Source: Raillietiella orientalis
Lineage: Eukaryota
DNA length: 64,000 bases
Direction: 5' to 3'
Assembly: GCA_036172245.1 (NCBI GenBank)
Contig: JAYWIR010000005.1
Location: 1,798,001 to 1,862,000, forward strand
Shown: in pieces, positions 1 to 64,000 of the stretch
Layout: every line of letters begins with the position of its first letter
Numbering within the stretch: the stretch's first letter is position 1
Translations under genes and position numbers: made by a program
Notes under the pieces: generated by a model
Seen by the model: the letters and a program-made list of their open reading frames with translations, nothing else
Databases searched by the model: none
Told to the model about the DNA's origin: nothing

Positions 1-164
1 GGCGAAATCGGAAATGCCCCACAGGAAACACGGGACGCCGGAGAGGGGAAAAACAGATTCTTTCGGAGCCCGTTGCATCAGACACCCTCACCTCGGCCGT
101 CCTACTCTTGATCCCTTTCGCAGTCGGCATTCGGCAATACCCTTGGGTCCTGTTTTCCTTCCAG

Positions 165-650
165 ATTTTTCTTTTTTTGGTTCTCGAGGAGTGTTGAGAA
201 ACCTCTCGTTTCTTTGGGGAAGTCTTCGTGGAACTCTTCAGGTCGGGCGTCAAGCAAGGAGGGACCACCCTATGAATCCAGAAAGGCTCCAGAAGAAAGA
301 GTCCATTCCTCTCACTCTAGGAAAACCCCGAAGGATATTTTTACCTTATTCTTTCAGGAGGACTCCCTGGTTTGTGGGGGCCACTCCTTATTTCTTCTCT
401 AAAGGAAGTCCAGAAGGATCCGCTCCTAGTTTCCTCCTCTGAAGAGAACCCCAAAGGGGCATTTCCCAATTTCTCCGAAGGGCGCTCGTTGAAGAGAGCA
501 GCATGCTTCTTGCACTCTAGAGAGGCAACCCCCTGAGAGCAGCTCCATGGTACCCGACTCGTTTTTCACCCTAAGGGCTTCTTGATTGCTGAAAGGACCC
601 CGTAGGGTAAACTTCCGATCCCGGTCAGTGACCACGGGGGTCTCTGGAAC
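165..650 (-). mobile_element. tRNA-derived SINE copy (body and A-rich 3' tail; head missing)
   Basis: Reverse complement aligns by eye to the 8.3, 11.1 and 45.3 kb copies (e.g. CGGGGTCCTTTCAGCAATCAAGAAGCCCTT vs CGGAGTCCTTCTAGAAACCAAGGAACCCTT); ends AACACTCCTCGAGAACC followed by an A-rich run. Confidence 0.7.
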
Positions 651-2289
651 GCTTCTGGGACTCCCAGACTTGATTATAATCCTCTCATAGAAAAAAGGAG
701 GCGGGAAGACCCCACAGCATCCGGAAGTGACAGCCAGAGACTATCATCCTCAGACAGATGTCAGCCTCGTCTTGCGAACATGTGGTACCCCCTCCTCTCC
801 TCCTCTCGATGCTGTCAGCCATGTTCCGTGCGAGGACCACAGTGCGGCCCACATCTTCTTGGGTATGTCGAAGAATTCTAGTCGTCGTTGTTCTTCTTCC
901 TCCTCCTTTCCCTCCTCTTATTCTTTTTGTTCTTCTTCCTCCTCCATCTACCCAACCCCCTATGCCATCTGAGCGGCACCCTGTCTCCACAGGCTTCCAT
1001 CCTTCCGGCACCCGGAATAGCAGCAACAGCCACGCATTTCCTAGCAACGCACCTCATCCCGGTGCACGGTGTCCGCTACCGTGCCTCTTTTGCATCGCGT
1101 GAACCAAGAGAAAGAAGGAGGGAGCCAGTTTCTGGGACTCGTAGCGTCAGGTTCGAGGCAGGCGAGGCAGCGATCCTCGTCGATGAAACAAACGGACCGG
1201 GGTGTCACGAGAAAGCGAAGGCTCTGAGAACCTTGCCTAAGAACGCGAACCGGATGCGTCTGAGGTCAAAGCTCTCCCTGCTGCTGCCAATCTCCAGCCC
1301 TCAGCCACTCACATTCTGACTAGCAGAGAGGCTCTAGTTTGAAGGAACGGTTTGTTGCGGGAGGTCTGACGGAGAATTGGGGAGGATAAGGGACGTGGAA
1401 TTCCGTCTGCCCAAGCATCTAGATTCCCCATCCAGCATCCGCCCATCATTTAAACACAAATCTGACATGGACCGGGTGGAAAAACCTGAGGACTGCCACA
1501 GCGATTCTGATAACCACCGCCACATTGGTCAAAAGTTGTCAGCAGAGGTTTTATTTCCAGCCGACCTCTCTTGCGTGAGGTGGAGGAGACCACGATAGAT
1601 TCTTCGATACGCTTCCCTTGTTCTGGAATCGATATGGTCTCTGTTGGGGAGCAGGAAGGAAGTCGGTTTACGAGGAGATGGTGCTTTCCCATTTCCGCTT
1701 TAGTGGATCCGAGCAACAGTAAACTTTCGACTTCACATCGCTACCCATCAAAAACGTTGGTGGCCTGGGAAGTAGGAAGAAAAAAATATCCCAGAATATA
1801 TTCCGGAAATAACCATAAAATGAAGCTCAGTTTGTTGGCAACCCTGTTTGGAATGCATCGCTTCGTAATCCTGTGTAAAGCGCGTCCTTCATTCCCGGAA
1901 TCTGGCATCACGGATGGCGAAGCGCCGAAGTCCTTTGGGACTTCGAGAATCCCTTCGTAGGACATTGAATGAGTCATCCCTGGTTGTTATTAAACCTGCT
2001 GTTTCGCTGGCGCTTGATATCCCGATGCTGGCACTGCTAGTCAGCCCACCAGCCTGCCCTGGTTCAGGAAACTCCTGCTTTTTCGAGCCGAAGAGGTCGA
2101 CAACCCACTAAGGAAGGAATGCAGGTGCCATTGGTGGTGTCCTTGCTGCTTCTCACCGAGGTGGAGGAATTGCTCATCCACTGGGGGACGCACGTACAAG
2201 TGTTTTTCTTCCTGGAAGCTCGAGCCGGTAGTCCTCCACCTCGCTACGATGGGGTCAGAGTGCACATGGGCCCCACTTGCACATTGAGA

Positions 2290-3650
2290 CGAGCGGATTC
2301 CCCAGAGCGTTCATTTGCCAAAGACAAACACTACAAATGTGGTGGGACCATTGGTCCCATCACGTCCTGACTATCAAGACTTGGCGGGAATCCGGTTCGC
2401 AGACCGAGGAGGATGACCTCGACAGCAGAGGGAAAAAGAAACAAAAAATATAAATGACTTTGGGGAATGCGCGGGGAGGGATCGAAACCTGCCGGAGTCC
2501 GCCCTCTGCATCCTTTCGAGAATGCCACCAAGTTCTTCTTGCATGGTCATCAAGTAGGACCATCACATTGCCCTCAGCAAGGAAACGTAGGGTGAAAAGG
2601 GTGGCGTTCCAAGAGCAGCCGCCTCCTTTGGCATCTCTCCAGGTCACCATGATCCCGCCCAGGCTTTGAAGAGCTTTTGGGATGCATCTGGAGGCAGTGT
2701 GTCGAGCACAAAAAGGGGGTGTCGCCCGTCCATGGGGTTGCCGCGTGGGGTCAGGAGGGTCATCGCCACGAAATGTTAGCGCAACGGTCGGCGGGCAACG
2801 CAGCCGATCAGCAGGTGCAGGAGAGATTCGCCTTCCCCGCGCCTGCTACAGTTCAAGCCCACCCCTCCCCTACTCCCGGGGTCCAGTGACATGCAAGATC
2901 CCAGTGCCACAACAACATAAGTTCCGAGTTCTGTCTCATGAGAGAGAACGAGGGCGCGGTTGTTCAGGAGCACTAGGGCCCGCTCGAGGTCTTTACGTGG
3001 ATTTCCTAGAAGCTTACCCCGACTCGGTGGAGCATTCGGGGTTTGTCAGCCGGTCCTTGGTCCAACCGCCAAAGTCTTTCCACCTGGTCTCGTAAGAGAC
3101 CTCCCATTTTGTCGGTGGGACATCGCTGCCAATGTCCTCTCTCGCGGGAGAACTGCCCCGCGGTCAGGGAGTTTCCTTCCGCCCACGCATCGATGGGACG
3201 CGTGACAATCCCTCTAGAGCGAGCCGTTACTGCACGAGGGACGCAGCAACCTCTGCCGTGACCTCGGAGCTCGGCTCGCTGGTCTTCGCCCACCATGCGA
3301 ACGGCTTCCCGCAGTCAGGCACCACCGTTTGCCGGGCGGCAGGAGGTCCAGTTGTTTTCCCTGGACCAGTGTCGTTTCCATGATGGAGGTGCACTTGATG
3401 CGACCATGCGCGCCTCCTCCTCAATTTGGGTGAGGGGCGCTTCTTACAGGATGGTCCACTTTAGAGGAAAGCAACCTCGAGCAGCCTCCTGCTTGAAGCG
3501 CGTCCTCTTCACTGCCGGATGACGTGCAGCACCGCTCGCAATCGGCAGGTGTGGAATCCACGGGCGCAAGGCCCACCCTGACCATGCGGATGAAAACCTC
3601 CCCAGAATACCTCATGCCGCCACCCCACTGAACCGAGGGTCTCACGGGCA
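2290..3650 (-). mobile_element. Decayed L1/Tx1-like LINE, family A, 3' part of ORF2 plus 3' UTR
   Basis: Minus-strand CSRRGEGESLLHLLIGC zf-RVT-like knuckle (ORF 2776-2973); family-A stem-loop at 2508-2525; T-rich UTR; degenerate terminal AATGAACG motif near 2290-2315; 5' boundary approximate. Confidence 0.65.
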
Positions 3651-3689
3651 AGAACGGTAATGAGTGGCTCTTGCAAAGAAACCCAAATC

Positions 3690-3955
3690 CAGGAAGGGCT
3701 CTCTCACTATTGGGAGGAAATCCCGAAGGGAAGCCCCGCCCTGGCTGCCTCCAAAGGGAGCCCCTAAGAGAACCACTTCCTTATTCTCTCTGCAAGGGTC
3801 CTTAGGAGGAAAGAGGAGGAAATCTCGAAGAGAGCAGCGTGCTTCTTACACTGGAAAGGTGAATCCCCTTGAGGGCATCGACCAGCTCTATGGTAACGGC
3901 TCCATCCCCACAACTGAAGGGGCATCCCGAAGAAAATCGACCCTTCAGGCTGAGC
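3690..3955 (-). mobile_element. tRNA-derived SINE, internal body fragment
   Basis: GAAGAGAGCAGCGTGCTTCTTACACT...ACCAGCTCTATGGTA matches the same block in the 165-650 copy. Confidence 0.6.
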
Positions 3956-4499
3956 GGCCTTCTTTGCGCACACCTAGATCAGCATCCCTGGTTTGGCGTA
4001 TCGGTCCACGATACCTGAGCCGTGGGGACCTCAGGGTCACTTCAGGAGACCTCCGTTTGCCTCTCTTCTTCCGCGAGAATCTCGGCTCTCTGGAAAACTC
4101 GCTCTGTTGCTGCACGAGTCGGGAGATTTCAGTCCGCTCGCCTCCCGCTGGATGCTGCACTCCCAGCACCAGAGGTCTTTCGGATCGATGAGACGGAAAG
4201 ACGCCGAAGAGTAGAAAGTGCCTACACGCAGCTCGTTCTGCCGCATCTAAACTGTTGGTTCCTTACCAGGGGGACCGCTTCCCGGAAATTTCAGGGCATT
4301 CCCTTTCGATTATCTCCTTCCCCCGCTTGTTTGCTGTGCGACTTCCAGCGAGCGCCCCAAGGATCAGGACATTCAGAGCGTATCCAAGCCCACTGAGGAG
4401 CGCGAACGAGCGTCTGGAACATCGCGATCTCGGAGCCGAGGAGGGAGAGGGAGAAGGGGATGGTCCGAAATCCCGTAGATGGAAAGCACCCAAGGATAG

Positions 4500-4550
4500 C
4501 ACACACACACATACACACACACACACACAAACACACAATCAAACACATAC
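4500..4550. repeat. Imperfect (CA)n microsatellite
   Basis: acacacacacatacacacacacacacacaaacacac visible directly. Confidence 0.9.
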
Positions 4551-4791
4551 ATGCCTATTCCACGTAGGTCCATATTCGCGCTCACTTTAATACGCATGAT
4601 TATTACCAAAGATTATTAACCTTCCTAGTAGTAACAGTCATATTCTTGGGGGTATTCACCGAATAAGATTTATTAACACACAATTCATTAATATAATCAA
4701 TAAATTGTTGATTAATCTGTTGATATTTATCATGAAGATTACAATAAATAAATACACATGCTTATATGTCGATATGTATACTTACTTAAAG

Positions 4792-4812
4792 ATTAATCTG
4801 ATAAGAACCGAT
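4792..4812 (-). ncRNA. U2: U2 snRNA continuation fragment (nt ~39-59)
   Basis: Reverse complement ATCGGTTCTTATCAGATTAAT vs U2 ATCTGTTCTTATCAGTTTAAT (19/21), collinear with the 5' fragment. Confidence 0.8.
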
Positions 4813-4875
4813 TTTTATTAATACAAAGGTTACAACACTGTGTTTTATATGAATGGCTGTGCCTCTGCCTTTGAT
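4813..4875 (-). mobile_element. 63-bp insert in U2, probable extreme 3' end of a U2-targeting non-LTR element (Utopia/Keno type)
   Basis: Sits between U2 GTGTAG and (T)ATCTGTTCTT and ends in TAATAAAA immediately before U2 resumes. Confidence 0.7.
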
Positions 4876-4912
4876 CTACACTTTGATCTTAGCCAAAAGG
4901 CCGAGAAGCAAT
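4876..4912 (-). ncRNA. U2: U2 snRNA 5' fragment (nt ~1-37), non-functional
   Basis: Reverse complement ATTGCTTCTCGGCCTTTTGGCTAAGATCAAAGTGTAG matches the U2 5' end ATCGCTTCTCGGCCTTTTGGCTAAGATCAA(A)GTGTAG with one mismatch. Confidence 0.92.
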
Positions 4913-7449
4913 TAATGTATGCATTAGTGTATATTATGAAAATTACAATAAATAAACGTGTGCTTATACTACACAGATTAAGATACAAATTCACCTGAAC
5001 ACACATAGTTGTTCCTATTTATTAACGTACACATCATTAACAGTAATATTATTAGAGATACATGTTCATTAAGATTCATGTACATACATGATATTAAGAA
5101 ACCGTTGATGATATTGTTGGTATATACATTGAAGATAATAAAACATAAACATATGTGCTCATCATACATATATATTTTAAAAAGCAATGCATAAATTAAT
5201 ATCTATCATTACGATTACAAAAATTTAATGTATATTCGTATATATATTTATGTAAAGATTAATATACTGGTTAATGTATATTACATAGAGCATGATGATT
5301 AGTTATGTATATTTAATTAATCTTAACGTACACATTGTTAACAGTAATATTGCTAGAGATATACGTTTATTAATGTTAATTGTCATACATTTTATTAATG
5401 TACTTAATAAGTGCTGATTATATTGTACGTATTAAAGATGATAAAAAAACAAACACATATGCTTATTATGTACATTGATATGTATATAATAAGTATGTAT
5501 AGATGAGTGATTGAATTAATGTATACCCTGAGGGCCCTATGAAATACATATGCATGCTTATTACATGTATTTATATATATATTCATACACACGCACATAC
5601 ATATACACACGTATTTATATCTATTTTCACATTATCTTGAAATACCGATGTATGTAATAAGCATATACATCTAATTTAAATAATCTTCGTGCCAATCTTT
5701 CGTGTTCACGATGTAATCAACAACCTATTGATTATATTAATAAAATGCATGCCAATCACTGTTAATAAGGATATCTGTTGAGTCGTGCTACTGTTTCGAA
5801 TACGTGTGTTAATGAATAATGCGTGTGCTATTAAATGAATAAATAAATACGCATCTCGAAGTAAATTTGTGGACGAATCTGTGTAGCGCGTATGTGCTTG
5901 TGTTTCGGTGACCTTCCGGGCGTCCCGGATTTTCGCCCGGCTCCGGCGGATGCGGCGACGTTTCCTGGGACGCCAGCAACCGGGATCACCGGAAGGAACT
6001 CGCCGCGCATCCCGAACGCGGCTTCTTGCGAGGAAGAAGGGGGAGGAGGAAGGGAGGAAGGTTTTTCCTCCTTTTTTCCCATTCTGCTTTCCTGCTTTGG
6101 AGCTCACGGGATCGCCTCAAGGCCGTCGCATGGTTCTGGAGCTCTCCGGCAAAGGAAGGCTCTGGACGGGAGTTGCATAGGAGGGGCCACAGGCGCCCTT
6201 GCCCTTTTCCGCGCTCACAGTTTGCACGCATCAGGATGGTGGATGGCGGTGGTCACCGTCTGGGATGAACCTGCACGACTGATCTACATCCTCGCAGCAT
6301 CGGCACGCCGCCGCTGCCTGTCGTCCTATCTCAATGTCTTGCAGACTGACCATGAGTGCAGATGTGATGCTGATCTCCAGCACACCCCCGTGAATCCTCG
6401 TTACGGAACTTCGGATCCAGTGGGTCTCCTTGGCAAAGGATTCCTTCGGGCAACGTGCCGAGTCTTGGGTGGGAGCGGCAAGCAGAAGGGACACCTGAGA
6501 AAGGAGGTTGCTGATCTCTAGAGGCGATCCCGCTGCGATTGTGAGATGGGACGCATCGTTTCTTCAATGGGGAGAGCTTGCTCCCTGAGACGTCCCTCGT
6601 CTAGCATGAATCCCTGAACACGAGGGGGTCACCCTTCCCTCCGGAGGCAGTAGGGAGGCGAGCCGGCTTTCCACGCAAACGCGGAGCGCACCGGGCGACG
6701 CTGCCTGAGACCGACCCCAGCGGAGAGAGGGAGGAGGCGGAACGGTGAACCGATGCTCCTGGAGGAAAAAGGCAGCTCGGCCCCCGAAGGTAAGGGAGTG
6801 ACGACCTTGCCCTCCACGTCCGAGCTGACGTCGGGATGCGCAGGAGATTCTTCCCCATTTGTCAGAGCTGCACTCGGTCCTACTCCGAGGTGCTACAGCA
6901 GTTCCCTTTTGCCCGGAGGGGCGCCAGACGGACATCTGAAGAAGATGGCCCGTTCAGCGGGTTTTCCCGTTTGCATCGGCGCAGCACTGAAGTCGCAGTC
7001 CCCAGTCGCCCCGAGACGAGAGACGCACGTCCCCATCTTTCTCCCTCAAAGAATGGAAGATTAATTAAGGGAAGGCAGATGATGGATCTCGGGCCGTGCG
7101 GCTGCAGAATGCGAAGCAACCCAGGAGGTCGGGATTTCATATTCCTCTTGACTTTGAAGGATATCTCAAAGGTCCGAGGAGACTTCGCGGCAGCAAGAGA
7201 ACCTCCCAAGCGTGCGAGAGTTTCCTTACCAGCCAGAATTCGGATTTCGTCTACGGAGATGAAGACGAAGATGCGTAGCGGAGATGTCTGGAAGATAAAA
7301 AGAGTGTGAGAGTGGAGGGGAGGGATGGGGAGAACTTAACGAAGCTGAAGGCTCCCCCAGGAACCCCAAGCAAGACGGGCGGCAGATGAAGAGTACCTTG
7401 CAGCAGGCGCGATACGCGGACGGAAGAAAGCTCTTCCTTTCGTGTGTCT

Positions 7450-8280
7450 TTTCAAAACCACGTGAGGTTCCCGTGGCAGGAAAGTCGGGCAGCGTGCCCG
7501 ATTGCACTTTCAGCACACCCAAACGGCAAAACCGTCCCGCGATTTTTTCCTTCTCCCCGAAGGCAACCCAACGTCGACAAAGATCTCGAAGCTTCGAGAT
7601 GAGAAATAAACACAAGATGGGAATTAAGTCGCCTGCAAGCGAGGGCGTTGCCACCACCCTGGCGGGCTACATGCCCAGTTCGCTCCACAAAGACAGGGTG
7701 AGTGAATAAATAGATGAATGGAGCGATGATTGAAAGAAAGAATGAGCAGGTGAGTAAATGGTTCTTTTCTACGCAAGGCAAAAAGGACGTGAGACATGGC
7801 CTATGCGGCCACCTGCACATGATGTTCGCAATGCCTCCTTGCGCTTGGTGCAACAGATGGCGCAAATGACCGTGCCACATTGTCCTCAGGAGGGTTTTTG
7901 ACCACAAAGATGGCTGCTGCACAGTACGTGTCTGACGCATCTTGGCACTGAAAATGCATGCTGAAGCCTCAGTCACTGCGGTCGGCAAGAAGACCATCCG
8001 CCGCGGAGAAACGTCTCAGCAGGTATCCCGGAGCGTCCTTCCAGTGGCGGAGCGTCGACTCCAGTCCATCCCGAGCCGGTACGATGCGCACGCCGGTCCA
8101 CTAGCAAGAATGGAAAGATGATTTTCTTCCCCATCCTTTTCAGTTCGAGGAGACTTTCATCCAGGAAGCTGGCTGCAGAAGGCACCCAATCAGCGCTCTG
8201 GGGGAGGAAGAGAAAGAGTCTGCAACAGGCACTTCCAGAAATCCCGCGCGAGCAGGCAGCCGACACGGACACCAGAGGTC
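7450..8280 (-). pseudogene. Highly decayed LINE ORF2 remnant (late RT and post-RT region)
   Basis: Weak motifs ASFLDESLLELKRMGKK, RSGIP (YLGIP-like) and LLHQAQGGIANI (GGLG-like) in the expected order. Confidence 0.35.
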
Positions 8281-8284
8281 ACGG

Positions 8285-8990
8285 CATCCACCGGCTGCTC
8301 CATTCGGCGCGTAGCACTGAGCTTTGCGGGTTCGAATCCCCACGTGGAGGACTGAGGCCAAGAAATGGGTGAGTCTTGGTTTCGAGTCCTCCCCCTCCCC
8401 CCCCTCTCAGGGTGGCGCTGGTTGGCCTGCAGCCTTCGGGGGCAGCGGCACTGGTGCAAGCCGGATGACTGACCTGGATTGGAAGTTGACCCTCCGGAGT
8501 CCTTCTAGAAACCAAGGAACCCTTCGGGATTCCCCTTTGGTGGCCGATCTCCCCCTCAGAGGGATTGCCTCTCCAGAGTGCAAGAAACACACTGCTCCCT
8601 TCGCGGGGCGCCCTTCAGAGAAATTTGAAAGCGTCCCTTAGGGGTCCTCTTCAGATAAGAAAACCAGGAGCGGATTCTTTACGGGTTCCCTTCGGAGAGG
8701 AAATAATCGACTGGCTCACTCCAGGGGGTCCCTCTGGAGAGAATAAGGAAGAAGAGGTTCCCTTCAGGGTTCCCTCCGTAGACAACCAGGGTGAGGGCTC
8801 CCTTCGTGGTCCTTTACCAAGCTCGAGAGGAGGGGACTCCCTCCTCCGGAGTCTTTCTGGATTTGTGGAGTGTCCCCTCGTCTGAAGAGTCACACTCATC
8901 CCCGCGTGACCCCGGGTGGCGTGGACGGTGCCAAAGAGCTTTTTTGAGTTTTGTCGGAAGGAGGCGAGTGCTCCTTTAGCAATTGACGAC
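8285..8990 (+). mobile_element. tRNA-derived SINE copy
   Basis: B-box GGTTCGAATCC 8329-8339, second B-box-like GGTTTCGAGTCC near 8378, conserved body; A-box degenerate. Confidence 0.75.
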
Positions 8991-11063
8991 CACCCTTAGA
9001 GAGGAAGGTACTGCGGCTCGAGGTGTGGAAGCTACCACCGTTTTTTGGGGGAGTGGTTCGCTTGGTGGTTCTTCACCACCAAGCGAACCAACCCCAAAAG
9101 AAGGCAGACCGAAAAAGGAAGCCAAAAAAAAAAAAAACCTCTGTTCCACTGTAAAACTCCAGAGGATCTCCACCATCCTCTTGGCTTCTCATTCCCTGGA
9201 GCAGGTGGCGGAGATTCGGAACTATTGCAAGAATTCGTGCGCGGCTACTCGTACGCCGTGCAGTCTTCGAATGCATCGTACAAGCTGTGCGTACGGTTCC
9301 CTTGCTTGGCCTATCGGGAAGCTGACCCTGGCTGCCTCTTCCAAAAAAAGTAGGAAGAGAACGTGACCCCCTAGCCATCCGCCCGCAGCACGTGCTGTTG
9401 CGACCTCCCGAATTCATCAAGGACCACTGCTGCACGAAAAAAAGGCGATCGGCGGCTGGTCTGAGGCGATGGGCGCTTGGAAGACTCCAGAGCAAAACTG
9501 CTTCCCTCTTCCAAGCCTGCTCCGCCGGAAGCATCCCGGGGACCCTCGAGCCCCTGCTCCTTGCCGCCTACTGCGCCGTTTCGTGCCACGGTTGATGGAA
9601 CGGACACGCGGAAGGGGAGCGAACGGGACGAAAGGGCGCGTCCGTCCTGCTCGCAGTGGGGGCCTAGCTCCAGCAGTTGCAGACGCGGACGACAGCCCTG
9701 CCCGCGCGAGCTTGGCGCCTGCTCGTCCTCCTAGGAGGGGACTCCGAGGATCGACCCCGCCTCCCCCGCTAAGGGACGATGGCCACGGAACTCCACGGTC
9801 AGCTGGCGAGCGAGGGATCAAGATGGCTTCCCGCGAGCGGTGGGCGCGACAACTCTGACCTGACCCACGGTGGACCCGGCCGGCACGGAAGGGGACTCTG
9901 AAAAATTTACTTTAAGCTGAATGGCAAAGGTTAAACTGTTAGAACGCTAGAGGAAACTCTGACGTCTTGCTTGAATATCATCCGCGTGTGATCCGTGGGG
10001 CTCGTATAACGCGTATTCGTACTACGCGGAACGCATCCCCCGCGTAACAACAGGGCCTCCTCCACATAGTTGGTGTGTAAATGAAATGGAGAAATGTGAG
10101 ATGCAATGCAATCCCTCAAGGGATGAGGAAGGATCACGGTGAAGTCGGTCCCGATTGCTTCTCTCCACAAAAAGAATTCTCCCCGCCCTGCTTCCTGGAG
10201 CATCCAGACTTGAGGTCTCGGCTTCTCCTCCACTTCGTCGTCTTCCCTCAGTTCACGGATGGGGGGGGGAGACTTTTTTTCCGAGGCATCGGAGCTGGTC
10301 ACCAAACGGGGAGTTCCGTAGGATCCCCCCGCAAAGATAAGAGATCTCCAGGTTCTGGACCGAAATTTTCGAGATGCCTCGGCGCGATTCCCGGAACGCC
10401 CGAGGGTCTCCGAAATTCTCCCCTTGCTCGGAAAGCGTGCGTCCTCCGCTGGTCGGAGTTGGTCGTCATTGACAGCGCGACCTCTTCTTGAACGCGAGTA
10501 CGGGAGGAAGGGCGGTAGATTGCCGCAGCGCCAAGCGGGCGGCCGGGATGAGACGCCGGGAGCGGCAGCTGGCAGGGAATGCGGCTGATAAATTGAAGGG
10601 ATCAGGAGGAGGCAGTCCGCTCCTCCCGGAACGACTCCGGGAGCGAGGTGATTTTTCAGCGCCCTGCCGTGGAAGCGGGATGGGGTCGAGGCTGGTTCCC
10701 ATCCCGGTTGGGTCCCGGTAAACCTCCTCGTTCCGCTTCCAGCCCCTAAAGTGGCGACGGCGATGACGGGACCCGCGACCATGGAAACGAACCTCCTCTG
10801 ACGGGAGGCGAACTCCCACCCGATTGCGAGTTTGCGGGCGCCTGGTGCCTCGCCCTCGACGGGCCGTGGGTCCTGGAAACTGCGACAGCTGCCTGGGACA
10901 AAAGAGACTCCTCAGCTGCAGGAAGTATTCCAGTCTTCAGTCAAGAAGCCAAGCAGCTTGGTATTTGGAACCGGTGCCAGCGAGACCAGAAGATCCGAAA
11001 GGGAGTGACAAGGGAGCGGCACACAGCCCCCAAAGAGGCGGTCAGAGGGCCCCATTTTCCGTG

Positions 11064-11775
11064 TGACCCTTGGCCGTGTGGCTGCGGCCTCCTCACGCGA
11101 CACCGAGCGCTGCGAGTTCGAATCTCCATCCGGAGAAGGATCGGCTCTAGAGAAATGAGGGGTACTTCGTGGGTTCCGAGTTCCCCCCTCTCCCGCAGGG
11201 TAGAGCCAGTTGACCTGCAGGCTTGGGGAGAGGAGGCACTGATGGAGAGGCTGGATGACCCCATTCACTGGCCGGGATTTGAACTTTGGCCCTTCAGGGT
11301 CCTTCCAGGAATCGAGGAGCAGGTGCCCTTCGGGATGCCCCTCTGGTTGTGAAAAAGAGGCCGTGCCAAGGAGCTGGTTGACCCCCCCGCGAAGGGTCGC
11401 CTCTCCAGAGTGTCCAGAAGCGCGTTGCCCCATTCGGGGTCTCTTCGATAAGGAAACCAAGAGCGGATCCTTTCCGGGTTCTGTTCCGAGAAGAAATAAG
11501 GAATGGTCCCTTATGGGAGGTCCCTCTGGAGAGAATGAGGAAAAGGTGGTTCCCTTCGGGGTTCGCTCCCAGTTGTGAGAGGAACGCATGCCCCTTTCTG
11601 GAGGCTTGCTGGATTCATGGGGGTGACCCCCTCCCGGGGTGGCTCCCTAGCTTGAAGAGCTGCACGAGCCCTCGGGTGGGAGTGGGCAGTGTCAAGGAGT
11701 TTTGTGAGCCCCCCTGTCCTGAAAGGCGGACGATTCTTCAGCACCCCTTTGGATCCCTCCCCTCCAAAAAAAAAA
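11064..11775 (+). mobile_element. tRNA-derived SINE, apparently full length
   Basis: A-box TGGCCGTGTGG 11071-11081, B-box AGTTCGAATCT 11115-11125 (44-nt spacing as in tRNA), conserved body, TTCTTCAGCACCCCTTTGG then A10 tail. Confidence 0.8.
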
Positions 11776-12643
11776 TTTCCTTACGATGACCTCAAAGCGC
11801 GCTTCAGCCTGGAACGGACCCTTGGAAGGTCATCATCCTGAGCAGAGAGCGGGCAACGAAAGAGGAAGTCGCTGCGCCGCATCATCCCGGAGCGGCACCC
11901 ACAGAGGGAGCTCCTGGAGACCGGGCCGCGCTGGAGCGCACCTTGGCTGATGGCCCGGGTTGACTGACTCCGCACGTCACGCTTCAGAAGTTGCCCTTCG
12001 GTCCCCTCGCAACTAGCTGTCGACAGGTCCCCGAGCTTTGGCTCGGGTTGCCCGAGGAATGCAGGGCGGCGCAGGACGCTTCCCCACGAGGAAGGGCGGT
12101 CAGGGCGACGGAGAGGGAGGAGATCGGGGGGGAAAAAATGTACGCAAATTCCGGAGGCGTTGCCGAGCAGCCGACCCGAACGCTTGAGATGGGTTGCGGG
12201 GGTGAGGGGAGACTGTTGAGGGCTCCGAGGGTTTGCCGATCCGGCGCGCAGGCCTTCGCGGCTCCCGCCAGGAGGTGCTCTCTCGGGCGTCTTCAGTGGG
12301 AGCGCGCGGGGCCCGATCCGAACTCGGCAGCGCATCCCGCCCCATAAGACCAAGCTGCAGAGTGGGCTGCCTGCTCGTGAAGCCACAAAAGGAAGACGGG
12401 CGTCGCCTATGGGCAGTCTCTTGGCGAGCAGGCGGGCAGTGGCAGGTCCCGGTACCTGACGCCGCTCCGCGGAATTTCTCTGCCCGGCTGCGGGTGGGTG
12501 GGAGAGCGCTCCTCGAGCTCTAGCACCCCTGACCTTCGCCCCTTTCTCAGCTTCGTGGTCTGCCCCGCGGCTTCTCTACTCCTTGGCAGGAATGGCCGGG
12601 TCCATCGGCAGCGGGAGTTGCTGAGGTCGCTTTCGGAGACCCC

Positions 12644-13110
12644 ACGTTGCTGGCCGCATGGCCGCTGTCACGGCTTGCAGCACAGGGTATCGCGGGTTCG
12701 AATCCTGCCCGGGGAATTTACCGACGCCGACAACGGCGGTTGCGTCGTCGTGGGTTTCGATTCCCTCCCTCAAGATGACGCTGGTTGGCCCCGTTGACTG
12801 GTCACGATTGGAAATTGACCCTCCGGGGTTCTTCCTGGAACCAAGAAAGCCCCTCGGGATTCTCCATCAATGGCCAATATCCCTCTCGGAGGGTTACCTT
12901 TCCAGAGTGCAAAAAGCAAGCTGCTCCCTTCTGGGAGCGTTCTTCAGGATTCTCTCCAGATAGGGAACCAGGAGCGGTTACCCAGGAGAAGAAATTCAAG
13001 GAGTGGATCCTTTCCAGGTTCCCTTTGGGAAAGAAGCGAGGACTGGCCTTCACTGGGGGCTCTCCTCCAGAGAACAAGGCAGGTGTTCCGTTCGGAAACA
13101 ACCAGTGCCC
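12644..13110 (+). mobile_element. tRNA-derived SINE, 5' two-thirds, truncated by a LINE insertion
   Basis: A-box TGGCCGCATGG 12651-12661, B-box GGTTCGAATCC 12695-12705, T-arm GCGGG-TTCGAAT-CCTGC, conserved body. Confidence 0.8.
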
Positions 13111-13783
13111 ATGAACAGCAGCGCTTCCCCCCTGAATTAGCGGGAATCGGCACTCCTGCTGTTGCACTGGGGTCTTCCCTGCAACTCTCGCCTCACCACT
13201 GGACGCTGAGGGAGGGGAAGGGGGGAGGTGGAGCTCGAACTGTCGCATGTGTGGAAGACGGGAATCTCCCCCCCCGCCCTTGCTTGTGGACTACGTTGCC
13301 CTCCAGCCCCCCTGGGAACGTTACGGAGCGACCCTGCGGTCCCCGGTTGGACCTCCAGGGTCATTTTACCACGCTCCTCTTTCTGCGGGATGCCCTGCAG
13401 CCAATCTCAGTCCGCTTCATCCACAGACTGCATCGGTCTGGAGCGAAGTCAACGGAGGAAGAAACGGTAGGGACACCGTTTAGTCCGCAGTTCGCTTCCT
13501 GCAGGAAGCGGCCAGATGGCCCCACTTATTCGGATGGACCTAGCTGGCATCCTGGAAAGGATGCAGAGGACCCTCCCTAGTAGACAGTGACCTCTTCCCG
13601 ACCCTTTCCAAAATCTTTTTTTACTTTCATTTACTCTTTCTTTTTTCTTTTGCGTTTTGTTTTCTCTCCTCCCCCTCCCCCGCACTGCCGAAGGGGACCC
13701 CGCGCCGCTCCTCGGCAGCTTCATCACACCAATGCACTTTTATTATATTATGTAATGAATGTCCCGACACAACTGGGTGATAA
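13111..13783 (+). mobile_element. 5'-truncated L1/Tx1-like LINE, family A
   Basis: ALLLLHWG and CRMCGRRESP..LLVDY knuckle; LAGILERMQRT C-terminus with stem-loop 13547-13564; T-rich UTR; terminal AATGAATGTCCCGACACAACTGGGTGA. Confidence 0.75.
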
Positions 13784-14336
13784 TCATCCTGTTGACATCC
13801 GGTTACGTGGTGACACCAAATTGGGACGTGATGTGAGGATCATCCGATCATCCACTCGTGCTTTCTGCAGCTCTCGCCTCAGCGTCTCCCGTGGCAGCAT
13901 CCCAGCCTGAAGGGTTGGATATGCTGGCGCCCACGCCCGATAGGGCAATCAGGAGAGTTTCGCGGCTTTCTACGTCGACGGCACCGGACAGACGACCATG
14001 CAGGGGCTCCGGAAGCTGACCTTCGGGTTAGCGGATGGATTCGACTCGGTCTCCAGGAAACTAGTTCTTGAAGCCTTTCGGTTCGCGTGAGCTGCTTCCC
14101 CCGAGACGTGGACGAAGCGGTTCCACCATGGGCGGCATTGCTTGCGCCAGTGGGTCCATGTCACTGCCATCACCTTAGTCTTGACCACAGGGGAAGCGCG
14201 GACTTCCAGAGAAGGGGATGCCGCAAGGAGGAAGGGATGGGATGCCATTGGTAAATCAGTCATCAGTTTGTCGCTGCCTCTGGCAGAAGAGCACGAACAA
14301 ATAGCAGCGATTTGTTCCCGTCAGGCCGCTTCCGAA

Positions 14337-14376
14337 GATCGGAATGCTGGGAGTTGAAACTCCCAGCATTCCGATC
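14337..14376. repeat. Perfect 40-bp hairpin (18-bp stem, TGAA loop)
   Basis: GATCGGAATGCTGGGAGT-TGAA-ACTCCCAGCATTCCGATC. Confidence 0.95.
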
Positions 14377-17300
14377 ATCAACCTAAAGAAGTCTCGTTTG
14401 CCAACGTCCCCTCTTTTTCAAAAGGTCATTTCGTTTGGTCAGCTTTCGCTCCGTTACAGAACAGCAGCTCCTTGAGCCGCAAACTCTCCGGACGGAACCG
14501 AAAGTTTCATGTGCCGCCTCGCGTAGGCAAGACGAACTCGAGCGCCACACCTTCCGCACTGCCGACTTCCTTCCATCTTGGGTGCCTTTCCGACCCATCT
14601 CGCTCAGGGAGTCCGAATTCGCTTCCCCGGTCTCCAGCACCTCATTTTTCCTCCTTGTCCGGATCCCGGATCCGTCTGCACGGGGACATTTCTCCAAACG
14701 GGCAGGGAGGAAGATCCCCGTGAGCTTCCTGGAAAAATCGGGAACAGGGACTTCCGTTCTTTCGAAAGAGAGGAGAGGCTGCAGAGGCACGGAAGCACCA
14801 AACTTTCACTGGCAGCTCGCTCTTTCGCGCAGCCGATCCCGCTCAGCTTCCCAAGCATCCGAAAGATCCGAGAAACTGGGGAATATCCGAAGGATCGGTC
14901 CCTGGATTGGGTTGGAGCGGCACCTCGGGATTCCAGACTTTCGCGCTCGCCGAGTCGCTGTCCGCAGCCTCTGAAGGCATGCCACGTTGCGTGGGCGCTT
15001 CTCCGAGCCCAGGAAGAGGTCTCGCAGGAACACGTTGCCAGCTTCCGCAAGTATTCTGACGAACGGTGGCTCCGGGGCCGCCTGGTTCGCTCTGCTGGAT
15101 TGGTGATGGCAGGAAAATGCCCTGCCAGAGTAGACACCCGCCTTTGCGGGGACGACTTGCCTGGAAGCCGCAGCAGGGGACACCCGTGGCGTCTCGAACC
15201 CCGCCGCCCTAGAAAGAGGTCGAGTTTGCTCCTACGAATCTCAGGAGAGGTGTCGCCTGACCATGGTCCCCGTGCAGAGGGTCTGCCGGGACAATGAAGC
15301 GCGTGCGCTTCCCAACACAGCCATCCGAGCTCTCCTGGATTCCGAGATGACAAGTGCCCACAGCCGATGACATCCGTGCAGCGCCATCCATGGTCGGTGC
15401 CACGAACTCATCGCAGGAGGGGTCGGCTGGATTCTGTGTGACCTTGCCGGCGGACCTCATCAGAAGCAAACGGCGGTGGTAACCATGGAAAACGTGAGTG
15501 TGGTGAGGTGTGTCTGGTGAGGTGCGGCACCTCCTGCAGGTTCGTTCCCCCTGGAACCTCCACTTCCGGAGTGTTCGCTCGTGGTGTCGCACCCCATTCC
15601 TCTTCTTCCCTTGCGGACTTTCGTAGAGGTCAGTCACCCCACCTTTTCCCTAGAGGACAAAGGAGAAGGGGTCTTTGGCCCAGCAGCTCGCCGGCATACG
15701 GGTGAGCCGCTCCTCACTTACAAAGCGGAAGGAAGCCGCAAGAGGGCTGCAAGAAGGCACACACGCGAAGGGGCTCGTGGGAGCTGGATGCCGACTTCCC
15801 TCACCGCAGTACAGTCCTCCGAGAGCAGGAACAAATACCCCTCGACCTCGGGACCCCCCCTATCCTTCTGCTCGATCACTTGCGGAGATTCACCTCCTCC
15901 CTGCACTCCCGTGCTGACTCGGCTCTACTCCTGGTCACCGCCATGCCTTTCTCGGTGGGAACGAATGGCGCCGCCAACACCTGCAACAGGAATCGCGCGG
16001 GTCACCGAAGCCGAGGGGTGATCAGGGGTAGGACTGCGGCGGCAGAAGGGAGCATTTCCCCGCTCCCGGGGGGGCGACCTCGCAGCCCTGGAATGCCTTT
16101 GCGGCCGCCGACGTCGTCGTTCTTTCGAGGCTTCAGAAACGCCTCAGGGAAAAGCCGCCAGAGGCAGCACCTCCTGCTCGGTGGCAGGAGGAGGGCGAGT
16201 GCCTGGAGACGCGAGAAAAGGAGGGGGGATGATCCCCTTTCCTTTTCTTCCCCTCCTCCCTTCTCTTCAAAAAAGGAAAGGGGGGGTCATCGCCAGCGCC
16301 CCCGTGCTCTGTGCTCTCCGATCCCTGCTTCCTCGGGGACCCGTTGCCCGGCACTCCGCTCGAGGCGCCGGCACTCGAGCTTGGCTCTCTTCGCGGGACC
16401 GTCGAAGGGCTGCCTCGGTTCCTCTCTCCCGTCTTATCTTTCGGGCGAGCTCCGTCAGTTGCCCTGGGTCCAAATTCGGCCCTCGAGAGGAAGTGCGCGG
16501 GCTTCCAATGGCAATGCCACGAGCAGAGCCATCGGAAGTGGGGACCGCTCCCGAGCTTGCCTTCTCCTCCCCCCCGGGGCGGTCGTTGCCCTTCCGACGC
16601 TAGCTGCACCGCGCCGGTCGCGTGGGTCGAAGGCGGCGAAGCCATCAGATTCTAGGGGTGACAAGGGGAGGAGGGGGCGGGTAGAAGGCGAGTCGGAAGG
16701 CTCCGAAATGGACCACTAGAGGATGGTCTATTTCGGAATCTCCCGCTGCTCGGTCCGTGCGACAAGGTCTCACGCCGCAGCGGCTTCGAGAGGCTGCGTT
16801 CTCGGAAGGTTCCAGGATGGGCTCGACCCTCTGAGGGATGAGCACGGGTGGGAGGGAAGACGAAGCCCTGCTCGTTTCTAGGATACGGCCGAGCGGCGCG
16901 GCAGCGGGAACTGGCGGAGTACGGCGGTTCCGGACAGGCCCTGCATGCGCGGGAGGGTCCGAGCGCTTCTGCCGTGCGGTGCCGTCCGATCGAGCACGGC
17001 CCTTCTCTGTGCGGGCTAACGTGTCTTCGGCAGAGCTCTCAGCCACCCCCCCGCGCGCGCGTCTCTCCTCGAGTGCTCGCGCGGTCCGTCAAGGTCCGGG
17101 AGAGGAGGATGCAACCCGCGAGTTTTCAGGGTGTCCAGGGTGCCTGGAGATCGCAGATCCGCCTTCTCCTCGGGTTGTCAAAGACTACGCGCGCGAGAGT
17201 TCGTCCAGGAAAAGATGGCGGGAAAATCTCCCCTCCTCCCCCTTCCGCGGATGGACTGCGCTCGGCTGGGAGCGCACTTAACCCCACGCGAGGCGGGCGC

Positions 17301-17734
17301 CTGGTCCAGCATCTGCTCCCGATTGTCCAATATGTCTCCGGACCCGGACGTCGCCAAGCCAGGCTGGCCGGCGCGCGCCCCGCCCAGGCGCCACATGTTC
17401 CACATCCCGTATTTGCATAGAAACTGTTGCGGATGCTGGAATTTCCGGAGCCGAGGCGAAAAAATTCCCTGAGGAGCAACGAGGACGCCGGAGGAGGAGT
17501 CTCTCGCAGGAAGGGGGGGGGGGGGGGGGAGGAATACCGTGCGGAGTCCCTTGCTTTCCCCCCAACCCCGAAGCCAGCGGGAGGAGCAGTCGCCCCTCGG
17601 ACCCCGTCGGTCATGAGCGCGTTCTCGGCGGAGGGAGCGCTCTGTCCACCGCCAGGGGAGCTGCCGTCGAACTGCGGGGCGCAACCTCTGGCGGCTGTGG
17701 ACTGAGCATCTCGCGAAGCGGCCGACCATCTATC

Positions 17735-18250
17735 GGGAGGGAGGGGTGGGGAGAAAGTGGCGGTAGAGAGGAAGAAAGGCAAAGGAAGAGGGAGATGAAG
17801 AATGAATGAAGAGGGATGGAAGGGGACGGGAAGTAAAGTGGAGGAAGCGTGCTAGAGACAAAGGGAAAGGAGGAAGGGAAGAGGAAGGAAAAGGATCAGG
17901 GAAAGAAGAGGAGGAATAGGATCGGAGGGAGCGGAGGGAAGATGAGGAGGAACGGAGGGAGGTGGAGGAGGAGGAAGGAAAAGCAGCAGGAAAAAAAGAG
18001 GAGGGAGGAGGGGGAGGAACGAAGGAAGGAAGAGTAGAGAGGGAGGAAGAGGAAGGCAGAAGAAAAATATGAGGGGAAAAGGAGGTGTAGATGGAAGAGG
18101 AGAGGAAGAAAAGATGATGTGATGGGGGGGAAGAGAGAAGGTGGAAGGGAGGGGGAGGAGAAGAAAAAGGGGAAAGGGGGAGGGAAGGGAAGAGGGAAGA
18201 GGAAGAAGAGGAGAAAAACAGGAATGGAGGGAGGAGGAAGAGTCGGGGAG
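17735..18250 (+). repeat. Polypurine (GA-rich) low-complexity tract
   Basis: About 500 bp almost entirely G/A (GGA, GAA, GGAA motifs). Confidence 0.9.
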
Positions 18251-18919
18251 ATAAGCGACCCATCATTACTCTTCATGACAACGCGCGGAGATAAGCGAGA
18301 CTGCCTCTGTCATTTCCGCGCTGATTCCCGATGGCTGCGGGAGATTCCCGCAGGAGCAAAGGAGAGCACCCGAAGCGAATCCTCCTCCTCTCTTGGAGGA
18401 ATCGGGTTTTCCAGGAAGCCACCTCTCCCCTCCCATCTGCCTCCGGAAAAAAAAGGGAGCGAGGGATCAGCAAAGGTTGGCGGAGTCGGAGCGTCCCGGG
18501 GCTGACGAGAGGCAGGGAAGGCTGCGAAGCGCTGCAAACAGTCCCGTGTCCTGGGGTCGCTGGGTCCTTGCGGAAGGGGTGAGAGACGTAATGTGGGGGG
18601 AGGGGAATCCTCCCCATGCACGGAAAGCATCTCTGGAAAGTTCCGGGATTCCTGGAACTTTCCAGAGGTGCTTCCAGAGCGCTCCCAGGTGGGCCTCGCC
18701 CCCACCTGACCGGGGTGCTCTTGCGAGCAGGAAAGTGCATTAGAGAAGGGACCGACCGCGTCCTTCTCCTGGGAGCGGGTGCGGGGGAGAGGCGGCGGCG
18801 ACTTCACGGTTGTCACAGAGATCAAAGCCAGTAAATGGGACAGAAGGCAGTGAAGGTGCAGGAAACCCTCTACAGGTCACGGACATCTTCCGTGCTCACG
18901 GGTTTGGCATTCTCCCCCT

Positions 18920-19090
18920 TCCTTTCCTCCTTTAGAGACAGCGAACGTTCTTCTTCTTCTTCCCTGCTCCCCCATCCTCTTCTCCTCTCTTCCATTCCAC
19001 CTTTCCTATCCCCCCTGCCGCGGAGTCATTTCCTCCTCCTCCCCTCCCTCCCTCTCTCTCCCGAACACCTTCTCCTCCCTTCCTTTCCCT
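18920..19090 (+). repeat. Polypyrimidine (CT-rich) low-complexity tract
   Basis: Direct inspection. Confidence 0.75.
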
Positions 19091-19895
19091 TACAGAAAAA
19101 ACAACGGTGAGAAGCCTTCGGGGCATCGGCAAGGAAGGGCAGCAGAAGCAGAAAAGAAGTGGCTGATGACGTCGACGTCAGTGGTGGAGGCGCCGACGTC
19201 CACGACCATGCCAGAGCCGCTGCTGTCGATGGCGACGACGGCAGTGAGACGACGATGACGTAGATGGTAAAGAGGAAGAAAGGGACAGATGCTCAACCTG
19301 TGGAGGTCACGGGTGGCGGGGCGATACCGCCCCCTCTGAAGGGGGACGATGCGCGGGGTCCTTTCCATTCATCCGTGAAGGGGAGGAAGGGGGGAAGCTG
19401 AAGCGCCATCCGACCTGCGGCGCGCCCTGACCCGAGCGGCGCCTCTTCCGTGTTCCGACGCGCCGACGCACCTCCTCCCGGCTTCCCGGGGATCGGCGCG
19501 GGCCGGGAAATGGGGAGAGAGGCTGCCGCGCCGGCGCCTTCCGCGTGCTTTTTGGCGCTCCTGAACGAATGGGTGTGGGGGTGGAGAGCGACGGTCTCGC
19601 CGGTCCGTCGGCCGCAGTGCTGCCAGCGGTCGAGCGTGCAGTGGCGGCGACGAGTGGCGCGAGTTCGAATCATCCGGGAGGATCGACGCAGCCGGGTTGG
19701 GTGCATCGAGAGTTTCGAGTCTGCGCAGGATGACGGCACTGGGGTCGTCCGCCCGATGAAAGGTCTAAGTGAGTGCTGAAGTGGCCGCCTCCTGCCACTT
19801 CACATGCGCCTCATGTGTGCGACAACTCCCCCATGCGGCATTGCTGTAGGGACTCTCCTATGCCCCCTATGGGGTGAAGCAATGGTTACTTTGAT

Positions 19896-21037
19896 TTTCC
19901 CCAATCCAACAGGGTGGGGTAAATTCATTTCCTTCTTATCATTCACACTACATTATCATACATTCTATAACCCAATCACACCACAAATGTCACTGTGAAG
20001 TCAGCTTCTTGGGGTTTCACTAAGGTTCTGCATTTAAAGGGAATTGGGACTCGTTTGTGCCTGGACGTTGATCTCCATCCTCTGTAGGGTGCATCGGTAG
20101 GTCCAAGCCGGCACTCTCCCGCAGTTTTTAAGTCGATCTCCTTCTGGATAAGCTCTTTCAGGATTTCCATTGGAGATACGGCCGTCCTGGTGGTCTTCAT
20201 CTTCCACCATCACACAAGGACGGCGGTGATGAAGAGGGCGATGATCATCCTCACCATGGGGTAATAACAGGGAATGTTCCTATTTCCTTGGAACATCCCT
20301 GCTAAAATTCCATGACTGAAGTGATGGACAGCCCTATAACCCTTTACAGAGCTTGCCAGTTGTGATGCATTGTGGGACATATCAAGACGAAATCTCGCAT
20401 CGATGTCTCCACATGCTTTGCAGTCCTCGTCTTCTCTTCTTCCCGTGAAGTGCTTCATCCCAGGCCCACTCAGGATTCCACCGTGATAAAACATCAGGAG
20501 GTTATCCTGAGAGTCTGGCGGTAGATCACTTCTCTAGAGCATCGTTCCGATCGCTAACAGGTTGATCCTGTCGCTCCCGTAGCGTTAGGCGGCTTCTTGG
20601 AGGGCACTGGTGTCCTTGTCGCCTTCAAGTATTATCTTTCGGAGATTCTGCTTGTTCTCCCTGGACCACGCGAAGTTATTATGGTTTTTCTACACCTCTT
20701 GGATCTTGTGTGTGAACCTTCCTGTCATCATCTCAATGTACCGGAGTACTCTAGAGTGATGAAGATAGCCTCCTCGTCTCCGTGCTTGAATTCTTTGCAA
20801 GATAATCCTGGACTGCTGGTAGATCCAGCTCCTTGTGTCGCGAGGCATTGGGAGCATATACCAGATCACCAGGATGGATTTCTCCTGCCAGAGTTCCTTG
20901 CTCTTCGGTATGATCTTCAGTTTGTGCTTTCTCACCAGCCGCTGTTTTCTTCTCCACGTAGGGTCGATGGTGAACCATTCCCTGCTCGGCCTAGCAGCGC
21001 AGTCATCGGGTCCTTCGAGTTTTTTTAACAACAACGG
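19896..21037 (-). mobile_element. 5'-truncated non-LTR retrotransposon, divergent family C, with TSD
   Basis: ORFs 20690-21034, 20210-20494 and 19976-20200 share one frame (~350 codons, 4 internal stops, no frameshift) with RSDLPP...FYHGGIL...CKACG zf-RVT-like region; TSD ATGGTTACTTTG(A/G)T at 19882-19895 and 21038-21051. Confidence 0.75.
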
Positions 21038-22704
21038 ATGGTTACTTTGGTACCCTCTCTCTCCTTAAAATGGGAAAACCAGAAGAGGAAGGGAGGGAGA
21101 ATGGAAAAGCTGAATCAGATTTTCCAGCATCCGCCTAGAGGAGACGAACACGTGCGAAGAGCGCTCCTGCTTCTTTCCGTCCTGCTTGGGATAGTCGCTG
21201 ATGGAGTAGGGAGTACGCCCACCTTAGAGCCCTTTATCATGGACTGCACCTTCTCTGGCGGATGGTTCGAATGGCGAGGTGCCCTCTCCTGCCTCGGAAT
21301 CGCCGAGGTCCCGCGGGGAAGCGAAACCCGGCTCCACATCCGATCGGGAGGGGAACAGCGATGCGGAAGGGCGCAGCAACTGGAGTTCACCCTGAAGACC
21401 CCGGATGGTGAGTCGCCCTTCCATCCAAGTTCTTCGGCGCGCGCAACAGCTCTGGTACACAACAACAACAACATCAAAAAATTCCAGTTGAAAAATCTTC
21501 GAGGAACGACCTCCGTACGCCTTGCTTCAGTACTTCCACCAGGAGCCGCGCCTGTCGTCCCATATTTCCTAGCGCTCCTCCCCATCGTAGGGCTTCCATC
21601 CGTACCAGCCGGTTTGGCGTCACTCGCTGGGTGCGGACTTTCTCCCTCCGCGTCCCTCGAGGGGCGAGAAAAAGCGAGCGAAATAGCTGGAGGTCGCGTT
21701 TCCTGCCAGGAACGTCAGGAACGTCTCGGGAGCAACCCCGTCGCCACACTGGAACGTCACGTGTGCGGGACCCTACTCAGTGGTCAGCTTCCCGAACTGC
21801 CTTCGCAACAGCATGGTTGAGTTTATTCCTACCTGCCCTCGGGCTGCTTCCGGAGATTGTTCGAGCGCGCGTGCTGTCGACCCAACCAGGTCAGCTAAGC
21901 TCCGGCCTCGCCCACGCACGTTCATTCCGTCCCCATTCGGTTGTGTTCCCGACGACATGCTACTCAGGAGGCGCCGCCATGCCAATGCGATTCTGTTCTC
22001 AATCACTCAGGCATGTGGTCCCGATTTGCCTTAGACTTTGTTTCCCCCCTGAGTATCCCGCGAACCGAAGAGCCCACGGGGTCACGTTAATCAAATCCTA
22101 AAACGGTCGCGGTTATCCAGCGTTATGCACAGCCATGGGCTCAAGGCTAGGCGCAAGAATTATGGCGACAGCCGTCCACGCCTCCTTCAGGAACAAAATT
22201 GTTTGTGTTCCTGAAGGGTCCTCAGCGCGGGATTTGGAAGGAAAGCTGTGGCAGCTGAGAATAGCCTCGTGGCTCTCCGAACGGGAGCGATTTCCTCGAT
22301 AAACGCGGGCAACCTTCAAGGAGTGATCTTCGCCTGGAGGTGGGTTAGGGGGAAGGAAAAGCTGGAGAAGCCTTCGCCCAAAGCTGCTTTTGCTTCCGGG
22401 AAGAGCTGGGACATCTTCCTTTTCCCTGTTCCTCAGCGAACATCACCGGAGTTTGTGAGAGACCCCATGGCGCCACGTGCGCTGCCTCGTCCTTTGTACG
22501 TGGGAGGGGGTGGGAAAAATCCCTCTGCCTGCCATCATACGGGAATTCAGGCTTGCTTTCGGAAATTCCCTGCTGCCGCTAGGTGCCAGCACTCCATAGG
22601 AGCGCAGAGAAAAGCAGGACGGAGCACATCAAGAGCAAGGTAGCGCGCACGTGCGAGAATTCCGTAGAGGACGAAAGCTCCAGCTCCAACCGAAGCAGAT
22701 TTGA

Positions 22705-22892
22705 ACGAGGGAGGGAGGAAGGAAGGGAGAAGGAGGAGGAAGGATGGAGGAGGAAGAAGGATGGAAGAGGAAAAAAAAAGGAGGAGAAAGAGAAGGAGGA
22801 GGAAGCGAGGAGGAAGGGAGAAAGAGGAGGAAGGCAGGAAGAGGAAAAAGAGAAGGAGGAGGAAGAGAGAAAGAGGAAGAAAGAGAGGAGGA
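22705..22892 (+). repeat. Polypurine (GAG/GAA) tract
   Basis: Direct inspection. Confidence 0.9.
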
Positions 22893-22949
22893 CGGTTTCT
22901 GCTTGCAGAACCTGGGATATTTGAGACGAAGATAAGGCGACATGGAAGG

Positions 22950-23235
22950 GTAGAGCCGGAACATGACTGGACAGCTTGCAAGAGACGCGAGCTTCCTGGG
23001 ATATACTGCGGACGACAGTAGATGCAAGAGCGTGATGGATCTTTGCTTTCTGACTCAATCCTTGGCACGTGCATCGTCTGTAATACTTCGCAGGAAAAAA
23101 AAAATCGTCTCGAAACAGCATGAATTCCCCTTCTTCCTCCTCTGGATTACGGGCTGCAAGAAGAAATCGCCTCGGAGACAAAGTGATCTCTGACAAAGCG
23201 TCTCGGACGTGAAGCACCTCGGAAGGACTCCCGAA
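22950..23235 (+). pseudogene. Decayed reverse-transcriptase core fragment
   Basis: GYTADDS (YADD-like), SLARASSVILRRKK (ASGLxLNxxK-like) and VKHLG (KYLG-like) in canonical RT order. Confidence 0.5.
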
Positions 23236-24199
23236 GCTCCGATCTTTTCAGAGAGACACAGAATCAAGAAACATTAGCGTGGACGCTGCATTTCTTTCTT
23301 TGCACTACTCATGACCATCTCCAAAATGCTAATCGTGTTAGACGACTTTAGTACTTTCGTTGCCTTAGTCACTCAGTGGAGGCAGCCGACTTCGGAGGAG
23401 CAACTGCCGACCAGACCAACAGTGACAAGCTGACGAAGGAAGATCGTCTAAGGCTGATATCGCCAGCGTTCACTCCTGAGGACGTTCTTCATGCCGGTTC
23501 TTCTACTTGCTACTAAAATAAGGTCCATCTTTGGAGTCACTAACGACGTCTTCAGGGGAATGTTCTAGCCGGTGAACCAACCACACGAGACTACCACAAG
23601 TTTCCCTCCCTTCTCCGCGCACGGTTTCGAAACACCCAACTCTCAAAGAACTTTACCATTTTTCGCATCCCGCGGTTGTACGCAAACCATCATCCATGCC
23701 ACTACGAAGACATGGATGATGGTTCGCATATCCCTCCTCCCGGGATTTTTGCGCGGCAACATTTTGCATTCTTTTGCTTTCTGACAGTGCCAGACGCATC
23801 CTCCGCTGTCTGCGAGGACAGAAGACGTCCAGCACTACCGCTCTGTTGCCCTTCTGCAGCACCGGATCAGGCTGCGATCAACTAAAAGATCGGGGAGAGT
23901 CTGGACCAATAGTCATGCTGCCTTCCTGAAGACCTGAGTGTTTTCTCGTTAATCCCCGCAAAAGAAGACACTTGGTTGTGAAAGCTGCCGAGGAACAGCT
24001 CCTTACCCAAGACTGCAGGGCCGGAAAGATCCCTGTTCCTGGTTTGCTGGAATCCCAGACTTCGCGAAACCGAAGCTCTTTCTGTGCTCTGACGATGCGC
24101 TTCTTGGGGACGATTTTCGAACGATCTTCACGAACTGCGGCGGTCAGGGTGGGTTCATTCCTATCCTCCGCCCTCTTGGAAGCTTCCGTGCCTGGAACT

Positions 24200-25170
24200 G
24201 TTTTTTTTCGCTTGGCTCTCAAGGATTGCTGAAGAACCATCGATCTCCCTACAAAACTCTTTAAGGCCGTCCATGCCATCCGAGAGTGCGTGGAACTCTT
24301 CAAGTAAGGGGGTAGATCCAGAGAGAACACCCCACGAGAACAGGAAAGCTCCAAAGGAAGGAGTCCATTCCAACCCCCTTTGGATTCCGCTATATCAAAC
24401 GTAAGAGGAATTGCACCAATCTATCCCTGCTTGTCTTCGAAGGGAGCATCTTCCTCATTCTCTCTGGAGGAGTCCCTCGGAGGAAACCCGCAAGGGAAGA
24501 GCTCCTTTTTTTCTTCTCCGAAGAGAACTCTTCCCAATTTTCTGTAAAGGGCGCGATCCTCGAAGGGAGCAGCGCGCATCTCACCCTCTGGGGAGGCAAC
24601 CGCCCAGATGGGTATCAACCAGCTTCATGGTTGATACTTGCCGGTATCCTGGAAAGGATGCAGAGGACGACCACCAGCGGAACGTGATCCCTTCACCAAC
24701 CCTCCCATTTTTTTGTGAATGCAGTTTGTGTTTTTATTTTTCTTTTTGTTTGTTTTTTCCCCCTCCGCTGCCGAGGCGAACCTCGCCGGCCTTCGTGCCG
24801 GTTACCTGCGAACTCTTTCGGACGTTGAAAGGCCGATGGCCCTACACATGTTTGTTGATTTTTAAAATAAACGCCCTGGAGCACCCGAGTGTTAAACCAG
24901 TTCCATGGTACCCGGCTCGTTTTTTTCACAACCAGAGAGGAATCTCGAAGAGCTCCTTGATTCCTGGAAGGAATTCAATCCTTCCTTTCAATCCTGGTCA
25001 GTCAACGGGGATGTCCGGTTTCCGGCTTCCACCGGCACCGCTCCCGAAGAGCCTACAAGCCAATTGACATCATCCCGCGAGGAGAGGGGGAGCCAAAACC
25101 CACGACGCACTCACTTTTGCGTCGGCCGCCAGCGCGGGCTGAAAGCGCCGAATGGAGGAGACGGAACCCT
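24200..25170 (-). mobile_element. tRNA-derived SINE copy split by a LINE 3'-end insertion
   Basis: SINE tail at ~24200-24240 and body to 24631; resumes at 24895 and runs into the head region. Confidence 0.75.
24632..24894 (+). mobile_element. 263-bp family-A LINE 3' end with 15-bp TSD
   Basis: LAGILERMQRT, stem-loop 24644-24661, terminal AATAAACGCCCTGGAGCACCCGAGTGTTA; TSD AACCAGCTTCATGGT 24617-24631 / AACCAGTTCCATGGT 24895-24909. Confidence 0.85.
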
Positions 25171-25994
25171 ATTTTCATCCCAGAGATCCTTCGCTTCTAA
25201 TCTTACTGCGACGCCACCATTCTCCGCTGGGCTACGCCGCAAAGGGAGCGCGCGCGGCGCCATCATACCTCCGCGCGTACCTGACTCCCGGCCCACCTGA
25301 GCGGTTCCTCCGACGGCGAGCGGGAGCCGAGGAAATCCCGGTGCCGCCGGATGAGAATTAATGGGCGATGCGAGAGTCAAACAAAGAGCTCATTAAGGAG
25401 ACGATTGCGCTTGAGCCGCCTGATGGACACGGGAAAACTTAAAAATGATAGTAAATGATGATCGCGGAAGCAATAAAGGAAGAAGATTTCCGTCACCGCG
25501 CGTGCATTTTATAGCTCTTAAAGCCCATGCTTCATTGAAGAGTGCAATAAAAGCAAAGAGTGAGATGCTGGGAAGAAAACAAAAGAAAAGATAAAAAAGG
25601 AACTTCAGAAACTTCCGCGCAGATTCGATCACTTCGCGAATTTTCCAGTTGGCCTCAGCCATCGCTTGCCAGCTTTCGGGGACCGACTAAACGATGATAC
25701 ATTGCTTTTTAATGAAATTCTCCACGAGACCGAGGAAGACATTTCTTATGGTGCTGAGCCGATCATGCAAGACCCGGCACCACCGCCTTTCACAGGGAAT
25801 CTTTCGTCAAACGGGGGAAATGAGGATTCGCGACGCTCTTTCGCATCTCTGTCAGTCGAACTCCGCATGCAAACGAGGAACGATCTCGGACTGGGATCGT
25901 TCCGGAGGGAGGGGGGGGGGGGGACGATGACTTCGTTCGTTTTGTTCGTGCGCGTTTCGATCTTCCGTTTTCGGTTCCATCCCCTGCATTTCAG

Positions 25995-26099
25995 TCTGAG
26001 AACAAATGTGGGCTGGGGATCCTGCAAACGTACGCTGCCGCCTCTGGAAGCCCCTCAGTGAATCAGAGGGACGTCGACTTTGGCGCCAAAGAAGGAAAG
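25995..26099 (+). CDS. Candidate internal coding exon of an unidentified host gene
   Basis: Pyrimidine-rich TTTCAG acceptor, AAG|GTGAGA donor, 105 nt open in phase 0 (SENKCGLGILQTYAAASGSPSVNQRDVDFGAKEGK), in sequence not matching the window's repeats; no homology recognised. Confidence 0.3.
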
Positions 26100-26715
26100 G
26101 TGAGATGTTGGCGACGGGCAGAGCTGCCTTCAGCAACCATCACCGGTTTGGTTCCTCCGAGGTTTCATGTGCGGTGAATGGCAGGCGGAAATGAGAGAGC
26201 AACAACCGATAATTGAAAATCACGAATGCCAAGGAGGAAACATTAAGAAATCGATTTTTCCCGTCAAAGAATGAAAATCGAACGGAAACAAAAGCAAACT
26301 TTCCGTTTTCCATTTTCAGGAAAAAAAAAGGTACAGGGAATGCATAGGCAGATAAGAGAAGAAAATATAAAAAAAAAGAAAAAAAAAAAGAAGAGAAATC
26401 AAAGCAAACAAACGTACTGTTGGAAAAAAAACAAACAAACTTTAAACGCCCGTTTACAAGACAGTCGAGAACCAGAAGACGATTTAGCATTTAACTGGGA
26501 TGCGAGGAGCACGCAAGTTTCCTCCATCTTCAGCGCGTGGCTCCAGATTATGAACGGACTTGCACCTGTGTAAGCTCAATCGACCATTTGCCTGGTTGAA
26601 CCTAACAAGAAACGCGGCAGGTTCATCGTGGTAAAGGATCAGTTTGCTGGACGGCATCAAGCCATCCGATGCTCATGCGGTTGGCACGACATATAGCAAT
26701 CGAGTGCACGCATTA

Positions 26716-26870
26716 TTACGACAGAATTCAACAATCATACTGAGAAGCAATGCAAGCATTCGGGTGACTTCTTACGACAGAATTCAACAATCATACTGAG
26801 CAACAATGCAAGCATCCGGGTGACTTTTTACGACAGAATTCAACAATCATACTGAGCAACAATGCAAGCA
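26716..26870 (+). repeat. 56-bp tandem repeat, ~2.8 copies
   Basis: TTACGACAGAATTCAACAATCATACTGAG starts at 26716, 26772 and 26828. Confidence 0.95.
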
Positions 26871-29800
26871 GCAAGCAACTTCTATTTTGATCGATCCCTA
26901 CTGCACTGCAGTTTGCTCAAAAAAGGTCCTCGAAGGAAACCATTAGTGACGAAGATACTCTTCTGAAACTCACAGGCTGCCGGAACACTTAATGCCTACC
27001 CTCCATTAAGGAAATCAGAGGCTAATCGTGGGCATCTGGTGATTTCGAATAGCTCGTTAGTTGCAACAGCTCAAGATTTGCTGCCGTGTTTTCATTCGAA
27101 TGAAGGATGCCGGGAAAGAATTCTTCGGCTGGCACATTCCAAGCAGACACACAGCTTTTCGAAAACAAGACAAAGCAAAAGAACGAATCCTTTCTCCTGG
27201 AAGTCGTGACTAACCGAACAGCAGAAACAGCTGGCGGTGGGTTCCAGTTGGCATAAACCATTGTAAACCTAAAAATCATGGAAAGTTCAAAGGGTCAGCT
27301 CAGTGGCACCTTAACAACAACAACAAACAGAAAGCTAGAGAGAGAAGCAATTTACGGTGCACGACAGACTCAGTTACAATTCACTGTACACGTCCAGGTA
27401 CTAAAGGAAGATAAAGGAGAATTGTTCCCGAGGATTGAAGCAGAGCAAATAGCGCTGAGCTCTCAAAAGTAGCTCACAAAATCCGAAAGCCGGGTAGATT
27501 TCGATGGCTCGACGATGCTTCCAGTAGGAGGAAAAAGTTTTCCTACACTGAGGTCCTTTCGGCTCCCGTCTTCCGCAAAAAACTGTGGAATGTCCCTGTT
27601 TTCCTTGGAATCGCATTCCGAGCCCATCAGTCAAGAGCATCCTGAATTTTCCTTTTTTTTCCCAAGATGCATACTGCAGTTCTTCTTTCCTACCTCTCTC
27701 CTTCTGGTTTATCCCCAGCAAATCTCCCGGGAGTTGCTCGCGGATCGAAGGCTTGAATGGATCTTCACTTTATCCCCCTCCCCCTCCTGCTAGTGGATTC
27801 CGCCCTGACCATGCCTCCACATGGATTTTCCCGTCAAATTGCCCACTCGAAAAGAATGGAACAAAACGGCGAAGAGTCGGTAAACGTCCTGATAATCCGA
27901 GTGCAAGAAGAAGGAAGGGCAAGAAAAATGGAAGGGCGGCGGTAAGAGGGAAGCTCTCTGAAGATGCGGGGATGCTCCTCGCTTCCGAAAGCGAGCCACA
28001 AGGATGTCGGAGCAGCAGGGGCGTTGCCGGTGAACGATCACAACAGAGTGTGGCAAGGGGTGGAGGGGGGAAAAGCGACCACCCGGAGGATCTCGGCGCT
28101 TCCTTCCACCACTACGTGGAAGGAGGGCTGCGACTGGGAGGCGCTCCATTTCGGCACTAAGTAGGGAAGCAAACTCTGCCCACCGATCGCGTCTCCGGGC
28201 ACCAGAGGATGATGTGCAGAGACGAAGATGGATCTTCGACCTCCTCTCTGCAGGGCTCCAAGTCCATCTTCCGCGCCGAGGTCTCGATTCCCAGACTGAG
28301 CACGAGGTGCCCTCTTGGAGGCAGAACGAGGAGAAACAATCGATGGAGCAAATCAGAGTCCTTGAAAGGGCAACGACCTCACCTCTGAAAGGTCGGAGAA
28401 GCCCTGAGGTCGAAGAGGCGTAAATTTACGCCTCTCTGAGAAACTGCGAAGACTGAAGATGATTGCGGGTACAGCGATTGCCCTGAGGTGCAAGCTAGAG
28501 AGCACCTCTCTGCAGGATAGGGGAAGGGGAAAGAAACGGCACCTCATATGGTCTTCGCCTCCACCCCTGCCGATGGCGGGGAGCACCCTCGCTAGTAGGC
28601 GCGTGAGCGTACGTCTTCCATGCCTTCGGAGAGAGGGTTCCAAGTCCCATCGACTTGTGAAGTTTCCCCCCGAAGGGGCATTGCTGACCTATTCGAGATG
28701 CGCAGGAGCCCCACGTCCTCACGAGGCGGCAGGAGCGTGGCTCTTGATCGGTGTACTGAGGCTTGCTCGGAGGGTCTCAGAAACTCTTGAACTCTCAGCC
28801 CACCGGTCAGCAGATTGGAACTTTCAAGCAGAGTCGCTCACCTTTCCAGATGAGCTGCATCCAAAAGTCAGGTCGGAGGGCACGGTGCTCCAGAACCGGG
28901 AATCGATGTTTCGGGAGACTCTTTGTTTTCCTCTTTCGTCCCTTTCCCTTGCCATTACTTGAAAAACCATCCTGAAATTCTTTTCAAAGCTTTCTCGACC
29001 TCTGAGGTTCTGGGCTTCTTGGACAACCCTTGCGGTTTGATCAGAACTACTGCTCCGAGGGATCCTTCGAAGACTAGAGGCTACGTCATCTTAGAGTTCA
29101 CCTCCATCTAGAAGCAATCTGCGGAACCACTGCCCAGCTTGGATGCATAGCGGTCTTATCAGCATCTGCCTGCCTTCTTTTGTAGAAGAAACAATAAATG
29201 CCCCTTTTTTCTTTTTTTTTTTCTGTTTGGGTTTCTGGCCATTCACTTCAGGGACCACTCCGCCAGCTTCGGGGTTTCGCTCATCAGATATCTCCCGTGA
29301 TTCTTCCAGGAGGACCCCAGATGAACGTGCAACCCATTTCCCCCCCCTTAATTACAAGCTGTCATGGTCCTCATTAGAAGATGAAGTGAAAACTCCCAGA
29401 GCTGTCGTGTTGCCCTGCGAGTTCAGTGTGATTTCAAGGAGTGGTGCTTTCCTGGAAGAGCACATGGACAGAGGAATAAACCACACTTTAAGATCCCCGT
29501 TCAGTTGATGCTGACCATGTGGAACGCTGGGAAAGTTTGTTGATGTATGGTCCCGCGGAACGCTTTCAAGATTCATCTATGGAGCTTTTGGAGGATTACT
29601 TCTACGCCCCTGATTCATGGATGCATGTGAGGCATTTCTCAAACGTGCTGAAAACAGTCAGAGCAATTTTTCGGATGCTGATTTCAGGATGATCCCGGAA
29701 TTGGACCACACGGATCGGCATCATCCCGCTAGATCCTCCGAAATTCCACCCGGAGACAGCTGCCTTGAGATGGTTAGGAGATCTGGCCACTCAGGAAAGC

Positions 29801-31990
29801 ACGCACGGCAGCCATCCCGGACCACAAAGTCAGGATGACCACGGGTAAAGGTGCTCAGATGGTCGACTCGTGCAAGTGTATCATCTGTTGGCGAGGCACG
29901 TGCGTCCGTGCTTGTTTCAGGCCTCTCAAAGTGACCTTGATCGGAGGAAAGGGGAGAGTACTTAGGAGGAGATGGCGTTCACCTTTAGTTTTCGTCCACA
30001 GCCCTGAAGCAGCGAAAACAAGTCCGTGAACACTTTGCCAGCTTGCCCAGTTGACTACAAGGATTCGAAACTAGCAGAGTGCAGCTTTCTGTAGAAGAAT
30101 CCTCCACGTATGAACTGGAGTGCCACCAGAAGTCGCTCAGGGGTCTTTGAAAAGACCACCGAGTTCAGCTGGCTTTGCAATGGTAAGTTGGCCACTTAAG
30201 CTTTCGCAGGCATCGACGTAAGATCACCAAACTGTCGGACGCCGCACCGCTCGTGCCAGCGTTATCTTGGGACGTTCTCCACGGGCGACCTGATGCCACC
30301 GGAAAGTTATGGGATGCTGTGCAGGGGCTTTTGGAAAGACCAGCGAGTTCCGCTGGTTTTGCGACGTTGTTCATCAGCGTTGCACTTTGCCCTCTGACTA
30401 CGGCGGCAGCCAGGTTCCCGTTCTCAAGTTGTCGCTGCTTCCAGTAAGAGTACCTCAGTAGCTCAAAGTGCAAGACTCAGAGACTGTCCAGCGGGAAGGA
30501 GCTCTCCTGAGTTCGCTGAAGAAGACGTTTCATGGACCAGAGTTTGCCTTACTTCAGGTAAGAAGAAATCAGATTTTGTTGCAGCAAACAAGGGAATGGC
30601 GTGCATTTTCTGAGAAGTACTGAGCAACCCCCCATAAACAGGAAGGCAATCAGGAAGAAACAGAACCACAGAATAACCGCTGCCCCATCAGCAAGCCAAA
30701 GTTCTTATATCATCATCAAGCGATATAAAACGCGTGCACTTCCGGGAATCGAAATTTCCTCAGATGGCTTCATTGCTCGCATAAAACAGTATCTTTAGAG
30801 CTGGGACAGGCGATTTCTTCAGCTGAAATGGAGGGTCTCGAAGCGAGGTTTGATTGCTATAGGCGAAATTCCGAGAACCTGGAAACTCGAAATACTTTCC
30901 TGACCAGGATTCCCGAACAGGGTCAATTCTTCAGTAAGATTAAGAAGGCGCGCAATGCTTCTTTCGTCTAGCATTGCAGTCGGAAACGCGACCATCCCGG
31001 TTCGATTCGGGACCAAGCGCTGATTCATGATGGCATACACTGGAAAGATGTTCTCTTGGAACCCTGCTCACGAAAGCTGCTCGAACCACGAGATAAAATT
31101 CCTCGAACGTTTGCGTCATACGTTTCGTCAATCCCAGTAATAACGCCAGTAATCATAAAAAGCAGGGAAGACCGGGAGCGTAAGCAGCGGAACAGTCGCC
31201 CTGCTCTGCAGTTGATCTTCGGTTCGCTTCGTCCCGTGCTTTCGGTCTTTGCAGTCGACTTACCGCACTGACGTTCGACGCCGCTGAGCGACTCGCACGA
31301 GGAGGCGCCGGCGGTTTGCAGCAGCGCTTCAGAGTGGCCTTCTGAAAGCACTCCGTCGAAGAAGCAAGGAGAAAATGCTCCAACGGCTGCTTCACCACTC
31401 TTCCAGCTTCCCTCTCAGCCAGCATGCCCAGCCACGCTCTCCCCCTGCAGTCGGAGCGCGCGCTAAGCTGCAAAGCGTGAGGCTACGTCTGAGCGTGTTG
31501 GGCGCTCTTCCTTCCGGACTCAGCTTCGACCTCCAACTTTGCTCATCCTCGGAAAATTTTCCCCGATTCTCAGTGTGCTTGCACTTCTTCCAACTATGGC
31601 ACTTTCCCTGTCCATCAGAAAACGTCGCGCACATAAAGACTCCATCTCCATCACTGCATGTTGTCCGCCTTTTCCCTAACAACATCAGCAAGATGTTTTG
31701 ATGAATCGGGAAAATCGTAGAGGAATTCCATTAGAGGGAAACTGGAAGCAACTGCAATAGATGAGCTAATGAGGAAGATTAGTTCGGGTTCCAAAGTTGC
31801 CGTTTTCCATGCAAAGTGCAGTGCTCATTTCTAGTAGAGAAACCGTAGTGTAGCCGTATCGATTCCGTGGAGGCGTCGGAAAGAATGAAGGAAGTCAGAA
31901 GACATCCCGTGCCAATGACTGACAAACCGCAAATTCGAAGAACGACAAGACAATCGGTGTTGGTGACTTATCCGTAGCTGGTCAGTAACA

Positions 31991-32312
31991 ATAAAGCACT
32001 GCAGAGTGATTGGGGATTCGATACGGGAGGGGTGGTCGTCCCTAGTGAAAGGGAAAGTCCGAAAGCGAAACAGGGCTAAAAGAATACGTGCGCATGTTCT
32101 TCAGAAAGGGACAGCAGCGACTTCAAGATGAAAGATCGTCAAAATTGTCCCAAGGACCATGGAATCCTGACTCTCCCTTAGGTCGCTACTGTCCTTTTTT
32201 GAAGAACATGCGCACCCATTATTTCAGCCCTGTTTCGCGTTCGGACTTTCCCTTTCACTAGGGACGACCACCCCTCCCGTATCGAATCCCCAATCACTCT
32301 GCAGTGCTTTAT
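31991..32312. repeat. Long inverted repeat (131-bp arms, 60-bp spacer)
   Basis: 31991-32121 is the near-exact reverse complement of 32182-32312; outer ~70 bp identical. Confidence 0.92.
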
Positions 32313-32530
32313 AGTTCTGCTCAAGGAATCCTGATTCCATAGTCCTTGAGCTGCTTCCACGTCCGTGCAGTTCTTTCCTTTCTTTTCGCTTTTTTTTGGT
32401 TTGGAAAGCACCCAAGAACCCGTTGCTCACCCCATAGGGAGCATAGGAGCGGCCAAACGCCCCCGCATGGGCGCACATGAAGCGCACCTTTCCTCCTCGC
32501 TGTCGCGCACGTGAAGAGGAGAGGAGGTTC

Positions 32531-33370
32531 TTCACCCGGTCATGCCGGGGCGTTTATTAAAAATAAACCTGTTGGGAACAAAGTTCCCAGCCGACGACAT
32601 CAAGAAACAAAGGGGAGGGCCCACCGGCGCGCAGGCTGGGAAAACGGAAAGTCTGGAACGAGGGAGAGATAAGGGGATAACAGAAATAAGTTAAATTGGA
32701 TGGGATGAGGCAGGGATCTTTTGATTCACTCCGCACGCACTGGGATGAGAATACACACAAAAAAAAACCCGGGAAAATCGCGGAGCGAAAAGGAATAGGG
32801 AACGAAAAACCAAATCAAAAACAAATAAGGGGGGGCCAGGAATCAGGGTCACTGGAATCGGCCGTTCCTAACGATCAACCAACCGGCTCTGTATGCCGGT
32901 GATCTCCACCTGAGTCTCTTCTTCCAGGTGAGATCACCGTGCAACCGCACTGATGTAGGGGCTGCCCCCATCGTGATGATCTCCTTTCGCTGCGTGGTGG
33001 TCTCCAGCACATGTCCAGCTGTGACGATAGCGCGGATGCAACCCATGGTTGCGATTACCGCGCCAGTCGAGAGACCTCCCGGTGCAAAGAATCGTCGCAG
33101 CACATCTCGAGCGGTGTCCTCCTCGTGCAGGGGTGCTGCTGACAGCCTCCCCCACAGTACTTGAGGGGCACCGCAGTCCAGAAGCAGGTGCGGCGGGATC
33201 GACTCCGTCGACGCACATCTGGCACAGTTCGAGGATGCAACCACTCCGGAAACTCGGTGCCGTCGCTCGTAACACTGAAATCCCCAGTGGATGAGAAGGA
33301 GGCACCAGGAAGGGTGGCACCCTAGCACCTGCTGCTGTAAAGAGGGCCAAGGGTCCACTTCCGACACCGA
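32531..33370 (-). mobile_element. 5'-truncated L1/Tx1-like LINE, family B
   Basis: ORF 32849-33367 LLLIHWGF...CARCASTESIPPHLLLDC; T-rich UTR; terminal AATAAACGCCCCGGCATGACCGGGTGAA. Confidence 0.8.
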
Positions 33371-35134
33371 GCTCCTAGTGGGCGGACCCTCCCGGTGCCG
33401 CCATCATGAGAGGACTCGGCATCCGAACTCGGGGTTGATCCTTCGCGGAATTCGAACCAGCAACGCCGGGGACAGCACGCGGAAGCCGCGGCCACGCAGC
33501 CGCCACCACCGCGCGCAAGAACGTGCATTAAGACGTAGGAGCTGGCATCCGCTAGCTTACGCTGATGGTTTGCCACGGCGAATTCCATTGCTGCAGTCGA
33601 GACTTTGGCAAGATGGAATACAACCGAGCAGTGTGGCGGTTGAAGAGGAGTCCACAGAAACACCACGTGATCAGTGGATGGGACACGGTTAATGCTATGG
33701 GAGGGAGGGTTGTCATTTGGAGGAAGAACCATGCCAGCTGTGATGAGAAACATCCCTGTAAAGAGAAGCTCGCAAGTGTAGGCGCAGGTTGCTCACAGAG
33801 ATTTCCACGTGTCTTCCCATCTCGGCACTACCGTGTTCCGTGTTCTTTCTATTCCACCAATCCCTGATTCCTCCGCAGATTTGCGCTAGCCTTGTACACC
33901 TGTATTCCGATCCAGCTGTTTTCAACGTCTCTTGAGCTAAGATAAGTAAGCTGCTGCATGTTCTCTTTTTGGTCTGTCACCTTGGTGAGCAAAGCGCCCT
34001 GCGCCACTGTTTCACAGCAACATTACCGTGAAACGCAGCCTAAAGACAACGCTGGCTCGTCGAGGCTTTGCCTGCTAGCAGCACCCGGAGCGGTTACAGC
34101 AAAACTTCAGGTCCAGCTTCAGTGCGTCCTTTGCGGACTGCAAGGCACCGCCATTGATCCGGATGACGACTTTTTCCTGTTTCGCCTGACATCCCAATTG
34201 CACCTTCCAGATGGACATTCTTTGGGGACATTTCCGCCCTCTGGTTCAGCTTCGATGCCGCAAGTTGGGGAGCGGCGCCCTTTGCAGCTGAGTGCATTCG
34301 AGTACTTCCTGTTTCTTCAGCAAGGACATTTATTTTACTTATATATATATTTTTTTCATTTGTAGTCACGTGATACGATTGACCCCAGGAGAGGAAGCCT
34401 GGAGTTCTCTCTCGCGCAAAAGTCTCTTCCGCTTCCATTAGCAAGTTTGTGGCTCCATTCAGCAACAACCGGATGCGTTCTCTGGTGAGACCACCGAGGC
34501 CCGTGGAGCGGTTCCCGGAGAGCGAAGATTTGTGACTCCTTCCCCTCTGCACGGACCTTGCGTTGATGACCGAGCCGCAGGATTCCCAGGTCGGTGCCGT
34601 ATGTCTCTAAGCAGGAGCATACTGCTTAGTAAGACGGCTGGAGAGGAAAGGAAGATCAGAGAGCGAGGAAATGGTGGACTCATGGCGCAGGGAACAGAGT
34701 CGAAAATCGCTCAGCATCCGGTTCTGGAGCTGCGGTTCATCCCATCGGAATTCTGCAGACGAATGCACGTGGCTCCTCCTCCCTCTCCCAGGTGGGAGAA
34801 AAACGGGTCTGCATCTCTCGTGGTTGGAGAATGCGTCCAGACGCATGCAGCAGAGGTAGTCGGCGGCGTTGCTGGATCCATGCTGGTTTTGAGCTGTGCA
34901 GCGCGCTGAAGCCGACACGGAATCCGGGAGGCACGAGGCGGTCTACCATTAGGCCTTCTTTGAATCCGACATGGGATGATGTGTTCACGGGACCACAGGC
35001 TTTGTTGGGTTCCTTGAATCAGGAGGCAGTGCTTCAGGAACATTCTTCAGGCTGTCCAACTTTTCCACAATATCTCCCTCATTGAGAACGTTCTGCTTGT
35101 ATCAGAAATCCCTTGAGGCCTGATAGCTGCACCT

Positions 35135-35711
35135 GTTTTTTTGCTTTCCTTTTTCCGGGTTTTCGTTTTTTGGTTACCAAGGAGCGCTGAAGAAGCGTGC
35201 GCCACCTTAGGAAAGGGGGCCTCACAGAGCTCTTCGACGTTATCCACTCCACCTGGGGTGCGTGACACCCTTCCAGTTATAGGGGGCAACCCCGGAAAGA
35301 CCACCTTATAAATCCAGGAAGGCTCTGGAGGAGGAAGGAATCCGTTCCTCTCACGCATGGTAGGGGGGAACCCGAAGGAACGTCCTCATTCTCTCCGGAG
35401 AGGACCAATCTTCATTTCTTCTCCAAAGGGAATCCGGGAAGGATCCGCTCCCGAAATTTCTTTTTTCGGAAAAATCCCGCAAGGAAATCGTTCCTCGTTT
35501 TCTCTTCTGGAGGGAACCCTGGAGGGAGCAGCGCACTGCTTGAACTCTGGAGAGCCATCAGTTCACCAGCTCCATGGTATGAGACGCCTCCCTTTTCAAC
35601 AACCGGAGGGGAGCGCCGAACGGCTTCTCGATTCCTGGAAGGACCCCGGACTTCCAATTCCAGCCAGTCAACGAAGACATCCTGTTTCCACCTTCCACCT
35701 GCACCGCACCC
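35135..35711 (-). mobile_element. tRNA-derived SINE (tail and body); head continues at 36409-36490
   Basis: Tail TTCTTCAGCGCTCCTTGGTAACC followed by an A-rich run; conserved body. Confidence 0.75.
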
Positions 35712-36408
35712 TCCCCTTAAAGTGGCAGGAGTCGGCATTGATGCTGCTGCACTGGGACCTCTTTTGCAACACCCGCCGGCATGATTGGACACGGTTTGTG
35801 CGGACCCAAACTATGCAAGGTGTGGGGAGAGGGAATCTCTGTCGCACCTGCTAGTGGACTGTGTTGCTTTCCGGTCCGTTTGGGAGCTCTTTGTCGCGAC
35901 TCTTGGAACCCCCGGCGGCAACCTCTGAAACCTCTTCAAGCGCCTCTTTCTTCACAACGCCCTCACGCCGGCTGCATCTCCAGCAGCACTTTGCTGCCCA
36001 AGCAGGATCGTGGCTGCATGGAGCAGCCAGAGGAAGTCAGAACATCAGGGGCGCCATCCATTTTGCTGTCCTCTTCATGAGGGCAGCGTCAAGATAGCTC
36101 CATCTGGGAGTCTTGAAACAGGAACTTGCTGGCATCCTTACAAGGATGCAGAGGAGACCCTCCAGCACATAGTGATCCCTTCCCGAATCCCCCCATTTTT
36201 TGACTGCATTTTTCCATTTTATTTTATTTTTCTTTCTGCCTGTCTCCCCTTCCCCTGTGCTGCTGAAGCGAACCCAGCTGGCCTGAGTGCCAGCTCCCGG
36301 CAGGTTCCTTCGCGTAGTTTTAGGTAACGTGGCAGTATCATACGTCCTGCCACAGACGTGTATGTTTTCTTTTTGTAGAAGTAAATGCTCCGGCGTGACC
36401 GGGTGTCA
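35712..36408 (+). mobile_element. 5'-truncated family-A LINE nested in the SINE
   Basis: PLKWQESALMLLHW...CARCGERESLSHLLVDC, stem-loop 36132-36149, terminal CTCCGGCGTGACCGGGTG; degenerate TSD 35697-35711 / 36409-36423. Confidence 0.8.
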
Positions 36409-36490
36409 ACCAGTGCCATACCCAAAGCCTACAGGTCAAACAGCGCCATTCTGCAGGGGGGATTCGAAACCCACGACGCCCTCTCCCCGT
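36409..36490 (-). mobile_element. Head-proximal part of the interrupted 35.1 kb SINE
   Basis: Reverse complement contains GCGTCGTGGGTTTCGAATCC, collinear with the 12.7 kb and 25.1 kb copies. Confidence 0.65.
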
Positions 36491-36569
36491 TCTCGACGTC
36501 GATCCTTCCCCAAGCAGGATTCGAGACGTCGACGCTTGACACCACGAGCGAAGACCGCCCCCATACGGC

Positions 36570-36830
36570 TTCCAAGCCGGGTTCATATAAAAAATGGCAA
36601 CCAAGAGGAACTTGTAGGCATCCTTGAAAAGATGCAGAGGCCACCAGGGAACAATATGTGATTACTTCCCTTCTCTCCCCCCTCTCCTCTTACTCTCCCA
36701 AACATTTTAGTGCTTCTTGTTCAATATCTATTTATTTTTTGTTCATTCCCCTTCCCCTTGCTTTCTTTGCGCGGACCTCTTCGGCGGCTGCTTCCGAGCA
36801 GAACTTCTCTGGAACGTCCCAAACTAATGA
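36570..36830 (+). mobile_element. Family-A LINE C-terminal fragment
   Basis: EELVGILEKMQRP then stop and pyrimidine-rich UTR; terminal motif not seen. Confidence 0.6.
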
Positions 36831-39800
36831 CATTATACTGCCAGCACTGAAAGACTGAAAAATGTATTGATAGAAGCTGCGTCTTCTGCGATGGACGCCT
36901 CAGCGTGCCCAGATGAAAATATAGAAAATTTTCCAGCTGCTCTCTCTAATTCTCTTCTAAAACATTGACGTCTTCTGACAGAGGGAAGGCATCGTTTTCA
37001 TTTTCCATAGAGGAAGAAGACACACTATTCTGGTCATCACCACCAGTTGGAGTCGTCGCACGGAGCAACTTTCCAAACTTCATCAATATCCTTGGCAAGC
37101 CACCACATTGACCTCTTAACTAATGAGTTCAGCGGATGCTGCAAAGGAAGAAAACTTTCTTAATTATCTGTGAATTCGGAGATTAGGAATTGCACTCCGT
37201 GTCAAGGGGTCGATTCGAAGACTAAGCCGCGCTCGCTAGAAATGACTGATTGCATCCGGGGATACCATGGGCCTTTGAAAGTGGGATAAAGTGCTCAAAT
37301 GCTGCTCAAATGCTTGCTTTCGTGAGCGTCCAAGTTCTTATCCACAAGCAGGTTGCTCCAAATGCTGCAGTGCAAGAATTCATGTGCTTCCGAACATGCA
37401 TCCTGATGAATCTTTTCGAATTTTGAAACCTCTTGCATCATTTTTTTCGCTTTCCCCTCCCCCCTTCCTCTTCCTTGCAGGTAGTGCTCTCTGGTTCCAG
37501 CGCCAGGAGGCCGCTGTTCCTACTGCAACACTCACATCCCGCGTATGGCTTTCCGAGAGCCGTCACTCCGAAATCGTGAACTTGAGACGCACACCACGAA
37601 GATGGCGGGAACGGACGCTCGGTTCTTACATCACTTTCCACCCCAGCTGGCATGAAAAAAAATATGCCGTCGTTGTTTGCAGTGGGCGCATTCACTGTTG
37701 CTAAGGTCCTCTATTGCGATCTCTATTACCATCTCTATTGCGATTGCGGCTTCTACCACATACGTGGAGCACCCAACCAAATTTTCGAATGTAACGTTTA
37801 CAAATATGAATTCTGGGGGGTCGAACCCTGTATGACCTCTGTCCTAGCAGAAAGTCCTTTTTAAAGATTTTCTTTTTTGGAGGCAGCTCGAAATGCCAGA
37901 GCAGCATCCAGCTTAAGATGGCATGAGGAGAAAGTGCAGGCATCCACAAACCTTTCGCCAAGAGAAGAACCCTGGAAAATGATGAAGGATGCTGTTGATT
38001 CTGCATGGAGCAGGAAACCCAGTCACCGAGCTGCGCCATGCCCCTCGACAGGATGCAAGGAAACTGAAAGCCTTTCCTCGCAGAAGCAACAGATTTCAAT
38101 CTTGAGTATTGGGGGCTGGAAAATCGAGCTCAAAATCCGAATGCGGGCAAATTTACATGTGAATGAGGCACCTGGTTCTTCCGCGAGGAAACGCATCACG
38201 GACGATTGATCACAAAAGTCACGTGAGTTCCTCAGAATCGAATTAAAGTCAAAAGAATTTTTCCCTCATTGTCAGCTCGAGGTCCCCCCATTAAGGAATA
38301 AATTATCGCCTGCTTCGCTCCATTCTAAAGTTGTTTTGGAGGGGCATTGAAGACGATTTTGGTGCATTTTCACTCTCATGGAAGCACAATGAACACCGTC
38401 GACCGGATATCATAAAGGCATGATTGAGCTCGTTTTCTCGGCAGTGCTGAAAGGCACCAGTGGAAGGTTTTTGTGTCACCACACAACGGTGGCCAAACTA
38501 TCGGCCAGTCCTGCAGCCACCGGGAAAAGGGAAACCGAAAAGGGAAGTGCAGCTCAGAGTCCTTCCGAGAAACGTTGCAGGCTCATTCGGCCGCTTCGAT
38601 CCTGTAGCTGTCCAAGTGCAGACGCAAAATTGGAAGTTTCTGACGCACCCGTTTTATTTTATTTATTCATTTTTTAAAAAAAGAGGGCCTGACGAGTTAT
38701 AAATCACGCTGTAGAAACTATTGGGATCGTCTGCTTGCTCCCAGCACTTGAAAATAAGACCTAAATTTTCGTGTCTGCCTCGTTCCTTTCGAGGAGATTC
38801 TGATCGATAGTTCTCGCAGAAATACAATAACGCACAGGATAGAAATTTGGATATGGGCATCAGGCTCCATCTGAGCTCCCTTCCTCATCCGGAGGCGTCT
38901 GCAGCTGTGGCTGGTGGCCGCCTCCTTGTCCAGTGTTCCATATTCTAGCGTAGGGAAAGGAGAAATGGAAAAAGCCACTGTTCGCTCACTTTTCCAGCCT
39001 CCCCGTTATGGCGATCGGATGCCGAAGCACTTTGTTTCACTGACCCTGCTGCAAATTCTGCGGAGGGCCAGATCTTCCGTGGAAGCCAATCCGTCCAGAG
39101 GCCTGGTGCTTGCGTGAACGGCCATCGATGGTATCTCGCGAGTATCCCGGAACTGCTGCATCGTTGGGACCATTAGCCGCCCGCTGCTTTGGAGGTTTGC
39201 TTCGTCGTTTGCTCCGAAAGCACTCTTGAGCAGGAAACAATCCGATATTCTTCGCTGCACTCAGACCCAAAGAAGATCCCATGTCCAAGCAGCAGCTTAC
39301 CGGATTTGATGCGCTGCTTCTCAAGTGAAACTGGCAGCCATTTCCCCCCACTCGGAGTCGTCTCCCCATCGGAAACGCACCGGTTCTAAGATAGCGCAAG
39401 ACATTTTGCTCGCTGGCGATCATCTGTGCCTCCCACGCATTGATTCTTCCATGGACAAGTGACCCAGAACCGGTGAAGGTTTCCCACCAGAGTTCATGGA
39501 AGTTCCATCCTAGCTTTTGCAATGAGTAAGGAGTGGATGCATTCTGGATCCGTAGAATACGACGATCAGCAACCCCAAAGGGTGAAATGCCTCCGTCACC
39601 CAGGTTTCTGCGAAGAGATTTCTTTGGGGGACAATCATCTTTCAGGGAGGAGACTTTTCGGAAGCGTTTGCCGGCGTTCTTCCTGATCTGAGAGCTTTCA
39701 GCTGACCATACAAAAGCGCGAGTGCCTGGATGCCTGACGAAGCGACCCAAGAAATCCTTGCCTCTTTCTGAAAGCAAGGAAACTGTGCTAGGGCTTCAAG

Positions 39801-42800
39801 ACGCCCGGGTGTGAAACAAATCCAAGATGAACTGAATACTAAGATTATTACCACTAGAAGGGGCAAACATAATGCCGCCCACTAGTAGTAATAATCTTGG
39901 CATCTCTGTGTTTTTGGCATTGAGATCAGGTTAAAAACCGGTGACCACACTTCCGGAAAAGAAAAAAATCCCTTTTTTCCTTTGAAGTTTCATCCTGCGT
40001 CACTGGGGCACTTCGAAATAAAAGATTACTATCTAGAAGGACGCTTCTCCTGCTGCCCGAGGCTTTCAACTGGGGACGCCGCCTCGGGAGTGGACCCGAC
40101 TGCGATCGCCACAGCGATGTGCTGTTCATCGCGCTGCTATGCGAATTTCTTCAGCAACCATATCTTCATCTGTTTTCTCCAGAGGCAGCAACCGCGTTGC
40201 AATTCCACGACTTTTCTTTTTTCTTTTTTTTAATCGCAGTTTCACTTTAGAGATTTCTTCTCGAATATTATCAGTAGCCCTGCCTCCGGAGGGCACTGGA
40301 AATATGCGCACCCTTTCAGGTGCCGTCGTCTCTGGTTGCTCTGGGAGACTCCACGTGCATTTCGCTGAGTGCATCATGACACTGAGGGTGACCCTGCTAG
40401 GAGGGATTCGGCGAAGATTCCACCATCCCTTCTCCGTCTCTCTCGGTCATTCCAGCGGCGCCGGCAGGTGCCTCCTCGCTGCTCTGAAAAACTGCCGTCC
40501 ACATCTCCTGCAGCTGAATCCAAGTGTCGACCGGTCGCCCGACGATCGTGCCAACGAGGCGATGGAGTGACTCAGGCGGTGGTACCCATCGGGCTCGCTT
40601 TCTACGGCGCGGGTTTCCGCCCCAATCGCGCGCGCCATCTGCAAAATTAGAAAGAGCACTCCAGAGTGCAGGTCTTCGCCCCACCGCGGTTCGCACCGTG
40701 GGAGCTCTTCCAGAGGATGACGGGAGGAAGAGCTGCTGCTCCCTGCGGCAGCAACCAAATAAGAGGATAGGCATTTCCTCCTTTTGTGCAACCAGACCCG
40801 AAATCCTTCCAGATCAGATGCTTCTTCTGTGGCAGATCCGCTCCACCGACCATTAATCTTTCTAGGAAAGTGGCACGGCTTCCCCATCGGTCGAGGTCAT
40901 TTGCATAAATCCTCCATCAGCGGCTGTCCACTTTCTCCAGGTTTCCCAGAGAAATCAGCGTCATTAACAATCCAAATGAAACCATTTAATTGCGCCTCCC
41001 ACGTGCAGGCGTGATCTGGGCGATCGATTTTCACGCGCATCCTCGAGTGCGTGGCGTGCGCTGAGCTCGAAGGAAACAAAGCACCAGTGCCTCCTGCGAC
41101 AAGCACCTCCCTGGAACGGCACTCTCACACGTGCACTTTTCCACATTCCATCCGTGGGCAACTTCTCCGCCTTCTCCGAAAGATGCCTTCAACTGGATCG
41201 TTGCTCATCCTTGCTACTCTCTGTTGCCCACAGCAACCAGCACCTTTCAAGGGATCTAATGGGTTTCTCATCTCTTTGACCTCACATTTATTTCATCCCC
41301 CGGCGCCAATTATGCTTACTAAAATGGGTCCATCGAACGCTCATGGATCCGAAAGTTCCAGCTTCCGCGCTTTAGCAAGCAGGAATTTCCATCATTTGAG
41401 TTCGAGAATAGGTCGAGGTCATTTCGTACCCAAGACCCCTAAAAATTCAGCGGCACTCTAAAAACTCAGAGGACTTTAGCGAACGGAGCCACAGGATTCC
41501 ATGACAATTCCAGCAGGGCAACAGCGAACAGAGCCACTGGATGCTAGCTAATCTCCTCTTCCCTTCCGTTTCCGCAAGCTCCAGCTTTCTTAAGACAAAC
41601 CATGAAGAGAAGCAGCTACTATTCTCGTCGTTCGCTCGTACACACAGTCTTCTACGACCCACTGGTACGTCAGTTATGCTAACTGCGCATCTCTACCAGA
41701 ATTCCCTCTGGATTCGTCCTGGCCAAGCATTACTGTACCCCGCACTCAGCGACGCGACCCCACCTCGGCGAACCACGGGTTCGGAGGCTCTACCGGCTCC
41801 CGACAGGCACCTCTCTCCCGTGGAGCAGGTGCAAGGGACAGCTTCGAAGAGCAGCGCCCCTATCTCGAATTTGTCGATGAGGAGGGAACGCCTACCCACG
41901 TGGATGCGTCGGAGGTTCCCGAGAGGCAGAATAGGCAGTCGTAGAGACCCCAGGGAAGGACCTAGCATTCCGGAGACAGGAAACGAACACACAGATCTCC
42001 CGCGGAATGGACCGTGAGGTCTGAGACTGGGTTGGTGGCCCGGAGGGCGGACGAGGCCCAGGACAGAAAATGGGGAACAGGTACGGGACTCCCTTCCAGA
42101 AGGCTGCCCCTCTCCCACGACAGTCCCAAGGAAAGGAGGAAGGGGGAGATGGAACTTGGTTGCTGACATCGCCAACTCCCATGCAGTTCTTCTGCTACTC
42201 TCGAGGTATCGAAGGCCGTGCTCCTTTCCCTTGCAGTATCCATGAAGCTTACGCACGCGCACATTCCTCCTATCTCTTTTCCCCCTCCACGTCTTCTTCC
42301 CTTGCAATTCCGATCAATAAGCTGTCCTTTCTTAAAACCAGAAAGACAGCATTCAGGAGACGAAGCGGTTCTCCTCTTCTCTCCTGGTCTTTCGAAACTG
42401 GGAACGGGGAAGAAGTGAATTACGGAAGGTGGACAATGATACGGAATATGGTTAAGGCGGAAGAGAATGAGGCTCAGAAGCCTGGGCTGAAGAAACTGAT
42501 TCTGAAGATTCTAATGCTGAAAAGTCCAAGGGTGAAGAGACCGTGGCTAAAGAAACTGATGCTAAAGAGTCCAAGAATGGAAGTTTGATACTGAAGATGC
42601 TGGCACTGTCGAGAATGAAGCTGAGGAGAACGAGGTTGCTGCTGCTAATGATGATGATGATGAGAAGGCGGTAAGAGCGTAGTGAGAATGGATAGTAAAG
42701 AAAGGAGGAAGACCTGAAGGAGACTAAGTACCTTGGAAAAGCAACCTCTCGCATTGGGTGCGTCCTCCTCCGCCTTGTTCAGCCTTCTTGCCGTTTCTCT

Positions 42801-44415
42801 TCAAACGCATCCTCGGCGCTGAGTTGTCTCTCTCCTCTTCCTTATTCTTGCCCATGGAGGGACTTGCTGACTCTACTTTCTCCTCGAATGGTTCCTCCTT
42901 CCCTTGGAACCCTCTAGAAACTCCACGAGGTCTGTCACACTCCTGAGATCTTCGACGTCCATCCACGAGTCCGTCGTGTCCGCGCTGCATGAGAAATGCG
43001 CAGCGGGAGAGGACCTGACCTTTCGACGGGCGCTGCTGAGGGCTCTGGGAAACACTCGTAGGTCAGCTAGGGTTAAGGCTATGGAAGGATGCTCCTGCGA
43101 GTTGGGAGTACCCGTGGCCTAGCAGGTGTTCACGGAGGAGGAGCGGATTCTGCCTCGCCGCCTCCCTCATCTCACGCACATGCGACACCTCAGCGACGCG
43201 TCCCTCGCATTGCACAAACCTCATGCGTGTCCTCTACGCTCAAAGGGTCAATTCGCTACATGCGGCGCCCTCTCGTTGAACGGCGACAGTCGCGCGCGAT
43301 CACGAGATCCCTCTACCCGAGCCCACACGGGTTTTTCACCCAGTCACGCTGGAGCATTTTCTTCATAAAAATAAACCAGTTGGGAGCACTCTGGTTGTTA
43401 ACCGAGGAAAAAATAGATTCTTGGAAGTGTCTACCAACACGCAGATCAGCATATGGAAATGTCCGGAACGGGAGAGGGGAAGGGGGTAATACACAAAAAA
43501 AGGAAATCCAAGGAGATGGGGCAAGGGTCATTGGGTCCACTTCGAATGCAGCTGGAACAACATACAAAAACCTGGGAAGTTACCGAGTGAAAGAAAGTGG
43601 CAAATAAGACAAAAAAAACAAAATAAAATGAAGGGAGGCTAGGGACAAGGGTCACCAGTGTACGCCGTTCCTCACCTTCGAAACCGAGGCGGCATGTCAG
43701 CGATCTCCTCCTTGTCTTCCTCTTGAAGGTGAAACCACTTTGCAGCCATCCTTATGTAGGCGGCTGCCATCCCAGTGACCTTCCTTCGCTAACCGGCAGT
43801 CTCTAGCACGTGGCGTCCATGACGATGGTACCCATCCAACCTATGATTGCGATCACCGCGCCCGGAAAGAGTCCTCCCGGTGCGAACAGTCGCAGAAGGT
43901 CGACAGCAGCTTCCGCCTAATGCAGGAGCGCTGATGCCATCCTCCGTCACAGTTCCTGGAGAACACCACAGTTGAAAAGCAGGTGCGGTGGAAATGGCTT
44001 CGCTGACCCGCACCGGGCACAGTTCGGGGATGCAACCCTTGCGGAAACTCGGAGCCGCCGCTCGTTGCACTGTAATCTACAGTGGAGGAGGAGAAGCACA
44101 GCCCATTTCTAGGAAAGCGGAAACGCAGAAGTGCCCAGGCAAGGAAAAGGGACAGCAAGTTCTTTGGAGGCAACACTCGAAAGTTCGCCCACCGAAGAAA
44201 TCCGTTCACCACAGATCGCGGAGTGGCAGCATCCACCAGCTCGCGTGTCTTCTAGCCGCTCAGAAGTTTTGCCCTTCTCGCGACGGTGCAGGAAAATCCT
44301 CAGCTCTCTGGTTGGCTACTGTTGTCTCACGCCCTGAGGGCAGACAGCGCTTCAGCAAAGGGTGTGGCGGCCAGGGTCGAAGACTTCACTGCGTCCTGCA
44401 TCACCGAGGGAAAGT

Positions 44416-44553
44416 TTCTTACCTGGTCACGCCGGAACGTTTATTTCGATAAACCAGCTGGGAACAGTTCTTTCCAGCCGACGACTACAAGAAAACCAAC
44501 AACCAAGATACGCCACTGGCACGCAGGCCAGGAAACTGGAAGGTCAGGGAGGA
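44416..44553 (-). mobile_element. 138-bp LINE 3'-UTR insertion with perfect 16-bp TSD
   Basis: ATCACCGAGGGAAAGT at 44400-44415 and 44554-44569; terminal AATAAACGTTCCGGCGTGACCAGGTAAGAA. Confidence 0.85.
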
Positions 44554-44569
44554 ATCACCGAGGGAAAGT

Positions 44570-44701
44570 CACCAGTAGTCTTCTGGGATATTCTGCATAC
44601 TGTTCTTCATACCCGGCGGAAAGTAGCTCCTTGATTTTTGGAATGATCCCCAGAGGGTTCCGATGCCTGCTGACCGACGGGGGCATCCGGGGATTTTCAC
44701 A
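44570..44701 (-). mobile_element. SINE-related fragment inserted in the family-B LINE
   Basis: Resembles the 5' part of the SINE body; 12-bp direct repeat TCCTGCATCACC at 44394-44405 and 44702-44713 brackets the whole nest. Confidence 0.55.
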
Positions 44702-45299
44702 TCCTGCATCACCACTTCCTGAGGTTGTGGCAAACAGATGTCGCGGGGGGCAAAGATCTTCAGGAAGCATTCCCTGGAATGCAGCCCAGGACTCAACAGC
44801 CTCCTGCCTCCAGGCAATGTAGTTCGTTGGGAGACAGGAGGTCCATGGATGTGCTATCACGGGAAAGGCGAATTGCCTCAGGGAGGAGGAGAATTCTTCC
44901 TTCCTGTAATGAGTGCTCGGCAGCAGCGAGGGCAGTCCGCCGCCGACGCAGCTCCGTAGGATGAGGTGCGCGAGCGCAAACCACAGGGAAGTCCACAGAT
45001 TGGCACAGCGTGCCAGCATTCGCCACTGCGTATGCAGCCCGATTCCCTCCAGCGCCATGGTGTCCAAGTCGGCATCCCGACGGAGTCGCTAGGTCTTTGA
45101 GGCTCTCCGGGTGCTCGCAGACCCAAGGACGTCTCGCCTTTCCGCTAGCACAAACTTTCTCTGTAAGACGCCCCGATGGCGCTGCTTGGGTCCTTCATCG
45201 GCTGCTGGAGATAGTCATGCTCTTCGCTTCCACAGTTTCTCTCTGCTGAAGACGGTCCCCCGGACCTGTTCCTCCTGGCAACAGAAGTCAGTGCCGTGC

Positions 45300-46035
45300 G
45301 TTGGCGGTCGCGTGGCTGCAGTCTCTGCGCGCGGCACCGGGCATTGTAGGTTTCGAGCCCCCCCTCCTCCCCCCCGCAGGACGACGCTGTTAGGCCTATT
45401 GGCCTTAGGTGTGGCACTAATGGGAGCCAGAACCCCCTGGATGCTCCCGTTAGCTCGCCGGGACTGGAAGTCGACCCTCCGGGGTCCTTTTAGAAAACGA
45501 GGAGCCATTCAGAGTTCCACTCCTGTCGTGCAAATGGAACCGTTTCCATTAAATCGGTTGATACTCCCCCTCCCTCGGGGGCTTGCCTCTCCGGAGTGCA
45601 AGAAGCGCTCTATGCCCTTCAGGAAGAGCCCCTCAGAGAAACTGGAAAGCGTCCCTTCGGGGTTCTCTTCAGAGGAGTTACAAAGAGAGCTTCCCTTGAC
45701 AGTGGATTCCCTCCGGAGAAGGAATTCAAGGAGAGGATCCTTTCCAGGTTCTCTTTTGGAGAAGAAACGAAGAGTGAGCTACCCTGGGGTCCCTCCGGAA
45801 AGAATAAAGAAGAGGTTCCGTTCGGAGACAATCATGAAGTGGCTTCCCCATCAAGCGGTTGGAGGTGCTTCCTCCGCAACCTTCCTGTATTCATAGAGTG
45901 GTCCCTCCTGGGTCACCCCCTAACTTCACGCACCCTCGAAAAGCGTTGAAGAGCTTCGTGCCCCTCCCACCTTCCACCCTCTAACAAGGCGAACGGTTCT
46001 TCAACACCTTGATAACAAGAAAAAGAAAAGAAAAA
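45300..46035 (+). mobile_element. tRNA-derived SINE, near full length
   Basis: Head aligns with the 11.07 kb copy with one B-box deleted; conserved body; GGTTCTTCAACACCTTGATAAC followed by an A-rich tail. Confidence 0.75.
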
Positions 46036-46039
46036 CGCA

Positions 46040-46700
46040 GAAGCGCCGCATGCGAGTCGTTCCCCGGCAGCTGATTTGACGGACAGAAATTTCGCGGCGC
46101 GACGTGGCGACTGCCGTGTCACCATCGGAAGGAGTTGGGCTGCTGCTTTTCCGGAGGGAAGGACGTTCACCCTTTTTTTTGCCGTAGGTCAGGTGCTCGA
46201 TGTCTCTCCGCCATCTTTCGTGAAGGGTCTTCTGCAAAGCGCGGACAACGACTGACTTGGAAACGCATGAAGAATTTCGGGTGCTGAGGAAGTGTGAGAG
46301 GCGTGCTTCTCTTCCGCGGATGCTGCGCGGAAATCTCCCGAAGCCACACGTGGACTCCTGCACGCCGAACGCATTGAGGCATCATGGCGTGCTGCTCCAC
46401 CTCCACCAGGATAGGTTCATGAAATTCCTGTCGTCCCCACAGCCACGCCGCAGTTGGGCTTGCCGGCATCCCCCGCTGAAGCACGCACCGAGACAAACTG
46501 TGCTGCGGGGCGCTTTGCATCAAGATGGTTCCAGCAAGCAAGCGCATCTGGACCAAAGGCTCTGGGAGCAAGTCCAAATTCCAGATCCTGGATATTTTTC
46601 TCGAGGACTCTCTGAAGGGGAAGGTTTGGACGGGGATACCTCGGAAGGACAAGACTTACTTTTCGCACATCAGCAACCATTTATTGCCTGTCGGAGCTCC
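46040..46700 (-). pseudogene. Decayed AP-endonuclease-like domain of a LINE ORF2
   Basis: Weak frameshifted motifs GPDALACWNHL (PDILxLQETH-like) and SAGDAGKPNCGVAV (GVAI-like). Confidence 0.35.
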
Positions 46701-47498
46701 CGGCATCCCTCTCCTGGTTGCTTCGTCTGGGACAGAACCGGGAAGGATTCCGGTCGCAAACGATGGTCTTCGACGGAGGGTCATTCTCTGGACCAATGAG
46801 AGGTAGCATGCGCCTTCGGACTTTTACGTGGCCGATTTTTACGAGGTCGGCGTCCTCCCGCCGCAGCGACAGCGAGCTGAACTCGGGATGCAAGGCATGC
46901 TCCCTTCGCCGCCGGCATGGATACGAGAGAATGCACGGCTTGGCATTTTCCGAGCGCGTGCGGAAGGAAGAGGAGGAGGGGTACTTCTTCTGAAGGGGAG
47001 GAGAGCGCAATCCCTTCCTATTGTTTTTCGACAGCTCCCGGGACCACGGCAGCCTAGACCCGGGTGGGGGGGGGAAGAGGAGTGCGAATTCGGATGCTGG
47101 AGGCAGGAATCCTTCTCTAATCAAGAATCGGAGGCAGTCGTCGCGAAAAGGGACAGCGAAGACGGAGGAGTGCGGCAGTTATGGAAATGAAGATGACATG
47201 GGGAGCAGACAACAGAACGTCAAGTGCAGAGACAAACAGGATGCTCGCAGAATAAAGATGCTTGAGGAGGAAGTCGGTCGGTAGGAGAAAAAGAAGTCTC
47301 CGATGATAGTCAAGTCCGCAGTTTCCAAGGAAGATGCTCGTCCCATTGCACGCAAACATCATGGATGAAACTCCACACTTGAAGATCCGTTTCCGGTGAG
47401 CACGAAGGAGAGATCTTACAAGAGCATCCCAGATCTCAACTCCGACGCCATCCCGTAATATCCATCCAACGCGCCGTGGCTATTGCGGCATGTCTGTT

Positions 47499-48764
47499 TC
47501 CCACCCGGGTGCGCCGGAGCGTTTATTTCTAAACTATCCAGGAACAGGGTTTCCGGACAAAGGACACAGAAAAACGAATGGAGGGATCCCCGACACGCAG
47601 GTCGGTAAACCGAAAGTCCGGAACGGGAGGGAGGGACCACAAATACACATATAAAAAATATAAATAAAGATATGGGGAGGGTAGGTTGGTCTTTGGTTTG
47701 GGCCGTTGCTTTCCTTTAGAACCGGCTATGGATGTCGGCGATCTCTCTCCTAACGCCCTCTGGAAGATGGGCCCACTCGGCAGCCGACGTCATGTTCTCG
47801 CCGGCTATTCCGGTGTCCTGACGACGAATTGCCAGTTTCTCCAGCTCTTGGTGGGCCTTGTCGATGGTGTGGGTGCAACAGACCGTTGCAATAACAGCAC
47901 CTGAGGACAGGCCGCCTGGCGTGAAGAAGCGGCGCATCAAGTCTCTTGCGGTGTCCCCCTGGTGCTGAAGAGCTGAGGCCAGCACCCGCCACAGTCCTTG
48001 GAGGGCGCTGCAGTCCAGGAGCAGGTGCGGGAGCGTTTCCACTTCTCCGCAGCTTTTGCGGTTCGGGGAGACAACTCCCCCGGAAACACGGTTCGTCCGC
48101 TGGTTGGAGTGAAAACCCCAATGCACCAGCAGGATGACATCCTGTTTCCACAATAGGGGGAACACAGAAGTGTTCGAGCACAAGGGAGGGACCACAAGTT
48201 CTTCAAGGGGAACACTCAAGTGTTCACCGAAGGAGTCCCTTCGGGATGTTGCGAGGCGTCACGGCGTCTGCCGGCTTGCAAGTCCTCCAGCCGCCTATGG
48301 GTCGTGTTGCTCCTGCGATGGTGCAGGCGACCTCCCATCTCACCGGTTGGCAGCTGTCATCTCTTGCCCTGAGGGCTGACAGCGCATCGGCGAGGGGCGT
48401 GACCTCCAGGCGAGTCCACTTCTCCTGGCTGTTGCAGACCTCATCCACCGTGCAGTACGGGGAGAGGTGAGCGCAACCGAGTTCCAGAAGCGAAACATCC
48501 TCGTGCTTTGCCCAGGCATGCAAGGGTTCCTGCCGCCAGGCTTCAAAGTTCGTTGGGCGCAGAAGATCCATTCCTGGGTTGCCAGGAGCCAGTAAAGCGG
48601 TTTCAAGGGGAAACCGAAGCTTTTCGTGGCGCGCTCCGTATGTGGCCGGAGCGACAGAAGTCCTTCGATGCCGGTGCAGCGCCGCAGTAGCAGGCGCGCG
48701 GGAGCACACCACGGAGTGGCCCAAAGGTTGGCGCACAGGGCCAACATTCGTAACTGCACTTGTC
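47499..48764 (-). mobile_element. 5'-truncated family-B LINE with 15-bp TSD
   Basis: ORF 47716-48219 SCGEVETLPHLLLDC...REIADIHSRF; terminal AATAAACGCTCCGGCGCACCCGGGTGGG; TSD TTGCGGCATGTCTGT 47483-47497 / TTGTGGCATGTCTAT 48765-48779. Confidence 0.85.
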
Positions 48765-49761
48765 TTGTGGCATGTCTATCAAGAGGATGATGTGCCTCTT
48801 CTAAAGAGAGCAGCGACTTGAGGTTCATCCTTTCTTCCTATTTTGTCCTACGGGTTCCCCCTCAAAGGACACGCAGCATGGGAATGCAGCTCTGTGGTTA
48901 CCCGCAGAGAAGGGACTCGGCTCCAACTGAGTTCGATGGGGCTTCTCCTTCCCACCTCCAAAGCCGACCGATGCAGCGGCACCCACTGGAATTGCTTGGT
49001 TGCCGCACCGTGCCCGGTTTTCCAGGAGACCAAGAGCCTTCTCCGCAATCGCTTCCCTCCCTCCCCTCCTTCCTTGCGGAAAATGGGATGCCTGAAACGA
49101 ATGCTTCCCTTCAAATAGCACCGCGCCCTCCACCCACCCGCCACCCACTAGTTGGTGGTGCCTTTCCTCGGTCAGGTCTCGCGTCCCGAGCACCTACCAT
49201 GTCCCAGAGCGCCGTGCCGCCGTCTGCGGCCTCAGTCCGCCCTGCGTTGCTCACTGCCGATAACTGAACGGAAACGGACGCTCAGTTAGTTATTCATGAA
49301 TCTGGTCGTTGCTTCGGGAAACGAGCGCGGCATGATTCTTCCGTAAGGTTGCCTGGCAACCATTAGATGCTGCTCTCTCGGACTCTCGCGAAAGGCGTTC
49401 GGCTCTGCAGTGTGCTTCCGGCTGGAATATCCTTTCTTTCATGCTTTAAAAGACTCTTTCGTGTACATCTTCGATGCGAAGTTCCGATTGTCGGAATCCA
49501 TGGTTACGCAAGCAGCTGACAAAAGCTTCTTGACGTAATGGCAACAGAAAGGCGGAGATTAAATGCACGCAGGGTGAGCGTCGGTTGCCCAAGTTTCTGC
49601 TTCAGAGCTCTTCCAGAATCCACTGCTAAGAGACCCGGAAGAAGACAGGAACTGCTTCCCCATAAATTTGGCAAGGACATTGGACGGAAACCTCCAGGAA
49701 TCTCGCGTCCAGCAGCCGCGAGACCAGTGGTCCGGAAACAGCACTTCTCAAAACCCAGCTC

Positions 49762-50649
49762 CAATAGTGGCCTGCTGTCTTGGTTTCCAGGAGCGGCGGT
49801 CTAGGCCGACGCGCAGCTTGGCGCAGCGCAACGCACACAGGGAACACATCCGCTGATGTCCGCTGGATCCCGGGACTTCTAGAACGCCTGGCGCTTCCGG
49901 ACGAGCCTCAGGTTCTGGGACTCCACTTCGATGTTCTCTTTGGGAGCACACGAAGTCCTGAACTGCAGAACAAGCAAACCCTCCCCCTGAAGTGGCAGGA
50001 CTCGGCACTTCTGCTGTTGCACAGGGGTATCCTGTGCAACTCCCGCCGGTGGCACTGGACCCGAGGGAGCGATGGACCCGCACTGCTGCAGGTACAGGGA
50101 ACGGGAATCCCAGCTCCCACACCTTCTTGTAGACTGTGTTAACCTCCGTTCCCTGTGGTTGCGTTACGCAACGGCCCTTACGCACCGACGGACATCCCAG
50201 GGACGTGATATAGCGCCTCTTCGTGCGCGGTGCCTTTTCGCCTACCGCGTCCCTAGCAGCTCTTTGCTGCCTACGTTGAACTGCGGTCGCCTGGAGCTAC
50301 ACGAGAGGAGGACGGCACGATAGGGACGGCATCTGCTTCGCTCTGCGCTTCCTGCAGACGGCAGAAAGATGGTTTTACTTGGGGCAAACTCAGGAGGAAC
50401 TGACTGGCATCCTGTAAAGGATACAGAGGATGTCCTTCAGCGGACAGTGATTCCTTTCCCGTGCCCCACAGAGTTTTTTGTATTATTGATTTCTATTTCT
50501 ATTTCTTTTTATTTTTGTTTACCTCATCTCCCTCCACCGGCCTGAGTGCCGGTTACTCGACAGTTTCCGAGCATCTTCGAACAATGTTGGTCCTATGGCC
50601 TTATACATGTTTATTTTTTATAATAAACGTCCCGGCGCGACCGGAGGGT
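49762..50649 (+). mobile_element. 5'-truncated family-A LINE
   Basis: PLKWQDSALLLLHRG...CCRYRERESQLPHLLVDC; stem-loop 50407-50424; terminal AATAAACGTCCCGGCGCGACCGGAGGGT; possible TSD 49751-49761 / 50650-50660. Confidence 0.8.
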
Positions 50650-53600
50650 AAACCAAGCTCTCGGAAGGGCACTCCTGCCAAAACTGGAGGTGGAGCCACG
50701 AGCATCGGGGGCGAGTGTTCGGATGCAGTGCCCTCGGGCTGAATTTGGAGCTGCGAGGCGAGAGAGTGTATCCCCCTCAGCACGAGAGCTGGCCTGAAGG
50801 AGAGCGTCGTCATCACGCGATACTGAAACGAAAAAAAAAAAGCAAAAGGAACGAAGCTCCACGAGGGACTGGGCATGTTGGTCTTGAGGCTGTTCCACGG
50901 GTGCGGCTTGAGGGAGGGAGAAAGGAAACTCGCTTTTCCAAGTGTCAGGAGAAAAGGCTCCCTGCCAAGGAGCACAACACAATGGCGAGGAGAAAATCCC
51001 CATTTGTGCGAGCAAAACCTAGGCAATCTGTGTCTTCGCAGGCACCGTCCATCCTAGTGACGGCTACTGTCCTCGGCAAAGCTAGATCGATGCTCTTCGA
51101 AGATGGACGCTCATCAGAGGCGCATCTTTCCTACTGGACCGTGGGTTCTGGAGAGACGTTCAGCCTTCGTATGGCTCCTCCAGAGAGCTCTCTAGGGGAC
51201 GGCGACCTTTGGCCGCGGCCACCTCAACTTCATGTAGGCTGGCAAGAGACCCACATCTTTATTAAGTCCTCATCCATAGATGATTAGATGTTGTAAAGAT
51301 CTGATGCGTCGAATTTTGAACAACGGCATGGAAGCAATCCTTCCGACCCTTTCGTTTCCTCCGCTTCTCTGGACTCCCCGGAAGGTTGCGCTCTGCGCGT
51401 GAGCAGGAGGCGCCACGTGTACTTCGTGGGCTGACTTGGCGGCTCACGTGACTCATAGTGGATCATGGTGACCTGAATCCGTTTTAGCAGGGAGTCAGGG
51501 ATGGTGTTCCCGTGGAATCCCTTGGTAAAAATCCGAAGCCCCGTGTGACACATTGCTTGCGATGCCGACTGTCATGGAGCACTGTTTCCCTCGAAACGTG
51601 GCGCGCACAAAAGGATCCGCAGCGCCTTTCTTGCCTCTTCGGTCTGTAAGCTCAACAGAAGACAGAAAAAATCATCTGCAAGCATCTGTTCCATCCATCT
51701 GAAGGTTGTTGTTCCAGCGTGCGTGTGTTCACGCCGATCTGCAGAAAACCATCTTCGTGTGCTGCAACTGTGCCAGTGCATGCCAGAGAAGCAGAAAATG
51801 TGGACGGACACTGCTGCAGCGAGAATTGTGGGCGACTTTTGAAGGAAGGATTGTGAATGACAGTCGAAGAAAAAATTGTGGGTCATTTTTGAAGCAGGAA
51901 TCATTCCGTTAATGTTTTTGCTTTGCCAATCTTCGGAATGAAGCCCAGTGGTGCATCCTCGCAACCGAGCCGAAGTGCCTGCAAGTTTGAAATGATTCAA
52001 ATTTTCGGTTTCTCTGAAAACTTAGGAACATTCTGGAACGGTGACTGCCGGAGATTCTCTCAGAGGCAAGCAGCAGTGCCTTTTGTTTTCCTTTCGAGAC
52101 GAAAGGTGGAGCAATTCCGAATTCCTGGAAGTTTCATCCCAGTCGTTCCGCACAGCTTCAGGTATGAGGTTGGAAGCTCTCAAACCTTTCCGGGATGGAT
52201 GCTCTGGATGTCTCCGGATGCTAAGATGGTGAAGGACAGGAAGGTTTCAGCTCCATTTTAGAGAACTGTCGTGAGGGGCCCCACTAGCTGCGGCTGTACT
52301 GATCGCAGGTCTGCCTTGTGCTCCCACGGAACTCAGGATGAGAGTTCGTCACCCTCTTCCGAGAGAGGGACGCGCTCTCCCTCCTTCCGGAACGAAGCTG
52401 CGCGCTCACTGTCAAAAGCTCAGTCATCAGGGAAAATGGATCAAGTTTCCCGTTTGTTTTGCATTTTTGGGGAGGCGGAAGAATAAAACGCCCCGGAAGA
52501 AGGTCTGGACCGGATGGACGCATGTTGATCGAGTAGGTCGGCTGGGTCCAGGAACTTGGGTGTGCCTCTCATCCTGCACTTATGGCTTCAGAGTGCATTT
52601 AGGGTGGCCCATGCCTAGCAGAAGAGCAGAGTGGGGACCTTTCGAAAGTGCAAAAAACGCATGGGGGCGGACCTCTTTAGCACGTTGGCTGTTGGTGGCT
52701 CGGTCGAAAGGGCAGCAGAGCCTCCGAAGAATCCAAAAGTCGCCACCGTGAACCTCCTGTGCTTTCAGAATGCTTTTGAGCTGCTTCTCTTTTTTTTCCA
52801 CACAAAAAAAAAAAATCAAGATCGAATGTCTCTCGTTTTTTTGAAAGACGTGCGCATGCTAGCAAAGATGAAGGAACCAGATGATGCACTCGAATGCTCC
52901 TAGGTCGATCGAGCGTGCTGCGGATGCGCTCCAGGATTCAGGACACGTTTCCAATCTTATCCGGAAGCGCATCCAGAGATGCACACAAGAACGGCAAAGG
53001 CGAGATACACAGATGAAAGTGTCTCATGATGAATTTTTGTAATCAAAATCTGCAAATTGCTGAGTGCCCCCGCTGCGGTTCATCTTCCTCGCACGCTGGT
53101 CTCATGCGTCCAAGAATGATGGGTGCATTTCGCTCGGTCTGACCATCTCCCGTTGAAAGGAATCGATCCCGACTCGATTTCTGCCCAGACAGAAGACGAA
53201 ATGGCAAATTCGGGATCCACGTTTTCTTGTGAAGGCGTGGCTTCCGGCACGAGGAGCAAGGCGGCAGACAGCAACGTGGTTAAGATGATGCACTAGGATC
53301 GCAAGCTTCTTTCGAAGTGCGGATAGATGGCGCGCCGAGGAACGCGACTTGGTTCGCTATTAACCAGGCAGGATGATTTAGAGATGCCAAAGCCGATGCA
53401 AGAGGAAGCGCTCTTCCACCTCCGGGAACGGTTGTGCCGCAGCCAATGGAGCACGAATCCGGTTGCTTTTCACGAGCCTGACAAGGAGGAAAATCTAGAT
53501 GAAAATTCGGAAACGGCCATCTCCATTCCCGTTCTCCATTTGAAGCATGTCTGGTGGTCGCCGAGCGAAAGACAAACGCCTCCTGAAGGCGCTTGCCCTC

Positions 53601-53978
53601 TGCGCTGTCAGCTGGCTTTCCTCAACTGAAAAAGCTACCGGTTGTCTCTGAGAAGGGTTTCAGCAGTCAGAATTCTTGATGTTTCTTTAAAACTAAGCTC
53701 ACCTCAAAAGAGGGACTCGATGCAGTGCTTCTCCAAGAAGACGTCATTGATCTTCCGCGCAAAACTGCAACTTCTATAAGTAATCTTGATATTTTCGAAT
53801 GCGGACGGAAACCTGAAATGCTGGTGACAACCCCAGCAGAGCACCTGATGCTCTGCTAAGGAAGGTCAAGCGAGGGTGGTGGAGCAACGTAGTTGTGATC
53901 ATCTGCAGGAAACGTTTACACTTCCTTTCTTCTGCTATTTCCTTAATCAATTGGTACTTTGCTCACCGCAGGCGGAGG

Positions 53979-54860
53979 TCATGGAAATTCAGGAATCACA
54001 GTGGGATGTTTCCTGATAATTCCCAGATACCAAACCAGAGGTAAGGGCAAAGCTCCCGGATCCAGGAGGTCGGCGAGCAGCTGAAAGTGAGAGAGAATGG
54101 TCATCACCGTTTTTTTGCGTTGGGTGGGCAGAGTACTCTGACGCTCACTGATGACGACAGCGGTGCGACTTTTCTTCTCCTTCCGCCCCTCTGTGAGCGA
54201 GGGACTCCCAGACCAAGAGCGGGAGAGAAGTTCCGAGGACTTCTGGAACGGAATGCAGGGGGGATTCCAGTATTGCTGCGATTCCTGGAACTGTCGTAAT
54301 CGACTTCCCTGGAGAGCCCCATAGTGGATCTGTGCGACAGCTGCATTCCTCGCGAAAGTTCCGTAAGAAACTGCCTCCGAGAGACTCTTGCAGGGAGGGA
54401 GAGCTTCACGAAATGCGTTGGAAGCAGCAATCTTGATTCGCATTTGCATCAGAATGCGTCTTCCCAGAAAGCATTCGATAGAGCTCGCCGTGCTTTGACG
54501 TGCGGCGCCCATGGCTGGGTCCGGGGTTCTCAGTGAGAGACAAGGGTGTGCGGTGGCAGTTTGTTGCGTGGGTGAGGACCGCAGGATCTGTTCCTTGCTG
54601 CAGGTGTCGCTCTCTATCAGAGGAATGTGATGTTGAGGCGGCTGCAAGCTCAGAATGCGAAGACCACGTAGCGTGATGCTCTTTAGCATCGCGGAGAGAG
54701 CCTCTATCTCTGAACGGGAGGAGGAGCAACCTTTGGGGGGCCCGATGGTCTCTGACACAGAAACAGGGAGTCCGACAAATGGGATATCGGCAGCGTCTGC
54801 TGCTTGTAAAACGCGGCCTACGAGACGGATTGGCAAGTAGGCGAGAGACGCCTTCATCAC
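53979..54860 (-). pseudogene. Longest ORF in the window; probably decayed post-RT LINE ORF2 sequence
   Basis: IRLVGRVLQAADAADIP resembles the L1-clade LSxxGRxxL motif; nothing else recognisable. Confidence 0.3.
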
Positions 54861-55546
54861 CCAAGCTCGGAGAGATCAGGAGGTGGCGGCGTGAGTAGCA
54901 TCCCAGGTGGGATACAACCGTGCATCCAGCAAACGTTCCCTAGTGGGTGGGTGAAGGTGAGCAGCGTCAGCCACCGCTCTTTGAACGTGCCAGGGAGGTG
55001 GGTTTGGCGCAGTGGAAAAACGGAAGCGTCATGAAACGAAGGGAAGTCACTGACGCCTTTTCAAGAAATTGTCAAGGTCGCTCTTCCAAGGAGAACGGGG
55101 TCAATGGTCACGTATTTTATCAAAAAGTTTCCCGAAGGGACGTGCGAGAAGGAAGTCGCTGTCCTGGAAATTCTTCAGTAGAATATCGAGTGTTCCACTC
55201 GAAAGAAGCACCGCCTTCCTGCGAGTTTCGAAGCTTCTGGATCTTTTAAGTGCTCACCATTAGACGCAGAGGAAGAGGAGGCACGGACGAACGAAGTGGA
55301 GGACAGCGTTCGAGTGAAAGCAGCAAGGAAAGGCGACCTCTGCGGAGGCGACCTGGATGGAAATGCGCGCACATCTCGGCCCGAGGAACTTTCGAGCCGC
55401 AACATCTAGAGACCCACACTGCCTCCCATCTCTCTGCATTGGCTCTTTCTCGGTTCCTGAAGCCACAAACTCCCTCCTGGTCCTCAGAGGATATTTTGAT
55501 AGACAGCCGATGCACCTGAGGAGCGCAGTGCAACTTCTGCTCAGGA

Positions 55547-56579
55547 CACGGCAAGGTGGCCGGCCCTGGACGTGGCACCCCTTGTCGCAGCGCTGTCTGC
55601 CCTCAGGGCAACAGGCGACAGTGGTCCACCGGCAAGGTGGGACTTTTCTTGTACCATCGCGAGAAGGACAACACTCCTGGAAGGCTGGAAGACACGCGAG
55701 CTGGTGGATGCTGCCACTCCGCGATCTGTGGTGAACGGATTTCTTTGGTGGGCGAACTTTCGGGTGTTGCCTCCAAAGAACTTGCTGTCCCTCTTCATTA
55801 CCTGGGCGCTTCTGCGTTCCCACTTTCCTGGAAGTAGGCTGTGCTTCTCTTCCTCCACTGTGATTTCGGTGCAACGAGCGCCAACACCAGGTTTGCTCAG
55901 GAGTTTCATCCCCGAACTGTGACAAGACTGCAGACTGTGGTGCCCTCCAGGCAGTGGCGGAGGATGGCATCAGCGCTCTTGCACTAGGAGTACGCCGCTC
56001 GTGTCCTGCTAAGGCGGTTCTTCTCACCGTACGGACTTTCGACTGGTGTGGTGATCTCAGCCATCGGTTGGGTGGGTGCCATCGTCACAGCCCACCATGT
56101 TCTGGAGACGGAGATGCAGAGAAAAGAGGACACCGGGATAGCCGCCTACACGAGGACAGCAGCAAGGTGGCCTCACCTGCAAGAGGAAGACAAAGAGGAT
56201 CGTCTGGGTTTAGCACCGGTTTTGAAACGAAGGAGTGGTGGACAGGACACTGGTGACCTTTGTCCCTAGCCTCTTCTTATTTTATTTTTGTTTTTTTTTG
56301 CCCACTCGCTTTCTCTCCGGACTTTTTCCGGTATTTTAGATGTTTATTCCTGTGTCTGCGGAGCTACACCGAAGACTCTTGCCCCATCTCTCTCTCACTT
56401 TCTAATTTTTTTTTTCGTGTTCTTCTTCTCCTCCATTCCGTTCCAAGCCTCCGAATTTTCCGATCTGCGTGTAGGTGGACTCGTCCCTTGAGCTTCTTTT
56501 GTCTTTGATTGGGGGCTGCATGTTCCCAACTGGTTTATTTTTATAAAATGAACGCGGCCGGATGGGTGACCGGGTGAAA
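55547..56579 (+). mobile_element. 5'-truncated family-B LINE with 15-bp TSD
   Basis: PLVAALSALRA...TAARWPHLQEE; terminal CCGG..GACCGGGTGAAA; TSD AACTTCTGCTCAGGA 55532-55546 / AACTTCAGCTCAGGA 56580-56594. Confidence 0.85.
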
Positions 56580-56616
56580 AACTTCAGCTCAGGAAAATCC
56601 TCGAGATGCCCAAAGG

Positions 56617-57347
56617 ATTTAATCCGGTCACACCGGGACGTTTATTTCGTTAAAAAAGCAAGACAAACTACAAGTTTTAGGGAAGATGTATCTCCAGGAA
56701 AAAGCAAGAAAAGCCATAAAAAAAAAAAAAATTCATCCGGAATGACTACCGGGACACAGGTCGGCTTCCAAAAAAAAGGTAACGGGAGAGGGGACAATAA
56801 ATAAATGTCCATACAGGAGTCTTTGCTGACAAACGTTCCATTTCTTCTAGAAGCGACCGTGGATGGTGCCGATTTCCCTGGTGACTTCTGGTAGGTGAGG
56901 CCACCTTGCTGCTGCCCTCATGAGGGCTGCCGCTATGCTGGTAGTCTCTTCTTGTCGCGAACTTCTAGCACTTGGCGGACTGTCACGATGGCACGGATGC
57001 AGAAGAGTGTTGCCATTCTTCAGCCCACCTTCGGTGAAGTGCTGCAGCAGGTTGCTGACAGTGTCTTGGGGTTGGTGAAGAGCCGAAGCGAGTCTCCGCC
57101 TCAAACCCTGCAAGTCACTACAGTCTAACAAGAGATGCGAAAGCGATTCCATCTCCTGGCACCTAAGACAGTTTGGGAAGGCAAATGCCCCGGAAAGGTT
57201 CTGCGCTGATTGCACTGGAATTTCTAGAGCAGGAACAGTGGAACATCCTGTTTCTAATGTAGCGGGAACACAGAGGTGTCCACGCAGAGGCAAAGGGACC
57301 AAGAGTTCTTCGGGGGGGCACACCAGGCAGCTCACTGCAGAGAAGGA
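56617..57347 (-). mobile_element. 5'-truncated family-B LINE
   Basis: ORF 56847-57371 NCLRCQEMESLSHLLLDC...AARWPHLPEVTREIGTIHGRF; terminal AATAAACGTCCCGGTGTGACCGG; probable TSD GAGATGCCCA(A/G)AGG 56603-56616 / 57348-57361. Confidence 0.8.
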
Positions 57348-58989
57348 GAGATGCCCAGAGGCAGCCCCCACCTCTTCTTCCTCTTCCTTCCTCCTCCTCC
57401 TCCTTTTTCTTTATTCGCTCTCCTTGCCGCTTCGAAGAAGCAACAGAGGGGAGAGCGCTGCTCGCCTCCGAGAAACGGCCATCATTAGCAATGATCAGGC
57501 TAATCAGGAAAGACAAAGAGTCCGTCTTGATCTCCTTACTTACTCCTCGGAAGAAAAAAAAAAGGACTGCTATCAGGCGGAGGCAGGAGGAAAAAGAGTT
57601 GAGGTTCCATTCGTACGCAGTGATTTTATCGGAATTCGGAGTCTGGAAGTTATTCGCATAGAAAGCCCTCTCATTTGGACGTGCTCTTAGAGATTTTGGA
57701 GAGAAGCGGCGAAATCGCCTATTCTCTCGATTGAATGCTGAACTGAAGAAACATTACTCACATATCTGTCACCACGTCACCCTCAGGGGAGATTGTCCTT
57801 CATCAGCATCCTTCGTCTGATGGCCTCGATTTCTCTTGCGTGCTGCCTCTCGGATGAAAAGGAACAACCCCTGTTGCTCCGCTGTAAGGAGGGAGAAAAT
57901 TTTCTCGGGTCGCTTTGTTGGGGTGCCGCAAACATCCAGCCCGTGCAAAGAGCAACGCAGGGTCAAAAAACAACTCCAGCTCATTTGAACTCCGGAATAT
58001 CCGTCGCGATATCTAAAGGATACCACGATCGTTACGGAAGATGAATTTCTAGAGTGCTTTGTACTCTATGAAAGTGCGATGCGTTCACTGCTTGCCTCTC
58101 TGTTGCCTTCGGCCAATTAGTCGCCCTCTCCAGAAATTGCTGATCTGTCGCGTGGTGGTCATCTTTTCCTGCAGCTCCGTCAAACGCGGCTTCGGTTCCT
58201 TGCGATCACCGGAGCAACAGCAAGGTTTTTTTATTTTTATTTCTGCGTCACTTGACCGATGGGTCCAGTGCTGTTCAATAGAAAGGGCCTTTTAGATGGC
58301 CCTTCCTGAACCACGAATGAAAACGTCTGTAAAAAGCATAGGAAATCAATAAGCAGGGTAAACGATCGGTTCCTATTTGTAAAAAAAAATCAGCTCATGT
58401 ACATCCACGTTGGAAACGGACCGAGACGAAGTGGAGGGCGTCCTCCGCACTCACCTCCGCTTGTCTTGACCCGCCCCCATGATGGCAGTTCTGGTTTCGA
58501 AAGTTCGTCCTCTTCGAGCGATGGGCACGCCTCAGTGTTTTCAATACCCGTCATGGAAATACTTCATTTTCAAGCGTACCACTTGCTTCATGATGTACTC
58601 CGCCTGCTTCTTGAGGATCTCCAGTTCTCTCTACACTTCATCGTTCCTGCGATCCCAGAGACCCCGCGACGATGGCACTTCAGGTCGCAGACAGTCCTCT
58701 GGAAGAAGCAGGGAACCTCTCCTCCAAATTTGCTCCCCTTTCCCCCATGTGTCTTCCAGAGACGTAGGGAAGCTATCTCCGATGGGAGCACTGTTCCTTC
58801 TCTTCGGGGCACCCAACCCATTCCTGGAAGAAGCACGACCAACGACTCCCAGTGTTTCGGGAAGATCTCTTGGTCCATGCAGTCATGATCCGCTTGCAGA
58901 CGCATCTGTTGAGGATGCGACCCAGAGGCTGCTGAGCTTCCGTGCGAGCGATTAGCAAGCGTCCCCGGTTGAGCGCTGTCCGCGCAGGT

Positions 58990-59380
58990 CAAGTTCGCGC
59001 CGCATCGCAGTCCACGAGCCGCTGGTGCTCGCCGCTGACACGACCTTCTCTGGATACGGATGTCTTGCAGCAAGGGGTGTCCTCGCCACCCTTGCACTGA
59101 TCTAAGCGCACTCGTATGCTATGTCCCCGGATGTGCAGCGGGCTTCCGGCCTCTGCACACGCCACTCGGGGACCGGCACTCCTTGTTTGCAGTCGGCGTG
59201 GCTCCGAAAGACCAGGCTTGGATTTTCGCTCCTTCCACGTCGGTTCCAAGCTGCTGAACACGAACGGGAATCCCGCCTCTACAAGAGGCCTGTTGCAAGA
59301 GGTTTCGCAGCGAGAAAGAAACCGCCCTCGGATGCGCTGCTGGGAACGCTGTGATAGACGGTGGTCCTGACACCAACGTA
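58990..59380 (-). pseudogene. Decayed endonuclease-like remnant
   Basis: Weak VRLDQ (RIDY-like) and SGEH (SDH-like) motifs in order. Confidence 0.3.
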
Positions 59381-62300
59381 CCGCGGTTGTGGAAGTGGAA
59401 AGCGGCTCCGCATCGCGACGAGTTCGGTTTCCTGCTGTCTTGGAGAGCGGATTTTTTTTCCGTGCTTACCCTTCGCAGCTAGCGATTTTCACTCACGTGG
59501 ACCACCCATCTTTTTCGTCCCTTCTTCCAGAAATAGCGCCTCAACCAAGCAATACGAAGCGAAGCTTAATTGCTTGTTCAGTGCATCTCCTAGGTTAGGG
59601 GCGCCATGGCTTCCCCAAAGCCCCTGCACGTGTTCCTGCTACTCCCAAAGAATCCACAAACCAAAATACCTTTCTCCTGTTGCCGACAGCACGAGATGTT
59701 TGATTGAAACCGAAAAGACGAGCAGAGATCCGTCAAATATCCGTGAAGCATTAGTGTGGTCGGCTTTCTCTGTAAGAACGAGGCAAATTATCATAAGATG
59801 AAGAGGATGCTTAAATGTTTCGGTGAATTCGCCGTGGGCACCTCCATTGGATGATGCATCGGCGAGATAAGCCGAGATTCTCAGTGTTGCAGTAGCAAGT
59901 AAATAACTGATTTTTCATTTGTTTCTCTGAAAAGGCAACAAGAAGGGTGCTGTGCGTCGCGCGGGAGACACTTTTGAATCTTCAGGAATCCATCCTGAGA
60001 TTCACACAGATTTCATGTTCGGAGGCTGGTGATCCCTTGACGCAGGACGTCGCTTTGGGGTCCGTCTTACGAAACGCAGTTGCTGTAAGCTGGAAGGTTC
60101 CCTGATGTGCAAATGCAGAAGGATGGAATGATGATACTCTGCCTCCGTATTTTGCTCTTCTGCATACAGAAGGGATTTTCACCTGCGGTTCCTATCAAAT
60201 CATTCCTCTGCTTGGGGTGGAACTAATTTGAAAGACGAACGTTCTTCTCGTCCGTGCATCAGCTGCACGCTTGCAAGCATCATCTTCCAGACTTTCTGCA
60301 CGGCATCATAGAATCTGGACCACTCATCTCCAACTGATCTCAAACGCCTCCCGGGATCAGGAACTCTTAGGCAAATTAGTTGGATCAAGAGTGGCGCGTC
60401 TCCTGCGGCGCACTGAAAAACAAGGATCGAGGTAACGGCTGGGGGGTGTCGGAGAACATGCTCCCTCAGTTTTTGCAGCTTCCTGTTTTCTCATTTTCTC
60501 TCTTCCGCCATCCCTGAAAGCGCAGAAGGTACAGCTGGATGTGTAACCAATCAGTCAGTGCGTTCATCGAGTTAGCAATTGCAAAAGCGCGCATGCAGGA
60601 GCGGCAAGTACGTTCTCGGCGCTCCTGGAAACTGGAAGGAGGAATGTGAAGGACGAGACCGCATTCAACTATTTCTTGGGAAGGGTTCCGGATGGCTTCC
60701 GATCTGCTCTTTTTGGATGAATACCTCGTGGAACCGAGAATGGCGAAGTGCAAACGTGGAGCTCCGAGCTGGCAGCCTCCGTGGCGAACGATCCGGAGGC
60801 TATTGCTTACGGTGGTGAAACACCTGGAAATCCCGGTTGCCCGGATGAATGCTTTCGATTCAGTATTCATGCGAGCGTGATCCTTCCTTGATGTTGCTCC
60901 GGAAGGGAGGAAGCTCGCTTTCCGCCGGTAGTCGCGAACGCCCGGTGCGAAACCATTCTGCCGCGCGAAAGGAGTGTTGAAAATCTTCCGTGTTAGGTGA
61001 GCCGTAATGTGCAGATGGCAGTTGGACGGCCGGAGGCAGGCAGCTGGACAAACGACCGCGATCAGCCCAGCAACTGATCACGGATTTCGTACCAGCGACG
61101 CGACCATCTTATCAGCACCGGAAAGGAAACACAAAGCGTTTAGGAGAATAGAGGAATCTGGCAACCATTCCTCAATTTCCGTTCCGTGTCTGTATCTCTA
61201 CAGATTTGCGATTTTACGAGAGGCTGTTCTGGATATTTTTCGAATCCCTGCATGATCCGCAACGAAAGTCGAAGATACTTGTCGAAAGTACTAAGGTGTC
61301 ATCAGATGCTTTTCTCAAGAATCATCACTACATCTCGACATGGTCATCTATCATCTATTACCAATGCAGTCACAAAAGGAATGTGCTCTCTTACTGATAA
61401 CAGTTCTATCCACTATGTTGAACTAAACAGTTAGTGCTATGTGACGTGATATGCGGCTTTTATTCAAGGTGCAGAGCTGCCCACTGATGGCACCTAAACG
61501 CGTTCTGATGCACCCGTCGTAGGGCTGTGGAATGTTAAATGCTACTCTCACAGAAAAGATTCCTTCAGGCCCCCTGAAGGTTGAGCGGTATCAGCGTTGG
61601 GAAGTCACAAGAGTTTCCGAAGACGCTGGTTCACATTTTGCAGTAGCAACTCTTCCCTGAACTGTTCTTTGCACCTTCTGATTCAGGGATGATTCAGGGA
61701 AAGGTGCTCACCTTCAGCTGCTTAGATGTTCCAGAAAACTGCAGCTGCTCGCTCTTCCACTTGCAGTCGATGGCAGCTGCTTCCAATATCAAAAACGGAA
61801 GCTCACATCCTAATTCCGAAGTCGCACAATTACCCTATCTCGAAAGCTGCTTGCTGTGATTGCTCGACATTGGAAGTCACTTGCTTTCCAGTAAGGCATT
61901 TACTTAAATTCTGCGTGGGATTTTCCTGAGCTTGTTACATGTCCAAGTCTACCTCAAGTGACCTCAAACCAAAGATCCCTTATTAGTCTCCTCCTTGGTT
62001 CTTCCTTAACTCCGCCAGTTAATCCTTTCCTTTTCTTTTTCCTTTTTTTTGGGTTCCATTCCCAAAGAGCTTGAATCCAAACAGAGGTTTCCATTTCATC
62101 GGGTTGCTCCCATTCTGATACCATTCAGTTGACTACCGACGCTCCGTTTTCCTATCAGAGATGTTGCTAATGACTTTTTTAGATGAATCCAAATGTCTCT
62201 TTTTCTGTTGGAATTTCGGAAAGGAAGGCGCGCTCTTATCTCAAGGAGAATAAATCATTTTTGAGGAAACCAAACAACACTTCTATCGATCGTGCAATTG

Positions 62301-63274
62301 TTCCAAAAGGTGCAAGTGCATCCTAGCACGGAACGAAGACATAACTACCATGCCTATCTGAGAACTGATAACACGTGAAAATTCAAGAACAAGAGATAAA
62401 GCTTTAAAACATACAGCATCGCCATGCAAGATGCCATAGACTTTTATGAAGCTTGCGGTTCGAAAGCTTACTTCGAAGAATGGTTGCTTCGACTGAAAAC
62501 AACCAGTCATCAGAATCAAAATAAAAACACCAACACAGATCGAAGCCGTGCATTTCTAATGACTTCGTGACAAACGCAAACAATGTGTGTTATCAATGTA
62601 AGAAGAATGATACGCAGCTCAAAGAGTTCAAGGCCTCGTGAGTACCAAGGCGATGACCAGAAAAATCTCTGGATGCTGATGCGAAATTTGCTGAGAGGCG
62701 ATCTAAGAAATCCGTCTAAGCTCGAGACTCAAGTTCACTCGCCCTTATCAGAAGTGCTGCGTTAGAGAGAGGAAATGAAGGATGAGGATGAAGTGAAATC
62801 CTTGCTTGGTACCTTAGATACTTTCCCAGCCACTGAGGATCTGCTTGATCTCCACGAGAGCGAGGATCGAGATGCAAATGCCTGAAAAACTCGTGAGGTC
62901 CCGGAAAAACAGTACTCTCCTTTTGCATCGGAACCGAAAGGCGCTCTTTATCCGTAGGGACTCACACGCTTCTGTTGCACACAACAGGAAACACGCAGTT
63001 TCTTTGATCCCATCAGTCTGAGTGGAGTGGCATGACTTTTTATTCAGAGCTCTTTTATCCACCTGATTTCCGTTTCTTCACGTCATCCTCGGGCTGCGCA
63101 AATCCACGTGACGAACTCATCGGCGTTCAGCAGCAGCATGACCTCGTCCGAAGAGAAAACCTTCTTGAAAAAACAAATCACGATTCTATTCCTCTTCATT
63201 CTGCGAAAGGCCAGCGATGATCAGCGAGGATCACTTCAGAGAACGACCCCATTTCCAAGCAAAATATGTTGTGG

Positions 63275-63960
63275 TTTACCACCTGGTTGCGCAGGGACGT
63301 TTATTATTAAAAATAACAAACATACAGGTGTAGGGTCGTCGGCCCTACATTGTCCGAAAATCGGAACTTGACGAGTAACCGGCTGCACGCAGACCGGAGA
63401 GGTTGGCCTTGGCAGCAGAGGGAAAGGGGCAAACCGAAATAACAATAAAATAAAAATCAATAATAATAATAATAATAAAACTCTGGGGAGCAGGGAAAGG
63501 GATCTGTCCTCTGGAGCACGTCCTCTGCATCCTTTCCAGGATGCCGGCAAGTTCCATCCGAGTGTGCCAAAGTGGGACCATCTTGCTGCCGTCCTCAGGA
63601 AGTGCAGGACCAAGCAGATGGCATCCCTATCGTGCCGTCCTCCTCTCGCATAGCTCCGGGCCGCCCCAAGCCCGCGTAGGCAGCTAGGGATGCCGCAGGC
63701 GAAAGGGTATCGCGCACGAAGAGGCGTCCCTGGGATTGTCCGTCGGTGGGCCACGTACGTTGCGTAAAGCAATCACAAGGGCCGGAGGGCAACGCAGTTT
63801 CTACAATCAGGTGCGAGAGAGACTCCTGTTCCCTGCACTTGCAACAGTTGGGGTCCACAGCCCTTCGGGTTTACTGAAACTGGCAAGCGTTGCATGGGAA
63901 ACCCCAGTGCAACAAGAAAAGTGCCGACTCCTGCCACTTCAGGAGAAGGGCCCACTCGTT
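63275..63960 (-). mobile_element. Family-A LINE 3' end (may extend past the window)
   Basis: NCCKCREQESLSHLIV knuckle; ELAGILERMQRT; stem-loop 63527-63544; terminal AATAAACGTCCCTGCGCAACCAGGTGGT. Confidence 0.8.
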
Positions 63961-64000
63961 CTTCAGCACTGGGGGCTACTGAAGGATTTTCCAAGGAATT

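What the first reader, a model, noticed from the sequence alone, without database searches (positions are those of the whole stretch)
4792..4916. Miniature U2 / insert / U2 cassette split at the Utopia/Keno target site, embedded in a satellite
Seen: on the minus strand, U2 nt ~1-37, then a 63-bp insert ending TAATAAAA, then U2 nt ~39-59, with no further U2. ATTAAT occurs at both ends (4792-4797 and 4911-4916). Removing the cassette restores a satellite motif (TAAAGATTAATGTATGCATTAGTGTATATT) resembling the one at ~5253. The insert begins by repeating U2 ATCAAAG. Known: Utopia (RLE-type) and Keno (Tx1 clade) non-LTR elements insert at this site of U2. Inference: a ~113-bp non-autonomous unit that moved together with its own U2 flanks, possibly an undescribed U2-headed mini-SINE, and evidence of a U2-targeting element in this genome.
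Basis: partly seen in the sequence, partly recalled or inferred. Interest (0 to 1): 0.75.

Follow-up and report, generated by a model that had tools for sequence, protein, structure and literature searches.

The report
U2-capped stub of a Utopia retrotransposon
This is a dead 57-base tail of Utopia, a known jumping gene that targets U2 snRNA genes, lying between short scraps of U2 far from any U2 gene; it is one of many independently made stubs rather than a new mini-element family.

Summary
The cassette is real. On the minus strand it reads U2 nt 1-37, a 7-nt repeat of U2 26-32, a 57-nt insert and U2 40-53, bracketed by ATTAAT. Paralogues of the host repeat carry one ATTAAT, so it is a 6-bp target-site duplication. 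The insert is the 3' UTR of a retrotransposon with a restriction-like endonuclease (Utopia type, not Keno). The host is a dispersed AT-rich repeat, not a satellite array.

It is not a SINE family. I saw 17 promoterless U2-capped copies from several subfamilies, with inserts from 26 nt to about 1.5 kb where both ends were seen, and none shares an identical junction. All 4 promoter-bearing U2 genes in the assembly are interrupted at this site.

Two mechanisms stay open: one-step copying of a U2-headed RNA (0.5), or Utopia inserting into an older tailless U2 retrocopy (0.4). One genome-wide result stands out: perfect U2 21-39 sites are absent (0 of 64 hits), while 10 singly mismatched ones survive. 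The scan had already noted U2-capped Utopia tails elsewhere in this genome.

The parts
4911..4916 (-). 5' copy of the 6-bp target-site duplication ATTAAT; its last 2 nt double as U2 nt 1-2
   Evidence: single ATTAAT at the empty site in paralogues
4876..4912 (-). U2 snRNA head, nt 1-37 (36/37 identical), with no U2 promoter upstream (11/40 matches against 36-40/40 in real genes)
4869..4875 (-). Repeat of U2 nt 26-32 (ATCAAAG). The same stutter follows heads in L005, L006, L225 and the real gene L194. It also resembles the element's own AGATAAG at this position, so its origin is slightly ambiguous
4812..4868 (-). 57-nt 3' UTR end of a Utopia-type non-LTR retrotransposon, from the conserved GCAGAGCC-like motif to the AATAAAAA end
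   Evidence: 54/57 to L002, 48/57 to L007 (endonuclease-coding), 45/57 to L004
4798..4811 (-). U2 nt 40-53 (13/14), the canonical Utopia/Keno 3' junction
   Evidence: junction as in PMC4640811 S1 Fig
4792..4797 (-). 3' copy of the target-site duplication ATTAAT; also a 5/6 match to U2 54-59 (priming microhomology, inferred)
4560..5890 (.). Host: old AT-rich dispersed repeat with degenerate ~300-nt internal units; limits approximate; class not determined

Best explanation
A dead, severely 5'-truncated Utopia copy made in one ectopic target-primed reverse transcription event from U2-headed RNA. Utopia sits in U2 genes at nt 37/40, so the U2 promoter would make an RNA of U2 1-37 + Utopia + downstream U2 (gene arrangement shown; transcription inferred). 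At a nick in the AT-rich repeat, the DNA end paired with UUAAU in the RNA's U2 3' flank. The reverse transcriptase copied U2 53-40 and 57 nt of 3' UTR, then jumped to the U2 head, either on the same RNA or on a free U2 molecule. It stalled at nt 26, re-primed at nt 37 and copied to nt 1, and repair left the 6-bp duplication (all steps inferred). The product has no promoter and no function. The identity (Utopia tail at its U2 site, ectopic, RNA-derived) is about 0.9 certain; the confidence below is for the one-step route.
For: (1) All 4 promoter-bearing U2 genes found are interrupted at nt 33-38. (2) Ectopic L015/L260 has U2 1-38, no promoter, and the same 5' UTR as the real gene L259 (78%). 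It runs on through zinc fingers into protein 90% identical over 113 aa to the element in U2 gene L063. (3) The duplication encloses head, tail and U2 flank, and its 3' copy overlaps the U2 flank by 4-6 nt in L001, L024, L152 and L231. Only L024 and L152 are clearly above chance (10 and 7 of 500). (4) Short U2 3' flanks occur at ectopic sites with no head nearby (15 of 22), as expected if the flank comes from read-through RNA. (5) The head stutter also occurs in a real promoter-bearing gene (L194), where no older retrocopy is needed. (6) Several head-only copies continue TCT, as the Utopia 5' junction does, rather than TAT as intact U2 does (5 of 15; post hoc p 0.002). (7) R2 precedent: upstream target sequence in the template gives tandem duplications at 5' junctions (PMC3774820), and R2 jumps to U12 snRNA and tRNA in vivo (PMC3414825).
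Against: The two-step route gives the same anatomy. Tailless copies of intact U2 exist here: 8 end at nt 40-42, and 5 fragments start near nt 26 and cross the site. Perfect U2 21-39 sites are missing, as if consumed. Stutters and inverted heads also occur in head-only copies. Mammals, where no Utopia is reported, have tailless U2 copies of the same ~35-nt length. No duplication was found in 6 of 13 cassettes tested. There is no RNA evidence, and whether Utopia RNA keeps or cleaves off the U2 head is unknown.
Confidence: 0.5

Rival explanations
1. Two steps. A tailless U2 retrocopy (primed at about nt 59, stalled at 26, re-primed at 37, with the 6-bp duplication) landed first. Utopia then recognised it as a genuine target and inserted a 5'-truncated copy at nt 39/40, deleting U2 33-39. 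Scattered U2 retrocopies would then be a renewable pool of secondary targets.
For: 0 of 64 hits to U2 21-39 are exact, while 10 carry one internal mismatch and keep TA. Of 20 perfect 21-37 copies followed by T, none continues with A (p 0.003). Fragments lacking nt 1-25 stay unfilled even with a perfect downstream site (L059). L059 ends at nt 66, the same point as the flank of cassette L002. Real genes show 5' junctions at nt 33 and 36, so small deletions do occur. Heads cap U2-associated families (6 of 10) and not their relatives without U2 flanks (0 of 12; grouped by eye). Kojima and Jurka report insertion into U2-derived satellites and U2-like sequence (PMC4640811).
Against: It needs long (at least 53 nt) headed retrocopies as substrates for 9 cassettes, and none is seen unfilled: the longest headed copy reached nt 42-43, and no hit to 26-45 has a head. 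It also needs deletions of 9-11 nt in L024, L152 and L231. The missing perfect sites could instead reflect young copies coming from U2-Utopia co-transcripts.
Confidence: 0.4
2. A U2-headed mini-SINE or SIDE family amplified from one or a few master cassettes.
For: Nine cassettes have inserts under 100 nt, and three (L001, L003, L004) join at the same tail nucleotide. SINEU shows that U2-headed short retroposons exist (PMC4494074).
Against: No two cassettes share the whole junction. Tails fall into different subfamilies that group with different protein-coding copies (L004 with L007 93%, L231 with L207 91%, L003 with L214 82%). Only 4 or 5 other loci match most of the cassette. There is no promoter.
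Confidence: 0.04
3. DNA-level capture of a piece of a U2 gene that already held a short Utopia insertion, for example during break repair.
For: Real U2 genes with truncated insertions exist (L194, 1.4 kb), and 36 of 58 junctions carry long U2 3' flanks, some running into downstream gene flank.
Against: The 15 ectopic copies checked start at or inside the U2 transcription start and carry no promoter (5-17/40 matches).
Confidence: 0.05
4. The insert is the 3' end of a Keno (Tx1-clade, AP-endonuclease) element.
For: Keno uses the same 3' junction (PMC4640811).
Against: The same tail follows a restriction-like endonuclease frame in L007. That frame aligns to the L063 element (E 5e-23), whose C-terminus matches R2 proteins (E 3e-14).
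Confidence: 0.01

Closest known systems
Utopia (NeSL-clade non-LTR retrotransposons targeting U2 snRNA genes; Kojima and Jurka 2015, PMC4640811: main text parts 1-3 of 5, S1 Fig part 1 of 8 and searched passages)
   Same: 3' junction before TCTGTTCTT; A-rich end as in tick and spider families; N-terminal zinc fingers, RT, CCHC knuckle and restriction-like endonuclease; several families per genome; disrupted U2 outnumbering intact; some copies outside U2 genes.
   Different: The parts I read report no target-site duplication for arthropod families at U2, find 5' U2 flanks in only 11 families, and do not describe promoterless copies capped by U2 1-37 inside an ectopic duplication. Here these are common.
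Tailless U2 retropseudogenes (Noll et al. 2015, PMC5322556: parts 3-4 of 5, passages, file S1, Table S6 parts 1 and 6 of 8; Kojima 2010, PMC2912911: passages)
   Same: U2 5' fragments of about 30-37 nt with duplications overlapping the fragment end; 188 exact head matches here, 21 of 61 with a duplication of 7 nt or more.
   Different: Reported from therian mammals, a lizard and a few in maize, and tied to L1. Here the host looks like an arthropod (inferred from the U2 sequence), and a subset is joined to Utopia.
SINEU of crocodilians (Kojima 2015, PMC4494074: parts 2-4 of 5)
   Same: Short retroposed units with a U2-derived head; repeated 5' additions of snRNA sequence; partner elements related to a U2-targeting family.
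   Different: SINEU has hundreds to thousands of copies sharing a structure, with poly(A) tails and Tx1 partners. Here each cassette is unique and ends in U2.
R2 5' junction duplications, SIDEs and snRNA template jumps (PMC3774820 and PMC3414825: passages)
   Same: Host-gene co-transcription, duplicated upstream target sequence at 5' junctions, jumps to snRNA.
   Different: R2 SIDEs carry a ribozyme, stay at the rDNA target and replicate as families. This cassette has no ribozyme and lies off target.
Keno (Tx1 clade; as described in PMC4640811)
   Same: Same U2 junction.
   Different: Keno has an AP-like endonuclease; the parent element here has a restriction-like one.

Membership tests
Utopia | 3' end joined to U2 at TCTGTTCTT | tested here: met
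   Window junction; 58 such junctions in the genome, control 0
Utopia | Parent element encodes a restriction-like (PD-D/ExK) endonuclease after a CCHC knuckle | tested here: met
   L007 carries the same tail after such a frame; L063 C-terminus matches R2 structures, E 3e-14
Utopia | RT domain and N-terminal C2H2 zinc fingers | tested here: met
   RVT_1 in L063; zf-C2H2 in L260, E 0.002-0.003, below the Pfam cut-off. Shown on related families; no RT-bearing copy of the window's own subfamily was traced
Utopia | RT groups with Utopia/NeSL in a tree; no Myb domain | not tested
   No named Utopia reference proteins were fetched
Keno | AP-like endonuclease | tested here: not met
   Restriction-like endonuclease found instead
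SINE / SINEU | Many copies from a master sharing head-body junction and structure | tested here: not met
   Junctions differ in all 13 cassettes tabulated; tails from several subfamilies
SINE / SINEU | Own promoter or shown transcription | tested here: inconclusive
   No U2 promoter upstream; transcription could not be tested
Tailless U2 retropseudogene | Starts at the RNA 5' end, no poly(A), flanked by a duplication with 3' microhomology | tested here: met
   true of the outer shell under either mechanism
SIDE (short internally deleted element) | Keeps the element's own 5' end or ribozyme and replicates | tested here: not met
   No Utopia 5' UTR in the cassette; no copies with the same junction
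Satellite DNA (host) | Head-to-tail tandem array | tested here: not met
   No Tandem Repeats Finder array; three degenerate ~300-nt units in a dispersed repeat

The most novel reading that the evidence does not exclude
Utopia and U2 form a self-feeding loop in this genome. Utopia RNA keeps the U2 1-37 leader from the host promoter, its reverse transcriptase scatters U2 heads and U2-capped stubs, and any ectopic U2 copy with a perfect site is hit again. That would explain the absence of perfect 21-39 sites, help explain how many Utopia families persist on a low-copy target, and make these stubs the kind of intermediate from which U2-headed SINEs such as SINEU arise.
Probability: 0.3. Interest if true: 0.55.

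Novelty: new variant of a known kind. Interest (0 to 1): 0.3.

Why it matters
The locus is a fossil of a known element and has no function. The set of copies is more useful. Kojima and Jurka left open how several Utopia families survive on few U2 genes, and Kojima left open how SINEU elements are transcribed. U2-capped ectopic copies and the lack of perfect ectopic target sites give two testable answers: transcription from the U2 promoter with the head retained, and U2 retrocopies as extra targets. Either bears on target recognition by R2-like enzymes now used for genome insertion. Interest is limited because the parts are known, the mechanism is unresolved, and the scan had already noted similar loci.

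Tried and rejected
1) Hard ceiling of U2 heads at nt 37. None of 61 heads passed nt 37, against 17 of 114 rows at 39 or more in a block of Table S6 that I take to be mouse (differences worked out by hand; Fisher p 0.0007). I dropped this as an absolute claim: a genome-wide pattern found 8 copies ending at nt 40-42, the methods differ, and the 60 loci skipped places already held.
2) Base pairing between the U2 head and the conserved 3' UTR motif, suggested by one fold (z -1.15). Rejected: mean z +0.4 over 53 UTRs, and control U2 segments did as well.
3) HDV-like ribozyme at the Utopia 5' end: no Rfam hit, no hit with my own descriptor (not validated on known ribozymes), folds not significant. 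The first ~100 nt are strongly conserved between the only two copies, so this is untested rather than excluded.
4) Expression: no RNA holder was listed; no evidence either way.
5) Phage collection searches found nothing and were not relevant.
6) The ESM Atlas gave only unnamed eukaryotic clusters, some with zf-RVT.
7) Ten of the 11 long window ORFs had no Pfam family.
8) An intact U2 gene was not found in the assembly; the arrays are probably under-assembled.
9) The 4/4 versus 0/13 capping test (p 0.0004) used a post hoc grouping, so I report the fuller 6 of 10 versus 0 of 12 instead.
10) Literature searches listed no paper on U2-capped ectopic Utopia copies. Repbase, Dfam and most subscription papers were not searched, and unread supplements of PMC4640811 may show such junctions.

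Full report
Observation. The sequence is as described. I number U2 by this genome's own sequence, assembled in a script from L034 and L059; it has the extra A seen in fly U2 in PMC4640811 S1 Fig. On the minus strand the cassette reads ATTAAT (4916-4911), U2 1-37 (4912-4876), U2 26-32 again (4875-4869), a 57-nt insert (4868-4812), U2 40-53 (4811-4798) and ATTAAT (4797-4792). Rfam finds U2 at E 9.7e-08, just under its gathering score.

The host. It is a 1.3-kb block of 28% GC with degenerate ~300-nt units, no Tandem Repeats Finder array, and many dispersed relatives. It is an old interspersed repeat, not a satellite. With the cassette removed it aligns straight through to paralogues, and 3 of 11 examined show a single ATTAAT at the site. 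The 6-mer is therefore a target-site duplication, although a 6-mer alone arises by chance in 52 of 500 trials.

What the insert is. A genome search with the cassette gave 218 candidates, 40 scored. The insert recurs in L002, L003, L004, L024 and L007. In L007 it ends a frame with the motifs of a restriction-like endonuclease, at 48/57 identity to the window. That frame aligns to the element at L063 (E 5e-23), which has RVT_1 and a C-terminus matching R2 structures (E 3e-14). The insert is thus the 3' UTR of a Utopia-type element, not Keno (definitions from PMC4640811). I did not build an RT tree, so clade membership rests on domain order and target.

Utopia in this genome. There are 58 junctions of an A-rich tail with U2 nt 40 onward (control 0). 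They come from many families sharing an AGATnnGGCAGAGCC-like motif about 55 nt from the end. Only 4 promoter-bearing U2 genes were found, all interrupted at nt 33-38. No intact U2 gene was found, probably because the arrays are under-assembled.

Not a SINE. I saw 17 ectopic U2-capped copies: L001, L002, L003, L004, L007, L015, L017, L024, L152, L154, L165, L180, L214, L225, L226, L231 and L240. Five or six of these were found with a query that contained the head, so the count is not a rate. In the 13 tabulated, heads end at nt 28-37, inserts run from 26 to 1,514 nt, and U2 3' flanks from about none to nt 176. Tails group with different coding copies. Three short ones do break at the same tail nucleotide, which looks like a stall site rather than shared descent. 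Among the 58 junctions, 7 of 22 with a short U2 flank have a sense head within 1.5 kb, against 1 of 36 with a long flank (the real gene L194; Fisher p 0.003); L225 adds an inverted head, and L250 has a weak inverted match 1 kb away. Among 30 endonuclease hits, 22 had the 5' junction in view. Six of 10 from U2-associated families were capped and 0 of 12 from relatives without U2 flanks (my grouping by eye).

Head-only copies. A 20-mer from U2 9-28 matches exactly 188 times (control 0). I fetched 60 of the 100 listed places, in contig order and skipping those already held. Their 61 heads end at nt 28-37, and 21 have a duplication of 7 nt or more (chance 5%). These are tailless retropseudogenes as known from mammals, where lengths cluster at about 35 nt too. 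The end point alone therefore says nothing about Utopia.

One-step route (0.5). The RNA is U2 head + Utopia + U2 flank, primed by microhomology in the flank, with a jump to the head. In favour: the promoterless copy L015/L260 has U2 1-38 and the same 5' UTR as the real gene L259 (78%), followed by zinc fingers and protein 90% identical to the element in gene L063. The head stutter also occurs in the real gene L194. Fifteen of 22 short U2 flanks have no head nearby. Five of 15 head-only copies continue TCT like the Utopia junction (post hoc p 0.002). R2 shows both upstream duplications and jumps to snRNA. I cannot tell whether the head came from the same RNA or a free U2.

Two-step route (0.4). 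Utopia filled an older U2 retrocopy. In favour: of 64 hits to U2 21-39 none is exact, 10 have one internal mismatch and keep TA, and 0 of 20 perfect heads followed by T continue with A (p 0.003). Eight of those 10 truly extend to nt 40-42. Five fragments starting near nt 26 cross the site unfilled. A retrocopy of 1-37 + 26-59 filled at 39/40 would give exactly the window's anatomy. Against: no unfilled headed copy passes nt 43, yet 9 cassettes need substrates reaching nt 53 or more. Both routes may operate.

Novelty. Utopia, tailless U2 copies and U2-headed SINEU are all known. Seven literature searches listed no description of promoterless U2-capped Utopia stubs or of depleted ectopic targets; Repbase and Dfam were not searchable. 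The scan's earlier notes on other pieces of this genome describe the same kind of chimera; my Utopia reading preceded that look-up. Verdict: a real but functionless fossil, a new variant of a known kind, interest 0.3.

Noticed in passing
L181 (G000:C81:70500-79000) and L182 (G000:C83:276000-284500): Related RT/endonuclease elements with long open frames (924 and 817 aa, RVT_1) end in antisense orientation in 28S rDNA (Rfam LSU), close to the R2 site as I recall it.
   Followed up: partly
L135 (G000:C9:4868500-4871070), about 330-800: U2 head 1-35, then a 5S rRNA fragment, then an endonuclease piece without U2 flank: possibly serial template jumps onto small RNAs.
   Followed up: partly
L063 (G000:C30:2722000-2730500): Promoter-bearing U2 gene whose head is followed by an inverted Utopia RT segment, next to other Utopia-filled U2 genes; looks like twin priming in a real target.
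   Followed up: no
L058-L062: Five U2 fragments all start near nt 26 and cross the Utopia site unfilled, suggesting a reverse-transcription stop at the base of stem-loop I.
   Followed up: partly
L117 (G000:C4:5835220-5837800): Two U2 heads in opposite orientation about 250 nt apart with identical upstream flanks, forming inverted-repeat arms.
   Followed up: no
L037, L038, L039, L044, L047: Each U2 3' part has a second, more diverged U2 3' copy in inverted orientation about 250-350 nt away.
   Followed up: no
L259 328-430 and L260 about 9325-9225 (minus strand): The first ~100 nt of the putative Utopia 5' UTR are much better conserved between the two copies than the rest; a structured RNA is possible, but no ribozyme was detected.
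   Followed up: partly
L260 9901-9480 (minus strand): Upstream of the ectopic head lies a short frame that looks by eye like a viral Rep/helicase fragment; not tested.
   Followed up: no
window 26716-26870: 56-nt tandem repeat, 2.8 copies, 95% matches.
   Followed up: no
window 4500-4551: CA microsatellite at the left edge of the AT-rich host repeat.
   Followed up: no
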